NCBI GenBank assembly: GCA_963741205.1
Contig: CAVUHW010000036.1
Span: 1-58,096 of the forward strand
Origin: Nitrospirota bacterium
GTDB taxonomy: Bacteria > Nitrospirota > UBA9217
Direction of reading: 5' to 3'
Length of the DNA stretch: 58,096 nt
Positions within the stretch are counted from its first letter, which is position 1. Every line of letters starts with the position of its first letter. A model generated the notes under the pieces. That model was not told the origin of the DNA, did no database searches, and saw nothing but the letters and a program-made list of their open reading frames with translations. Made by a program: the position numbers and the translations under genes. Positions 1 to 58,096 of this stretch are shown here, piece after piece.

Positions 1-104
1 CCCCGTACTGGACTCGAACGAGCAAGCCTTGAACGAAGAGTACCAGATAAAGTACGCAAATTCGTGATTTGTAACAGGCGTGAACTACAGACCTTATGAT
101 TAAA

Positions 105-172
105 ATGGCAAGTCTGACTTAAGGTATATTTTCGTTAGGAAGACCAAAATACACCGAAAGGAGACTTGCCAT
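105..172 (+). promoter_or_regulatory. Stem-loop in the IS110 left end that occludes the transposase SD/start
   Basis: ATGGCAAGTCT (105-115) is the exact reverse complement of AGACTTGCCAT (162-172). Inner stem GGTATATTTT (123-132)/AAAATACACC (146-155) has one mismatch. Confidence 0.65.
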
Positions 173-333
173 GATTAACATTAGCAAACTCGATTTCAGC
201 GGTCAACATATTTATGTCGGCTTGGACGTTCATAAGAAAAGTTGGAGTGTATGCATCTTGACTCAACAGTTTGAACATAAGACCTTCACGCAGCCACCAG
301 ATCCATTGGTCCTGGCCAACTACCTGAATCGGA
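171..333 (+). mobile_element. IS110-family transposase, N-terminal fragment (truncated)
   Basis: MINISKLDFSGQHIYVGLDVHKKSWSVCIL...PPDPLVLANYLNR matches the IS110 DEDD/RuvC-like N-terminus (YVGLDVHK). SD AAGGAG at 158-163. Similarity ends near 333, where the sequence becomes the antisense of DUF2182. Confidence 0.8.
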
Positions 334-500
334 TATGGGCGTTGGACCATCTCCATTCCCATATCCATGCTCTTCTCCCTCAATGCAATACTGAACATAT
401 ATGTCCAGGACAACACTGTGATCCCCGTAAGACCGAGCACAACTATGGTACGATCCCGTTTCTGCAGCGACTCTTTCAACGGTTTCTCATTCATCTTCAC
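333..500 (-). pseudogene. DUF2182 (predicted metal-binding membrane protein), N-terminal fragment
   Basis: RDRTIVVLGLTGITVLSWTYM..SMDMGMEM resembles the DUF2182 N-terminus. It lies directly downstream of DUF1326, its usual partner, and is truncated at the IS110 junction. Confidence 0.65.
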
Positions 501-509
501 ACGCTCCCG

Positions 510-1085
510 TTAGTCGCTGTGATACTCAAAGGTCGTTGACAGGGCATTCTTACCGCGGTGATCGAATTTCATCGTACTGTCATCGAACCAATCTTCCTCG
601 GCAATTGCTGCGATACCGTGAATATTCGGAATACGGCACAGCTTCGGCCCCACATCAAGCTTCAGCGCGCCAACAGCCAGCCCCAATTTCCCAACAACAG
701 ACATCCGATGTCGCCATCCTTCGCTTTTCATCTCAATAGCCGCGCGTTCTACACTTTGCACATCCCATAGCGCGTGGAATATCTTTCCGAGATGTCCGCC
801 ATCCGCTGCCGTGAAAATTTGTCTCAGCGCATCAAATTGATCGGTTGTTGCACGATCGTCAATGTAAAAACGGCACTTCCATTGGTTTTCGCGCATATGA
901 CCGTCACAGTGCACGACCATTATTACGTTTAAACCATCGAGCGTTATATCACGGTACTGTCCCTGTTTTACGTGCCACGCACAATTACCTTCACAGAAGC
1001 CATAGGTTGGCGCTTGCCCTGTCCAGCATGGACAAATCGACTCGCAGTTACACGCTTCAAAATATAGAAACCGGTAACTTTCCAC
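510..1085 (-). CDS. DUF1326 family protein
   Basis: YFEACNCESICPC...PTYGFCEG and YIDDRATTDQFDALRQIF motifs. Confidence 0.85.
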   Translation of the reverse strand: MESYRFLYFEACNCESICPCWTGQAPTYGFCEGNCAWHVKQGQYRDITLDGLNVIMVVHCDGHMRENQWKCRFYIDDRATTDQFDALRQIFTAADGGHLGKIFHALWDVQSVERAAIEMKSEGWRHRMSVVGKLGLAVGALKLDVGPKLCRIPNIHGIAAIAEEDWFDDSTMKFDHRGKNALSTTFEYHSD

Positions 1086-1415
1086 TGTATTTTTTCTTAT
1101 TTATTTTTCGTCCTCCAGTATTTTCCCGGAAGCTCACTACTTCAGGCACTTTACTTTTTTGTTTCTCAAGACGCTCATACGCACCTCTTCATCGCCGCGC
1201 CTTACTTATAGAAAAGTCACACGTCTCCCTCAAGGGCGAAAGCTGAAGGTTGCGTTTGCCGCTGGCCGATCCATGATTTTGGTTTCACGGCTAACCGGAT
1301 ACTCGACCGTCACGGACTGACTCATCGGCGGACCGCTCATTACTGGATCAGGGTAAAATAACGTTGAGTTTCTTGGCCGTGCCTTCCCATAACCACGACC
1401 GAATAACCACTTTCA

Positions 1416-2627
1416 CTATTTGCTGGGATTATTACAGTGAAAAATAAAACGTCGCTCCCTTGTCCACTTCTGCCTCTGCCCAGATGCGTCCGCCATGATG
1501 ATCGATGATTCGCTGAACTGTCGAAAGACCAATGCCCAAGCCCGGAAATTCATTTTCTGAATGGAGTCGTTGAACGGGGCGAACAGCCGATCCGCGTATT
1601 CCATGTTGAAACCGGCTCCATTGTCCTTGACGTAATAGACAGCTTTCCCATTGCTCTGCGTAACACCGAACTCAATTCTCGCATCGGGCCGTTTTGAGCT
1701 GAACTTCCACGCGTTACTGACGAGGTTTTCTATTACTATCTTAAGCAGCACCGGATCTCCTTCTGCGTACACATCTTCGGCGATCACAAACTCCACGCGT
1801 CGTTCAGGCTGGTTTTTTGCGAACTCGGCCGCCGCTGTTTTTGCCTGCGTGCTGAGAGACACTTTCGAGCGGCTCAATGGGTCGAAAGTGAGGCGCGACA
1901 CGCTGAGTAATGCGTTGATAAGCTCAATCATTCGCACCGCGCCATGTTGTACCCGGTGGATGTAATCCCTGCCCAATTCATCCAACTTTTCAGAGTAATC
2001 TTCAGACAATATGCGAATGAACCCATCAATGGACCTTAGAGGCGCCCTGAGATCATGAGCTACGGCGTAGGCGAACTGCTCTAGCGATCTGTTGGAGCGC
2101 TCAAGTTCTGCTTTTGTCTCAAGCAATATCTTCTCAGCGTTCTTGCGCTCGGTGACGTCCCGGATTACGGCCAGCACGACGATATCATTCGTCATGTGCA
2201 AAGGCCCAAGAGAGATATCCACCGGAAATTCGGTACCGTCTTTTTTTCTGCCGAATAATTCCAGCCCGGTGCCCATGGGACGAACGTGCGGATCAGACAT
2301 AAATCCCCTGCGGTGCTCCCGATGTTTTTCCCGAAAGCGTTCCGGCATAAGAATGTCATGCTCTGCTTCAAGCAGGTCTTCCCGCGCGTAACCAAACAGC
2401 CGTTCAACCTGTTTATTGGCCTGGACGATACGGCCTTCACGATTGACAACAATGATTGCGTCGGGAGCGAATTCGAAAAGGCCCTCAAACATCGATTTGG
2501 TTTTGTGGAGTTCCTCCACATACCTCTTTTTGTCCTCTTCTATAGTTTCCAGCTCATTGATTCTCTGACGTAATTTGATCAGGTCATTAATGAGCTGTTC
2601 TTTTGTTATGTCTTCCGGTATGTCCAT
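1416..2627 (-). CDS. PAS-domain sensor histidine kinase (C-terminal frameshift near 1570)
   Basis: PAS (APDAIIVVN...[23 protein letters not shown]), H-box AHDLRAPL, N-box [11 protein letters not shown]1 DNGAGF. The G2 box ([21 protein letters not shown]) continues in another frame. Confidence 0.9.
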
Positions 2628-3076
2628 AGGCTCCTGCCCAAATACAACGAAAGTCCTACCGGTCCGCAGTTACAATATCTCGACGGATGGTTGTATGACA
2701 TCAGGAATGTTAATGTATGCTCTCTCACTGCCTAATCTGCGCTAATCAGGTCCTAATTCCTAATTGAAGGATAACACATTTGGCATGATTAGATTGACGT
2801 AAGGGTCCTCAGTGCCACATTAGATCCCTGATCCTTCCGGCGAGCGTCCCAATACGCTTCGTTCCCGGTCCAGGCTCTAATTGAGATCTGTCGTAGTAAT
2901 TCTTTTTAGTTGAAATAGTGATTGTTTCGAAGGTCTGAAGCTCCACCGATTTAGTGAGGAAGGGAGAATGTTAAGAAGGATGTTTCTTATCAAGTTATCT
3001 GAGCTAGGTTGATTTATCAGATGCAAGTCAATCTAGTAGCAATGTCCTCAAGTCAGCCGTCTGCCGATGAGGTCAA

Positions 3077-3364
3077 TCAATCTCTCGGTACGACTGAGAC
3101 ACCAGATTTTCTAATTATAACGGTTGACTCTGGATTGTTTTTTAATTGGCTAGCTATATCAAGTCTCTCAAGTGTCTCGGCAAGTTCTTTTATATCACTA
3201 TCATCAATATATGACGCTAAAATAGAAAGTAATAACACCGAGTCTTTTGTAACGATTCGAAATTTGTGTCCATATCGATCGAAATCGATTTCATCATCAT
3301 GTCTTGCGTATGGGAAGCGGTAATTAAGATAGTCACGAATAACTTGCATCTTATTAAGCGCCAT
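3077..3364 (-). CDS. hypothetical protein (low GC)
   Basis: 95-aa ORF with an AGGAG SD before the ATG at 3364; no family recognised. Confidence 0.6.
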   Translation of the reverse strand: MALNKMQVIRDYLNYRFPYARHDDEIDFDRYGHKFRIVTKDSVLLLSILASYIDDSDIKELAETLERLDIASQLKNNPESTVIIRKSGVSVVPRD

Positions 3365-3769
3365 TTTTCTCTCCTTTCTATTCGCGCGGCATCTCAAACA
3401 TCATCTACTTGCACCTTTCCCAGTGAACCAAGCCTGACCGCAGCGGCTTCGAGGCATGGCGCGATAAGCTCATATTTATCTGATGTTATTTACGTTCCTT
3501 TTTTGAGTCCACAGTATTTTTAATACGGTATTTTAGTTTGGAACGAAAATCAGTTTAAAGTTGGATAGTTTCCGTAATGCACGTTTTGGGTGAAGTACTT
3601 CTCAATTTGTCTCTTTAATTATAAATCAGGACAGTTTTAGTATAAATAGGCAAAAATACCTAATTTAACACGACCGACGAGATCCACAAAAGCGATGGGC
3701 GGGGAAAAGGACTGAAGCAATCGGAAAACTTATAAGGAAATCGTTAAACTCAATGGCATGAAATTCTCA

Positions 3770-3900
3770 ACCATCGTCACTTCCAGGTCATCCACGATCT
3801 CTTGGGCCATGATGTCGGGATTGGGGTGGTCGTCGGAGGCTTCAATGGATTGGTCTTTGTCTTTGGGCAAGAAGATGTTGAGGCTAGTCTTGCCCCAAGC
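3770..3900 (-). pseudogene. Remnant of a type I restriction-modification HsdM C-terminus
   Basis: KTSLNIFLPKDKDQSIEASDDHPNPDIMAQEIVDDLE resembles the conserved HsdM tail (SLDIFWLKD.SLED..NLP.PDV.AQEIVEDLE). The rest of the gene is absent. Confidence 0.6.
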
Positions 3901-4041
3901 CTGCCCGGCAAACTTATGCTTCAAATAAAGCTTGACTTTTATGAGCGTAAATACTATAATTATTGTGAAAGACTAAATAATTAAGTTATTGCAATGCGCC
4001 TTGCGTGGCGAACTTCTTCGCATTGGAACAGGAGGTTACTT

Positions 4042-4337
4042 ATGAATATATTAACTTTGATAATTTATCTTTTTGCAGTCAGTGTAATATTCTACGCGTT
4101 GCTCAGAGCTCAAGTCTGAATAAAAAGATCCCGGGAGGCATTGTCAAGGAATGTTGGCGTCTCCTTTATTACCTGATAGGTGTTATGGCGGTAGGTTATC
4201 TCACGCTACCGCTGTTTCCGAGATTGCCAGAATCATCGCGTGATATAGTTGTCGCCATCATATATCTGCTAGGGGCCGTGTTTGTTGTCAATGTCACCAA
4301 TCTGTTGTACAAAATCGCAAGAGAGGTAGGTTTGTGA
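4042..4337 (+). CDS. small membrane protein (frameshift near 4115)
   Basis: SD GGAGG at 4032-4036, then ATG 4042 MNILTLIIYLFAVSVIFYALLR, continuing in another frame into KIPGGIVKECWRLLYYLIG with further hydrophobic segments. Confidence 0.55.
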
Positions 4338-4661
4338 CCAGCAAGACAACACCGAGCCGATAGTAGAGGTCCTCCCTGAATGTGCCCGCGCCTATTTCCT
4401 TTAGCAGGTTCTTGCTCGTTGACGTGATTATCCGCGTGTTCAAAAACAATCACATCCGACCACACCGCTCTCTGGGTTACCGACCCCCGGCCCCAGAGGC
4501 AATTCTAACCAAAAATACGACTCTCCAACTGGTACAATAGCTGGGGCTGACAGCTTAACCCTGGGTTGACAAGCGATTTGTTTGCACTTGACCGCAACAT
4601 AAAGTTAGGGTAGGATTGAAATCGATTCAGCATCGATACACGTTCGGGAAAAGGGGGTTAT

Positions 4662-6296
4662 ATGGCGCCAGGAATTTTGGTTTTCATCGAAAACAAAGAG
4701 GAAAAATCTTTTTTCGACAATTTACTGAAAACCGATGCTTTCCCTTTTTTTGAGACCCATATTTCCCTCGAAGCGATAAATATTCTTCAGGAGAACGATA
4801 TCGGTTTGATCATAGCAGGTAGTGTCATGGCAGGGATCAGGGGTGAGCAGTTCAAGTTGATCGCCGAGAAGATACGGCCCGGCGTCAATACCGTTCTGAT
4901 CGGTCCCCTCTCCCGGGAGAAAAACGGATTTCTCATCGCCACTGAGGAATTTAAGAACCTCATCCACAGTTCCGTTAAAACCGAGCATACGCTCCGGAGA
5001 GAACTGGGGGATGCAAAACAGCTCGTATTCGCGCTCGCCGACCGATTGCTGCAGATATTCGGTGTCAATGACCGGTATTTTTTCAACAACGACCATCTCG
5101 TCGCTGATCTTTCCTATAAACTGGCCATGAAGATGGGACTCGAAGAAAATCTGGTGAATTCCATTCGCTTGGCGGCGCTGCTCCGTGATCTGGGAAAAGT
5201 CGGGATTAAGCTTCAACTCCTCGAGGGAAACGTCAGGCTGAAACAGAGCGAATTGACTCCTATCAAGGAGCACCCGCTCCATACGGTCCAGCTGTTACGA
5301 CAGATTCAGTTTCCCTGGAATCTGGAATTCATCATCAGCCAGCATCATGAGCACTATGATGGAAGCGGCTATCCCCACGGCTACTCCGGGAGGCAGATAT
5401 GCATCGGGGCGCGCATTATCAGCGTCGCAGACGCCTTTTATGCAATGACGACGGACCGCCCCTATCGTAACGCGTTGGCTCAAGTCTGGGCGGTGGAGGA
5501 AATAAGAAAGAACGCGGGAGGCCAATTCGATCCTGAGGTTGTTGAGGTCCTTCTTTCCGTCCTCAAGGAAGAACCGGCCATCAAAACCTCGGATAAGAAT
5601 GTTTTGATCTTCCAAAGGGAAAATCATATCGCGGCACTGATCAAGTTGAGCACGATTGCCGACGAAATGCAGATCTTCCACACGTCCAGCGCCATTGACG
5701 CCATCTTATACATCAGGCAAAAGAAACCCGTCCTCGTCATCACCGATATCGAGGCGCTCGAGCCTGAAACGACTTCCCGGTTTTCCCATATCGTCATCCA
5801 GACGGCGAAAGCGCAGGAGCGGAAAGTGCTGATCGTTACTCCCGACAAAAACTATCCGCGGATCATCGGGGGTGACGTCGACTACATTTCACAACCCATC
5901 GACATTCCAGCATTGACAAAAAAGATCCATGAACTTACCAGCAAGGGACTTCAGCCGGCATCCCCGGAGGCAAAACGAGAAGGGCTTACGGGCAAGATAG
6001 AGGAATTCAGCCTTCCCGATATTATCCAGATCCTGAGCTTAGGCCTGAAGACGGCCAAGGTGGAGGTTGACGGATACGGGGGAAACGGCGTGCTGTATAT
6101 TCAGAGCGGGAAAATCGTACATGCCACTGTGGGAAAACTCCGCGGTCCCCAGGCATTCCTGGAACTCGTGCGCTGGAAGAAAGGACAATTCTGCATCAAG
6201 CACAGCCAGATAACGGACGACATCAATGTGACCACGGACACCAGTAACCTTCTGTTCGAAGCCGCTAAACATGTGGATCGGGAGTTGACCGCGTAG
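4662..6296 (+). CDS. REC-like / degenerate HD-GYP / REC-like / DUF4388 (PATAN-like) signalling protein
   Basis: HHEHYDGSGYP, ARIISVADAFYAMTTDRPYR and QFDPEVV are HD-GYP motifs, but HD reads RD (LLRDLGK). C-terminal GLTGKIEEFSLPDIIQIL...G.IVHA is DUF4388-like. Confidence 0.85.
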   Translation: MAPGILVFIENKEEKSFFDNLLKTDAFPFFETHISLEAINILQENDIGLIIAGSVMAGIRGEQFKLIAEKIRPGVNTVLIGPLSREKNGFLIATEEFKNLIHSSVKTEHTLRRELGDAKQLVFALADRLLQIFGVNDRYFFNNDHLVADLSYKLAMKMGLEENLVNSIRLAALLRDLGKVGIKLQLLEGNVRLKQSELTPIKEHPLHTVQLLRQIQFPWNLEFIISQHHEHYDGSGYPHGYSGRQICIGARIISVADAFYAMTTDRPYRNALAQVWAVEEIRKNAGGQFDPEVVEVLLSVLKEEPAIKTSDKNVLIFQRENHIAALIKLSTIADEMQIFHTSSAIDAILYIRQKKPVLVITDIEALEPETTSRFSHIVIQTAKAQERKVLIVTPDKNYPRIIGGDVDYISQPIDIPALTKKIHELTSKGLQPASPEAKREGLTGKIEEFSLPDIIQILSLGLKTAKVEVDGYGGNGVLYIQSGKIVHATVGKLRGPQAFLELVRWKKGQFCIKHSQITDDINVTTDTSNLLFEAAKHVDRELTA

Positions 6297-6591
6297 TTTC
6301 GCGCGTCAGCGATATATTTTTCGAGGAGTCTTTAGCAATAATTGACCAGTCGGCGATCAACAAGGAGAGTTTTGTGGTTGCCGCTGACCGGGTCAGCAAA
6401 AGGATCGCCTTGTTTTTCGGGCGGCGGCAATCTTATGCTTCCAGGGCCGGCAAGATCAAAGGCATAGTTCCATATCATCGTCATCGGCTTTCTTTTGTTT
6501 CTTCCCCTTTCCCCCGGATTCAACTTTGATAGTCTCAAAAAATAATATTTTCGCCATATAGGAAACTTTCCGTAAGTACCGGACCGCAGCA

Positions 6592-7419
6592 TCACAATTT
6601 CCTTATTCCGTTCCTGCAGAACGCTTCTTTCAGCTCAATTCTTTTTTTGATGATCCCCAGGTTATATTGATATTTGTCGCTCTCAAAGCTCCATGATGAC
6701 GGATGCCATAGATGGAAAACGATTGCAAGACCTCTCATGGACCGAACCTGCTTTCCCTGGTTCAAAACCCTGATACCCAGGTCATTGTCCTCCAGTGAGC
6801 CGTCCAGAAAGTCCTCGTCGCAACCGTTGATTGCCAGGAAAAGCTCCTTGTAAAGGCTGAAATTGCAGCCCCAGACACCGTCATCGGTTATCCTGTCGCG
6901 ATGCATCAGCCTGCGTATCAGCGGGTTCTTGATCTGAAATGCTTCTTCAACCTTTCGCGACTGGCCTTTCATTGCGTCAAGAAGCAGCCTCACACCCGGT
7001 GCATTCAGCACCGTGCCTTGCTCCAACAGCCGCTCAGTCAGTTGTCTGCCGATATCGACTCGTTTTCCGCTCAGGATGGCTGCCGGGTCGCTTCGTTCGG
7101 CATGTGCGCGGATATAATGGCGATGGGCCATGCAATCGCCGTCAATGAAGACAAGGTATTCGCCTTGAGATTGCCGCACTGCTTCATTCAGGATCCTCGG
7201 TTTTCTGAAGCCGATGTCCTCCTGCCACACATGCGTTATGGGAAAAGCATCCGCGAGGGACTTCTGCATCTCCCGTATCAGATCGCGCGTTTCATTCGTG
7301 CTCCCGTCATCCGCGATAATCACCTCCGACGGCAACATGCTTTGCTGAGCCAGGCTCAATAAACAGAGCTTAAGGGCCTTGGGCCGGTTGTATGTCGGAA
7401 CAATCGCTGATATTTTCAT
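6592..7419 (-). CDS. glycosyltransferase family 2
   Basis: ISAIVPTYNRP, ADDGS, FIDGDC, GCNFS, NGCDEDF, EDNDLG. Confidence 0.9.
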   Translation of the reverse strand: MKISAIVPTYNRPKALKLCLLSLAQQSMLPSEVIIADDGSTNETRDLIREMQKSLADAFPITHVWQEDIGFRKPRILNEAVRQSQGEYLVFIDGDCMAHRHYIRAHAERSDPAAILSGKRVDIGRQLTERLLEQGTVLNAPGVRLLLDAMKGQSRKVEEAFQIKNPLIRRLMHRDRITDDGVWGCNFSLYKELFLAINGCDEDFLDGSLEDNDLGIRVLNQGKQVRSMRGLAIVFHLWHPSSWSFESDKYQYNLGIIKKRIELKEAFCRNGIRKL

Positions 7420-7451
7420 GGAATGATTCGGGCTTCTTTGATTATTATTCG

Positions 7452-8318
7452 TTATGCATTGTGCAATGCATACCGCTCCGCATGGTACGAACTCCTGACC
7501 AGCGGTCCGGCGGCCACATGGCGGAACCCGAGGGACAAGGCCCGTTCGCGGAATTCCTGAAATTCGTCGGGATGGTAATATTTTTCAACGGGCAGATTGT
7601 TCTTCCCCGGCCTGAGATATTGGCCGAGCGTCAGAATTGAACATCCCTTCTCTCGGAGATCTTCCAGGACTTGCATAAGCTCGTCGACGCTCTCGCCCAA
7701 GCCGAGCATGATGCCGGACTTGGTGAGTGCGCCGCGCTTCGCGGCCCGGTCCAGCAATTCGATTGATCGCCGGTAATCGGCCCGCGGCCGCACGCGCGCG
7801 TACAGAGACGGGACCGTTTCCAGATTATGATTCAGGACGTACGGTCCTTCCTCAAGGACTGTATTCAGGGAAGACCCGGAACCTTGAAAATCCGGTATCA
7901 ATACCTCCACCCTGCAGTCCGGCATCATTGAACGTATCGCCCGTATCGTTTGCGCGAAGAACGCTGCGCCGCCATCCGCAAGGTCGTCCCTGGTCACCGA
8001 GGTGACGACCGCGTAAGAAAGCTGGAGCGATTTTACGGCGTCCGCCACGCGAGAGGGTTCCCCGGCATCCGTCCCCGAGGGAACTCCTTTCGGGACATTG
8101 CAGAACCCGCACCGGCGCGTGCACACGTTTCCGAGTATCAGGAACGTCGCAGTCCCGGCATTCCAGCACTCCATACGGTTCGGGCAGGCCGCGCTGCGAC
8201 AGACCGTGTGGAGATCATTGTTCTCGACGAGGTTCTGCACTTTCGCCGAGGTCTCGCTCGCAGTCAGCCGGATCTTGAACCAGGGAGGAAGACGTGTGGT
8301 TATTGGATGAGGAGACAT
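7452..8318 (-). CDS. lipA: lipoyl synthase (radical SAM)
   Basis: CRSAACPNRMEC (CX4CX5C), CTRRCGFC, HNLETV and PLVRSSYHA. Probable start at ATG 8318. Confidence 0.95.
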   Translation of the reverse strand: MSPHPITTRLPPWFKIRLTASETSAKVQNLVENNDLHTVCRSAACPNRMECWNAGTATFLILGNVCTRRCGFCNVPKGVPSGTDAGEPSRVADAVKSLQLSYAVVTSVTRDDLADGGAAFFAQTIRAIRSMMPDCRVEVLIPDFQGSGSSLNTVLEEGPYVLNHNLETVPSLYARVRPRADYRRSIELLDRAAKRGALTKSGIMLGLGESVDELMQVLEDLREKGCSILTLGQYLRPGKNNLPVEKYYHPDEFQEFRERALSLGFRHVAAGPLVRSSYHAERYALHNA

Positions 8319-8448
8319 ATTTGTTATGAAGAACGGCACCACGTGCCTGCACTCGCAATGTCCTAGGTCCTGTATTTGCGGCTGGCACGTATAAACGCTG
8401 GGTGCAGGAGCGGTAGCCTTCGGTCCAAGCAGTTCGCTTGACGAGAAC

Positions 8449-10830
<2,382 letters not shown>

Positions 10831-10974
10831 GGATTCGCTCCCGGTCTCTTTCTTTTTGAATTTACTTAAGATATCGTATAGCTTCAAAATACTTTCCTTC
10901 AGCGTTTTGCACATCATTCACTCTCAGGAGGGCGGAACGTAAGAACAGGTACTCGCAGCTTGCTGCGGAAAAGT

Positions 10975-11376
10975 TTACGCGAGCTTGCTGAGCGTGATCT
11001 TTAAGAGACCATGCTTGTATTCCGCCTTCACTGTTTCGTGATCGATGGGAGCGTGCAGCGCGATTTCGGACCGGAAATCGCCATACTTAATCCCCAACTG
11101 ATGACAGGCGTTCATGTCCGCAAGGACGGGCTGCTTTCTCGTCCCTTCCACCACCAGGAGGTCGCTGAACAGTGTGACCGACAAATCATCTTCGGACACT
11201 CCCGCCACTTCGACGACGACGATGATCTTGTCCAGCGTTTCATAGATATCGGTGGGAGGATGCCAGACGATGGTAGAGTGGAGCGGCCAGGTGCCGAAGG
11301 CGTCCCAGATGCTCTGGAATGCCGCATCAGGACGCGTCCGTCCTGAATATTTATAGGCAATGTACCGATAGCGCAC
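10975..11376 (-). CDS. Hsp20/alpha-crystallin small heat-shock protein
   Basis: WHPPTDIYET, VEVAGV, YGDFRSEI, AEYKHGLLKITL; directly upstream of lon. Confidence 0.9.
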   Translation of the reverse strand: MRYRYIAYKYSGRTRPDAAFQSIWDAFGTWPLHSTIVWHPPTDIYETLDKIIVVVEVAGVSEDDLSVTLFSDLLVVEGTRKQPVLADMNACHQLGIKYGDFRSEIALHAPIDHETVKAEYKHGLLKITLSKLA

Positions 11377-11785
11377 GTTCCCTGCCTCCTTTCGAAAACC
11401 GGAAATTTATTCACATACTCTGTCGCGTTTATTGATTATAGCGTGTTTTAGCGCGAAAGAAAATTAAAAAAACCCGTGAAGCTGTATCGCCGCTTTGATG
11501 AACTTTTCCCGCCCTTCATTCGCCTCTCAAACGTACGACATTCCACGTGGAATTCCTCGCGGACCGTCACTCCTATTCTACCATTTACCGCATCACGAAG
11601 ATCAATAAATACGTGAAAGGAGAAACCGGCAGGAACCCGGCGATTGTGGCGTCTGCATTCTCAGGCCCCTGGGATGATGAATTTTTAAGCGGAATGGCAA
11701 CGCGTTGCTCAGAACGTGCAGAGGATACGCTAAGCGACCAGAAACAATGAAGCAAAGAGCACTTTTTATCTGATCCATCTCCACG

Positions 11786-11820
11786 AAAAAAAAGGGAGAC
11801 AGGAACGGATCCCGTCTCCC
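11786..11820 (-). terminator. Intrinsic terminator of the FDH operon
   Basis: Minus strand GGGAGACGGGATCCGTTCCTGTCTCCC followed by T8. Confidence 0.85.
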
Positions 11821-11838
11821 ACAGTAGAGGATGATCAA

Positions 11839-12976
11839 TTAATGCTGCTTGCCCGGCTCGTGGAACACCGGCAGATACGTGACCGCAAGCCGGTAGAGCA
11901 GGACCATGAGCGATACAAGGCCGATCGTGACCAGGATCTCCGTGATTGTCGGGAAGTAGTTCGCTTTCGGCCCGGCCTGGGCGAAGAAGTTCACGTTGAA
12001 CCGGTTCATTACCGTTCCGGCAATAACACAGGACGAGGCCAGCAGCAACCCGTTTGCCGACTGCCGTACCGACTTCATCGCATACAGCGACGATCGGGAT
12101 GACTGCGCCGATCGCGATCTCGAGGGTGAAGAACAGACTCGCCTTCCCGCTCGAGAAGACGGCTGAAAGGTTTCCCCGATAGGCCATGTCGCCGAACTTC
12201 GCGGCGAGATAGACCGCGAGGGCGATCAGTACGCCCCTTCCGAGGCCTTCAAGGATGTCCATCTCCGGCTCATGCTTGAACGCACGGGCGCTCAGGATCG
12301 TTTCAAACGACACCATGGCAAGTCCGAGCGCGATGGCCGATAGATAGAACAGGTACGGAAGGTTCGGCGTATACCACAGCACCGGGACCTTGTGCGGCAT
12401 GATCAGGAAGAAGCCGCCCAGGGACGACTGGTGCAGAAACGAGAGCACGATGCCCGCGATGACCAGCGGAAACGTAAAGAACTTGAGTACCTTCAGCAGC
12501 CCGTGGAGTTGAAAGCGCTCCAGGAACGCGGGAGCAAATTCAAGCGCCAGCACGGTCGTGTAAAGCGTGATGCACCAGACCACTTCGAACATGACGGAAT
12601 GGGGATTCCACATGAAGATGGGATGCCAGAAACTGAGCGGTTTCCCGATGTCGATAACCAGCCCGACGATGACGACCAGGTAGCCGATGAAAGCCGTAAG
12701 GATGGCCGGCCGCGCGATCGATTTGTATTTTTTCATGTTGAAGATGTAGACCGCCGCGGTAATGCTGAAGCCGCCGGCGGCCAGCGCCACGCCGGACAGA
12801 ACGTCCACGGCGACCCAGAGGCCCCAGGGAACGTTGTCAGACAGGTTCGTCGATGCGCCGAGCCCGACGAAGAGTCGATACAATGCCGCTGCGACGCCGA
12901 TCACAACCAGCGCCACGAGCGTCTTGAAGCCGGCAGCAGGTGCCGGTATGGCTGAGGATGTCGCGTTCGCTGCCAT
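11839..12976 (-). CDS. NrfD/HybB-type membrane anchor of formate dehydrogenase (frameshift near 12080)
   Basis: VPWGLWV, GVALAAGGF, DIGKP, SVMFEV and LHQSSLG motifs. The C-terminus NRFNV...YFPTITE lies in ORF 11839-12078. Confidence 0.88.
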
Positions 12977-12978
12977 GG

Positions 12979-13780
12979 CTATTTCTCCTTTCCTTCGGAA
13001 GATTCCGACGACCCGCGGTTGCGGAAAGCGGCGATGAGCCCAAGCCCTACCACCAGCGCCCCGACCTTAAACGGGATCTCGGAGAGCATGTTCCAGGTGA
13101 GCTTCGGAAGCTTCACGGCCGGGATCTTCGTGTTGAACCCAAGCTGCTCGAAGGGTATGGCGGAGAGGTATATCCATGATGTACCGCCTGCCTCTTCCTT
13201 GCCGTAAATGTGATCAACATACTTGCCGGGATTCTCCTTGAGCCGTTTCTCCGCCTCTTTCAAAATCTCGTCAACCTGCCCGAATTGCATGACCTGCGTC
13301 GGGCAGACCTTGATGCAGGCGGGTGTCTTTCCCGCGGCCAGGCGGTCGGAGCAGAACGTACATTTCCTGATCCACGGCGATGTGGACCGCCACTCGTATT
13401 TCGGGATGTTGAAGGGGCAGGCTATCATGCAGTACCGGCAGCCGATGCAGCTTTTTAAAGTTGTAGATTACTGCTCCTTCAGGCGTCTGGCTGAATGCGC
13501 CGACCGGACAGGCGGACAGGCAGGCCGGGTCCTTGCAGTGCATGCACTGACTCTTGATGAAGGACCAGACCGGCAGGTCGTTCTTCTCCTGCTCGATAAA
13601 TGCGATGCGGGTATAGGTGTCGGAATTGAGCTGCGGCGGATTGGTGAAGGTGCCGTCCAGGACCGTCTTGCCCGCCGAACGGTCGTTCCATGACTTGCAG
13701 GCCACCTGGCAGCCGCGACAGCCGATGCAGCGTGTCAAGTCTACCAGCACGCCTTTTAATTTTTCATTATTCGTCGCCAT
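12979..13780 (-). CDS. 4Fe-4S dicluster subunit, FdnH/HybA type (frameshift near 13455)
   Basis: CIGCRGCQVAC, CMHCKDPACLSACP, CIGCRYCMIACP (across the shift), CTFC..R..P.C...CP and a C-terminal TM helix. Confidence 0.9.
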
Positions 13781-13789
13781 GACTGCCTC

Positions 13790-16700
13790 CTATGCTTTCT
13801 GGACATTGACCATAAAGGCCTTGGATTCGGGGATCATCGTGTTGGCGTCGCCGATGAATCGGCGTGAGAAGATTGGCGCTGTCTCCCGCTTTCGGATCTC
13901 CGGGATACTGCCATCCGAAACACCAGGGCATGCCGACCTGATGCACGGTCTGGCCGCCGATCTTGAAGGGTTTGAAGCGGCCGGTGACCACGGCCACGGC
14001 GCGGAGCTCGCCGCGGGCGGATGATCACCTTCAGCGCGATCGCCGTTCTTGATGCCTTTTTCCGCGGCAAGTTCTCTGCTCATCTCCACGAATTGCTGAG
14101 GCTGCATCTCGAGAAGCCAGGGAGAGTGGCGCGTCATAACGCCGGTCTGCCAGTGCTCGGTCACGCGATAGGTCGTCGCCACAAAGGGATACCGGACGTC
14201 GCAGGAGATAGAACTGCGCAATATCAATACCGACCTCCTTCTGGATCTTGAGGCTGACAGCCGGATTGATCCGCTGCTTGGACAAAAGATTTTCCTCGAG
14301 CGGGCATTCGAGCGATTCATAGTGCTCGGGGAACGGCCCGTCATTCAGGCCGGGCGCGAAGATGGCGCCCTTCCCTTCGGGCATCATGATAAAGGGATAT
14401 TTGCCTGTGTCCTTTGCCATGGGCGGCGCCGGGCCGTCAGGCACATCGCCTACCCACATGCCGGGCTTTTTGGTTGCGGGATCTTCCTTGTTCGGGTCCC
14501 ATTTGAGAAGCGGTCGTTTCGGGTCCCAGGGATTTCCGTTCAGGATCCACCGAGGCGCGGTTGTAGATGATGCGACGGTTCACGGGCCAGCACCAGGCCC
14601 ACTCGGAGTAGAGACCGAGCCCAGTTGGGTCGTTCTTGCCGCGGCGGGCCATCATATTGATGACCTTGCCATCTTTCTGCGTGTAGCTCTGGGTGTAGAG
14701 CCAGTTCCCGCAGGAGGTGGTCCCGTCTGCCTGGAGATGAGCAAAGGTCGCGCAGAGCTCGCCCTTCTTTCCGAGCAGTTTGGGCGGGTTCGCTTTCTTG
14801 TCGTAGACGTCCTCGAGATAGTATCCGTTGATCTCCTTGGCCACTTTGTGAATGTCCACTTCTTTACCGTAGTTCCAGGTGAGTGTTCAGGATCGGGCGC
14901 CGGGAACTTGCCGCCTTCTTTCCGGTAGAGTTCCCTTACCCGCAGGAAGAGCTCGTTCATGATGTCCGCGTCAGGCCTGGACTGGCCAAGATGATCAATC
15001 GCCTTATATCGCCACTGTGCCCACCGGCCCGAGTTAGTAGAGGCTGCCCTCTTTCTCTATCGATGATACACAGGGCAGGAAGAAAACCTCGGTCTGAATT
15101 TCCTTTGTCTTTATGCCGGGGCCCCGCCAGAACGAGGCTGTCTCATTATCGAAGAGATTGACGGTCACCATCCATTTCAGTTTTCCAAAGGCGTCGCGTA
15201 CATACTTGGCAGCAGGCGTCGAACAGGCCGGGTTCTGGCCCCACGCAAAGAACCCCTCCATCTTGCCCTGCCACATCTTGTAGAACAGATTGAGCCATGA
15301 CGCGTTCATGCCCTCGTCGAGCTTCGGCAGCCAGGAATAGCCGAAATCGTTCTCTTTCGTGGCAGCGTTGCCGTAAATGGCCTTTAGATAGCTCACGATG
15401 TACTTGTTGCGATTCGAAAGCCAGTTGACGCTCTTCGGGTCTTTGGTCTTCGGCGTATATTTCTCGATGTAAGCATTCAGGTCAACGATTGATGCAGAGG
15501 GCGTGGCATTATAACCCGGCAGGGTGTGGAACAGGAGCCCGTGATCAGTGGATCCCTGGACATTTCCCTCCCCGCGGAGGGCGTTGATACCACCGCCTGC
15601 GGTGCCAATGTTCCCGAGCAGGAGCTGGATGATGCACATGGTGCGTATGTTCTGGGTGCCGATGGTGTGCTGCGTCCATCCCATGGCATAGAGCGAGGTG
15701 CAAGCCCTGTTCGGCTTGCCTGTTGAGCCGAAGAGATTATAGACCTCCACGAGTTTTTCCTGCGGCGTGCCGGTGATGCTCGATACCTTCTCGAGAGTAT
15801 AGCGGGAATATTGTTTTTTCAGAAGCTGGAGCACGCAGTGCGGGTTCTGAAGCGTGGGGTCTTTCTTCGGCAACGCCATTCTCATCCATCTGATAGGACC
15901 AGGTCTTCTTATCGTATTTCCGGGTCTTTCTCGTCATATCCCGAGAACAGGCCGGCAAGATCGCCCGGCCCCTTGAAATCGGGATTCACGAGGAAACTTG
16001 CGTTTGTGTAATCGACTACATAATCTTTGAAGTAGAGGTTGATTCTCCAGGATGTACTTGATCATGCCTCCCAGGAACGCGATGTCCGTGCCCGAGCGCA
16101 GGGCGCGTAGACGTCTGCCTTTGTCGCGGTCTGCGTGAAGCGGGGGTCCACCACGATAAGCTTGGCGCCCCGCTCCTTTGCCCGCATGATCCACTTCATG
16201 GAGATGGGATGATTCGAGGCAGGATTCGCTCCCATTACGAGGATGACATCAGCATTCTTCAGATCGATCCAGTGATTCGTCATTGCACCGCGTCCGAACG
16301 ACTCTCCCAGAGCCGGCTACAGTCGCGGAGTGTCAGATGCGCGCCTGGTGTTCTATATATACCAGGCCCAAGGACCGCATCATCTTCTGGAGCAGGTAGC
16401 ACTCCTCGTTGTCCAAGGCAGCGCTGCCCACATGGGCGATGGCGTCGGTCCGGTTGACCGACGAAATCCTTCTCAACCTCCTTCTCCGTCCCGTCGGGCT
16501 GCTTCTCCTTGACCTTGGACTTGGAGGTGAGCTTGAATGTACGGTCGCGCGTGTCCTTCACCTTCCTTGCGATCTGGTCAAGCGCCCAGTCCCACTCTAC
16601 TTCCTTCCACGCGTCCGTGCCCGGCGCCCGGTAGAGCGGCTTCTGGACGCGCAGGTCGTTATTCACGAGCTCCATGATGGAAGCGCCCTTTGGGACAGAG

Positions 16701-16937
16701 TGTGCCTTCATTGATCGGATGTTCGGGATCACCCTCGGCATTCACCACTTTTCCGTCCTTCGTGTAGACGATGATGCCGCACCCTACAGAGCAGTAGGGG
16801 CAAACTGTCTTGGTCTCTGTCGCGCCGTCGATCTTGAGCGTCTGTTCTTTGGCGTCAGCAGAAGCCGGGGCGCCGAGAGTACCAAGAAGCAGACTACTTC
16901 CGGAGATCTTGAAAAAGTCACGCCTTGTTACACTCAT
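13790..16937 (-). CDS. fdnG: Selenocysteine formate dehydrogenase alpha subunit, Tat-exported (multiple frameshifts)
   Basis: Tat signal [85 protein letters not shown] and [15 protein letters not shown], spread over about 10 ORF fragments. Confidence 0.92.
16295..16335 (-). promoter_or_regulatory. Sec UGA codon (16333-16335) and putative bacterial SECIS
   Basis: In-frame TGA at the conserved QARI-U-H position, followed by CACTCCGCGACTGTAGCCGGCTCTGGGAGAGTC, which can pair CTCC/GGAG. Confidence 0.8.
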
Positions 16938-17264
16938 AAAGCTCTCCCTCCTTACCATGATTTGAACAATTTATTATTGAAAAAAGTGATAGATATTGAT
17001 CCGCATGTCGTCGTAAAACATTACTAAAAGTAACATAGCACGAGCCAGTATAGTTTTGCAAGAAGATTTTACAAAACCATACCGTACGCAGAAGAGGAAG
17101 GATACACTTCGAGAGAAAACGGCCTTCAATCACATCGCTGCATCCGCCGCCGTATGCTATAGAAAAGGATGAACCTTCGGATGGGAGATGTGTAAAAAAT
17201 AATATGACCGGCAATAACAGCGTTTTACTCTGTAATCATCGTGAGGGCCAGGGTGTGTAAATTG

Positions 17265-17316
17265 AAAAAAAAGCCCGCTTTCAAAGTATACCATATAATG
17301 AAAGCGGGCCTTTTAT
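17265..17316. terminator. Bidirectional intrinsic terminator downstream of htpX
   Basis: GCCCGCTTTCA/TGAAAGCGGGC stem flanked by A8 and TTTTATT. Confidence 0.8.
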
Positions 17317-17378
17317 TATTCGTCGTCTTATTATTCGCCGTCCGAAGCTTGCCCCGGCTCAAGGGCCTGTGGTTTCGC

Positions 17379-18227
17379 TTATCTTCCCCTTGCCAACTCG
17401 TTCAGTCTCTTCACCCGCTCCGCAATGGGGGGATGGGTGCTGAAGAGTTTGAGCAGGCCGCCGCCAGTAAGCGGGTTCACGATGAACATATGCGCCGTTG
17501 CCGGCTTGGCGTCTGCCATGGGAATGATCTGGGACCCCTTCTCCAGCTTGAGGAGCGCGTTGGCGAGTCCGGAAGGACTTCCCGCGATTCCGGCGCCGCC
17601 CTTGTCCGCTTCAAATTCACGGGTACGGGAAATGGCCATTTGCACGAGCATTGCCGCGATGGGCGCCACGATCATCATGACCAGCGCCACGATCGGGCTG
17701 CCGCCTTCATCATCGTCACGCCTGCCGCCGAAGATCATGGACCACTGCGCCATCTGGGCAAGCATGCTGATCGCGCCCGCCATCGTGGCCACGATCGTGC
17801 CGGTGAGCATGTCGCGGTGCTTGATATGGGCAAGCTCGTGGGCGATCACTCCGGCGAGTTCGTCGCGGGACAGGAGTCTCGTGATTCCCTGCGTAACGGC
17901 AACAACCGCGTGCTCCGGGTTCCTGCCTGTGGCGAACGCATTCGGCGTCTCCTCGGGGATGATATACACCTTGGGCATGGGCATGCCGGCCTTCTGGACA
18001 AGTGTGCGGACGATGGCATGGAGCTCCGGCGCCTGGGCTTCCGTCACCGGCTGTGCATGATACATTCTGAGCACGAGCTTGTCGCTGAACCAGTACATAC
18101 CCACGTTCATAATCGCGGCGAACATCACGGCCATGACCATGCCGCTTCTACCCCCGAGGGCGCCTCCGATCGCGACGAACAACACCATCATAAAGGTCAT
18201 TAAACCGACTGTTTTTACCGTATTCAT
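17379..18227 (-). CDS. htpX: Zinc metalloprotease HtpX
   Basis: [27 protein letters not shown]. Confidence 0.95.
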
Positions 18228-18532
18228 TTACCCCTTTACCTCCATCATGCTGCTGTTTTCTTATCATGGTACATTACCACAGTCGTTTTACTCCGTCAAG
18301 CGATACTGGTTTGGATCATGCGCAGCCTGTTGAAATAGCAGGGCAAATATATTTTGCTGGCTTTACTTCTGGGCGGCGTCTCTCGAATTTGACGTAATCC
18401 GGGCGGGATGAAAAAAATTATGGGTCTGTTAGTTAGTGGGAAATCAAGCGGGTGAGACAACGGCTGCCTTCCCGATCCGGCATGGCGAGCCTTGTCGCGT
18501 CATTTCTACACAGACATCACCTGTCGGATGCC

Positions 18533-19444
18533 TTAGTCTCTTCCGGTTTTTCCTATGAAGACGGAACATTTTGAATGGGTAAGGATGTTCCGTGATACGC
18601 TGCCAAGAAATCCCCTGATTCCCCTCAAACCTCTGTCGCCCAAAGCTATTAAATCAGCCCTCGTTTCCTCCCCTGTTTTCAGTATTTCCTGCGAGGGGTC
18701 TCCCATCTTTGAAAGCGTCTGCACGTTCTTAAACCTTTTTTTCAGTGCCTCACCGGCCTCTTCCAGAATATGTTGAGATTCAGCATACTCGGCGGCCCTT
18801 GCGTCCGCCACCGAGTCCTTGATGCGTTCATTGACTTCCAACACAAACCGTTCAGGGATGTCGGAAAAGCCCGACGATATGACATTCAGTATCGTTACCT
18901 CGATGTCATCCGGAAACGGAATGGAGCAGAGGAAATCTCCGGCGGCCCGGGAACTGTCTGAACCGTCGGCGGCAAAAAGAATATTAATCTTCTCGGAATT
19001 TTTCTTTACGCCCGGTTTTACCACGAGCACCGGCCTTGGTGATTTGATCGTAACCAGCCTCGTAACGCTGCCGAGAAAAACCGACGCAACCCCTTTTATA
19101 CCTCTTGCGCCCATTGCTATGAGATCCACGCCGGATGAAGCAGCAGCATCGACGATGCGTTGGTCGGGCATGTCTCGGCCTGGTGAAATTTCATCGATCT
19201 CAACGCTAATGCCTGCCTGGACCGGTTTTAGCAGTTCCACCGCGGCATCGAGGATCCGGGGCGCTAGTTCTTTCTTAATTGCCTTGAGAGTTGTAGAATG
19301 GAATTTTTCGTCGTATTGAAAAGGTACTGCATGCATGGCATGAAAAACAACGATGGAGTCGGCGGGTGACCAATTCATTACGGCCAGAAATCGAGCGGCA
19401 CTTTCCGAGTATTCAGAACCGTCTGTTGCAAGCAATACCTTCAT
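18533..19444 (-). CDS. Universal stress protein (two USP domains)
   Basis: LLATDGS/LFAADGS and two DLIAxGxRG...LGSV motifs. Confidence 0.92.
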   Translation of the reverse strand: MKVLLATDGSEYSESAARFLAVMNWSPADSIVVFHAMHAVPFQYDEKFHSTTLKAIKKELAPRILDAAVELLKPVQAGISVEIDEISPGRDMPDQRIVDAAASSGVDLIAMGARGIKGVASVFLGSVTRLVTIKSPRPVLVVKPGVKKNSEKINILFAADGSDSSRAAGDFLCSIPFPDDIEVTILNVISSGFSDIPERFVLEVNERIKDSVADARAAEYAESQHILEEAGEALKKRFKNVQTLSKMGDPSQEILKTGEETRADLIALGDRGLRGIRGFLGSVSRNILTHSKCSVFIGKTGRD

Positions 19445-19702
19445 TTGAACACCATGAAAGCAACGCGACGCAACTTTATCCGTTTATTCTTCATGGCTAA
19501 TTATCGTCTACGCTCATTCAAACACAAATACTTGGTAATGTAAATAATACTTAATGTGTATTTTGGACAAGGAACGGAAACCCAGCATTCTATGCACCCC
19601 CCCGGCTTACGGATCACTCTTTCCTCCATGTTGCATGCATCATGTTGCTATTATTCACCTTGATATGGCCCCGCAAGTGTGCGATGGAAGAATACTTTTC
19701 TG

Positions 19703-19731
19703 TTGACAAGGGTATACCACTTTGTTATATT
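19703..19731 (+). promoter_or_regulatory. sigma70-type promoter of the tRNA operon
   Basis: TTGACA-17 nt-TATATT. Confidence 0.7.
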
Positions 19732-19765
19732 TGCAAGGCTTGAATGGGCAAAAAGCGATTCACAA

Positions 19766-19841
19766 GCGGGTGTAGCTCAGTTGGTAGAGCGCGACCTTGC
19801 CAAGGTTGAGGTCACGGGTTCGAGTCCCGCCACCCGCTCCA
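19766..19841 (+). tRNA. tRNA-Gly(GCC)
   Basis: GCGGGTG/CACCCGC acceptor stem, anticodon loop TTGCCAA, GGTTCGAGTCC T-arm, encoded CCA. Confidence 0.97.
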
Positions 19842-19854
19842 TAGTTTTCATGAG

Positions 19855-19910
19855 AAAGTTAAAAGGTAAAAGTTCCGGCATCACGCATACAACTTTTAGC
19901 TTTTAACTTT
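19855..19910. repeat. 20-bp inverted repeat between the two tRNAs
   Basis: AAAGTTAAAAGGTAAAAGTT (19855-74) versus AACTTTTAGCTTTTAACTTT (19891-910): 19/20 complementary. Confidence 0.8.
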
Positions 19911-19922
19911 TTTGTTTTTCAG

Positions 19923-19998
19923 GGCGGCGTAGCCAAGTGGCTAAGGCAGAGGTCTGCAAAACCTTCATTCATCGGTTCAAATCCGATCGCCGCCTCCA
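19923..19998 (+). tRNA. tRNA-Cys(GCA)
   Basis: GGCGGCG/CGCCGCC acceptor stem, anticodon loop CTGCAAA, GGTTCAAATCC T-arm, U73 discriminator and CCA. Confidence 0.97.
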
Positions 19999-20016
19999 AC
20001 TTAATTAAGTCGTTCG

Positions 20017-20143
20017 ACCACAGATAAACACAGATTAACACAGATTGACACCGTATAAGGGACGATAAGCCTTCTTGGTTCTGATTTTTCGCTCTTATTC
20101 TGAGTCTCCTCTTTATCTGTGTGCATCCGTATTCATCTGTGGT
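20017..20143. repeat. Inverted element with 10-bp-periodic ACACAGAT arms
   Basis: ACCACAGATAAACACAGATTAACACAGAT ... ATCTGTGTGCATCCGTATTCATCTGTGGT. Confidence 0.75.
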
Positions 20144-20166
20144 TTCTTATTTGTGGGTCCTACTCT

Positions 20167-23100
20167 ATGCATCATGCCGATTTCGTCCACCTTCACCTTC
20201 ACACCGAATACAGCCTCCTAGACGGCGCGATCGGCCTCGACAAACTCATCAAAAAAGCAATCGACCTCAAGATGCCCGCGGTTGCGGTCACGGACCACGG
20301 CAATCTATTCTCCGCTCTCGACTTCTATCTGAAGGCCTCCAAGGCCGGGATCAAGCCCATCATCGGGTGCGAAATCTACGTGGCGCCGGGCTCCCGATTC
20401 GATAAAAGCGCGCCCGCGGGCCAGAATGAGGAGGCTTCGTATCACCTTATTCTCCTTGCGCGGAACAGGCAGGGCTATAAAAACCTCGTCAAGCTCGTTA
20501 CCGCCGCATACCTCGAGGGCTTCTACTACAAACCCAGGATAGACAAGGACCTCCTCCGGACGCACAGCGAAGGACTCATCGGCCTGTCGGCCTGCCTGGG
20601 CGGAGAGGTCCCTTCCCTTCTGATCCAGGGCAGGTACGAGGACGCAAAGAGGACCGCCCTCGAATATGAACAGATACTGGGCAAGGAAAACTTTTACCTC
20701 GAGCTCCAGGACAACGGCATCCCCGAGCAGGAAGTAGTGAACCGGGAGCTCATCAAACTGACGAGGGACACGGGCATCCCCGTCGTCGCCACAAACGACT
20801 GTCATTACCTGGACATGGAGGACCACAAGGCGCATGACGCGCTCCTCTGCATCCAGACCGGCAAGGTCGTCAAGGACGCGAACCGGCTGAGATTCTCTTC
20901 CGAGACCTTTTACATGAAAACCCCGGAAGAAATGAAGAAGGCCTTCTCCTTCATCCCCGAGGCTGTAACGAACACCGTCAAGATCGCCGAACGGTGCAAT
21001 CTCGACCTTGAGCTCGGCAAATACCATCTCCCCCACTTCCCCGTGCCCGACGGCTACACCAGGGAATCGTTCATGACGGAACTGGCGCGAAAAGGGCCTC
21101 GAAGAGCGGTTTGCCGAGATCGAGGCCGTCCGCGGGCCCGGCAGCATCGACCGGGCAAAATACCGGGAGCGTCTCGAGTTCGAGATCCAGATGATCGACA
21201 AGATGGGCTTTGCCGGATATTTTCTCATCGTCTCGGACTTTATCCGCTATGCAAAGGAGCACAGTATTCCGGTCGGCCCGGGCCGAGGCTCCGCGGCCGG
21301 GAGCCTGGTCGCCTACTCGCTCCGCATCACCGACCTCGATCCCATCCCCTACAACCTCCTGTTCGAGCGGTTTCTGAACCCCGAACGCATCAGCATGCCG
21401 GATATCGACGTGGACTTCTGTCAGGACCGGCGCGACGAGGTCATCCGGTACGTGACCGAAAAGTACGGTCAGGACCACGTGACCCAGATCATCACCTACG
21501 GCACCATGCTGGCCAAGGGAGTGATCCGTGACGTCGGCCGGGTCCTCGACATCCCCTATTCCGAAGTCGACAAGGTTGCCAAGCTGGTCCCGAACACGCT
21601 GGGCATCACGCTCGAAAAGGCCATGGAGCAGGAACCCAGGCTCAGGGAGATCGCCAAGAAGGAGCCCCGCATGGCGGAACTCATGGAGATAGCCCGGGCG
21701 CTCGAAGGACAGGTGCGCCACGCCTCAAAGCACGCCGCCGGCGTCGTCATTTCCCAGGAGCCCCTCACCGAGTACGTACCGCTCTTCAAGACCCCCAAGG
21801 ACGAGATAACGACGCAGTTCGATATGAAAGGCGTTGAGAAGATCGGCCTCGTGAAATTCGACTTCCTCGGACTCCGGAACCTCACGGTCATCCAGAAGGC
21901 CGAGAACATGATCAATCAGCGCCTTCAGAAGGCCCCCCTTGCCTGCACGGATCCTTTCTCGGTCAGCCGGGTCCCCCTCGACGACGCAAAGACCTTTGAG
22001 CTCCTGGGCCGCGGAGAGACCGCCGGCATCTTTCAGCTCGAATCCTCGGGCATGCGCGATATCGTCATCAAGATGAAACCGGGGGTGTTCGAAGACCTGA
22101 TCGCGCTGGTGGCCCTGTACCGCCCCGGCCCGCTGGGCAGCGGCATGGTCGACGATTTCATCAAACGAAAGAAAGGCTCGACCAGAATCACCTACGAGCT
22201 TCCTCAGCTCGAACCCATCCTCAAAGAGACCTACGGCGTGATCGTGTATCAGGAGCAGGTGATGCAGATCGCCCGGACCCTTGCCGGCTATTCGCTCGGC
22301 GGCGCCGATCTCCTCCGGCGCGCCATGGGGAAAAAAGACCCCGAAGTCATGGCCAAGGAGAAGGTGCCCTTCCTCAAGGGCGCGGAGAAACAGGGCATCG
22401 ACCTCAAGAAGGCGGAGGCCATCTTCGACCTCATGGCCAAGTTCGCCGAATACGGGTTCAACAAGTCCCACAGCGCGGCCTATGCCCTCATCACCTACCA
22501 GACGGCGTACCTGAAGGCCCACTACCCCGTAGAATACATGGCAGCCCTGCTCACCTCGGAAGTCGCCGACACGGACAAGGTGGTGAAGTACATCTACGAG
22601 GCGCGCCAGATGGGCATCAACATCCTGCCGCCCGACGTCAACGAGAGCCGCTGGGATTTTACCGTCATGGAAGCACACGACCGCGAGAGCATCGAGCCCG
22701 GCAGCACCATCGGGAGCATCCGGTTCGGCCTTGCCGCGGTCAAGAACGTGGGAATTTCCGCCATCGAAGCGATGATCGAGGCCCGCGAGGCAAAAGGCGC
22801 ATTCACGTCGCTTTCCGATTTCTGCAAAAAGGTGGACCAGCGCAGGGTGAACCGACGCGTGATCGAGGCCTCGATCAAGTGCGGCGCCTTCGATTTTACC
22901 GGGGCCAGGCGCGCCCAGATGATGGACGCCATCGATATGATGATGGAGGGGGCGGCAAGACACCAGGAACAGGAGGCCGTGGGCCAGTTCAGCATCTTCG
23001 AGTCCATGGACGAAAAGCATGAGCCCGCGCTTCCGAACGTTCCGGAATGGAAGGAAAGTCAGCTCCTTGCCTACGAGAAAGAGAGCATGGGATTCTACAT

Positions 23101-23686
23101 CTCGGGACATCCCCTGGCGGCCTTTCAGGACGACATAAAGCGCTATGCCACCGCCACCACGGAAACGCTGGACAGTTTCCCGGACGGCAAGGAAGTGACC
23201 ATCTGCGGGATCATCGCCGGCTTGAAACAAAAGGTCACGAAAAAAGGCGACAAGATGGCCATCCTGAACCTCGAGGACCTTTACGGGACCGTTGAAACCA
23301 TCGTGTTCCCCGATCTCTATTCATCATCCCACCACCTGCTCCTTACCGATACGCCGCTCATCGTGGCCGGCCAACTCGATAAGAGCGAACAGGGAAACAA
23401 GATCAAGGCCCTGCGTCTTCACCTTTTGGCCGACGTGAAGAAGAAAGGCACGTCGCGCATCGACATCAGGCTGTCCGCAACCGGCCTGACCCAGGACGAC
23501 CTGCTCAAAATCAAGGAAGTCCTGCTTCGCCATCGAGGCAACATACCCGTCTATCTCCGCCTCCAGAACCCGACGCGCAAGGACTCCCTTATCTCCGTTG
23601 GCCGCGATATCCGCGTCGCTCCTACGGAAAAGCTTATAGCCGAAATAGAGTCGGTGCTTGGAGCAGGCGCCGTGTCATTTAATTGA
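20167..23686 (+). CDS. dnaE: DNA polymerase III alpha subunit (single frameshift near 21097)
   Basis: PHP HLHTEYSLLDGA, GPGRGSAAGS, PDIDVDF, KFDFLGL, YGFNKSH and OB fold. An extra base in AAAGGGCCTCGAAGAG joins the two ORFs. Confidence 0.97.
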
Positions 23687-23714
23687 TGGGAGAAAAAAGA
23701 GGAGGTGCATTTCC

Positions 23715-24734
23715 ATGAAACATAGCGACCTGGAAACCACGGCGCGCGCCCTGGCCGCCAAAGGCAAGGGCCTTCTCGCGGCGGACGAAAGCTTCCCAAC
23801 GATTAAGAAACGCTTCGAGGCCCTGGGCATAGAATCGACGGAGGAAACCCGACGCGCTTACCGTGAGATGCTGCTTACTACGACGGGGATCGAAGAATTC
23901 ATCAGCGGCGTGATCCTGTTCGATGAGACCATACGCCAAAAGGCCGGAGACGGCAGGTCCCTTGTCGAGGTGCTCAAGAGCAAAGGAATCATCCCGGGCA
24001 TCAAAGTCGACAAAGGGACCGTTTCCATGCCCGGCTTCCCCGGCGAGAAAATCACCGCGGGACTCGACGGACTCGGTGAACGGCTGAACGAGTACCGGGA
24101 CCTTGGGGCGGGATTCGCCAAGTGGCGTGCTGTTATCACAATAGGTCCCGGCATGCCTTCGCGGGCGAACATCATTGCAAACGCCCACGGCCTCGCGCTG
24201 TATGCCTCCCTTTCCCAGGAAGCGGGGCTGGTTCCCGTGGTGGAGCCCGAGGTCTTGATGGACGGCGATCACGACATCACCCGCTGTGAAGAAGCAACTG
24301 AGGCCGCACTTGGTACTGTATTCTCCATGCTCCGTGAATACCGGGTGAAACTCGACGGAATGCTTTTAAAACCCAACATGATCCTTCCCGGGAAAAAATC
24401 CACGAAGCAGTCGTCCGTCACGGAAGTCGCCGAAGCCACGCTTCGCTGCCTGAGAAAAACGGTTCCTGCCGCGGTGCCAGGCATCATGTTCCTTTCGGGC
24501 GGCCAGAGCCCTGAAGAGGCTACGTTGCGTCTCAATGCCATGAACAGACTGGGGCCGCATCCCTGGGAGATCAGTTTCTCCTTTGCGCGGGCGCTGCAGG
24601 AACCACCGATGAAAATATGGAAGGGATCGGCTGCGAATATCGCGGCTGCCCAGAGGCAGTTTTATCACCGGGCGAAATGCAACAGCGCGGCGAGATACGG
24701 GAGATACGCGGAACAGATGGAGTCGGCGACGTAA
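23715..24734 (+). CDS. Class I fructose-bisphosphate aldolase
   Basis: GLLAADES, GIKVDKG, AKWRAV, VEPEVL, Schiff-base LLKPNM and FLSGGQ. SD GGAGG before ATG 23715. Confidence 0.95.
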   Translation: MKHSDLETTARALAAKGKGLLAADESFPTIKKRFEALGIESTEETRRAYREMLLTTTGIEEFISGVILFDETIRQKAGDGRSLVEVLKSKGIIPGIKVDKGTVSMPGFPGEKITAGLDGLGERLNEYRDLGAGFAKWRAVITIGPGMPSRANIIANAHGLALYASLSQEAGLVPVVEPEVLMDGDHDITRCEEATEAALGTVFSMLREYRVKLDGMLLKPNMILPGKKSTKQSSVTEVAEATLRCLRKTVPAAVPGIMFLSGGQSPEEATLRLNAMNRLGPHPWEISFSFARALQEPPMKIWKGSAANIAAAQRQFYHRAKCNSAARYGRYAEQMESAT

Positions 24735-24818
24735 CATTAGCATAACCACGCCGGAATGACAGCTAAATGCCAAGTATCGTCACACTTCAATAAAAAGGCC
24801 GCTGCAGTAATAATATTT

Positions 24819-25250
24819 ATGGAAAACTCTCTTCTTGAAGGCTATCCCGTCGTCGTTGAGATTCCCGTGGCCTGGGGCGAGATGGACTCGTTTCAGCACG
24901 TAAACAACGTCGTCTATTTCCGGTATTTCGAGAGCGCCCGCATCGCATATTCGGAGAAGATCGGGCTTCAGGAACATAAGGAACAGACGGGCATCGGACC
25001 CATTCTCGGTTCTACGACCTGCAAATACAAACTCCCCCTCACTTATCCTGATACCGTGTCCGTTGGAGCAAAGATCGTCGGTATTGAAGAAGACCGCTTC
25101 ACGATGAGCTATATTATCGTGAGCCACCGGCATCAGAAAATCGCCGCGGAAGGAGACGGTGTAGTTGTGATGTACGATTACAACGAAGGCAGAAAGACTG
25201 TGATCCCGGACGAGATCAGGCTTCGGATCCAGGAGATAGAACAGCGGTAA
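24819..25250 (+). CDS. Acyl-CoA thioesterase (4HBT/YbgC-like)
   Basis: WGEMDSFQHVNNVVYFRYFESARI. Confidence 0.9.
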   Translation: MENSLLEGYPVVVEIPVAWGEMDSFQHVNNVVYFRYFESARIAYSEKIGLQEHKEQTGIGPILGSTTCKYKLPLTYPDTVSVGAKIVGIEEDRFTMSYIIVSHRHQKIAAEGDGVVVMYDYNEGRKTVIPDEIRLRIQEIEQR

Positions 25251-25404
25251 ACTAAATCATCAAACGAATTTTTACCGAGGAGTCGCGAAAAGCATCTACG
25301 AAGACCCTGCTCAGAAACTCCTTGATCACTATTTATATTAAGTGCCGAGTATAGCAACCCCCCACTCCGGTTATCATCGATAAAACACCATGAGTATAAA
25401 AGGG

Positions 25405-25460
25405 GGAAATAAAAAGCCCTCCTGTTCGGCATCGTAACGTGACGCCTTGAGAGAGGGCTT
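25405..25460 (-). terminator. Intrinsic terminator downstream of the response regulator
   Basis: Minus strand AAGCCCTC...GAGGGCTT followed by TTTATTT, with an inner GGCGTC/GATGCC hairpin. Confidence 0.65.
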
Positions 25461-25550
25461 CGTGACCCTGGGTTCTGCCGTCGAGAGCAAAAAAGCAGGT
25501 ATTCGGTAAATCTATAATGTCTGCATGGTCCCTAAGGTGCTTACCAGACA

Positions 25551-26030
25551 TCAGGGAATGTATTCATCCCTGCTTCCCGGTTCATCATCTTTTCCGTCAT
25601 GATAATGGCCTTTGAGCGTCTCTTGAAGATCGCCGATTTCCTTTTTTAAAGCCTGAATATAATGAAAACGCGTCCAGGCGAACGTTAGCGCGGGTTGGAG
25701 CCCGTCTAGATCTAGAGGCTTTACAAGATATCCGGAAACACCAATGGCGTCAGCTTGTGAGATCAAGTCGGGCTCGCTGTATGCCGACAGGATCACAATA
25801 GGCAATGGCCGCTTTTCGAGAATACGCTTCGACGCCTCGAGGCCGTCCATATCGGCCATCTTGATATCCATGAGGACCAGGTCCGGTGACAGGCTGATCG
25901 CCTTCTCAATTCCCTGTGTTCCGCTGCACGCGCAGTCAACGATGGTATGGCCGATGTTCTCAAGCACACCTGCAAGGCCCGAGCAGACGGCTGCATTATC
26001 GACGACGATCAATATTCTGAGACGTAACAT
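25551..26030 (-). CDS. Response regulator of the AmiR/NasT/PdtaR type lacking the ANTAR domain
   Basis: REC (DLVLMDIKM, SAYS, YLVKP) plus a coiled-coil linker (TRF..IQALKKEIGDLQETL) that normally precedes ANTAR. The sequence diverges there and stops. Confidence 0.8.
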   Translation of the reverse strand: MLRLRILIVVDNAAVCSGLAGVLENIGHTIVDCACSGTQGIEKAISLSPDLVLMDIKMADMDGLEASKRILEKRPLPIVILSAYSEPDLISQADAIGVSGYLVKPLDLDGLQPALTFAWTRFHYIQALKKEIGDLQETLKGHYHDGKDDEPGSRDEYIP

Positions 26031-26443
26031 ACCAGTAAGACCTTGTTATTGTCAGGAGTCAGACTGCAAATGCAGCAAAAGCTATGACATGCATTCAGGA
26101 CGATAGCGGGAAATGCTTCTCGCTCTAATAAAAGCACGTCGCCAGAAAGGCTCCTGTTTAACCTTCGGGATAGGCAGACTCCGTGACAAGTCAGTTCCTC
26201 ATGCATAATTTTGAATTATATTGTTCTAATATCTAAATCAATGTCATATAACGATGCAAAATGAATGCTAATAATCTTACACAGAAATCAGCTATAAAAA
26301 TCCTGAGTTACTATTGTTCATGCAATATGCAACCAAATAAGATGGGGTGATACCCCCCGCATAAGGGTGATTTGGCCCCATTAAATCTTCCTTTGCAATC
26401 AGAGTCGAACAATTAATTCCTCAGTCCTGCATATCGCTCATCA

Positions 26444-26502
26444 GGTGAAATAGCCAGCGTCTTTGGTGAAATGACCAGCGTCCAAATATTATTTCTAGCG
26501 TC
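26444..26502. promoter_or_regulatory. Direct repeats with about 21-bp period (candidate activator sites)
   Basis: GGTGAAATAGCCAGCGTC (26444-61), GGTGAAATGACCAGCGTC (26465-82) and a partial AGCGTC (26497-502). Confidence 0.55.
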
Positions 26503-26606
26503 ACCATTTGCGCCGGATATCTTCCTTTTTGCTTATCTCTCTGTCCTGGCTGAATATTTCAATTAACTTTTAATTTTATCTATCCCTTATTTATTTGTTA
26601 TCCGCG

Positions 26607-26622
26607 CGGCACAAGAGTTGCA
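26607..26622 (+). promoter_or_regulatory. sigma54 (-24/-12) promoter
   Basis: CGGCAC-AAGAG-TTGCA matches YGGCAC-N5-TTGCW. Confidence 0.65.
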
Positions 26623-26658
26623 ATGAATGTAGAAATTAAATGATTCTGAAAAAATGAC

Positions 26659-26687
26659 TTGACTTAAATCCTCGATCCGTTTATAAA
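26659..26687 (+). promoter_or_regulatory. sigma70-type promoter
   Basis: TTGACT-17 nt-TATAAA. Confidence 0.55.
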
Positions 26688-26787
26688 AGGCAACGTTTCA
26701 CATCAAAATCGCATGAGGTCTTGCTGCCGAGAGCGGTCTTTAAGAAGAAATCACCGCTCAATGCCATAAATGTAGAATCAAATCATA

Positions 26788-26873
26788 GATACACGATAAT
26801 ACTTAACCACTCGCGAGGGTGGGGCGGAAAGCCTTCAGGATCTCTTTTGAGACAGCCGGGTTGCCGAAATATC
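26788..26873 (+). ncRNA. GEMM-I (c-di-GMP-I family) riboswitch aptamer, 3',3'-cGAMP-type (GEMM-Ib), copy 1
   Basis: GATACACGATAATACTTAACCACTC-GCGA-GGGTGGGGCGGAAAGCC...TCTC-TTTT-GAGACAGCCGGGTTGCCGAAATATC: GNRA-capped P2, GGAAAGCC junction and P3. A at the Vc2-G20-equivalent position (26801). Confidence 0.9.
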
Positions 26874-26907
26874 TAATCGATATGGAGGCAACCCGGTTTT
26901 TGTTTTT
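26855..26907 (+). terminator. Riboswitch expression platform terminator 1
   Basis: CCGGGTTGCC (26856-65) pairs with GGCAACCCGG (26887-96), then TTTTTGTTTTT; the 5' arm lies inside the aptamer. Confidence 0.85.
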
Positions 26908-26980
26908 GCGGGTCGTCATGCGCGCACTTGCTGCGCAGCGGTTTCGTTTCCTACGGTCGGACCACAATACAGCAGCACAC

Positions 26981-27065
26981 GATACACGACAATACTTAAC
27001 CACTCGCGAGGGTGGGGCGGAAAGCCTTCAGGATCTCTATGAGACAGCCGGGCTGCCGAAATATC
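26981..27065 (+). ncRNA. GEMM-I riboswitch aptamer, 3',3'-cGAMP-type, copy 2
   Basis: Near-identical copy 193 nt downstream (GATACACGACAATACTTAACC...GCTGCCGAAATATC); discriminator A at 26994. Confidence 0.9.
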
Positions 27066-27096
27066 TTTCGATATTGAGGCGTCCGGCTTTTTTATT
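27047..27096 (+). terminator. Riboswitch expression platform terminator 2
   Basis: GCCGGGCTGCC (27047-57) pairs with GGCGTCCGGC (27078-87), then TTTTTTATT. Confidence 0.8.
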
Positions 27097-27207
27097 GCTC
27101 AAAGGAAGGAGGTGGCTGCGGGGGTATCTCCATTCGGCCGATGGGCCGATAAAAAATTGCAGAGCAGATGGATTCTGAACTCAATCAATAAACGCGGGAG
27201 GAAAGAG

Positions 27208-29484
27208 ATGAAAAAAGTCGTTGTAATACTCAGTGTCCTAGCCATGGTGTGCGCCCTGGTGATCCCTGCAGCTTTCGCAGAAGAAGGAACGTATTCGACG
27301 TATACGTTGACCGTTGCCTCTTCGAATCCAAGCAGCGGCGTCGCCATTGCCGTCAGCCCGAATGACAGGAACGGACGTGGAAACGGCACGACCCAGTTCA
27401 CGAGGAGCTATCGTTCCAGCACGAGTATAACCCTTACCGCCCCTGCAACAGCGAGCGGGAACACCTTCCAAAAATGGCAAAGAGATGGTTATGATTACTC
27501 CACCAATAGAACGATAACCTTCAGCCTGTCCAGAAACAGAACAATGAAGGCGGTCTATACGACCTCAACAACGACCAGCTATACTCTGACCGTCGCCTCT
27601 TCCAACCCGGCGAGCGGCGTGGGCGTAACCGTCAGTCCGGCCGACAGAAACGGCCAGGGTAACGGCACGACGCAGTTCACCCGCTCCTATAACGGCGGCA
27701 CAACGGTGACCCTTGCAGCGCCCTCGACAGCTGGCGGCAACAACTTCCAGAAATGGCAGAAGAACGGAGTTGACGCCGCTACCACGCAGACCACGAGCGT
27801 CACGATGAGCGCCAACACCACCATGACCGCGGTGTACGTAACACCAACAACGACGACGAGCTATACCCTGACCGTCGCCTCCTCCAACCCGGCGAGCGGC
27901 GTGGCCGTAACCGTCAGTCCGGCCGACAGAAACGGCCAGGGAAACGGCACGACACAGTTCACCCGCTCCTATAACGGCGGCACAACGGTGACCCTTACCG
28001 CGCCTTCCACCGCGAACGGCAACAACTTCCAGAAATGGCAGAAGAACGGAGTTGACGCCGCTACCACGCAGACCACGAGCGTCACGATGAGCGCCAACAC
28101 CACGATGACCGCGGTATACGCTGCCGCGGTATCTACGTCGGGAAATTATGTGATTCTTGCCAGCAATGACCTCGGTATGCACTGTGCATGTCCTGGCGTT
28201 GGCAATTTCCTGCTCCTTCCGCCTTTCAACACGATCAGGGCACAGGCCTTCCAAAGAGGGGGCGATCCGGTTGCCTTAGGCGATACAAGCAGATACAGAA
28301 TGACCTACTCGATCCTGGAAAATACCGATGCCAATCTTCAGGCGGACCCCTATTTTGCCGACTGGATCAAATGGTCTCCAAAATTATTCCCCGGTTTTCT
28401 TCCTGTCAGGGCTGACGGAAGGGTCCAGAGCATATCGGGCGCAACCCTGAGCGGCGATATGACCGTGAAGGCCGGTTCCGGCGCATGGTGGGAGGTAGTA
28501 GGCGTGCCCGCTTTCCCGGTGGTGACCGGCACCGCCACGGACATCATGATCGACCCCCTCGGCGGCCCGAACAGGACCCCCTATTTGACGGGCCGTATTC
28601 AGCTTCTCGACAAAGCGACAAGCGCCGTCCTCGCTACCGACGACATTACGGTGCCGGTGGCCTTCGGCGGCTGCTGCAATTGTCACCTGAAAGTTGCGGA
28701 GTCTTACGGGTATGCCAATGCCACCCCGGCGGACTCTTTCAAGGTCATGGGCTGGCTGCACAGCAATAAAGGCGAGGCAGGCAAGATCGATTTCGCCAAA
28801 CTCGACCCGACCGGCGATGGAACCGGCGGCCCCATCCGCTGCTCATGGTGCCATTGGGACCCCGCCATGGGTGAAGCTGCCGCCCCCGGCCTGGCAAACG
28901 TCTGGCCGAACTACAGCATCCTTGCCGGCGCGAATTTCACCAAGGCGGATGTTAAAGTATCGCAGTATACCTTCTCCGACGTGCTTCACCGGTGGCATGC
29001 GGAGAGCTCCGTGGTCCTCGGGTCTTACGACGCCAACATCGCGAAGAACTGCTATGACTGCCATCCGGGCAACAATGTAAACTGCTACAGGGACACCCAT
29101 ACGACCAAGACCATCAACGGTAACGCGATCTGGTGCACGGACTGCCACGGCGACCTGAACCAGAGGATCGCGCAGAAACAAATGGACAAGCCCTGGTCCG
29201 ACACGACCCTGCCGAAGTGCTCCACCTGCCACGGCAGTAATTACGGCGAAGGCGGCGGGTACTTGAATATGGGCATCTTCGGCCAGTTCCTGAACAGCAG
29301 CGGCCATGAAAGCAATAAGGTCCTCTGCTCATCCTGCCATGGTTCGCCGCATGCTCTGAATTCCTCCAGCCTCGCTAAGGACAATGAGCAGAACCTCAGG
29401 CTGCAGAACGATTCCCGGGCAATCGGAGTCTGCAACGTTTGCCATACGAGCAGAAGCAATACCTGGAGCGTACCGCCTCATTAA
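27208..29484 (+). CDS. Secreted multiheme c-type cytochrome (7 CxxCH) with three N-terminal Thr-rich repeat domains
   Basis: Sec signal MKKVVVILS...AFA and SD GGGAGG. Three 86-aa repeats, a NDLGMHC motif, and heme motifs CCNCH, CSWCH, CYDCH, CTDCH, CSTCH, CSSCH, CNVCH. Confidence 0.92.
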   Translation: MKKVVVILSVLAMVCALVIPAAFAEEGTYSTYTLTVASSNPSSGVAIAVSPNDRNGRGNGTTQFTRSYRSSTSITLTAPATASGNTFQKWQRDGYDYSTNRTITFSLSRNRTMKAVYTTSTTTSYTLTVASSNPASGVGVTVSPADRNGQGNGTTQFTRSYNGGTTVTLAAPSTAGGNNFQKWQKNGVDAATTQTTSVTMSANTTMTAVYVTPTTTTSYTLTVASSNPASGVAVTVSPADRNGQGNGTTQFTRSYNGGTTVTLTAPSTANGNNFQKWQKNGVDAATTQTTSVTMSANTTMTAVYAAAVSTSGNYVILASNDLGMHCACPGVGNFLLLPPFNTIRAQAFQRGGDPVALGDTSRYRMTYSILENTDANLQADPYFADWIKWSPKLFPGFLPVRADGRVQSISGATLSGDMTVKAGSGAWWEVVGVPAFPVVTGTATDIMIDPLGGPNRTPYLTGRIQLLDKATSAVLATDDITVPVAFGGCCNCHLKVAESYGYANATPADSFKVMGWLHSNKGEAGKIDFAKLDPTGDGTGGPIRCSWCHWDPAMGEAAAPGLANVWPNYSILAGANFTKADVKVSQYTFSDVLHRWHAESSVVLGSYDANIAKNCYDCHPGNNVNCYRDTHTTKTINGNAIWCTDCHGDLNQRIAQKQMDKPWSDTTLPKCSTCHGSNYGEGGGYLNMGIFGQFLNSSGHESNKVLCSSCHGSPHALNSSSLAKDNEQNLRLQNDSRAIGVCNVCHTSRSNTWSVPPH
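27301..28119 (+). repeat. Three intragenic 258-bp repeats (InlB-B-repeat/Flg_new-like beta domains)
   Basis: Units at 27301-27558, 27580-27837 and 27862-28119 (YTLTVASSNP...FQKWQ..G...TMTAVY). Units 2 and 3 are nearly identical at DNA level. Confidence 0.9.
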
Positions 29485-29505
29485 GAACAAGAACGAATAT
29501 CGACC

Positions 29506-29539
29506 AGAGAGGGAGGACGCTGTCCTCCCTCTCTTTTTT
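29506..29539 (+). terminator. Intrinsic terminator after the cytochrome
   Basis: AGAGAGGGAGGAC-GCT-GTCCTCCCTCTCT followed by a T run. Confidence 0.85.
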
Positions 29540-29589
29540 AAAAGATCCCTGAAAACTATCCAGGAACCGACACGAAAGGGGAAGTAAGA

Positions 29590-30585
29590 ATGAACTGCTT
29601 TAAAAAAGTACTGCCGCTGACAACACTGGTCATAGTGCTCATGGCATCATTTGTTTCTTTTTCATACGCCGTTGAGAAAAACAAAGAACCTGAAAAGAAG
29701 ATCGATCCGGCGATGACCCTGAAATTCATTCAAAGCTGGTCCACGAGGGACAAATGGGACAAGTTCCCCGAGTCCCCTTCTTTTGCCTATTACAATATCT
29801 ACTCCTTGAAGGCCTTGAACGGCGACATTACTCCCGAACTCAGGAAAAAAGTCGTCGATACTCTTAAAAGCTGCCAGATGAAGGACGGCGGGTTTTCCGC
29901 GGGTCCGGGATACGGTACGGATTCAAATACGATCTTCACCTATTACTCGCTGGCCACTCTCGACCTTCTTGGCGCTCTGGATTCCATTGATCGGAAACAG
30001 GCTGTCGGCTATATCTCTTCTCTGGTCCAGAAAGAGGGCGGCATCAAGGCGAAAACCTCAGACACGAGCGCCAGTCTGGCCACGACCTATTACGGGATCG
30101 CCTCGCTCGGGCTGCTGAACGCGCTCGACACCGTGGACAAAAAGAGCGTGATTGCCTACATCAATACCTATCGGGAGGACCGCAAGGGATATTGTCTTAT
30201 TCCGGGCAAGATATCCATGCCCGGTGCGACGTTCATGGCCGTGAAGTCGCTTTCTCTTCTTGGCGGGCTGACCCCCGACATCCGGACAGAGGTCGTGAAC
30301 TATCTGAAGGAATCGCGTTATTCGGGGCTCGTAAAAAACAAGAAGTACACATCCCTGCCGAATGTTGAAGATATGGCGGCCGTGCTCCAGACGCTCGCCG
30401 AGCTTTCCTCATTGAACATTATCGACAAGAAGAGCGTCTATCGATTCATTGAATCGCTCTACATTCCGGAAAACGGCGGATTCGGCCCGGAGCCGGGACT
30501 CGGTACGACCCCGCCAAGCACGTACTATGCGATCGCATGCCTTGACAAGCTCGGTAAACTGGGCAAGAAGGCGCCCGTAAAATGA
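29590..30585 (+). CDS. Secreted prenyltransferase/squalene-oxidase-repeat (GGTase-beta-like) protein
   Basis: Signal peptide; repeats CQMKDGGF...TYYSLATLDLLG, QKEGGI...TYYGIASLGLL and PENGGFG...STYYAIACL. Confidence 0.78.
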   Translation: MNCFKKVLPLTTLVIVLMASFVSFSYAVEKNKEPEKKIDPAMTLKFIQSWSTRDKWDKFPESPSFAYYNIYSLKALNGDITPELRKKVVDTLKSCQMKDGGFSAGPGYGTDSNTIFTYYSLATLDLLGALDSIDRKQAVGYISSLVQKEGGIKAKTSDTSASLATTYYGIASLGLLNALDTVDKKSVIAYINTYREDRKGYCLIPGKISMPGATFMAVKSLSLLGGLTPDIRTEVVNYLKESRYSGLVKNKKYTSLPNVEDMAAVLQTLAELSSLNIIDKKSVYRFIESLYIPENGGFGPEPGLGTTPPSTYYAIACLDKLGKLGKKAPVK

Positions 30586-30804
30586 CCCGGCGGTGATGTC
30601 TCCCTCTGCGACATGAGCTTCCCGGAGCATGGCATGCGGAAGCGGCGGCATATCCATGCGGCATGCTCCGGTTTCCACCAACTGCGTTTCCGTTCCGGTC
30701 CCTCCCCGTTCTTGACAGAACCTCCTGTTGCCGGTATAGTGGCGCTTACGCATTCATCAGAACGGCGACACGCCTCACCCTGCGGCGCGGAAAGGCTTCC
30801 CGGC

Positions 30805-31479
30805 ATGGCATCTTCAGGTACTCTTCAGACATATCTCGAACGATACGCGCTCATTTCACTCGAAAAACAGGACAAGCTGGAGTCACTGATCGGAGAGCAC
30901 CTGCACGAACTCGATCTTTACGCAGGCACAATCCGTTTCAACGAACTCGAATTTCCCATTCAGGTGATCGGGACGGAGTCCGACAACACTCTCACATGGC
31001 TCTGGGCATGGGCGGATGAACAGTTCGAACTCCCCGCAAGCCTGCTCCAGTCCGCCATTCAACTGCGAACCTGGGGCGCGGACGCGGGCATCCCGGAATT
31101 CACCATGCCCTCCGTGGACCTCAACAGGGCCGACGGGCACGCAATCGCCATGATCGCCGCGGAAGTCTGCAAGGCAAGCTGCTACTACCGGGACGGTTAC
31201 GAGGGCGGAGCGGCCTATTTCTTGCTTTTCGACAGAGCCATCGACAGCGCCCCGTCCTTCGACCGCGCGCGTCTGATGATCCGGATGGCTGACCTCTTTT
31301 CCCGATATGATCTCAACCATCGGAATACGCTCCTTTCCTATTTGACCGCGAAAGGGCTGTCCCCGGTTGCGGAGAGGAATCTGATCAACTGTGAACTTGA
31401 ATCAGGAGAGAGGCTGATCGCCGAATTTGACGATGCGGGACGGTTGATCGTCGTTAACGGAGCGGCATTTGAGATGTAA
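30805..31479 (+). CDS. hypothetical protein (DUF6882-like)
   Basis: EKQDKL...QVIGTES...TWLWAWA pattern; start placed at ATG 30805. Confidence 0.6.
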   Translation: MASSGTLQTYLERYALISLEKQDKLESLIGEHLHELDLYAGTIRFNELEFPIQVIGTESDNTLTWLWAWADEQFELPASLLQSAIQLRTWGADAGIPEFTMPSVDLNRADGHAIAMIAAEVCKASCYYRDGYEGGAAYFLLFDRAIDSAPSFDRARLMIRMADLFSRYDLNHRNTLLSYLTAKGLSPVAERNLINCELESGERLIAEFDDAGRLIVVNGAAFEM

Positions 31480-31503
31480 AGGGATAACCATAAGCAGCGG
31501 GAG

Positions 31504-31668
31504 TTGGACGCAGATGAACGCAGAGAGACGCAGATAAAGAGGATAGTTCGTTTAATGACCGCTCACCCTGGCCGAGCCTTTTCTCACAACTGAGAGATTT
31601 TATGTTTGTCTTCATCCGCGTCGCTTAAGAGCGCCTACTTTTGGTTATCCGATTTTATCTGCGTCCAA
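31504..31668. repeat. Inverted element with 10-bp-periodic ACGCAGAT arms
   Basis: TTGGACGCAGATGAACGCAGAGAGACGCAGAT ... ATCTGCGTCCAA. Confidence 0.7.
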
Positions 31669-31701
31669 TAAATCTTACTGGTTCTGTGATCGGAGTAGGC
31701 A

Positions 31702-32493
31702 ATGAGCTTCATTGACAAACTCGATAGAAAATTCCGGCGCTATGCCGTCCACAACGTAACGCTCTACCTCATCATCGGGCAGGCGCTGTTCTTCGTGTTC
31801 GTCCTGTCCGGCCGGTTCATGCTCGATCGGGTCCTGCTCATCCCGGGGTTCGTCCTCGCGGGAGAATGGTGGCGGCTCGTCACCTTTCTGTTCATTCCAC
31901 CGCTCACGAACCCGATCTTCGCCTTCTTCGCGTGGTATCTTTTTTATCTTATGGGAAGCGCCCTCGAGGGCCACTGGGGAGCGTTCCGTTACGACCTCTT
32001 TCTGCTGATCGGGTATCTCATCACCGTGGCGGTTGCGTTTCTATTCCCCTTTTCCGCGGCGACGAACCTGTTTCTCGGCGGGTCCGTATTCCTGGCTTTC
32101 GCCTGGCTGTTCCCTGATTTTCAGCTCTACATCTTTTTTGTTATCCCGGTGAAGATCAAGTGGCTGGCGCTTCTTACGTGGCTGGGCTACGCCTACCAAC
32201 TGCTTGTGGGGTCGTGGTCCACCCGCCTGCTCGTGCTCGCGTCGATCAGCAATTTTTTGCTGTTCTTCGGCAGGGACATCCTCTGGAGGATGAAGACCGG
32301 GAAGCGGGTCATGGCGACCCAAGTCCGGGAATTCTCGGGGAAAAAGGAGGCCTTTCATACGTGCTCGGTCTGCGGCATAACCGATGTGTCACATCCCCAG
32401 ATGGAATTCAGGTACTGCTCGGAATGCGGTGGCCGTGGATACTGCAAGGACCATATCTTCAATCACGAACACATTAAGAAGGCCGGCAAATAG
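31702..32493 (+). CDS. Conserved membrane protein (rhomboid-like TM region) with a C-terminal Cys/His cluster
   Basis: GEWWRLVTFLFIPP, several TM segments, and HTCSVCG...FRYCSECGG..YCKDH. Confidence 0.7.
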   Translation: MSFIDKLDRKFRRYAVHNVTLYLIIGQALFFVFVLSGRFMLDRVLLIPGFVLAGEWWRLVTFLFIPPLTNPIFAFFAWYLFYLMGSALEGHWGAFRYDLFLLIGYLITVAVAFLFPFSAATNLFLGGSVFLAFAWLFPDFQLYIFFVIPVKIKWLALLTWLGYAYQLLVGSWSTRLLVLASISNFLLFFGRDILWRMKTGKRVMATQVREFSGKKEAFHTCSVCGITDVSHPQMEFRYCSECGGRGYCKDHIFNHEHIKKAGK

Positions 32494-32696
32494 ACGGCGA
32501 TACGCAACCTCTTCCGCAATGAATACCTGCACGACGCCGGCAAGACGGTAACCGAATCCGGTCGTCCACGTTGACCTCTGACTACCGTTTCACTATACTT
32601 GATACAGAAGCCTTTCACGATTTATTTCCGTGGCCCGAGTCCAGGGAGCACGATGCAGCGGATGAACCGAAATTCATCCGAGGAGGAGATGTTGCC

Positions 32697-33473
32697 ATGA
32701 AAAGAGCGCAATTATTCGCAAGCTGCCTGTTTATTCTTGCCTTGTTCGCTGTTCCTTGCCGCGCCTTCGCATTTGTCGGCGTTGAGGGGGCTGTGGGATA
32801 CTGGAGCCAGACGCCGTCAGGTTCTTTCTCATATAAGAAGATATCGGCGACCGACGACCTCGATCTTCAGAAAGACTTGAACCTCGGCAAAGAAAGCCGT
32901 CCTTTTGTCCGCGTCAAGGTTGAGCTTCCGCTGCTCCTTCCGAATATCTATTTTGTGGCAACGCCAATGTCCTTTGAGGGGACCGGCAGAAAAGATGTGC
33001 AATTTAATTTTGGCGGCCAGCAATTCGACGCATCAGTTCCCATCGACTCTAAAGTCAAGCTCGATCACTACGATCTTGCGTTCTATTATCCGATCCCCCC
33101 CTTGAAAACAGCGACCCTCGGAAAATTAAATCTCGACCTTGGCATTAATGTGCGGCTGATAAATTTTGAGGGGACGATAACAAACCCCGCGAAGTCCTCC
33201 TCCAAATCCCTCGCGCTCTTTGCGCCGATGCTTTACGTGGGAGTTCAGTTCAAGCCTGTCTCGCTTTTCAGCATCGAGGCTGAATTACGTGGCATAACCT
33301 ACGGATCGAGTCACTATACTGATTACCTCGGCAGGCTGAAGATCATGCCGTGGGGACCTCTCTTCGTGGCCGCCGGTTACCGCTCCGAGGATCTCACGGT
33401 AAACCAGGGTGGTGTAACTATAAAAGATATTAAATTCAGCGGCCCCTTTTTGGAAGCGGGCTTCAATTTCTAA
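32697..33473 (+). CDS. Outer-membrane beta-barrel protein (TIGR04219-like)
   Basis: Signal peptide, LPLLLPNIY, DLAFYY and C-terminal FSGPFLEAGFNF; SD GAGGAGG. Confidence 0.75.
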   Translation: MKRAQLFASCLFILALFAVPCRAFAFVGVEGAVGYWSQTPSGSFSYKKISATDDLDLQKDLNLGKESRPFVRVKVELPLLLPNIYFVATPMSFEGTGRKDVQFNFGGQQFDASVPIDSKVKLDHYDLAFYYPIPPLKTATLGKLNLDLGINVRLINFEGTITNPAKSSSKSLALFAPMLYVGVQFKPVSLFSIEAELRGITYGSSHYTDYLGRLKIMPWGPLFVAAGYRSEDLTVNQGGVTIKDIKFSGPFLEAGFNF

Positions 33474-33512
33474 CGAGGTAAGCGGCCGCCCCTCTCCGGC
33501 AACCCAACCGCT

Positions 33513-33788
33513 ATGGCCAGTCCAAACACGATGGAGCTGCCGATCGACGGCACGCTCGACCTGCACACCTTTCACCCCGGGGACGTCAAAGACCTGGTCC
33601 CGGAATATCTCGCTGCTTGCCGCTCCCGCGGGATACTGCAGGTGCGCATCATTCACGGCAAGGGCGCCGGCGTCCTTCGCCGCACTGTTCGATCAATACT
33701 TGAAAAACTGCCTTATGTGGATTCGTTTCGGACTGCGGAAGAAGAGGCAGGCGGATGGGGAGCCACGATCGTGAAGTTGATGCCGTGA
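33513..33788 (+). CDS. Smr/MutS2 domain protein
   Basis: LDLHTF, RIIHGKGAGVLR, GGWGATIV. Confidence 0.9.
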   Translation: MASPNTMELPIDGTLDLHTFHPGDVKDLVPEYLAACRSRGILQVRIIHGKGAGVLRRTVRSILEKLPYVDSFRTAEEEAGGWGATIVKLMP

Positions 33789-33890
33789 GAATACGGCTGC
33801 TGATGGTCTGATGGTTCTAAGCTCATAGCTCATGGTACTCGTAGCTTTCAGCTACACCTATCAGCCAAATCCATTAACTATGAGCTATTC

Positions 33891-35330
33891 TTACGCGGTG
33901 TTTCTCATCGGGATTTTGAGCTTCTGACCGACCCTGAGCGCTTTTCCGCGGCGAAGGTTGTTCGCCTCAATGATCTTCTGCGTGGTGGTCCGGTACCGGA
34001 GAGCGATCAACTTCAGCGTCTCGCCGCGCCGCACCTTATGTATGATGTATTCCACCTTCGGCGGAGACCATTTCGCCATCTTGTCCATGCCGGCGAGCAC
34101 TACCCCCCCCATCCCGGGAGGTACCCGAAGGGCATAAGGCGTGTTTGGGGTGGCATCATGCCGGAGTTCCGGGTTCAGCGCGGTCAGGAGCTGCGCGTCG
34201 ATCCCGGTGTTTTCGGCAATGCTCTTTACGAGAACGGGTTTTTCTATCATCACCGTTTCGTATGGCTGCGGCTTGTCCAGCTCTTCGAGCGTGAAGCCAT
34301 AGCGGGTGGGTTCCTTGATGATGGTCAGGACCGCAAGGAAGCGCGGATAATAGCGGGCCGTTTCCCGGGGGAGCCGCTCATAGAGGTCCCAGAAATTATC
34401 GAGATAATTGATCTTCTGTCCCCTGATCACACGCGCGACATTGCCTTCTCCGCAGTTATACGCGGCAAGGACCGTGGCCCAGTCGCCGAACATCTCGTGC
34501 AAATCCTTGAAATAGGCAATGGCTGCGGCCGTGGCTTTCTGGGGATCCAGCCGTTCGTCGATCCAGGCATTTCTCTTGAGCCCGTACTTATACCCCGTGG
34601 AAGGGATGAACTGCCAAAGACCGAGCGCCCTCGAACGAGACAGCGCCCGGACCTTGAAACCGCTCTCGATGAGCGGCAGCCACGACAGGTCCTCGGGCAT
34701 GCCCGCCTCTTTCAGCGCCTTCACCATCTCGCCGCGGTATCTTCCCGAACGCTTATAGGACTCTACGAAGAAATCGCGTTCCAGTGTCTGGAACGACTGG
34801 ATTTCCCGCTGCACATGTTCATTCATGATGACGGGGATTTCGGCCGAAGTGCCCTTGACCGACGTTTTGCGGGAGGCGGACAGCTCGATGATCCTTTTTG
34901 ATATCACGATCCGGAGGTCTTCCTTCTGCTGGGATAGCTTCGGATTGTTCCCGGGGACCTTCAGCAGGAGTTCGTAGGCCTGATCCAGGGCCTCGAAAGC
35001 ATGGTCCACTTCGCCGTCTTCCCAGTATTCCTGCGCCGCTTCAGTCAGATCAAGCGCGGTGTCGAGAAACACCTGTTCGTCATCAACGTTTTCTTTCTTT
35101 GCTTGATGACCGTGTTTATCATTCGTAGCCGCGGGATTGGCATCCGTAAACGCCGTATCGGTTGTCTCCGGTGAAGAGACGAGCGAATAGGCCGTCCCTT
35201 CATCGCCAACAGCAGCTGAAGACCCTCCGTCTCCGCCCTCCGTAAGGGGAACAGCCGGATGGGCGCAGCCGAAAACAGAGACCGATAAGAAAAAAACCAG
35301 ACAATAATATGAGAGGCGGATGAATTTCAT
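33891..35330 (-). CDS. mltD: MltD-like lytic transglycosylase with a LysM domain
   Basis: Lipobox FGC, LIES, GLWQF, AAYNCGEG, LPRET and C-terminal LysM. Confidence 0.88.
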   Translation of the reverse strand: MKFIRLSYYCLVFFLSVSVFGCAHPAVPLTEGGDGGSSAAVGDEGTAYSLVSSPETTDTAFTDANPAATNDKHGHQAKKENVDDEQVFLDTALDLTEAAQEYWEDGEVDHAFEALDQAYELLLKVPGNNPKLSQQKEDLRIVISKRIIELSASRKTSVKGTSAEIPVIMNEHVQREIQSFQTLERDFFVESYKRSGRYRGEMVKALKEAGMPEDLSWLPLIESGFKVRALSRSRALGLWQFIPSTGYKYGLKRNAWIDERLDPQKATAAAIAYFKDLHEMFGDWATVLAAYNCGEGNVARVIRGQKINYLDNFWDLYERLPRETARYYPRFLAVLTIIKEPTRYGFTLEELDKPQPYETVMIEKPVLVKSIAENTGIDAQLLTALNPELRHDATPNTPYALRVPPGMGGVVLAGMDKMAKWSPPKVEYIIHKVRRGETLKLIALRYRTTTQKIIEANNLRRGKALRVGQKLKIPMRNTA

Positions 35331-35541
35331 AATGGAATTTACTATAAACGAATACCGCAGAAATTGCAATTGGATATTCGTGCCCGCTTCACTTTATCCC
35401 TTTATTTTTGCTGGGAAACGACATTTTTTTATACCGGCACCTGATTATCGAACTTCGGATCAACTGTCAATCATCGCAGAGACTGAGCTGCCGTTGCAAG
35501 AGATGACACAATCTCGTTGTTCCCGCAATTCAAAAAAAATC

Positions 35542-35925
35542 CTACTCCTTCCAGGCGATAAAATCCATTTCAAGGGATACGTCTTTCGGAAGCCGGGAAA
35601 CCTCGACCGTTGCGCGCGCGGGAGCTTCCGATGGGAAGAACCCGCCATACACCTCATTGACCGCTGCGAAATCCGCCATGTTCTTAAGATAGATCGTCGA
35701 TTTTACGACATCCGGCAGGCCGCATCCTGCCGAAGCCAGGATTGCCCGGGTGTTCTCCAAGATCAGCTTGGCTTGCGCCTTGATATCCGCCTGAACCACT
35801 GTGCCGGTCTTTGGGTCGATCGGTATCTGGCCTGAGACGAACACAAACCCGCCTGCTGCTATAGCCTGCGAATATGGACCGATTGCCTGTGGAGCATCAG
35901 CTGTTTTAATGATTTTCTTGCTCAT
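35542..35925 (-). CDS. ridA: RidA family enamine/imine deaminase
   Basis: [29 protein letters not shown]. Confidence 0.92.
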
Positions 35926-36172
35926 AATAACCTCCAGTATTTGTTTATATTATATATTTTAACATATTAATTTAACGCTAATTTTTTAATTTAAAGTAAA
36001 CCTTTAATTATCCAACGCACCGAATGGCCGTTCAGGGACGGATGAATGACCACAGAGATGTCGGATTTGAATGAACGGAAATGGGGAATATCGAAAGCTG
36101 AGGGAGCCCGTAAGAGGATGTCGGAATTATGACGCCTTCAAAACGATTCGAAAACAACTATGGTGACGTATC

Positions 36173-38320
36173 CTACCCGCTCTTCACCCTCTTGACATCG
36201 AGTACGCCGTTAATCCCCTCGATATTTTTGATGATCTTGTTCAGGTGCTCCACATCCTTGATGTCGATGGTGAAGTTGAGTGTGGCCTGCAGGTCCTCTC
36301 CGGTAATCGCCTCAGCGTGGGTGATATTGGCCTCCGCTGCGCTGATCGATGAAGAAACACTGGCCAGGAGGCCGGGCTTGTCCTGGGTCTTGACCGATAT
36401 CTTGACTGCATGGGCCGCGATCTGCAAATCTCCCCAGGAGACCTCGATCAGCCGTTCCTTGTCGAAGGTCAGTTCGCCGACGTTCGGGCAATCCGCAGTG
36501 TGAATCGATACCCCCCTGCCCCTGGTGATGAACCCGATGACTTTATCGCCCGGCACGGGATTGCAGCACTTGGACAGGTGGATCAGCATGTTGTCCATTC
36601 CGCTGATCTTCATGCCCCCGCCTGACGGCTTTCCTTGCTTCTGAGGAGGCTTTTTGGGGATGGGCTCGACATGCGGCTTGTCGGGAGCAAGCCTGTTCGC
36701 CACCATGTGCGCCGAAACCTTGCCGTAGCCAATGGCCGCGAGCAGGTCGTCCAGGGTGGTATGAGACATTTCATTCGCTATTTTGAGGAGGTCATCCGAT
36801 TTGAAAATCTTTGACGGGCTGAGCTCGTGCTTCCGAAGGTCCTTTTCGAGGAGTTCCTTGCCCAGGAGGATGCTTCTCCTGCGCTCTTCGATCTTGAGCC
36901 ATGCCTTGATCCTGGTCCGCGCCTTTGAGGTCTTGACGAACTTGAGCCAGTCCCGGCTCGGCGTATGGCCGGCCTGGGTAATGACCTCGATCTTGTCGCC
37001 GTTACGAAGGATGTGCTTCAGGGGGACGATCTTGCCGTTCACCTTGGCGCCCACGCATTGGTGGCCGATATCGGTATGGACGCTGTAGGCAAAATCGATG
37101 GGCGTCGAGCCCTGCGGCAGTTCCTTGACGTCGCCGCGCGGCGTGAAGACATAGACCACATCGGGGAACAGGTCGCCCTTGACCGTGTCCATGAATTCCT
37201 TGGCGTCCGTCAGGTCTCGCTGCCACTCCATGAGCTGCCGGAGCCACGCGAACTGCTGCTCCTCTCGCTGGCTGATCGCGGAGCGCTCCTTGTACCGCCA
37301 ATGGGCGGCGATGCCTTCCTCGGCGAGGCGGTGCATTTCTTCGGTGCGGATCTGGAACTCGACGCGCTCTCCCTTGGGGCCGATGACGGTGGTATGAAGC
37401 GATTGATACAGATTGGACTTCGGGACGCCGATGAAATCCTTGAATCTGCCCGGGACCGGCGTCCAGAGCGAGTGGATGAGGCCCATAATGGCGTAGCAGT
37501 TCACCTTCGTGTCGGTGATGATCCTGATCGCGATCAGATCGTAGATATCCTCAAAGGCGATCCCCTGCTTCTGCATCTTCTGCCAGATGCTGTAGAAGTG
37601 CTTGGGCCTGCCCTTCACCTCGCCCTTGTACCCGTGTTCCGCGAGCTGCCCCTTCATGATCTCGATGAGTTCGTTGATATAGGTCTCGCGTTCGACGCGG
37701 CGCTGCATGACCTTCTGGGCGAGCTCACGGTACGCCTCGGGGTTCAGATACATGAAGGAGAGGTCTTCCAGCTCGGTCTTGATCTTCGAAATGCCGAGGC
37801 GGTTGGCGAGGGGGGCATAGATATCGAGCGTTTCCTGGGCAATGCGCTTCTGCTTTTCCGGAGGGAGGGATTTGAGGGTGCGCATGTTGTGAAGCCGGTC
37901 GGCAAGCTTGATCAGGATGACCCTGATGTCCTTGGCCATGGCCACGATCATCTTGCGGAAATTCTCGGCCTCGCGCTGTTCGCGGCTCTGGAGCTCCATG
38001 CGGGACAGTTTGGTCATGCCGTCGACCAGCATGGCGACCTCGTCGCCGAACACGGACTTTATATCCTCCTGCGTTACGGCGGTGTCTTCGATCGTATCGT
38101 GAAGGAGTCCGGCCGCCACGGTGGGCACATCGAGTTTGAGGCTGGCGAGTACGGCGGCCACCTCGATCGGGTGGATCAGGTAGGCCTCGCCCGAAAGCCG
38201 CGTCTGTCCCTGGTGGGCCTTGGCGGAAAAGATATATGCCCGCCGCAGCAGATCGACATCCGCGTCCGGATTGTAGCTTTGGATGCGCTCAACTATGTCT
38301 TCGAGGCGAACTGCAGGCAT
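36173..38320 (-). CDS. rel: Bifunctional (p)ppGpp synthetase/hydrolase (Rel/SpoT)
   Basis: HD hydrolase LHDTIED, DRLHNMRTL, YQSLHT, EFQIRT, TGS and ACT domains. Confidence 0.95.
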   Translation of the reverse strand: MPAVRLEDIVERIQSYNPDADVDLLRRAYIFSAKAHQGQTRLSGEAYLIHPIEVAAVLASLKLDVPTVAAGLLHDTIEDTAVTQEDIKSVFGDEVAMLVDGMTKLSRMELQSREQREAENFRKMIVAMAKDIRVILIKLADRLHNMRTLKSLPPEKQKRIAQETLDIYAPLANRLGISKIKTELEDLSFMYLNPEAYRELAQKVMQRRVERETYINELIEIMKGQLAEHGYKGEVKGRPKHFYSIWQKMQKQGIAFEDIYDLIAIRIITDTKVNCYAIMGLIHSLWTPVPGRFKDFIGVPKSNLYQSLHTTVIGPKGERVEFQIRTEEMHRLAEEGIAAHWRYKERSAISQREEQQFAWLRQLMEWQRDLTDAKEFMDTVKGDLFPDVVYVFTPRGDVKELPQGSTPIDFAYSVHTDIGHQCVGAKVNGKIVPLKHILRNGDKIEVITQAGHTPSRDWLKFVKTSKARTRIKAWLKIEERRRSILLGKELLEKDLRKHELSPSKIFKSDDLLKIANEMSHTTLDDLLAAIGYGKVSAHMVANRLAPDKPHVEPIPKKPPQKQGKPSGGGMKISGMDNMLIHLSKCCNPVPGDKVIGFITRGRGVSIHTADCPNVGELTFDKERLIEVSWGDLQIAAHAVKISVKTQDKPGLLASVSSSISAAEANITHAEAITGEDLQATLNFTIDIKDVEHLNKIIKNIEGINGVLDVKRVKSG

Positions 38321-38459
38321 AGGTATTCAAGCTCCAAATGGCAAGACATCATGAGATCGGCTGAAATAGAATCCAGCATGCAAACGATTCGAGTGACCAA
38401 GCGTCTGTGACTTTCAAGCGTCTTACGCTTCTCGGTACTTATTCGAGATTTTCAATTTC

Positions 38460-40238
38460 TTAGCTTGTACCGTATTTGTCTTTATCGATTTTCATGTCCC
38501 TTATCTCCAGTTCCACCGCTGTCGTGCCGTTCCAGGAATTAAGACGGGGCGTGAAAACCGCAGCCAGGCACGCTCCGTCCCTCACCTGCCTGCCGAGAAG
38601 CGCGCCCTTGTTGAAGGCGATCGCGTCCAGCATTGCGCCCTTCCCCTGCCTGAGTCTTATCTTCAGGTGATTGTTGCCGACGATCCTGCCGGAGAGCACC
38701 TCGAGACCCCGCGCCCCGAGTCTCGGCTCGGGATTTCCCTGGCCGAAGGGCGCCAGCTTCTCGATCTCTCGCATGAGGTCGATCGTCAGTTCATCGAGCG
38801 TCACGGCGCCGTCCACGGACAGCGTTCGGACGAAGCCCTGAGATCCCATGCGCTCGAGGACAAGCGAACCCAGCCGTTCGCGGAACCGGGGAATATTTTC
38901 TTCGGTGATGGTGAACCCTGCGGCATATTTGTGGCCGCCGAACCCCATAAGCAGGTCAGAACACGCCGCAAGACCCGCATGGAGGTCGAAGCCGGGTATG
39001 CTCCTGGCCGAACCCTTGCCCACGCCGTTCTGAACGCATACCAGCGCCGTGGGACGGTAGAATTCCTCGACGATCCTGGACGCCACGATGCCGATGACTC
39101 CCGGATGCCACTGGTCCGATGCCAGTACGAGCGCTCCGGCGGCGGCAGGGTCCGACCGAAGGCAGAGCATCCGGGCATCTTTCCATATTTCTTCTTCAAC
39201 GGACTGGCGTTCCTTGTTCACCGTGTCGAGCGCGGAAGCCAGCTCACGGGCCTCTTCCCGTGAATCCGTCGTAAGAAGCCTGAAAGCCGTGTCCGCGCGT
39301 TCAAGCCTGCCGCTCGCATTGATCCTCGGAGCAAGGGAAAATCCGACAGTCCCGACGCCGATTTTCTTGCCGTTCAGCCCGGAAACCTGCCTCAGCGCGG
39401 CGATGCCGGGCCGCTGGCGTTCATCCGCCGAAGACAGCACATCGAGGCCATGCTTGACCAGGATCCGGTTCTCGCCGGTGATTTTCCCGATGTCGGCCAC
39501 GGTGCCGAGGGTCACCAGATCAAGATACGACCTGAGCTCTTCGTCATCGGCCGGAACAGCCAGAAGGGCCTGCGCCAGCTTGAACGCCATACCGACGCCC
39601 GTCAGAACGGCCGCATGCCGCTGCAATTCATCCGATACACCCGGCAACACCAACAGCGGGTGCAGGACCGCGTAAGCATCGGGGAGAATTATCCCGGGAT
39701 CCGGGGGACGGTGTAAGGGGTCCGGTTGTATAAATTCGTGGTGGTCTGTTATGATCAGGTCGAGACCGAGCGAACGGGAATGCGCGGCCTCGCGTACTGC
39801 CGTTATTCCACAATCGACTGAAATGACAAGGCCCGCCCCCTTAGCCTTGATATTCTCCAGTGCCGCGGCATTCAACCCGTACCCTTCGCTCATCCGGTCG
39901 GGAATATAGCTCTGAACCTGCGCCCCCAGGCGTTTGAGAGCAAGGTACAGGAGCGCGCTGCCGCTCACGCCGTCTACATCGTAATCGCCATAAACTACGA
40001 TAAGCTCTCGGCCCTCTATCGCGGCCCGAATCCGGCTGACGGCGCGTTCCATTCCGATGAAGATACCCGGCTCGGATAGAGCGGTGAGTTCACAGGAGAG
40101 AAAGGACCTCGCATCGGAGGCGTCGCTTATCCCCCGATTGACCATCAACCGGGAGATGAGAGGATGAACTCCTGCCTCCTCCGAGAGCATGGCCGCCAGA
40201 CCCGCATCAGACTCTGCCAGGACCCATTTCATGCTCAC
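38460..40238 (-). CDS. recJ: Single-stranded-DNA exonuclease RecJ
   Basis: YGDYDVDG, TDHH, PRINASGR, GSARS, FGGH, PFGQGNPEP. Confidence 0.95.
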   Translation of the reverse strand: MSMKWVLAESDAGLAAMLSEEAGVHPLISRLMVNRGISDASDARSFLSCELTALSEPGIFIGMERAVSRIRAAIEGRELIVVYGDYDVDGVSGSALLYLALKRLGAQVQSYIPDRMSEGYGLNAAALENIKAKGAGLVISVDCGITAVREAAHSRSLGLDLIITDHHEFIQPDPLHRPPDPGIILPDAYAVLHPLLVLPGVSDELQRHAAVLTGVGMAFKLAQALLAVPADDEELRSYLDLVTLGTVADIGKITGENRILVKHGLDVLSSADERQRPGIAALRQVSGLNGKKIGVGTVGFSLAPRINASGRLERADTAFRLLTTDSREEARELASALDTVNKERQSVEEEIWKDARMLCLRSDPAAAGALVLASDQWHPGVIGIVASRIVEEFYRPTALVCVQNGVGKGSARSIPGFDLHAGLAACSDLLMGFGGHKYAAGFTITEENIPRFRERLGSLVLERMGSQGFVRTLSVDGAVTLDELTIDLMREIEKLAPFGQGNPEPRLGARGLEVLSGRIVGNNHLKIRLRQGKGAMLDAIAFNKGALLGRQVRDGACLAAVFTPRLNSWNGTTAVELEIRDMKIDKDKYGTS

Positions 40239-40249
40239 TGCTGTACCCG

Positions 40250-40438
40250 CTATCCCTTTTTCTCGTTCTCTTTGTCTTCTTTCTTTGCCGTTTCATCGTG
40301 AGAATCCGAAAGGCCCTTTTTGAATCCCCTGATGGCCTTGCCGAGCCCCTCGCCGAGCTGCGGCAGCCTGCTCCCCCCGAAAATAACCAGCGCAATGACC
40401 AAAATAATGACTAACTCCGGCATTCCCAATCCGCACAT
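40250..40438 (-). CDS. tatA: Twin-arginine translocase TatA/E
   Basis: [39 protein letters not shown]. Confidence 0.92.
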
Positions 40439-41001
40439 GCTGCCTCCTCGTATTCCTGTGGCGTATTTAGATTTTTGAACGATCTTCTCGCAGGGTCAAA
40501 GCGGTCGATTTCCTCTTCCGTCACGTACCGCACGCGGCCCATTCCGAACAGGACCCGGATCCGCTGCTCCTCCTGCCTGATTTGTCTTTCGATGACCGGA
40601 ACAAGTTTCTTTCTGTACACGGCATGAAGGGGTTCGAACAGACCGCCGACTGCCGGAACGACGATGTCGTATCCCTCGGCAAGGCCCCCCATGTACGCCA
40701 TCAGGCGAGGATTCAGAAACGGCATGTCGCAGGCGACCACAAAATTGTATTCGTCCGCCGATTTCCGCAGCCCGGAATAGATCCCGGTAAGGGGTCCGCG
40801 CATTTCAAACGCGTCTGTCACCACCGCCACACCGTAGGCATCATACGACCGCGGCGAATTCGTTACGATGATGATGTCCCGGCAGACGGCTTTGAGAGGC
40901 CGCAGAACGCGCTCGATCATGGGAATGCCGTCAAGCTTCAAAAAAGCCTTGTCCGTGCCCATGCGCTTATTTTCGCCGCCTGCAAGCACGATGCCCGTCA
41001 T
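40411..41001 (-). CDS. mobA: Molybdenum cofactor guanylyltransferase
   Basis: [38 protein letters not shown]. Confidence 0.93.
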
Positions 41002-41006
41002 GGTTA

Positions 41007-41035
41007 AAATTACAGCATTTACTGTGGCCTGTCAA
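41007..41035 (-). promoter_or_regulatory. sigma70-type promoter immediately before the mobA ATG (leaderless?)
   Basis: Minus strand TTGACA-17 nt-TAATTT-5 nt-ATG; no SD. Confidence 0.5.
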
Positions 41036-41117
41036 CCGGGAACTTGACTCTTCAACGCCTTATATCCGGAATCCTGCATCATGACTACGGACAGACAGCT
41101 AAAATTAGAACTTTACG

Positions 41118-41145
41118 TTGACAGCATTTCTCATGCCGTTATAAT
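41118..41145 (+). promoter_or_regulatory. Consensus sigma70 promoter of the copper locus
   Basis: TTGACA (41118-23), 16 nt, TATAAT (41140-45); the ATG at 41153 follows after 7 nt. Confidence 0.75.
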
Positions 41146-41152
41146 AGTCACA

Positions 41153-41437
41153 ATGAAATGGCAAGCCATCATCGTACTCCTTGCGATCTCTCTTTGTGTC
41201 GTTCTTCCCCCAGCCCTGCCCCTTGTCAGTCCACGCGGCGCACAAGCGGCGATTGGAACACTGGACGTTTGTCACTCGTCGAAGCCGGCCCTCTTATCAA
41301 ACGGCGAGATGCCCTGTGTCAGTGAGGGCTCGTGCCGGCTGCTTACCGTGGAGCAAATAATTGTTCATGAAATGATAAATCCCCCTTGTAAACCTGTCTT
41401 TGTCGCCTTTCAAGACGAACGCCCCCCGAAAGCCTGA
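41153..41437 (+). CDS. Small exported Cys/His protein ending in ERPPKA; DUF2946/CruR/CutF-like upstream ORF candidate
   Basis: Signal-like N-terminus MKWQAIIVLLAISLCVV, then LDVCH, PCVSEGSC, PPCKP and a C-terminal DERPPKA-stop; first gene of the copper cluster. Confidence 0.65.
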   Translation: MKWQAIIVLLAISLCVVLPPALPLVSPRGAQAAIGTLDVCHSSKPALLSNGEMPCVSEGSCRLLTVEQIIVHEMINPPCKPVFVAFQDERPPKA

Positions 41438-41658
41438 TCCGTAACAACAGACAAAGCTCCGGCTCATTCAATTTCCCGCGACAGGTGCGCCAGCCTACTG
41501 GCTTGTTTGCGGCAGGACTTGCCGGTTTCTCGTCATCCTGTCCTCTGGACTCGGCTCCACCTCGGGAATATACGTACTAACATCCAAAATCGGGACTATT
41601 CTTCTGATGAACGCCGTTTATTTAGTCCCTGTTAAGATACCTTACAGGAGGTCTCACA

Positions 41659-42630
41659 TTGAAGAAGTATACGGTAATCGTTTTTCTGGCAATCGGGTTT
41701 TTGAGTACTCTCGCAGGGTCCGTCCGTGGCCTGTGATTTTTGCCTGCTGTCTCAGGGCATATCACCTCTCGACACCATGAAAGGTAACGGCATCAAGGTT
41801 AGTGAACGGTATACGCTGCTGGACCAGGTGTACCAGGGAACAAGCAAACAGGCGAACCCTGGAGTAAAAGAAGAACACTGGACTACGGAACTCACCGGGT
41901 TTTACGGCATGACGCCGGAATTCATGGTTTTGGCTGTTGTGCCGTATAAGACGGGCAAAACGAGCGGCGAGTTGGACCGTACGACCGATCCTGTGGGACT
42001 CGATACGGCAGGCGCCGGTAACGCCTCAGGGATCGGCGATGTCGCACTCATGGGGCGGTATACGTTTTTAAAACATGAAAATCCAGAGACAACAGACATC
42101 TTCGCCGGTCTGTTCGGAGTTAAATTTGCAACAGGAAAAACGGACGCGCGGACCGCTGACGGCGCTGAATTCCTCGACAGCCATCTGCAGCCGGGAACGG
42201 GTTCGACCGACTATCTTCTCGGGCTGTCGTACAGCCATTCCCTGTCACGATTTTCCGTGTCCGCCAACATCCTCGGGACAATCACTACGGCGGGGAAGTT
42301 CGGGGACACGAAACACCAGTTCGGGAATTCCTTAAACTACGACGTTACCGGGAAATATCGAGTTTATCCTGAAGTCTTCTCGCCTATGAAGCCGCAGTTC
42401 TTCGTGCATTAGGAATCAACGGAGAATTACGGGAGAGGGAGAAAGTAGATGGTGAAACCGACCCTGATTCCGGAGGGAACACAACCTATCTTTCGCCCGG
42501 AGTGCAGCTTGTACTCGTGCCGCATTGGGTGATAGAACTATCGTACCAGTGGGCCGTATCTCATAATTTATACGGAACCCAGCTCGGCGAAACTTACAAG
42601 GCAGTCGGAGGAGTGACATACCTGTTCTAG
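41659..42630 (+). CDS. Outer-membrane beta-barrel 'transporter' with an N-terminal CxxC (frameshifts near 41725 and 42405)
   Basis: SD AGGAGG with TTG start; mature N-terminus ACDFC; GIGDVAL and LQPGTGSTD; after the shift SGGNTTYLSPG...GVTYLF-stop (terminal Phe). Confidence 0.72.
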
Positions 42631-42802
42631 GGGGAATAATCTCGTTGAATTCGGTCGGGGCCGCTCCCGCCCCTCGAGATTCTTCAAACCATGCATCTTC
42701 GGTTTCTGGAATGAGAACGAGCTATACTTATCGCAGTTATCGGGGAGGGGCGTAAAGAAAAGGCATACGTTTCAGAAAAGGAGATACGTCACGAAAGCCG
42801 TC

Positions 42803-43726
42803 ATGAAAATCGTTGGGGTGGTTATCGGTTTAGCGATTTCGATGACCTCGCCCGCCACATCCTTTGCCCACGGTGTGGCAGGGCAGCGTTTTTTCCCGAC
42901 GACCTTTGCCGTTGACGACCCGTTCATTGCGGATGAGTTTTCCTTGCTCTATAATTCCCTCAAACCATCCACTAACGCATCACAGCCTGACACGAGCCTT
43001 GACGTGGCATATTCCAAACGCATATTCCCGAACTTCGGTGTCGAAATCGATGAGTCATACCAGCATGTGAACACCGACACCGGTATGGCAAGCGGCTTCG
43101 CCAATCTCGGAGTAAACGTGAAATACCAGTTCTTCACGAGCGCGAAACACGAAACGATCCTCTCGATCGGCGTAGCCGACGAGATCGGCCACACCGGGTC
43201 CGCCAAGGTCGGCGTCGATACCTTTTCAACCATATCGCCGGCGTTCTTTTTCGGCAAAGGCCTCGGCGATCTGCCCGACTCAATGGGCTATCTCAGGCCC
43301 CTTGCGGTGACCGGCGTCCTAGGCCTGAACATCCCCTCGCAGAAAACGACGAGCACAATCGATGACCAGGGAAACGTAAACGTTTCGGACAATCCCACAA
43401 CCCTCACGTGGGCGTTTACGCTTCAGTACAGCCTGATGTATCTTCAGTCGGCAGTCAAAGACGTGGGACTTGGCGTTCCCTTTAACCGGATGGTCGCAGT
43501 CGTCGAATTTCCCATGGAGACCTGCCTGAACGCTGACTGCAAAAATCAAACGACCGGGACCGTAAACCCCGGGATTGCCTGGATAGGAAAATATACCGAG
43601 CTCGGCATTGCCGCGGAAATCCCCATGAACCCGCGGTCCGGCGCGGGGACCGGAATATTCGCCCTCTTCCACCTCTTTATCGATGACCTGTTCCCGACAA
43701 GCATTGGGAGGCCGATATTTCCGTAG
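42803..43726 (+). CDS. Exported/outer-membrane protein of a copC/copD-associated family
   Basis: Signal peptide, then AHGVAGQRFFPTTFAVDDP; ends HLFIDDLFPTSIGRPIF. Family recognised from memory as a neighbour of copCD. Confidence 0.65.
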   Translation: MKIVGVVIGLAISMTSPATSFAHGVAGQRFFPTTFAVDDPFIADEFSLLYNSLKPSTNASQPDTSLDVAYSKRIFPNFGVEIDESYQHVNTDTGMASGFANLGVNVKYQFFTSAKHETILSIGVADEIGHTGSAKVGVDTFSTISPAFFFGKGLGDLPDSMGYLRPLAVTGVLGLNIPSQKTTSTIDDQGNVNVSDNPTTLTWAFTLQYSLMYLQSAVKDVGLGVPFNRMVAVVEFPMETCLNADCKNQTTGTVNPGIAWIGKYTELGIAAEIPMNPRSGAGTGIFALFHLFIDDLFPTSIGRPIFP

Positions 43727-43728
43727 TC

Positions 43729-43815
43729 AACCCATCCCCCTCTCAATCTCCCCCTTGAAGGGGGAGAAGGTTTAACATTTCCTCCCCTTCAAGGGGAGGC
43801 TAGGTGGGGATGGTT
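43729..43815. repeat. Nested palindromic intergenic element (REP/MITE-like)
   Basis: Outer CCATCCCC/GGGGATGG enclosing two hairpins, TCTCCCCCT-TGA-AGGGGGAGA and CCTCCCCT-TCA-AGGGGAGG. Confidence 0.8.
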
Positions 43816-43853
43816 CTGGTTGCGGCTTCTGGCCGCGCTATGAAAGCATCATT

Positions 43854-44234
43854 ATGAATCGTCGGCATAACAACCAAACGTTGATCGCTCTTATGCTAAT
43901 TATGAGCATGTGCATTCTTTTGCCGAGAATCGCGCGCGCGCATGCGTACCCGGACCATGCCGAGCCCAAAGTCGGCTCGACCATCTCAACCGCGCCCGCC
44001 CAGGTGCGCATCTGGTTCGACAGTGCCCTCGAGCCTGCCTTTTCCTCGATCATGGTCCATACTGAGGGCGAAACCATGGTCGACAAGCGTGACGGCCATG
44101 TGGACCCCTCCGATCCGACGCTCCTGGAAGTCAGTGTGCCTCCCTTGCCACCGGGCCGTTATATTGTCATCTGGAGCGTCGTGGCGAGGGACGGACACAG
44201 GACCTCGGGCGAATTCAAGTTTACGATCAAATGA
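43854..44234 (+). CDS. copC: Copper-binding protein CopC
   Basis: Mature N-terminal His (AHAYP), WSVVARDGH, GEFKFTI. Confidence 0.9.
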   Translation: MNRRHNNQTLIALMLIMSMCILLPRIARAHAYPDHAEPKVGSTISTAPAQVRIWFDSALEPAFSSIMVHTEGETMVDKRDGHVDPSDPTLLEVSVPPLPPGRYIVIWSVVARDGHRTSGEFKFTIK

Positions 44235-44253
44235 GGACGTCTGATAAGGTCCC

Positions 44254-45300
44254 ATGAATCTTTTAATCCACAGCATGCCCCTCTGGCTTGAGCTTGTCTC
44301 GCTGGTCTTCTGTATTGGCGGACTTGCATGCCTCCTATGGATCCTGCCTGCGAGGGAACGCGAGGATGTTCATAACGCGGACCTCACCCGACTTCGATTG
44401 TGGTTTTTCTTACGTCTTTCCGTCTTCGCGGCCATAGCGGGAAGCTGCATCGACCTCCTTATTCGCACAGCGGAGATGAGCGGCGATCCCATCTTATCGG
44501 CGTTACCCTATCTGACGACCGTTCTTTTCAAGACTCATATCGGACAGGTCTGGCTCATACGCATGATCACCTATATCATCATGTCGCTCATGATGACTGC
44601 GGGCAACAAGTATCGTGATAGCCCGGGATATCTCATTGCATTATTCTGCCTCGGCGTTCTTGCTGCCATGATGGAGAGCGCTTCGGGGCATGCCTCGGAC
44701 AAGGGCGATTTCAGCATGGCTGAAATCATGGACTGGATCCACCTGCTCGCCGCTTCGGTATGGGGAGGCGGTCTCTTTGCTCTTGCTCTGACGCTTCATC
44801 CCGTGTCTCTGGAAGCGGGCGGTCATGCGGAGCTGTCTATCGTCGAAACTGCATCGCGGTTTTCCCGCATTGCGGGCATCGCGGTCGCAACCATCGCCGC
44901 AACCGCGGTGTATAATGCCTGGGTGTATGTGGGGAGTTACGAGGCTGTCGTTAAATCATCCTATGGCTGGACCATTGTGGTAAAATCTATTCTGTTCCTG
45001 ATCCTTCTTCTTCTCGGCGCGATCAATCGGTATATCAGCGTTCCGGGTATGCGGGAATGGTCGGGACTTCCACCGGGTAATCAAGGGATCGGGAGCCGCC
45101 TCGTCAAGCCACTCCTTAGGCCGTTCACCCTCAATCAGGAAGATCGTGCGAGCCTTCGCCAGTTTGCGCTCAGGATCAGGATTGAGGCATTTCTCATGGT
45201 GGCAGTCCTCCTCTGCGCGTCCCTGCTCAGGCACGAGGTCCCCGCGAAGCATTATTTGCACCAGCACAACGAACATCATGAGCACCACCACACGCAGTAA
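44254..45300 (+). CDS. copD: Copper resistance/uptake membrane protein CopD with a His-rich tail
   Basis: SGHA, HLLAASVWGGGL, RFSRIA, YGW..VKS, GAINR; tail KHYLHQHNEHHEHHHTQ. Confidence 0.88.
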   Translation: MNLLIHSMPLWLELVSLVFCIGGLACLLWILPAREREDVHNADLTRLRLWFFLRLSVFAAIAGSCIDLLIRTAEMSGDPILSALPYLTTVLFKTHIGQVWLIRMITYIIMSLMMTAGNKYRDSPGYLIALFCLGVLAAMMESASGHASDKGDFSMAEIMDWIHLLAASVWGGGLFALALTLHPVSLEAGGHAELSIVETASRFSRIAGIAVATIAATAVYNAWVYVGSYEAVVKSSYGWTIVVKSILFLILLLLGAINRYISVPGMREWSGLPPGNQGIGSRLVKPLLRPFTLNQEDRASLRQFALRIRIEAFLMVAVLLCASLLRHEVPAKHYLHQHNEHHEHHHTQ

Positions 45301-45367
45301 GAGACCGCTCTCTCAGCGTATATTTAGATGGTGCTGTTCAAACTATGATAATTTGGCAGGAGGCACA

Positions 45368-46083
45368 ATGCATGTCAGCAGTTTCAAGAAGGTTGTAAAA
45401 GTCATCTGCATCATGGGCGTCATCGCCGAAGTGCTTCTCGGGATCCCGAAGGATGACGCCCGGGCCTGATGCGCGGGCTCCGGAACGCGTGCGGGTCGCA
45501 CGCTGGAAGACATTGAAGCAGGCGCGGGCGAGGTAATCCCGAACGTAGCGTTTCTGAACCAGGACGGGAAGAAAATCAGCTTGCAAACCTTCCTCGATCC
45601 CGGCAAACCGGTGGTCATCGATTTCATCTCCACGAGATGCAGATCCGTGTGTTCCGGACTGTCTCAGGGGCTCTCCGCGCTCCGTGAGGAACTCGGCTCG
45701 GCCTCAGGCTCGGTGCAGCTTATCTCCATCTCGACGGATCCCGATTTCGACGGACCGGATCAGATGAAGGAGTACCTCGCTCGATACAAATGCGGGTGCG
45801 GGCTGGGACTTCCTCACGGGAAGCCGTGCGGACATCGCCCTCGTGATGAAAGCCTTGGATTCCTCAGCGGGGAACAAAATTGCCCCACTCCCCTTCTATT
45901 TCCTGCGCGGTCCGAATTCAGACGAGTGGGTTCGCGTCAAGGGAACCGTCGGAGCATCCGGCCTCATGAGCGAGATCAGAAAGACGGAAACCGAAGCAGA
46001 GGCGTCTCTCGCCGGCAGCGCCTCTCAACAGGCGGAGCCAAAACCGGAGAAAAATCTTTCGGCTGGACAAGTCCTACGACGCC
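45368..46083 (+). CDS. SCO family copper chaperone (frameshifted)
   Basis: SD GGAGG before ATG 45368; IPNVAFLNQDG, DFISTRCRSVC (CxxxC), ISTDPDFDGP, and WDFLTG across the shift. Confidence 0.75.
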
Positions 46084-46884
46084 ATGATACAAGTCGTTCC
46101 CGTGAAAGGCGGCTGCTACCAGATGGGAGACAGCCAAGGTTCCGAGCATGAATATGTAAAGCCTGTTCATAAGGTGTGCGTCGATGATTTCTCCATGGGG
46201 AAAAATGCCGTGACCGTAGGGGATTTTAAACGTTTCGTCAATGATACGGGCTACCGGACGGAAGCGGAAAAAGGGAGCGGCTGTTACGGCTGGACAGGCG
46301 TCACATGGAAAAAGAAGCGGAGCATGAGCTGGAGAAATGCCGGTTTTGCGCAGGATGACCGGCATCCGGTGGTTTGCGTGTCCTGGAATGATGCGGAGGC
46401 ATTTGCCCAATGGCTGTCAGAGAAAACCGGAAAAACCTACCGGCTACCAACCGAGGCCGAATGGGAATACGCGGCGCGAAGCGGGGGGAAGAACGAACAA
46501 TACGCGGGGTTCTCGGATGTGGCCCGGCTGCACGTCTTTGCCGATTTCTGCGATAAGAATTGCGTCTTTGACCATAAGACGCCGGGTCAAGACGACGGCT
46601 ACCCGTACACTGCGCCCGTCGGCGGATACAAACCCAATGGACTGGGGCTGTATGACATGACGGGGAATGTTTGGCAATGGTTGCACGACTGGTACGGAGA
46701 GACGTACTATGCAGAAAGTCCAAAAGACAACCCGAAGGGACCGGCAAGCGGTCAATACAGGGCACTCCGCGGCGGTTCCTGGCTGTACGAGCCCCTGAAC
46801 CTTCGCGCAACACACCGGTTTTTCAGCAACCCTTCGATGCCGTCCAACGATGTCGGGTTTCGGCTGGTATTCCCCGGCCGGTAG
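46084..46884 (+). CDS. FGE-sulfatase (SUMF1/NirV-like) domain protein, possibly the C-terminal part of the SCO gene
   Basis: GGCYQMG, HPVVCVSWNDA, RLPTEAEWEYAAR, PNGLGLYDMTGNVWQW, RGGSW, GFR. Confidence 0.88.
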   Translation: MIQVVPVKGGCYQMGDSQGSEHEYVKPVHKVCVDDFSMGKNAVTVGDFKRFVNDTGYRTEAEKGSGCYGWTGVTWKKKRSMSWRNAGFAQDDRHPVVCVSWNDAEAFAQWLSEKTGKTYRLPTEAEWEYAARSGGKNEQYAGFSDVARLHVFADFCDKNCVFDHKTPGQDDGYPYTAPVGGYKPNGLGLYDMTGNVWQWLHDWYGETYYAESPKDNPKGPASGQYRALRGGSWLYEPLNLRATHRFFSNPSMPSNDVGFRLVFPGR

Positions 46885-46924
46885 TTGCGCAAGAATGTTG
46901 AACTATGGAGTATCCAGTGATGCT

Positions 46925-47413
46925 ATGACTCAGATGATCCGAAACTATACAACAGCCCGGTTGGTGATTGTCCTATCGCTATCTTCGGCATTACTATGGT
47001 TCTCAGCCTGTTCGCGCCAGCCTTCTTATCCGCCTCCACCCCGGCATGGAGCGGATATCATCATAGATACTGCGGGGCTCCAGCCTGGAACGCCGAAGTT
47101 TTACACCTATCATTACCAAGACAAGAACATCAATTTCTTCGTATGCACGGTCCAGGACAAGGTGCTGTCGTTCCTCGACGCCTGCGCGAGCTGTTATCAG
47201 CACAAACGGGGGTACCGATCGGACGAAGGCAAGGTCACCTGCCGTGAATGCGGCATGAAGTTTTACGTGCATCAGCTCGAAAAGGGGCTGGGCAGCTGTT
47301 ATCCGATCAAGATAGAAGGCAGGATGGAGAACGGGAAATACATCATCCCGTTGCGGCATTGGAGGGCGCGGCGGACAAGTTTTAAGACCCCATGGGATCC
47401 AGATAAATGCTGA
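46925..47413 (+). CDS. DUF2318/FtrD-like Fe-S protein (true C-terminus probably ends near 47385)
   Basis: Lipobox-like SAC; LDACASCY, VTCRECG, GSCYPI. Confidence 0.8.
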   Translation: MTQMIRNYTTARLVIVLSLSSALLWFSACSRQPSYPPPPRHGADIIIDTAGLQPGTPKFYTYHYQDKNINFFVCTVQDKVLSFLDACASCYQHKRGYRSDEGKVTCRECGMKFYVHQLEKGLGSCYPIKIEGRMENGKYIIPLRHWRARRTSFKTPWDPDKC

Positions 47414-47488
47414 TCGACCAAAACGCACCCTCAAGGGTGCGGCTGCCTCGACTTCTATAAAAGCACGGTGATCCGGCAGCCGCAGGCT

Positions 47489-48697
47489 TTATTCATACCT
47501 CAGCGCCTGGATCGGGTCCTGGAGCGCGGCCTTGCGCGCGGGGTACACGCCGAAGAAAACCCCGACCGCTGCGGAAAACGTGAAGGCCATGATGATGGAC
47601 CAGGCGGAGACGCTCGTCGGGAGGACGTCGACGAACACCGGGATGAGAAGCGCCAGGCCCACGCCGATCAGGATGCCGATGACGCCGCCGGCGCCGGAGA
47701 GGGTCATGGCCTCGATCATGAACTGGGCCATGATGTCCCGGTTCCTCGCGCCCAGGGCCTTCCGTATGCCGATCTCCCTGGTCCGCTCACGAACCGAGAC
47801 GAGCATGATGTTCATGATGCCGATTCCGCCGACCAAAAGCGAGATGCCTGCGATACCTCCGAGCACTGCGGTCAGGACGCCGAGGATCGTGTTCATGGTC
47901 GAAAGGATGGCTCCCTGGGACTGGATGGTAAAATCCTCCTTGTGGGCATGGCGCTTCATGAGAATATCCTTGATCTGCGCCGTTGCGCCGTCAACGTCCT
48001 CCGTTCTCGGCGTCGAGGCGATGATCTCGAACAGCGAATCGGTGTCGAACAACTCCTGGCCGCTCGTCACGGGCACATAAACCACGTCATCAACGTCCAT
48101 GCCCAGGCTCGTCCCCTTCTTCCGCATGACGCCGACGACCCGGTAGCGTGCGTCCGAGAGCATCACGACCTTGCCGAGGGCATTCTGATCGCCGAACAGC
48201 TCTTCCTTGACCTTTGCGCCGAGCACGACGATCTTCGCCTTGGAATCCACGTCACCCTGCGACACATAGCTCCCGTAATCCACGAACAGGTTTCGCACCC
48301 GCTGAAATTCGGGCGTCGCGCCGATAATCATCACGTCCCGGCCTAGGTTCGGGAACTTGATCCTGCCCGTGCCGAGCACGATCGGGACCGCATCCGTCAG
48401 GAGCCAGGCGCGCCTCCGGAGGGCCTGCGCATCGTCGTAGGTAAGTTTTCGCACCGTCCCCGCCGACGGGGGATGGAAGCCGCCGCTCGCGGACGTCTTT
48501 CCCGGCTGGATGATGAGGAGGTTCGTGCCAAGGCCGGTCAGCTCCTTGGTGATGTAGACCCGCGCTCCTTCGCCGATGGACACCAGGAGGATCACGGCCA
48601 TGACGCCGATGATCACGCCGAGCATGGTGAGGCTCGAACGCACCTTGTTCGACAGGATCGCTTCGAGCGAGACGTGGAATGTCTCAGGCAAGTTCAT
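47489..48697 (-). CDS. MacB-family ABC permease
   Basis: RSSLTMLGVIIGV, GGIGIMNIMLVSVRERTREIGIRKALGA, PARKAA..DPIQALRYE. Confidence 0.93.
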   Translation of the reverse strand: MNLPETFHVSLEAILSNKVRSSLTMLGVIIGVMAVILLVSIGEGARVYITKELTGLGTNLLIIQPGKTSASGGFHPPSAGTVRKLTYDDAQALRRRAWLLTDAVPIVLGTGRIKFPNLGRDVMIIGATPEFQRVRNLFVDYGSYVSQGDVDSKAKIVVLGAKVKEELFGDQNALGKVVMLSDARYRVVGVMRKKGTSLGMDVDDVVYVPVTSGQELFDTDSLFEIIASTPRTEDVDGATAQIKDILMKRHAHKEDFTIQSQGAILSTMNTILGVLTAVLGGIAGISLLVGGIGIMNIMLVSVRERTREIGIRKALGARNRDIMAQFMIEAMTLSGAGGVIGILIGVGLALLIPVFVDVLPTSVSAWSIIMAFTFSAAVGVFFGVYPARKAALQDPIQALRYE

Positions 48698-49371
48698 ACG
48701 CACACCCGGTCGCCTACGATCTGGCCGTCCTTCAGGTTTATCATCCGTTTGCACCTGGCGCCGACGTTCTGATCATGGGTGACGAGGATGATCGTAACGC
48801 CCTGGTCGTTAAGAGCCGGTGAGGATACGCAGGATCTCCTCGCCGGAGCGGCTGTCCAGGTTGCCCGTCGGCTCGTCGGCAAGCAGCAGCGGGGGGTTGT
48901 TCACCAGCGCCCGGGCAATGGCAACGCGCTGCTGCTGCCCTCCGGAAAGCTCCGTCGGTTTGTGATGCAGACGGTCGGAAAGCCCCACTTTTTCCAGCAG
49001 GGGGATCGCGCGCTCCCGCCGCTCGCGCGCGGGAACACCGCTGTAGATCAGGGGGACCTCGACGTTCTTGAGCGCGGAAAAGCGCGGAAGGAGATTGAAG
49101 GTCTGGAAAACGAAACCGATCTTGACGTTCCTGACCGATGCCAGTTCGTCATCATTCATGGTGCTGATCTCACGGTCCTCGAACCGGTAAACACCGGAGG
49201 TCGGACGGTCAAGACATCCGATGATGTTCATGAGCGTCGACTTGCCGGAGCCGGAAGGACCCATGATGGCGACGAATTCTCCCTGGTTTATGCTCAGGCA
49301 GACGCCATTGAGCACGGTGATGTCAACCTCGCCCATGCGGTAGGTCTTGGTTATATCATCAGTTCGATCAT
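48694..49371 (-). CDS. ABC transporter ATP-binding subunit, LolD/MacB type (frameshifts near both ends)
   Basis: [26 protein letters not shown]; VTHD lies in a shifted frame. Confidence 0.9.
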
Positions 49372-49467
49372 GATACAGTTCGGATTTAGGAGGTCGAAGT
49401 TCTGAGCAGAAATATTAACGCGATGCAGGTTTGCATCACTCCGAACTCCCAACTCTTGTCTCCGATC

Positions 49468-50568
49468 TTACTCCTCTATCTTTACCTTCGCCTTATCTTT
49501 GAGCCCCGTCGTTTCCGGCGTCGTAATGACATATTCTCCGGCTTTAATACCGCCGACGATCTGGGTGAAGCTCCAGTTGTTCTCGCCGATCTCTACCGGA
49601 CGCAGATGCGCGACCGCCTTGTCGCCAGGCCTGAGTGTGCTGCCCTCGGCGATATAAACCTGTTTTTTCCCCTCCCGTTCGATGACTGCCTGCGACGGAA
49701 CCGACAAGACATTTTGCAGCGTTGACACCAGGATTTCCACGTCCGCCGACATGCCCGGCTTGATCACGATGCTGCTTCTCGTCGAAATAGATCCATACAT
49801 CGGCGGTGCGGGTCTCAAGCTTGCCGCCGCTCACAATAGGGGAAATCCGCCTTGATCTTCCCGGTTAATTTTTCTCCCGGGAAGGCATCGACCGTTATGC
49901 TGACGGTCTGCCCCAGGCTAAGCCTGCCCACATCAACCTCGTCGATCGTAGCAAGGACGTAGATCTTATCGGGATTGACGATGGTCACGATCTGCTTGCC
50001 GGGCAGGAGAAGTTCGCCGACTTCTGTATATTTTTTCGATACCACGCCGTCGAAGGGGGCCCGTATCACGGAGTAGTCCTGCCGTACGCTCACGTCCGAG
50101 GCAGCCGCCCGGAGCTGCGATTTCACTACCTCATGGGCCCTGCGCACCGCGTCCAGGTCCTGCTGCGAGATCATGCCTTTGGCGAAAAGGTCTTCTGAAC
50201 GTCTCAGATTTTTTTCCGCTTCCTCGAAGGTCGCCTTGCTCTGGGCAAGCGCGCTATCGCTCTGAACTGATTCCTCCGTAAGGTCAAGCCGCGCGATCAA
50301 AGCGCCCGATTTGACGAGGTCGCCTTCCGTGACCGGCAGACTCACGACCCTGCCCGTGCGCTGGGCCGAGAGCGTTACCTCGGTCTCTGATTTTACCGTT
50401 GAGGTCGTCGTCGCGTTGACGATGACGCGGAGCTCGCCCGGTTTGAGCTCGGCGATCTTGACCATCACCGGTTTTTTAACGGTCACCGCGAACAGCACAG
50501 CGGCCACGACGGCGCAGAGCGACAAGCCAGACGATTTTGTTTTTTACGAGTCCGCCGATGAACGACAT
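49468..50568 (-). CDS. MacA-type periplasmic adaptor subunit (frameshifted)
   Basis: GRVVSLPVTEGDLVKSG, IRAPFDGVV, IDEVDVG, KPGMSADVEI. Confidence 0.85.
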
Positions 50569-50569
50569 A

Positions 50570-51027
50570 TTACGATTCCTTCGGCTCCTTCTCTGCGGTA
50601 TATTCAAGCCGTGCCTTGATGTTCTTCATGAAGGACCTGCACACCTCGCCCAGTTTCTCCGAAACGACCATGTCCTGAAGAAAGGTGAAGTGGCCGGTCA
50701 CGTGACCTTCGAGATGGTAGGTGATCTCGGTTTCGTCCTCTGAAACCTTGCGGAACGTAACGATGCCCGAAGTGAGAGATGTTCATGAGTCGCGGTCCAC
50801 GACATCCGCTTCTGCTCGACCAACTCCGTCGTATGCGCCTTCATCTCGATCGTCCGGCTGAAAGGTCCCAGCGACATCCTGATCGTCCAGATGGAGTCCA
50901 GATCGTTCAGGATCTTGACCCCTTTGCAACCGGGGAACAGGCAGCCCACTTCGGGGCGGTCCGTCATGAAGGACCAGACGCTTTTAACCGGCAGATTAAT
51001 GGTGAACGTGACTTCTTTTGATGGCAT
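50570..51027 (-). CDS. SRPBCC/CoxG-family protein (frameshift near 50775)
   Basis: VWSFMTDRPEVGCLFPGC...LGPFSRT; continues through ...KARLEYTAEKEPKES-stop. Confidence 0.7.
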
Positions 51028-51086
51028 TTTTTCTCCTGCTTCCTGTGGTTTTCAACTCCAAACCGTGAACGCAGATCCCCAAACTG

Positions 51087-52413
51087 CTATTCTTCGCCCC
51101 TTCCCATTGCCTTCATAAGCCGTGCGGCGGAAAGGTAATAGTCATAGAGGGCCTGCACATGATCCGTTTCCGCCCTGAAGTTCGCGAGCCGTGCATCCGT
51201 GACCTCGAGTGAAGGTCCTACGCCGGCCTGGTACCTTCCCTCGGCAAGTTCGAGGTTATCTTTCGCATTTTTCTCAGAAATCTCCATCACGGAAATCCGG
51301 GCCGCGGCTGTATCGAGGTCGGCATAGGCCTGGTTAACCTCGAGCAGGATCGACTGTCTGAGCCCGTCCCGCTGCGCTTCGAGCGCGCGAAGGTTTGCCC
51401 GGGCCTCGCTCACCCTTCCCTTCGTCAAACCTCCCTCAAAGATCGGCATCGAGAGCAAAACGCCGGCATTCCAGCTGTTCCTGATGTCGCTTTGAAACGT
51501 GGCGGACCCCAGCGTGCTGACCGGAATGGTCGCCTCCGACGTTCCATGCGCCCAATTATACGATCCGTTCGCGGAGAGTGTCGGCAGATAATTCGACTCG
51601 GCCGTCCTGACCCGCGCCTTCGCGGCCTCGATATCTGCAGCTGCCTTTTGCATTTCAGGCCGGTTATTCAAGGCCTCCGTCTGGATCTGGTCGAGAGCCG
51701 GCACCGCAGGCGGCTGGGGGAGATTTTTTTCGATTTCGATATCGCCGCGCGGGTCGATTCCCATGGCGTTGCACAGCGCGATGGTTCGAAGGCGGACATC
51801 GTTTTTGGCGTTGATCAGGCCGAGACGTGCCGATATTCACATCGACTTCTGCGCGTGGTCACATCGAACCGAGGCTTTGAGCCGGCCCGGAAAAAAGCCT
51901 CTGCCTGCCGCAGATGGCCCTCGGTCTGATCAAGCGTCTGTTGAGCCACCATCAGCAGCTTGTTTGCCTGAAGCAGCGCGATAGTAGGCCTGTTTCACAT
52001 TCAGGACCACTTCCTGCTTTACGCGGTCGGCATCCGACGCGGCTGACTCAACTCCGAGCGGGCGGCATCGAGGCCGCCGCCGGTCTTCCCGAAGTCGTAG
52101 ATGACCTGGTTCACCGACAGCGTCGTGGTATAGCTCTTCGTGACGCTCTCCCCCAGTGCAGCGCTGATCCGAGGGAGCGGTTTTCGGCGTAACCGGTGCT
52201 CGCCTGCACCTGAGGCAGATAGGGAGAACCTGCCTGGGTCACCCGGGCCTTTCCCGCGTTGAGACCTTCTTGGGCCGACCTCAGGGCCGGATGATTCGCC
52301 AGTGCCTTGTCGAGGCAGTCGCGAAGGGTCAGCCTCGCCGCCGCGTCTGCGGGACCCGCGGCTATCGCCATGATCAGCAGCAGGATGACCGCGGCGCGCA
52401 TGATCATGTTCAT
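51087..52413 (-). CDS. TolC-family outer-membrane efflux protein (multiple frameshifts)
   Basis: LTLRDCLDKALANHPAL, YLPQV, IYDFGKT, NRPEM, PIFEGG, RYQAGVG..LEVTDA. Confidence 0.85.
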
Positions 52414-52415
52414 CT

Positions 52416-53000
52416 TCACCTGCTCCACCGGAGTGCAAATTCCATCGCTGCCCCGGCAATAAGAGGGATGGTGAGATTATCGTTGAGGGGGAGCGGCAGG
52501 AGTTCGACTCCGGCCGCGACAAGGGCGCCGAGAATCATGACCCCGGAAGAGATTCCCAGTTCCGCGAAGGACAGGAGGTATCCGCCAAAAAGTGCGGCAA
52601 TGACAAACGCAGCGGTCCCTTCCAAGCTCTTGTTCCCTATTTTCATCCTTCCGAACCGTTGTCCTATCGTTGTTGCCGCCACATCTCCGAAGGCAAGAAA
52701 ACAGATGGCTGTGGATGCCGCCGGAGCTGAAAAGGCCCATAACGAGAGGCCTACGCCGAGGATATAGGGCACGGTGCCGGTCAGCCCGCGTTCCTCGTTC
52801 TCCCTGACGAAACTCCCGAAATATGTATAGAGAAAACGGTTCCAGGCGGGGATCTTGAGCCGCGCGATTTCAACGGCAAGGACGAGGACAGCGAGTATTC
52901 CGTAAAGTTGCAGCGCCGTCTTCCTGCCCGCAGCATAATAGAGCGACAGGAGCCCGAGTCCGCCGAAAAAATGAAAGAGTTTACGGCCAAGATGATTCAT
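52416..53000 (-). CDS. Diacylglycerol/polyprenol (phytol/dolichol) kinase family membrane protein
   Basis: RKLFH, FGDVAATTIGQRFG, NKSLEGT, LNDNLTIP. Confidence 0.85.
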   Translation of the reverse strand: MNHLGRKLFHFFGGLGLLSLYYAAGRKTALQLYGILAVLVLAVEIARLKIPAWNRFLYTYFGSFVRENEERGLTGTVPYILGVGLSLWAFSAPAASTAICFLAFGDVAATTIGQRFGRMKIGNKSLEGTAAFVIAALFGGYLLSFAELGISSGVMILGALVAAGVELLPLPLNDNLTIPLIAGAAMEFALRWSR

Positions 53001-53031
53001 GCGTTTTCGGTCCCGCCAATCCCTGACGCCG

Positions 53032-54039
53032 TCATTCCCGCTTTCCGCGCGCATAACTCGGCAGGCTGCAGACCTGCCCCGATTCACACTTGTCGCACTC
53101 GAGCTGGATCGTACTGTGAAGAACGTTGAATTTCTCTGACAACATCTCCTTGATTTCGTCAATGATGTTCCTGCTCCCGCTTACGGGCTGGTCGTCGATC
53201 AGCACGTGGGCGCTCATGGCATAGACGCCCGACGTGATCGTCCAGGCATGGATATGATAGGCTTCGCGTACGCCCCTGATCTTCGCCATCTCCGCCGCGA
53301 TGGTGTCGATATCGATGTGGCCGGGCACGGCCTCCAGCAGGATATTCACGGATTCCTTCACGAGCGCCCATGAACCGTAGATGATGACCAGGGAGATCAT
53401 CATGCTCAGGATCGGGTCGATCAGGTACCAGCCCGTATACAGAATGATGATGCCGCCGATGATGACGCCGACGGACGAGAGCGCGTCGCCGACGATATGG
53501 AGAAACGCGCCCCGGATATTGAGGTTGGTGTCCCGGTGCCTGATAAGGACGAAAGCGCCGACGATGTTGGCGACGAGACCGATGACCGCGATGACCAGCA
53601 TCAGCGTGCCCTGAACGGGCTGCGGATGCAGCATCCGCAGATAGGCCTCATACATGATGTAGAGCGACAGGAGGACGAGGACGATGCCGTTCAGGAGGGC
53701 CGCCAGGATCTCGAGGCGGTAAAAGCCCCAGGTTTTTCGCTCCGTCGCGGGCAGGGTGGCGAATTTCATGGCGAAAAAGGAAAGCAGCAGGGCGAGGTTG
53801 TCCGTCAGCATGTGGCCGGCATCGGACAACAGGGCCAGGCTGTTCGACAGCAGGCCGCCGATCACCTCGGCCACCATCATGAGAACGGTGATCGACAGGG
53901 CGATCAGAAGGTCGCGCTTGCCTCCGGCAGGCGCCTGGCGCGACCCCTCTGCGAGCGCATGGTCGTGGCCATGGTGATCATGGCCGTCGTGTCCGTGGTC
54001 ATGAGGACGATGTTCGTTATGCGAATGGAACAAAGACAT
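53032..54039 (-). CDS. czcD: Cation diffusion facilitator (CzcD/ZitB type) with a His-rich N-terminus
   Basis: SLALLSDAGHMLTD, GFYRLEILAA, NIRGAFLHIVGD, HSTIQLE. Confidence 0.9.
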   Translation of the reverse strand: MSLFHSHNEHRPHDHGHDGHDHHGHDHALAEGSRQAPAGGKRDLLIALSITVLMMVAEVIGGLLSNSLALLSDAGHMLTDNLALLLSFFAMKFATLPATERKTWGFYRLEILAALLNGIVLVLLSLYIMYEAYLRMLHPQPVQGTLMLVIAVIGLVANIVGAFVLIRHRDTNLNIRGAFLHIVGDALSSVGVIIGGIIILYTGWYLIDPILSMMISLVIIYGSWALVKESVNILLEAVPGHIDIDTIAAEMAKIRGVREAYHIHAWTITSGVYAMSAHVLIDDQPVSGSRNIIDEIKEMLSEKFNVLHSTIQLECDKCESGQVCSLPSYARGKRE

Positions 54040-54058
54040 GATGCTAAAGGCTCCCGTC

Positions 54059-54879
54059 TCAGTCCTTTGACCAAAACCGCAGTTCCTTCACCGCTTAAAT
54101 CGCGCCGATCTCCGCGGCATAGCCGTAAAAGGTCAGCAGGCCTTTTCGCTCCTCCTCGCCGAAACCATAGCTGAACAATTTCCAGTATTCCACCAGAACC
54201 GGCGCAGGGAGGTCGAACCGGCCCTGTTCCGACGTCGGCAATCTCCCCGAGATGCGACAGCCCATAGTGCCTGGACTCCATAAGTATATCATACAACCGT
54301 CGAAGCTCGTTGTGAATATTTTTTCGGTCGTTCACCTGCCAGAGCGCGAAAACAAAGGGCAGGCCGGTGAAATCATGCCAGAGCCGGCCCAGATCGTACC
54401 GGTAGGGGTATTTCGATGCCATCGACCTCCGTGATCGCCAGATCCCCGATCGTCAGCAAGGCGTCGGCCTGTTCCGAAGGGTCTTCCGCGCCCTGCTCGT
54501 AGAGTACGTAGTTGGGATTCGCGCCATACCGGATTTCGAGAAGGATGCGGAGCAGAACGACCGACGTGGCCGATGCGGTGGTCAGGGCAACGACCCGGTT
54601 ATTCAGTTCCTCGATCGGGACCTTGCTTTCGAGGAGGATGCTCATGACCCTGCTCTTCGAGGTAATCGAGAGGTCCGGCATGAGGAGGTAACGGCCCGGG
54701 TTCATGGCGTACTCGATGGACGAGGAAGGCGACACATCCACCGCTCCCTCGTAGAGCAGCCGGTTCAACTGCGTCGGGATGCCTTCCACCAGTTTAAACG
54801 GAAAGGCGACTTTCTGCGTTACGATCCCGGCATGGGGAGGGAAGCAGTTCGAATAGATGATGTGTCCGAGTTTGAGCAT
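54059..54879 (-). CDS. mqnA: Menaquinone (futalosine pathway) MqnA/MqnD-family protein, probably chorismate dehydratase (frameshifted)
   Basis: LGHIIYSNCFP, SSIEY, SATSVVLLRIL, LTIGD; YDLGRLWHDFTGLPFVFALW lies in a shifted frame. Confidence 0.8.
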
Positions 54880-54904
54880 TGCGCGGTCTCCTGCCGCAAC
54901 CATA

Positions 54905-55117
54905 CTATGAAGCCGCAACTCCCGCCTGCGCCCAGCGTCTATCCGCGCGGCAGTTTGACTGTGCAACATCCTCTTCGACGATCTTGATGGCCTCGTTGTT
55001 GCCGAAAGAGGCCTGGTAAGCGTCGTCGTGCGTAGTGTCCCGTTCGGCGGCCCCCGCCGGCGGAGCGGACCATCCGGGGAGGACCATGGCGATGATGAGT
55101 GCCCGCAGTGATATCAT
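54905..55117 (-). CDS. small exported hypothetical protein (frame uncertain)
   Basis: MISLRALIIAMVL signal-like start; fills the gap between tetR and mqnA. Confidence 0.35.
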   Translation of the reverse strand: MISLRALIIAMVLPGWSAPPAGAAERDTTHDDAYQASFGNNEAIKIVEEDVAQSNCRADRRWAQAGVAAS

Positions 55118-55157
55118 GAGGTTTGGATCCGCAACTCGTGGTTGCAATCTTCACGGG

Positions 55158-55817
55158 TTATTTTTGGGACGCCAAACCGCTGAAAAATAGTTCCGTAACA
55201 AAGGCTCCGAATCTCCGGGAAGACAGATTTACGCTCTTCCCGTGAACATATTCGGCCATTGGCTGAAGAATGAAATTATGAATGATGACCCCGATCAGCG
55301 ACGCTGCGGCAAGCGAAGGGTCGAATTTCTTCAGCTCTCCTTTTCGCATGCCTTCCTTGAATAATTCCGTAAGGCGTGCATAATTTTCCGAGAAATGCTT
55401 TTCACAGATCCATGTGCTGTTGCTCCCGCTTGCCGCGAACTCCATGGCCATGATCCGGCGCAAGTCTTCATTGTTCTGGTGAAATTGAATGGCCCCTTCA
55501 ACGTACCGTTGAATCTTGAGACGAACCGGGGCCGAGGACTTGAAAATCTCGTTTTCCCAAATGGCCTTGAGCGCCGAAAATGAATCCGCAAGGACGGATC
55601 GGTAAAGGTCGTCCTTGTCCTTGAAGTGGTAATAGATCATCGCGTTATTGACCTTGGCCGCTTCAGCGACCTCCCTGACCGATGTGCCATCGAGGCCCCG
55701 CTCGGCGAACACGCACCGGGCCGCCTCGAGGATTGCGCCTCGGGTGTCGCCTTCTGCTCGTCCTGTTTTCGGGCGGCGCCCCGGCGTCTTTTTGTGGTCT
55801 TTTGATGATCGTTTCAT
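55158..55817 (-). CDS. TetR/AcrR family transcriptional regulator
   Basis: ILEAARCVFAERGLDGTSVREVAEAAKVNNAMIYYHFKDKDDL. Confidence 0.93.
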   Translation of the reverse strand: MKRSSKDHKKTPGRRPKTGRAEGDTRGAILEAARCVFAERGLDGTSVREVAEAAKVNNAMIYYHFKDKDDLYRSVLADSFSALKAIWENEIFKSSAPVRLKIQRYVEGAIQFHQNNEDLRRIMAMEFAASGSNSTWICEKHFSENYARLTELFKEGMRKGELKKFDPSLAAASLIGVIIHNFILQPMAEYVHGKSVNLSSRRFGAFVTELFFSGLASQK

Positions 55818-55826
55818 GTCATTTAT

Positions 55827-55846
55827 TTAACTAATCGGTTAATTAA
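55827..55846. promoter_or_regulatory. Putative TetR operator
   Basis: TTAACTAATCGGTTAATTAA is 16/20 palindromic and lies 10 nt upstream of the tetR ATG. Confidence 0.65.
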
Positions 55847-55975
55847 TTGATACCAACGATAACCTGCTTGCATGTGATTTGTCAAGCGCAATTTGTCGGT
55901 GGGGATGGTGCCATTGCCCTTGACAGGAGCGGGTAAATTCAGCGGGAAAAGACGAAGTGGACCGGTGGCTCTACC

Positions 55976-57008
55976 TCATATCTCCAGCCCCCTTTCCGTC
56001 CGCTCGGGATAAACAAACACCGCCTCCTGCTCGATCCGTATTTCCTGCGAGACGACATTCTCAAGGATAAAACGTAATTGCGTGCTGCGATACGTTAGGT
56101 TTTTTTTATACGCCCTGACATAGACCTTCATCTCTACCGCGCTGTTGGGCTGCAGGATAAAGGGGTTCTGGATCATAATGAGCTGAGCGTCCTTGATTCC
56201 CGCGATTCGCAGTTGAAATACCTCAGGATCGAGACTCCGGTTTTCCACGATCAGGGAATAGACATTGATCGTGTCGCCTTGTTTCCCCGCCTGCGTGTAA
56301 GGCTGGGGGTCATCGCGGGACACCCAGAAATCCAACGGAACCCGCATATAGAGCTGATGGGCAAACAAGACAGCGATAAAGGCGAACGCCGTTGCAGGAC
56401 CCAGGACACGAAACCGGGACCGATGCATGGGGGCTCGAGAAGGAGTCCGCAAGCTTCGCGTAGGGACATATTGCTGCGCAGGATTTACTCCGGATGAAGG
56501 AGGTGTTCAGGTACACGAGCACGGTGATGAAGACCCAGGACAGAAATGTCCAGGGGCCCAGGTTGAGCATAAAGAGGTCAGCTATCATCTCCCGGGGCGG
56601 GACGAAGTACCAGATAACGTTTGCGGCTGCGATCGTGGACAGGATCAGGAGAAGAGCCCGCGACGACGCGAAGCCGGCAAGCCGGCGGCCGCCGAACCTG
56701 GTCGATAGCTGATCGATCTTTCCCGCGAAATGGGAGAAAACGGTCTGCGGGCACACCCATCCGCACCAGGCGCGGCCATAGAGAACGGTAAAGAGCAGAA
56801 GGCCGCTCAGGAAGAGGAGAAAGATGAGCAGGAAAAAATACTTCTCGCTGACCCAGATGACGGAGCCGAATAAATAGAGTTTCAGCGACGGGATGTCGAA
56901 CCGGAGGGCGCTTTCGCCGTGGACCCGAATGAAAGGTATGGCAAGCATGATGGCCGCGACCAGCCACGCGGAGACACGCCGTTGGGTTAGATATTTCGGT
57001 TTTTCCAT
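55976..57008 (-). CDS. CcoG/FixG-like protein lacking the central ferredoxin domain (frameshift near 56450)
   Basis: GRAWCGWVCPQT and CAAICPYA, then directly the FixG C-terminal Ig-like domain (INVYSLIVENRS). Confidence 0.75.
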
Positions 57009-57095
57009 TTGAAGCTACCCCGTCTCGTCGCCTTTCTCCACCGGCATGCAACATTTACGGACATGCTCCCGGGAGACAGTTTAGGGACGGCTGCA

Positions 57096-57608
57096 TTATG
57101 AACTCGCCAATTGCCCTCTGATCTCGCCTGCAGGAAAGAGCTGGGTGTGTATCTGGACGTACAGTCCGCCAGCTTGAAGGGCATTAAGCTGAGCAGCCGT
57201 CAACACCGTGCCCGCGGGCACCATCCATGTTCCACGCGTCAATCCTATCCCCCCGGTAAGGGGAATGATGATCAGCCCGTTTACGCCCGCCGCGCCCTCA
57301 TGGATATGGGCGGCAACAGCAACACTCGACAAGCCGCTGAAACTCACTGTGCCGCTGATCGCGCCCGTGACGGAGTTGACCGAAAAGACCGCACTCCCGG
57401 TCCCGGCTGTGGCAACCGGCGGGACTTCTTGAGCGCCGGTCAGGGTTGCTGTCACGGGCATTACCAGTGATGCAGCAACCGGCAGCGTGGTGGTCGTTCC
57501 CGAGGGGACTCCACCGCCTCCACACGATGCGGCAATGAACGCCAGGCAGAAAAAAAGCACCGGGAATGAGGTGTAGTGTATCATGTGTTTACATTGTGTC
57601 TTCATCAT
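57096..57608 (-). CDS. CHRD-domain lipoprotein
   Basis: Lipobox ASC; LTGAQEVPPV, AAHIHEG, LYVQIHT..FPAGEIRGQL. Confidence 0.88.
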   Translation of the reverse strand: MMKTQCKHMIHYTSFPVLFFCLAFIAASCGGGGVPSGTTTTLPVAASLVMPVTATLTGAQEVPPVATAGTGSAVFSVNSVTGAISGTVSFSGLSSVAVAAHIHEGAAGVNGLIIIPLTGGIGLTRGTWMVPAGTVLTAAQLNALQAGGLYVQIHTQLFPAGEIRGQLASS

Positions 57609-58005
57609 CAGGAGGACCTCCCTCCTTGCTCACTTTGCCAATGGATACCATAATGGCTCTCTCTTTCAAGTTAATCGTATTTATTACCGACTGTCAATAT
57701 AGGGTTGACAATACCAAGCGCAGAACTGTTATTTGCTCAATCGTGCACGATTTAATGGCCTGCTTTACAGGAAGCGTTTGACTCTTGAAATCATCCGTGC
57801 GAACCACCCGGAAGAAATAATGATGTGAAGCCGACAATATACTTTTTCAGAATCCCTCTCTAGAGCATAAATCTTTTTTATCACAAATTACAGCTTTAGT
57901 ATTATTGCGCAACTTAGCAACTCGTGATATCCTAAAACTAATGGCACAAACGACATGGCGGAAACTGGGCTATGTCTGAAAGAAACAGGAGGGAGGAAAC
58001 CATCC

Positions 58006-58096
58006 ATGATACATCGTAGACATTTTCTCTGGTCAAGCATATTGCTGATCGGAGTGATCACTTTAGTGAGTTGCGGCAGTAGCAGCAATAACAGCA
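58006..58096 (+). CDS. Lipoprotein, 5' end (runs off the window)
   Basis: SD GGAGG; MIHRRHFLWSSILLIGVITLVSCGSSSNNS with lipobox VSC. Confidence 0.6.
   Translation, partial: MIHRRHFLWSSILLIGVITLVSCGSSSNNS

Follow-up and report, generated by a model that had tools for sequence, protein, structure and literature searches.

The leader of a cytochrome gene on a 58,096-nt contig assigned to Nitrospirota (the whole stretch analysed, hereafter the window) carries two riboswitch aptamers in series. It raises the question of which dinucleotide these aptamers sense, and whether 3',3'-cGAMP controls cytochromes outside Geobacterales. The region probably consists of tandem ON switches that prefer cGAMP, built on A-type (GEMM-Ib-like) GEMM-I aptamers. 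Riboswitches of this kind, their tandem arrangement and their switching logic are known already; the host lineage and its unusual candidate cyclases are new.

A Rfam scan of the whole window returned four matches above threshold: two tRNA genes (19766-19838 and 19923-19995, + strand, 66 bits each) and two copies of the c-di-GMP-I family, RF01051.

26791..26868, + strand: aptamer 1, GEMM-I fold, A-type (A at 26801), RF01051 39.6 bits
26984..27060, + strand: aptamer 2, GEMM-I fold, A-type (A at 26994), RF01051 38.3 bits

Both scores exceed the gathering cut-off of 35 bits, and both alignments span the full model (positions 1-87). The aptamers start 193 nt apart and, read side by side, differ by 3 substitutions and 1 indel over 78 columns. 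The initial annotation, which had described two near-identical aptamers at this distance and assigned them to the c-di-GMP-I/GEMM-I fold, is therefore borne out. It had also placed an A at the position of Vc2 G20 (26801 and 26994), and RF01051 model position 11, the purine in contact with the ligand, is indeed A in both copies, where the consensus has an unpaired G directly 5' of the first G-C pair. We take model position 11 to be Vc2 G20 of the Vc2 structure. Two aptamer studies are consistent with this (PMC9481103, PMC6140456).

Each aptamer is followed by an intrinsic terminator of its own, recovered by folding.

26855..26907, + strand: terminator 1, an 11-bp stem (26855-26865/26887-26897) around a small inner hairpin, then the U-tract TTTTTGTTTTT
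27046..27094, + strand: terminator 2, a stem (27046-27057/27078-27088) with one bulged U, then TTTTTT

The two stretches fold at -29.5 kcal/mol (z -6.1) and -29.8 kcal/mol (z -5.8), respectively, and in both cases 0 of 200 shuffles was as stable. The 5' arm of each terminator is the 3' strand of the same aptamer's second helix and contains the invariant GCC. Because both structures compete for this strand, aptamer and terminator are mutually exclusive; the overlapping terminators proposed earlier were recovered by folding, and the overlap predicts the ON logic. The compensatory differences reported between the two terminators are real in one instance (a U-A pair replaced by C-G), but they are few, and another pair is lost to the bulged U. 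With two aptamers of the same class and a separate terminator for each in a single leader, the arrangement is that of a tandem homotypic riboswitch.

The proposed mechanism follows the logic described for the Geobacter pilM cGAMP ON switch (PMC9262584). When ligand is absent, the 3' strand of the second aptamer helix would pair downstream, form the intrinsic terminator and stop transcription. When ligand is bound, the aptamer would retain this strand and RNA polymerase would continue. Two successive read-throughs would be needed, and because read-through must happen twice, the output should approximate the product of two binding curves, leaking less and responding more steeply to the one ligand. 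The AND-like, sharpened response suggested earlier holds in so far as steeper and less leaky expression is expected; the term AND-like is loose because both copies sense one ligand, so that a single-input response is expected. The scan for promoter-like sites, in which the -10 hexamer must end in T, found none on the + strand between the two copies. Upstream of both copies, a candidate promoter was read by eye; its TATAAA, ending in A, escapes that scan.

26659..26687, + strand: candidate sigma-70 promoter, TTGACT, 17-nt spacer, TATAAA

Downstream of the second terminator, a single gene is available for control.

27196..27210, + strand: ribosome-binding site GGGAGG and ATG start, read from the sequence
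27208..29484, + strand: controlled gene of 758 aa with a signal peptide, three InlB B-repeat domains and a C-terminal part carrying 7 CxxCH motifs (Pfam and translation)
29506..29540, + strand: intrinsic terminator 3' of the cytochrome gene, 13-bp stem and T-tract (terminator scan)

Pfam matches to the product comprise Flg_new_2 (2.2e-13), MtrC/MtrF domains II-IV (1.9e-7) and Cytochrome_C7 (6.6e-7). The claim that the switches precede a cytochrome gene is upheld: the product is secreted and, with seven CxxCH motifs, multihaem. No sequence related to it was found in the PDB, and its ESM Atlas matches, none above 0.83, were clusters of generic cytochrome c7/MtrC type. The cytochrome unit is monocistronic because a strong intrinsic terminator closes the gene. 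Directly beyond that terminator, a gene (window 29590-30585, + strand) encodes a secreted product containing a prenyltransferase alpha-alpha toroid domain.

The identity of the host determines whether this locus extends known biology. The aldolase encoded about 2 kb upstream shares 75% and 74% identity with proteins from two metagenome-assembled genomes (MAGs) titled Nitrospirota/Nitrospirae, the next best match being at 68%. The locus from the first of these MAGs (L015) comprises 13 frames with a median best-match identity of 75.4% to the host genome, while no other named locus with at least 5 frames exceeds a median of 61%. The second, Nitrospirae-named locus (L016) reaches a median of 52% over 5 frames, some of them probably spurious. 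The host genome also encodes dsrA, found as two adjacent pieces. Judging from these sequence comparisons, we place this DsrA-encoding host in Nitrospirota, as labelled by the submitters, and not in Geobacterales. The nearest relatives thus agree with the earlier proviso that the locus would be of interest if its host lay outside Geobacterales. What the switches would control in this host is a secreted cytochrome with seven haem sites and InlB-type repeats. Within the window, dnaE is split into overlapping + strand frames, 20119-21531 (PHP domain) and 21191-23686 (polymerase core). Since dnaE, dsrA, a HAMP-GGDDF gene and several HD-GYP genes are all split, assembly indels are the likely cause, and these are unlikely to be pseudogenes.

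The host assembly (4.27 Mb, 50 contigs, 84% complete) contains 13 RF01051 matches, all but one above the cut-off, which were read as 8 A-type and 5 G-type aptamers. A-type copies share the signature AATACTNAACC...GGCGGAAA, and G-type copies read AAAGCC.A.CC...GACGGAAA-like. A pattern search added a ninth A-type copy, cut by a contig end, bringing the A-type set to 9 copies on 6 contigs with three tandem pairs (in the window and on contigs C21 and C19). At C9:33892-33924 and C30:5911-5946 of this genome lie the contig-end A-type aptamer and a degenerate look-alike (AATAATTAACC...), the latter with no Rfam match. The five G-type GEMM-I aptamers, which score higher against RF01051 (39.5-63.6 bits), are located as follows.

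C5:9082-9161: G-type aptamer
C5:23596-23675: G-type aptamer
C26:311015-311095: G-type aptamer
C40:39984-40063: G-type aptamer
C15:36186-36262: G-type aptamer

A-type copies in the host precede lipoprotein and c-type cytochrome genes. The genes that follow G-type copies include one resembling cytidylate kinase, one for a small CxxC protein and one for a CBS-like protein, the cytidylate-kinase-like and CBS-like labels having been assigned by eye from the translations. The two types precede different genes and therefore control separate gene sets; the G-type aptamers, whose genes are unrelated to cytochromes, presumably form a separate c-di-GMP regulon. With a secreted seven-CxxCH protein in the window and lipoproteins and cytochromes at the other loci, the A-type set has the surface and electron-transfer character of a GEMM-Ib regulon.

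Conservation in relatives provides further evidence. A same-genus genome (G007) carries the same tandem pair, 162 nt apart, upstream of the orthologous cytochrome. Of 301 genomes sampled across the phylum, 23 matched a looser A-type pattern. Seven of these matches, from 6 genomes outside the host family and 1 inside it (G127), were of another sequence type and were discarded as chance: none matched RF01051, while the A-type controls L208 and L211 did. A-type aptamers were found in 15 of the 63 other genomes of the host family versus 0 of the 237 remaining genomes of the phylum sample, with a search pattern that fixes flanking bases, so that divergent A-type aptamers could escape it.

In total, 30 distinct A-type copies were found, of which 27 were aligned and 3 were dropped as over-long after automatic trimming. 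The key A is invariant in all 27, as are the GNRA-capped first hairpin (GCGA loop), the GGAAAGCC junction with its AAA, and the GCCGAA tail that supplies the 3' GCC. This invariant GCC presumably includes the C that pairs with a ligand guanine, the counterpart of Vc2 C92. Across the 27 copies, the paired fraction is 94.8% for the aptamer helices and 93.0% for the terminator helices, compared with 14-48% for slid partners. The A-type copies are so alike that covariation is weak: of 500 shuffles each, 82 reached the observed score for the aptamer helices and 28 that for the terminator helices. Alignment column 73 pairs alternately, with column 43 in the aptamer (GC 9, GU 7, AU 5) and with column 109 in the terminator (CG 13, UA 4, UG 4). 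The first downstream frames of the 24 A-type loci mostly open with a lipoprotein-like signal, as judged by eye. At least one CxxCH occurs in the listed frame at 10 of the 24 loci, a count in which frames are cut by the locus end and the window's own seven CxxCH motifs fall beyond the stretch examined.

Compared with literature descriptions, the closest parallel is the GEMM-Ib system of Geobacter. Geobacter GEMM-Ib shares with the present system the GEMM-I fold bearing an A, terminator-based ON switching, tandem copies, a regulon of extracellular cytochromes and lipoproteins, and G-type c-di-GMP switches in the same genome (PMC6456294). In G. sulfurreducens, tandem GEMM-Ib switches precede omcAHG (GSU2885), whose control depends on GacA (PMC6456294). 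Unlike Geobacter, the host here is nearest to Nitrospirota MAGs and encodes DsrA, and the controlled cytochrome carries InlB-type repeats and has no PDB relative. Tandem c-di-GMP-I riboswitches are themselves well documented: the survey of Sherlock et al. 2022 counts 347 doublets and 12 triplets (PMC9481103). The 'pseudo-cooperative' examples with multiple expression platforms in that survey likewise combine two same-class aptamers with their own terminators, whereas both copies here are of the A-type variant. An A-type GEMM-I aptamer outside Geobacter is also described there, from Desulfobacca acetoxidans; in-line probing gave a marked gain in c-AMP-GMP affinity, with c-di-GMP binding perhaps slightly weaker (PMC9481103). 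That aptamer is paired with an AdoCbl switch in a member of Desulfobacterota, in contrast to the homotypic tandem found here in another phylum.

To identify candidate sources of the ligand, 21 of the 23 GGDEF stretches in the host genome were read, two small fragments of one broken gene being left out. The base-recognition motif was readable in 19 domains, of which 16 carry Asp and 3 carry Ser at the position of GacA Ser348. Two of the serine-type enzymes are GAF-GGDEF paralogs, examined together with their family at loci L172-L195.

C15:131635-132780, - strand: GAF-GGDEF paralog
C28:101302-102444, - strand: GAF-GGDEF paralog

Their best PDB match is 6d9m, the Hypr GGDEF domain of GacA (4.2e-32), followed by WspR (1.3e-29). 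Their GHLEGS motif aligns with GHLVGS of 6d9m and places Ser at Ser348, a residue also present in the GGDDF protein described below. Both have Tyr instead of Arg at the cross-dimer position 304 (NYR). In both, however, the signature reads RYGGEEF and lacks the central Asp of GGDE[F/Y]. GacA, GacB (a GAF-GGDEF protein of Myxococcus) and GSU1937 resemble the host enzymes in Ser348, the cross-dimer Tyr and GAF or HAMP N-terminal domains (10.1101/600031 and PMC8835794). The host GAF paralogs differ in having GGEEF in place of GGDEF; because of this substitution, they were not filed as Hypr GGDEFs. According to PMC6456294, mutants of GacA and WspR that combine Ser348 with GGEEF have no activity, and every natural Ser/Thr enzyme has GGDE[F/Y], the 'Goldilocks' rule.

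Orthologs of the GAF-GGDEF proteins occur in 23 of 24 family genomes at 58-72% identity. Tyr, Ser and GGEEF are all kept at 22 of 22 motif-readable loci (the host's own and 21 relatives; 24 read), and this conservation argues for a function of the family. The third serine-type GGDEF is a HAMP-GGDDF protein, split by one frameshift relative to its 470-aa orthologs. A protein of this architecture, GSU1937, contributes to cGAMP in G. sulfurreducens (PMC8835794). No Rec-GGDEF ortholog of GacA bearing Ser was seen in the host, unlike in Geobacter; its serine-type enzymes are of the GAF-GGEEF and HAMP-GGDDF kinds. The earlier suggestion to look for a Hypr GGDEF thus had a mixed outcome: this 84% complete genome has three serine-type GGDEFs, two of them with GGEEF and the third frameshifted. 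A search of the same genome for SMODS-family cyclases gave no match, and one for DncV-like enzymes matched neither the host genome nor the controls.

On the degradation side, the RxxQ/N signature of cGAMP-specific phosphodiesterases, as given in 10.1101/600031, was present in 0 of 9 readable HD-GYP domains of the host. At the inferred RPYR site, 7 of these have RxxR, 1 has RxxK and 1 has RxxH. An HD-GYP protein of 544 aa with the canonical RPYR motif is encoded in the window itself (4662-6296, + strand).

With both sides of the signalling system described, the identity of the ligand can be weighed. The ligand is most probably 3',3'-cGAMP, which the serine-type GGDEF cyclases of the host would supply. 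In the literature, a G-to-A change at the key position separates cGAMP-binding from c-di-GMP-binding GEMM-I aptamers (PMC6140456, PMC9481103), and the A-bearing Geobacter aptamers that were tested are strongly cGAMP-selective, about 1200-fold for pgcA (PMC6456294). The A by itself is no proof of selectivity, because Vc2 G20A binds both c-di-GMP (53 nM) and cGAMP (120 nM) and the A-type aptamer of Clostridium beijerinckii is bispecific (PMC6140456). These precedents lend substance to a second reading, in which the same tandem ON switches have A-type aptamers that answer c-di-GMP, or both dinucleotides, and form a second regulon with a different threshold. The predominance of canonical Asp-type cyclases (16 of 19), the GGEEF of the serine-type GAF-GGDEFs, which predicts inactivity under the published rule (PMC6456294), and the lack of RxxQ/N among the 9 readable HD-GYP domains all point in that direction. 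Against it, G-type and A-type aptamers share the genome but control disjoint gene sets, as in Geobacter, and the key A is kept in 27 of 27 aligned copies; together with the strong selectivity of the Geobacter aptamers, this makes an answer to c-di-GMP rather unlikely, if well short of negligible.

The preference for cGAMP would fit a broader proposal, which is put forward tentatively and may well prove wrong: that a Nitrospirota family with dissimilatory sulfite reductase runs its own cGAMP pathway, in which GAF-GGDEFs with GGEEF, Ser348 and Tyr304 make the messenger and A-type switches, often in tandem, turn on cytochromes and lipoproteins in some species. The A-type switch is patchily distributed in the host family, yet nearly all of its genomes have both serine-type GGDEF families, a mismatch that counts against the cGAMP reading. 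In the article texts searched, nothing linked GEMM-Ib, cGAMP riboswitches or Hypr GGDEFs with Nitrospirota; six short aptamer motifs matched only unrelated primers in full-text literature. If the ligand is confirmed, the second messenger that acts on Geobacter cytochromes would also govern those on the surface of uncultured Nitrospirota from soil and sediment, providing a handle on when these bacteria deploy them. A pathway of their own would bring cGAMP control of extracellular electron transfer to a second phylum. Should the GGEEF GAF-GGDEFs make cGAMP, the 'Goldilocks' rule of GGDEF substrate choice, a published structural rule that the conserved Ser/GGEEF enzymes can test directly, would have to be revised.

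Two further alternatives concern the locus itself. The cassette could be foreign, either on a mis-binned contig from a Geobacter-like organism or through a very recent transfer, with a ligand that the host does not make. The contamination estimate of the assembly is 4.94%, and A-type aptamers are almost identical across paralogs and genera, as recent spread predicts. In addition, the aldolase and DUF6882 genes are adjacent in the Nitrospirae MAG locus (L016:1-2260), where neither a switch nor a cytochrome separates them; in the corresponding stretch of the window (23658-31479), they are separated by genes for a thioesterase and a response regulator, the two switches, the cytochrome gene and the prenyltransferase-like gene. 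However, the aldolase on this very contig shares 75% and 74% identity with those of the Nitrospirota-labelled MAGs, the entire switch-cytochrome unit has an ortholog in the same-genus genome, and A-type copies lie on 6 host contigs and in 15 of 63 other family genomes, so that a foreign origin appears improbable.

Least probable is that regulation lies with the gene-proximal switch alone, the upstream copy being a duplicate in decay: the second helix has a G-U pair in aptamer 1 where aptamer 2 has G-C, and the loops differ, but both copies score above the Rfam cut-off, both terminators are intact, the pair is kept in the same-genus genome, and 6 of the 24 examined A-type loci are tandem with a spacing of 162-193 nt.
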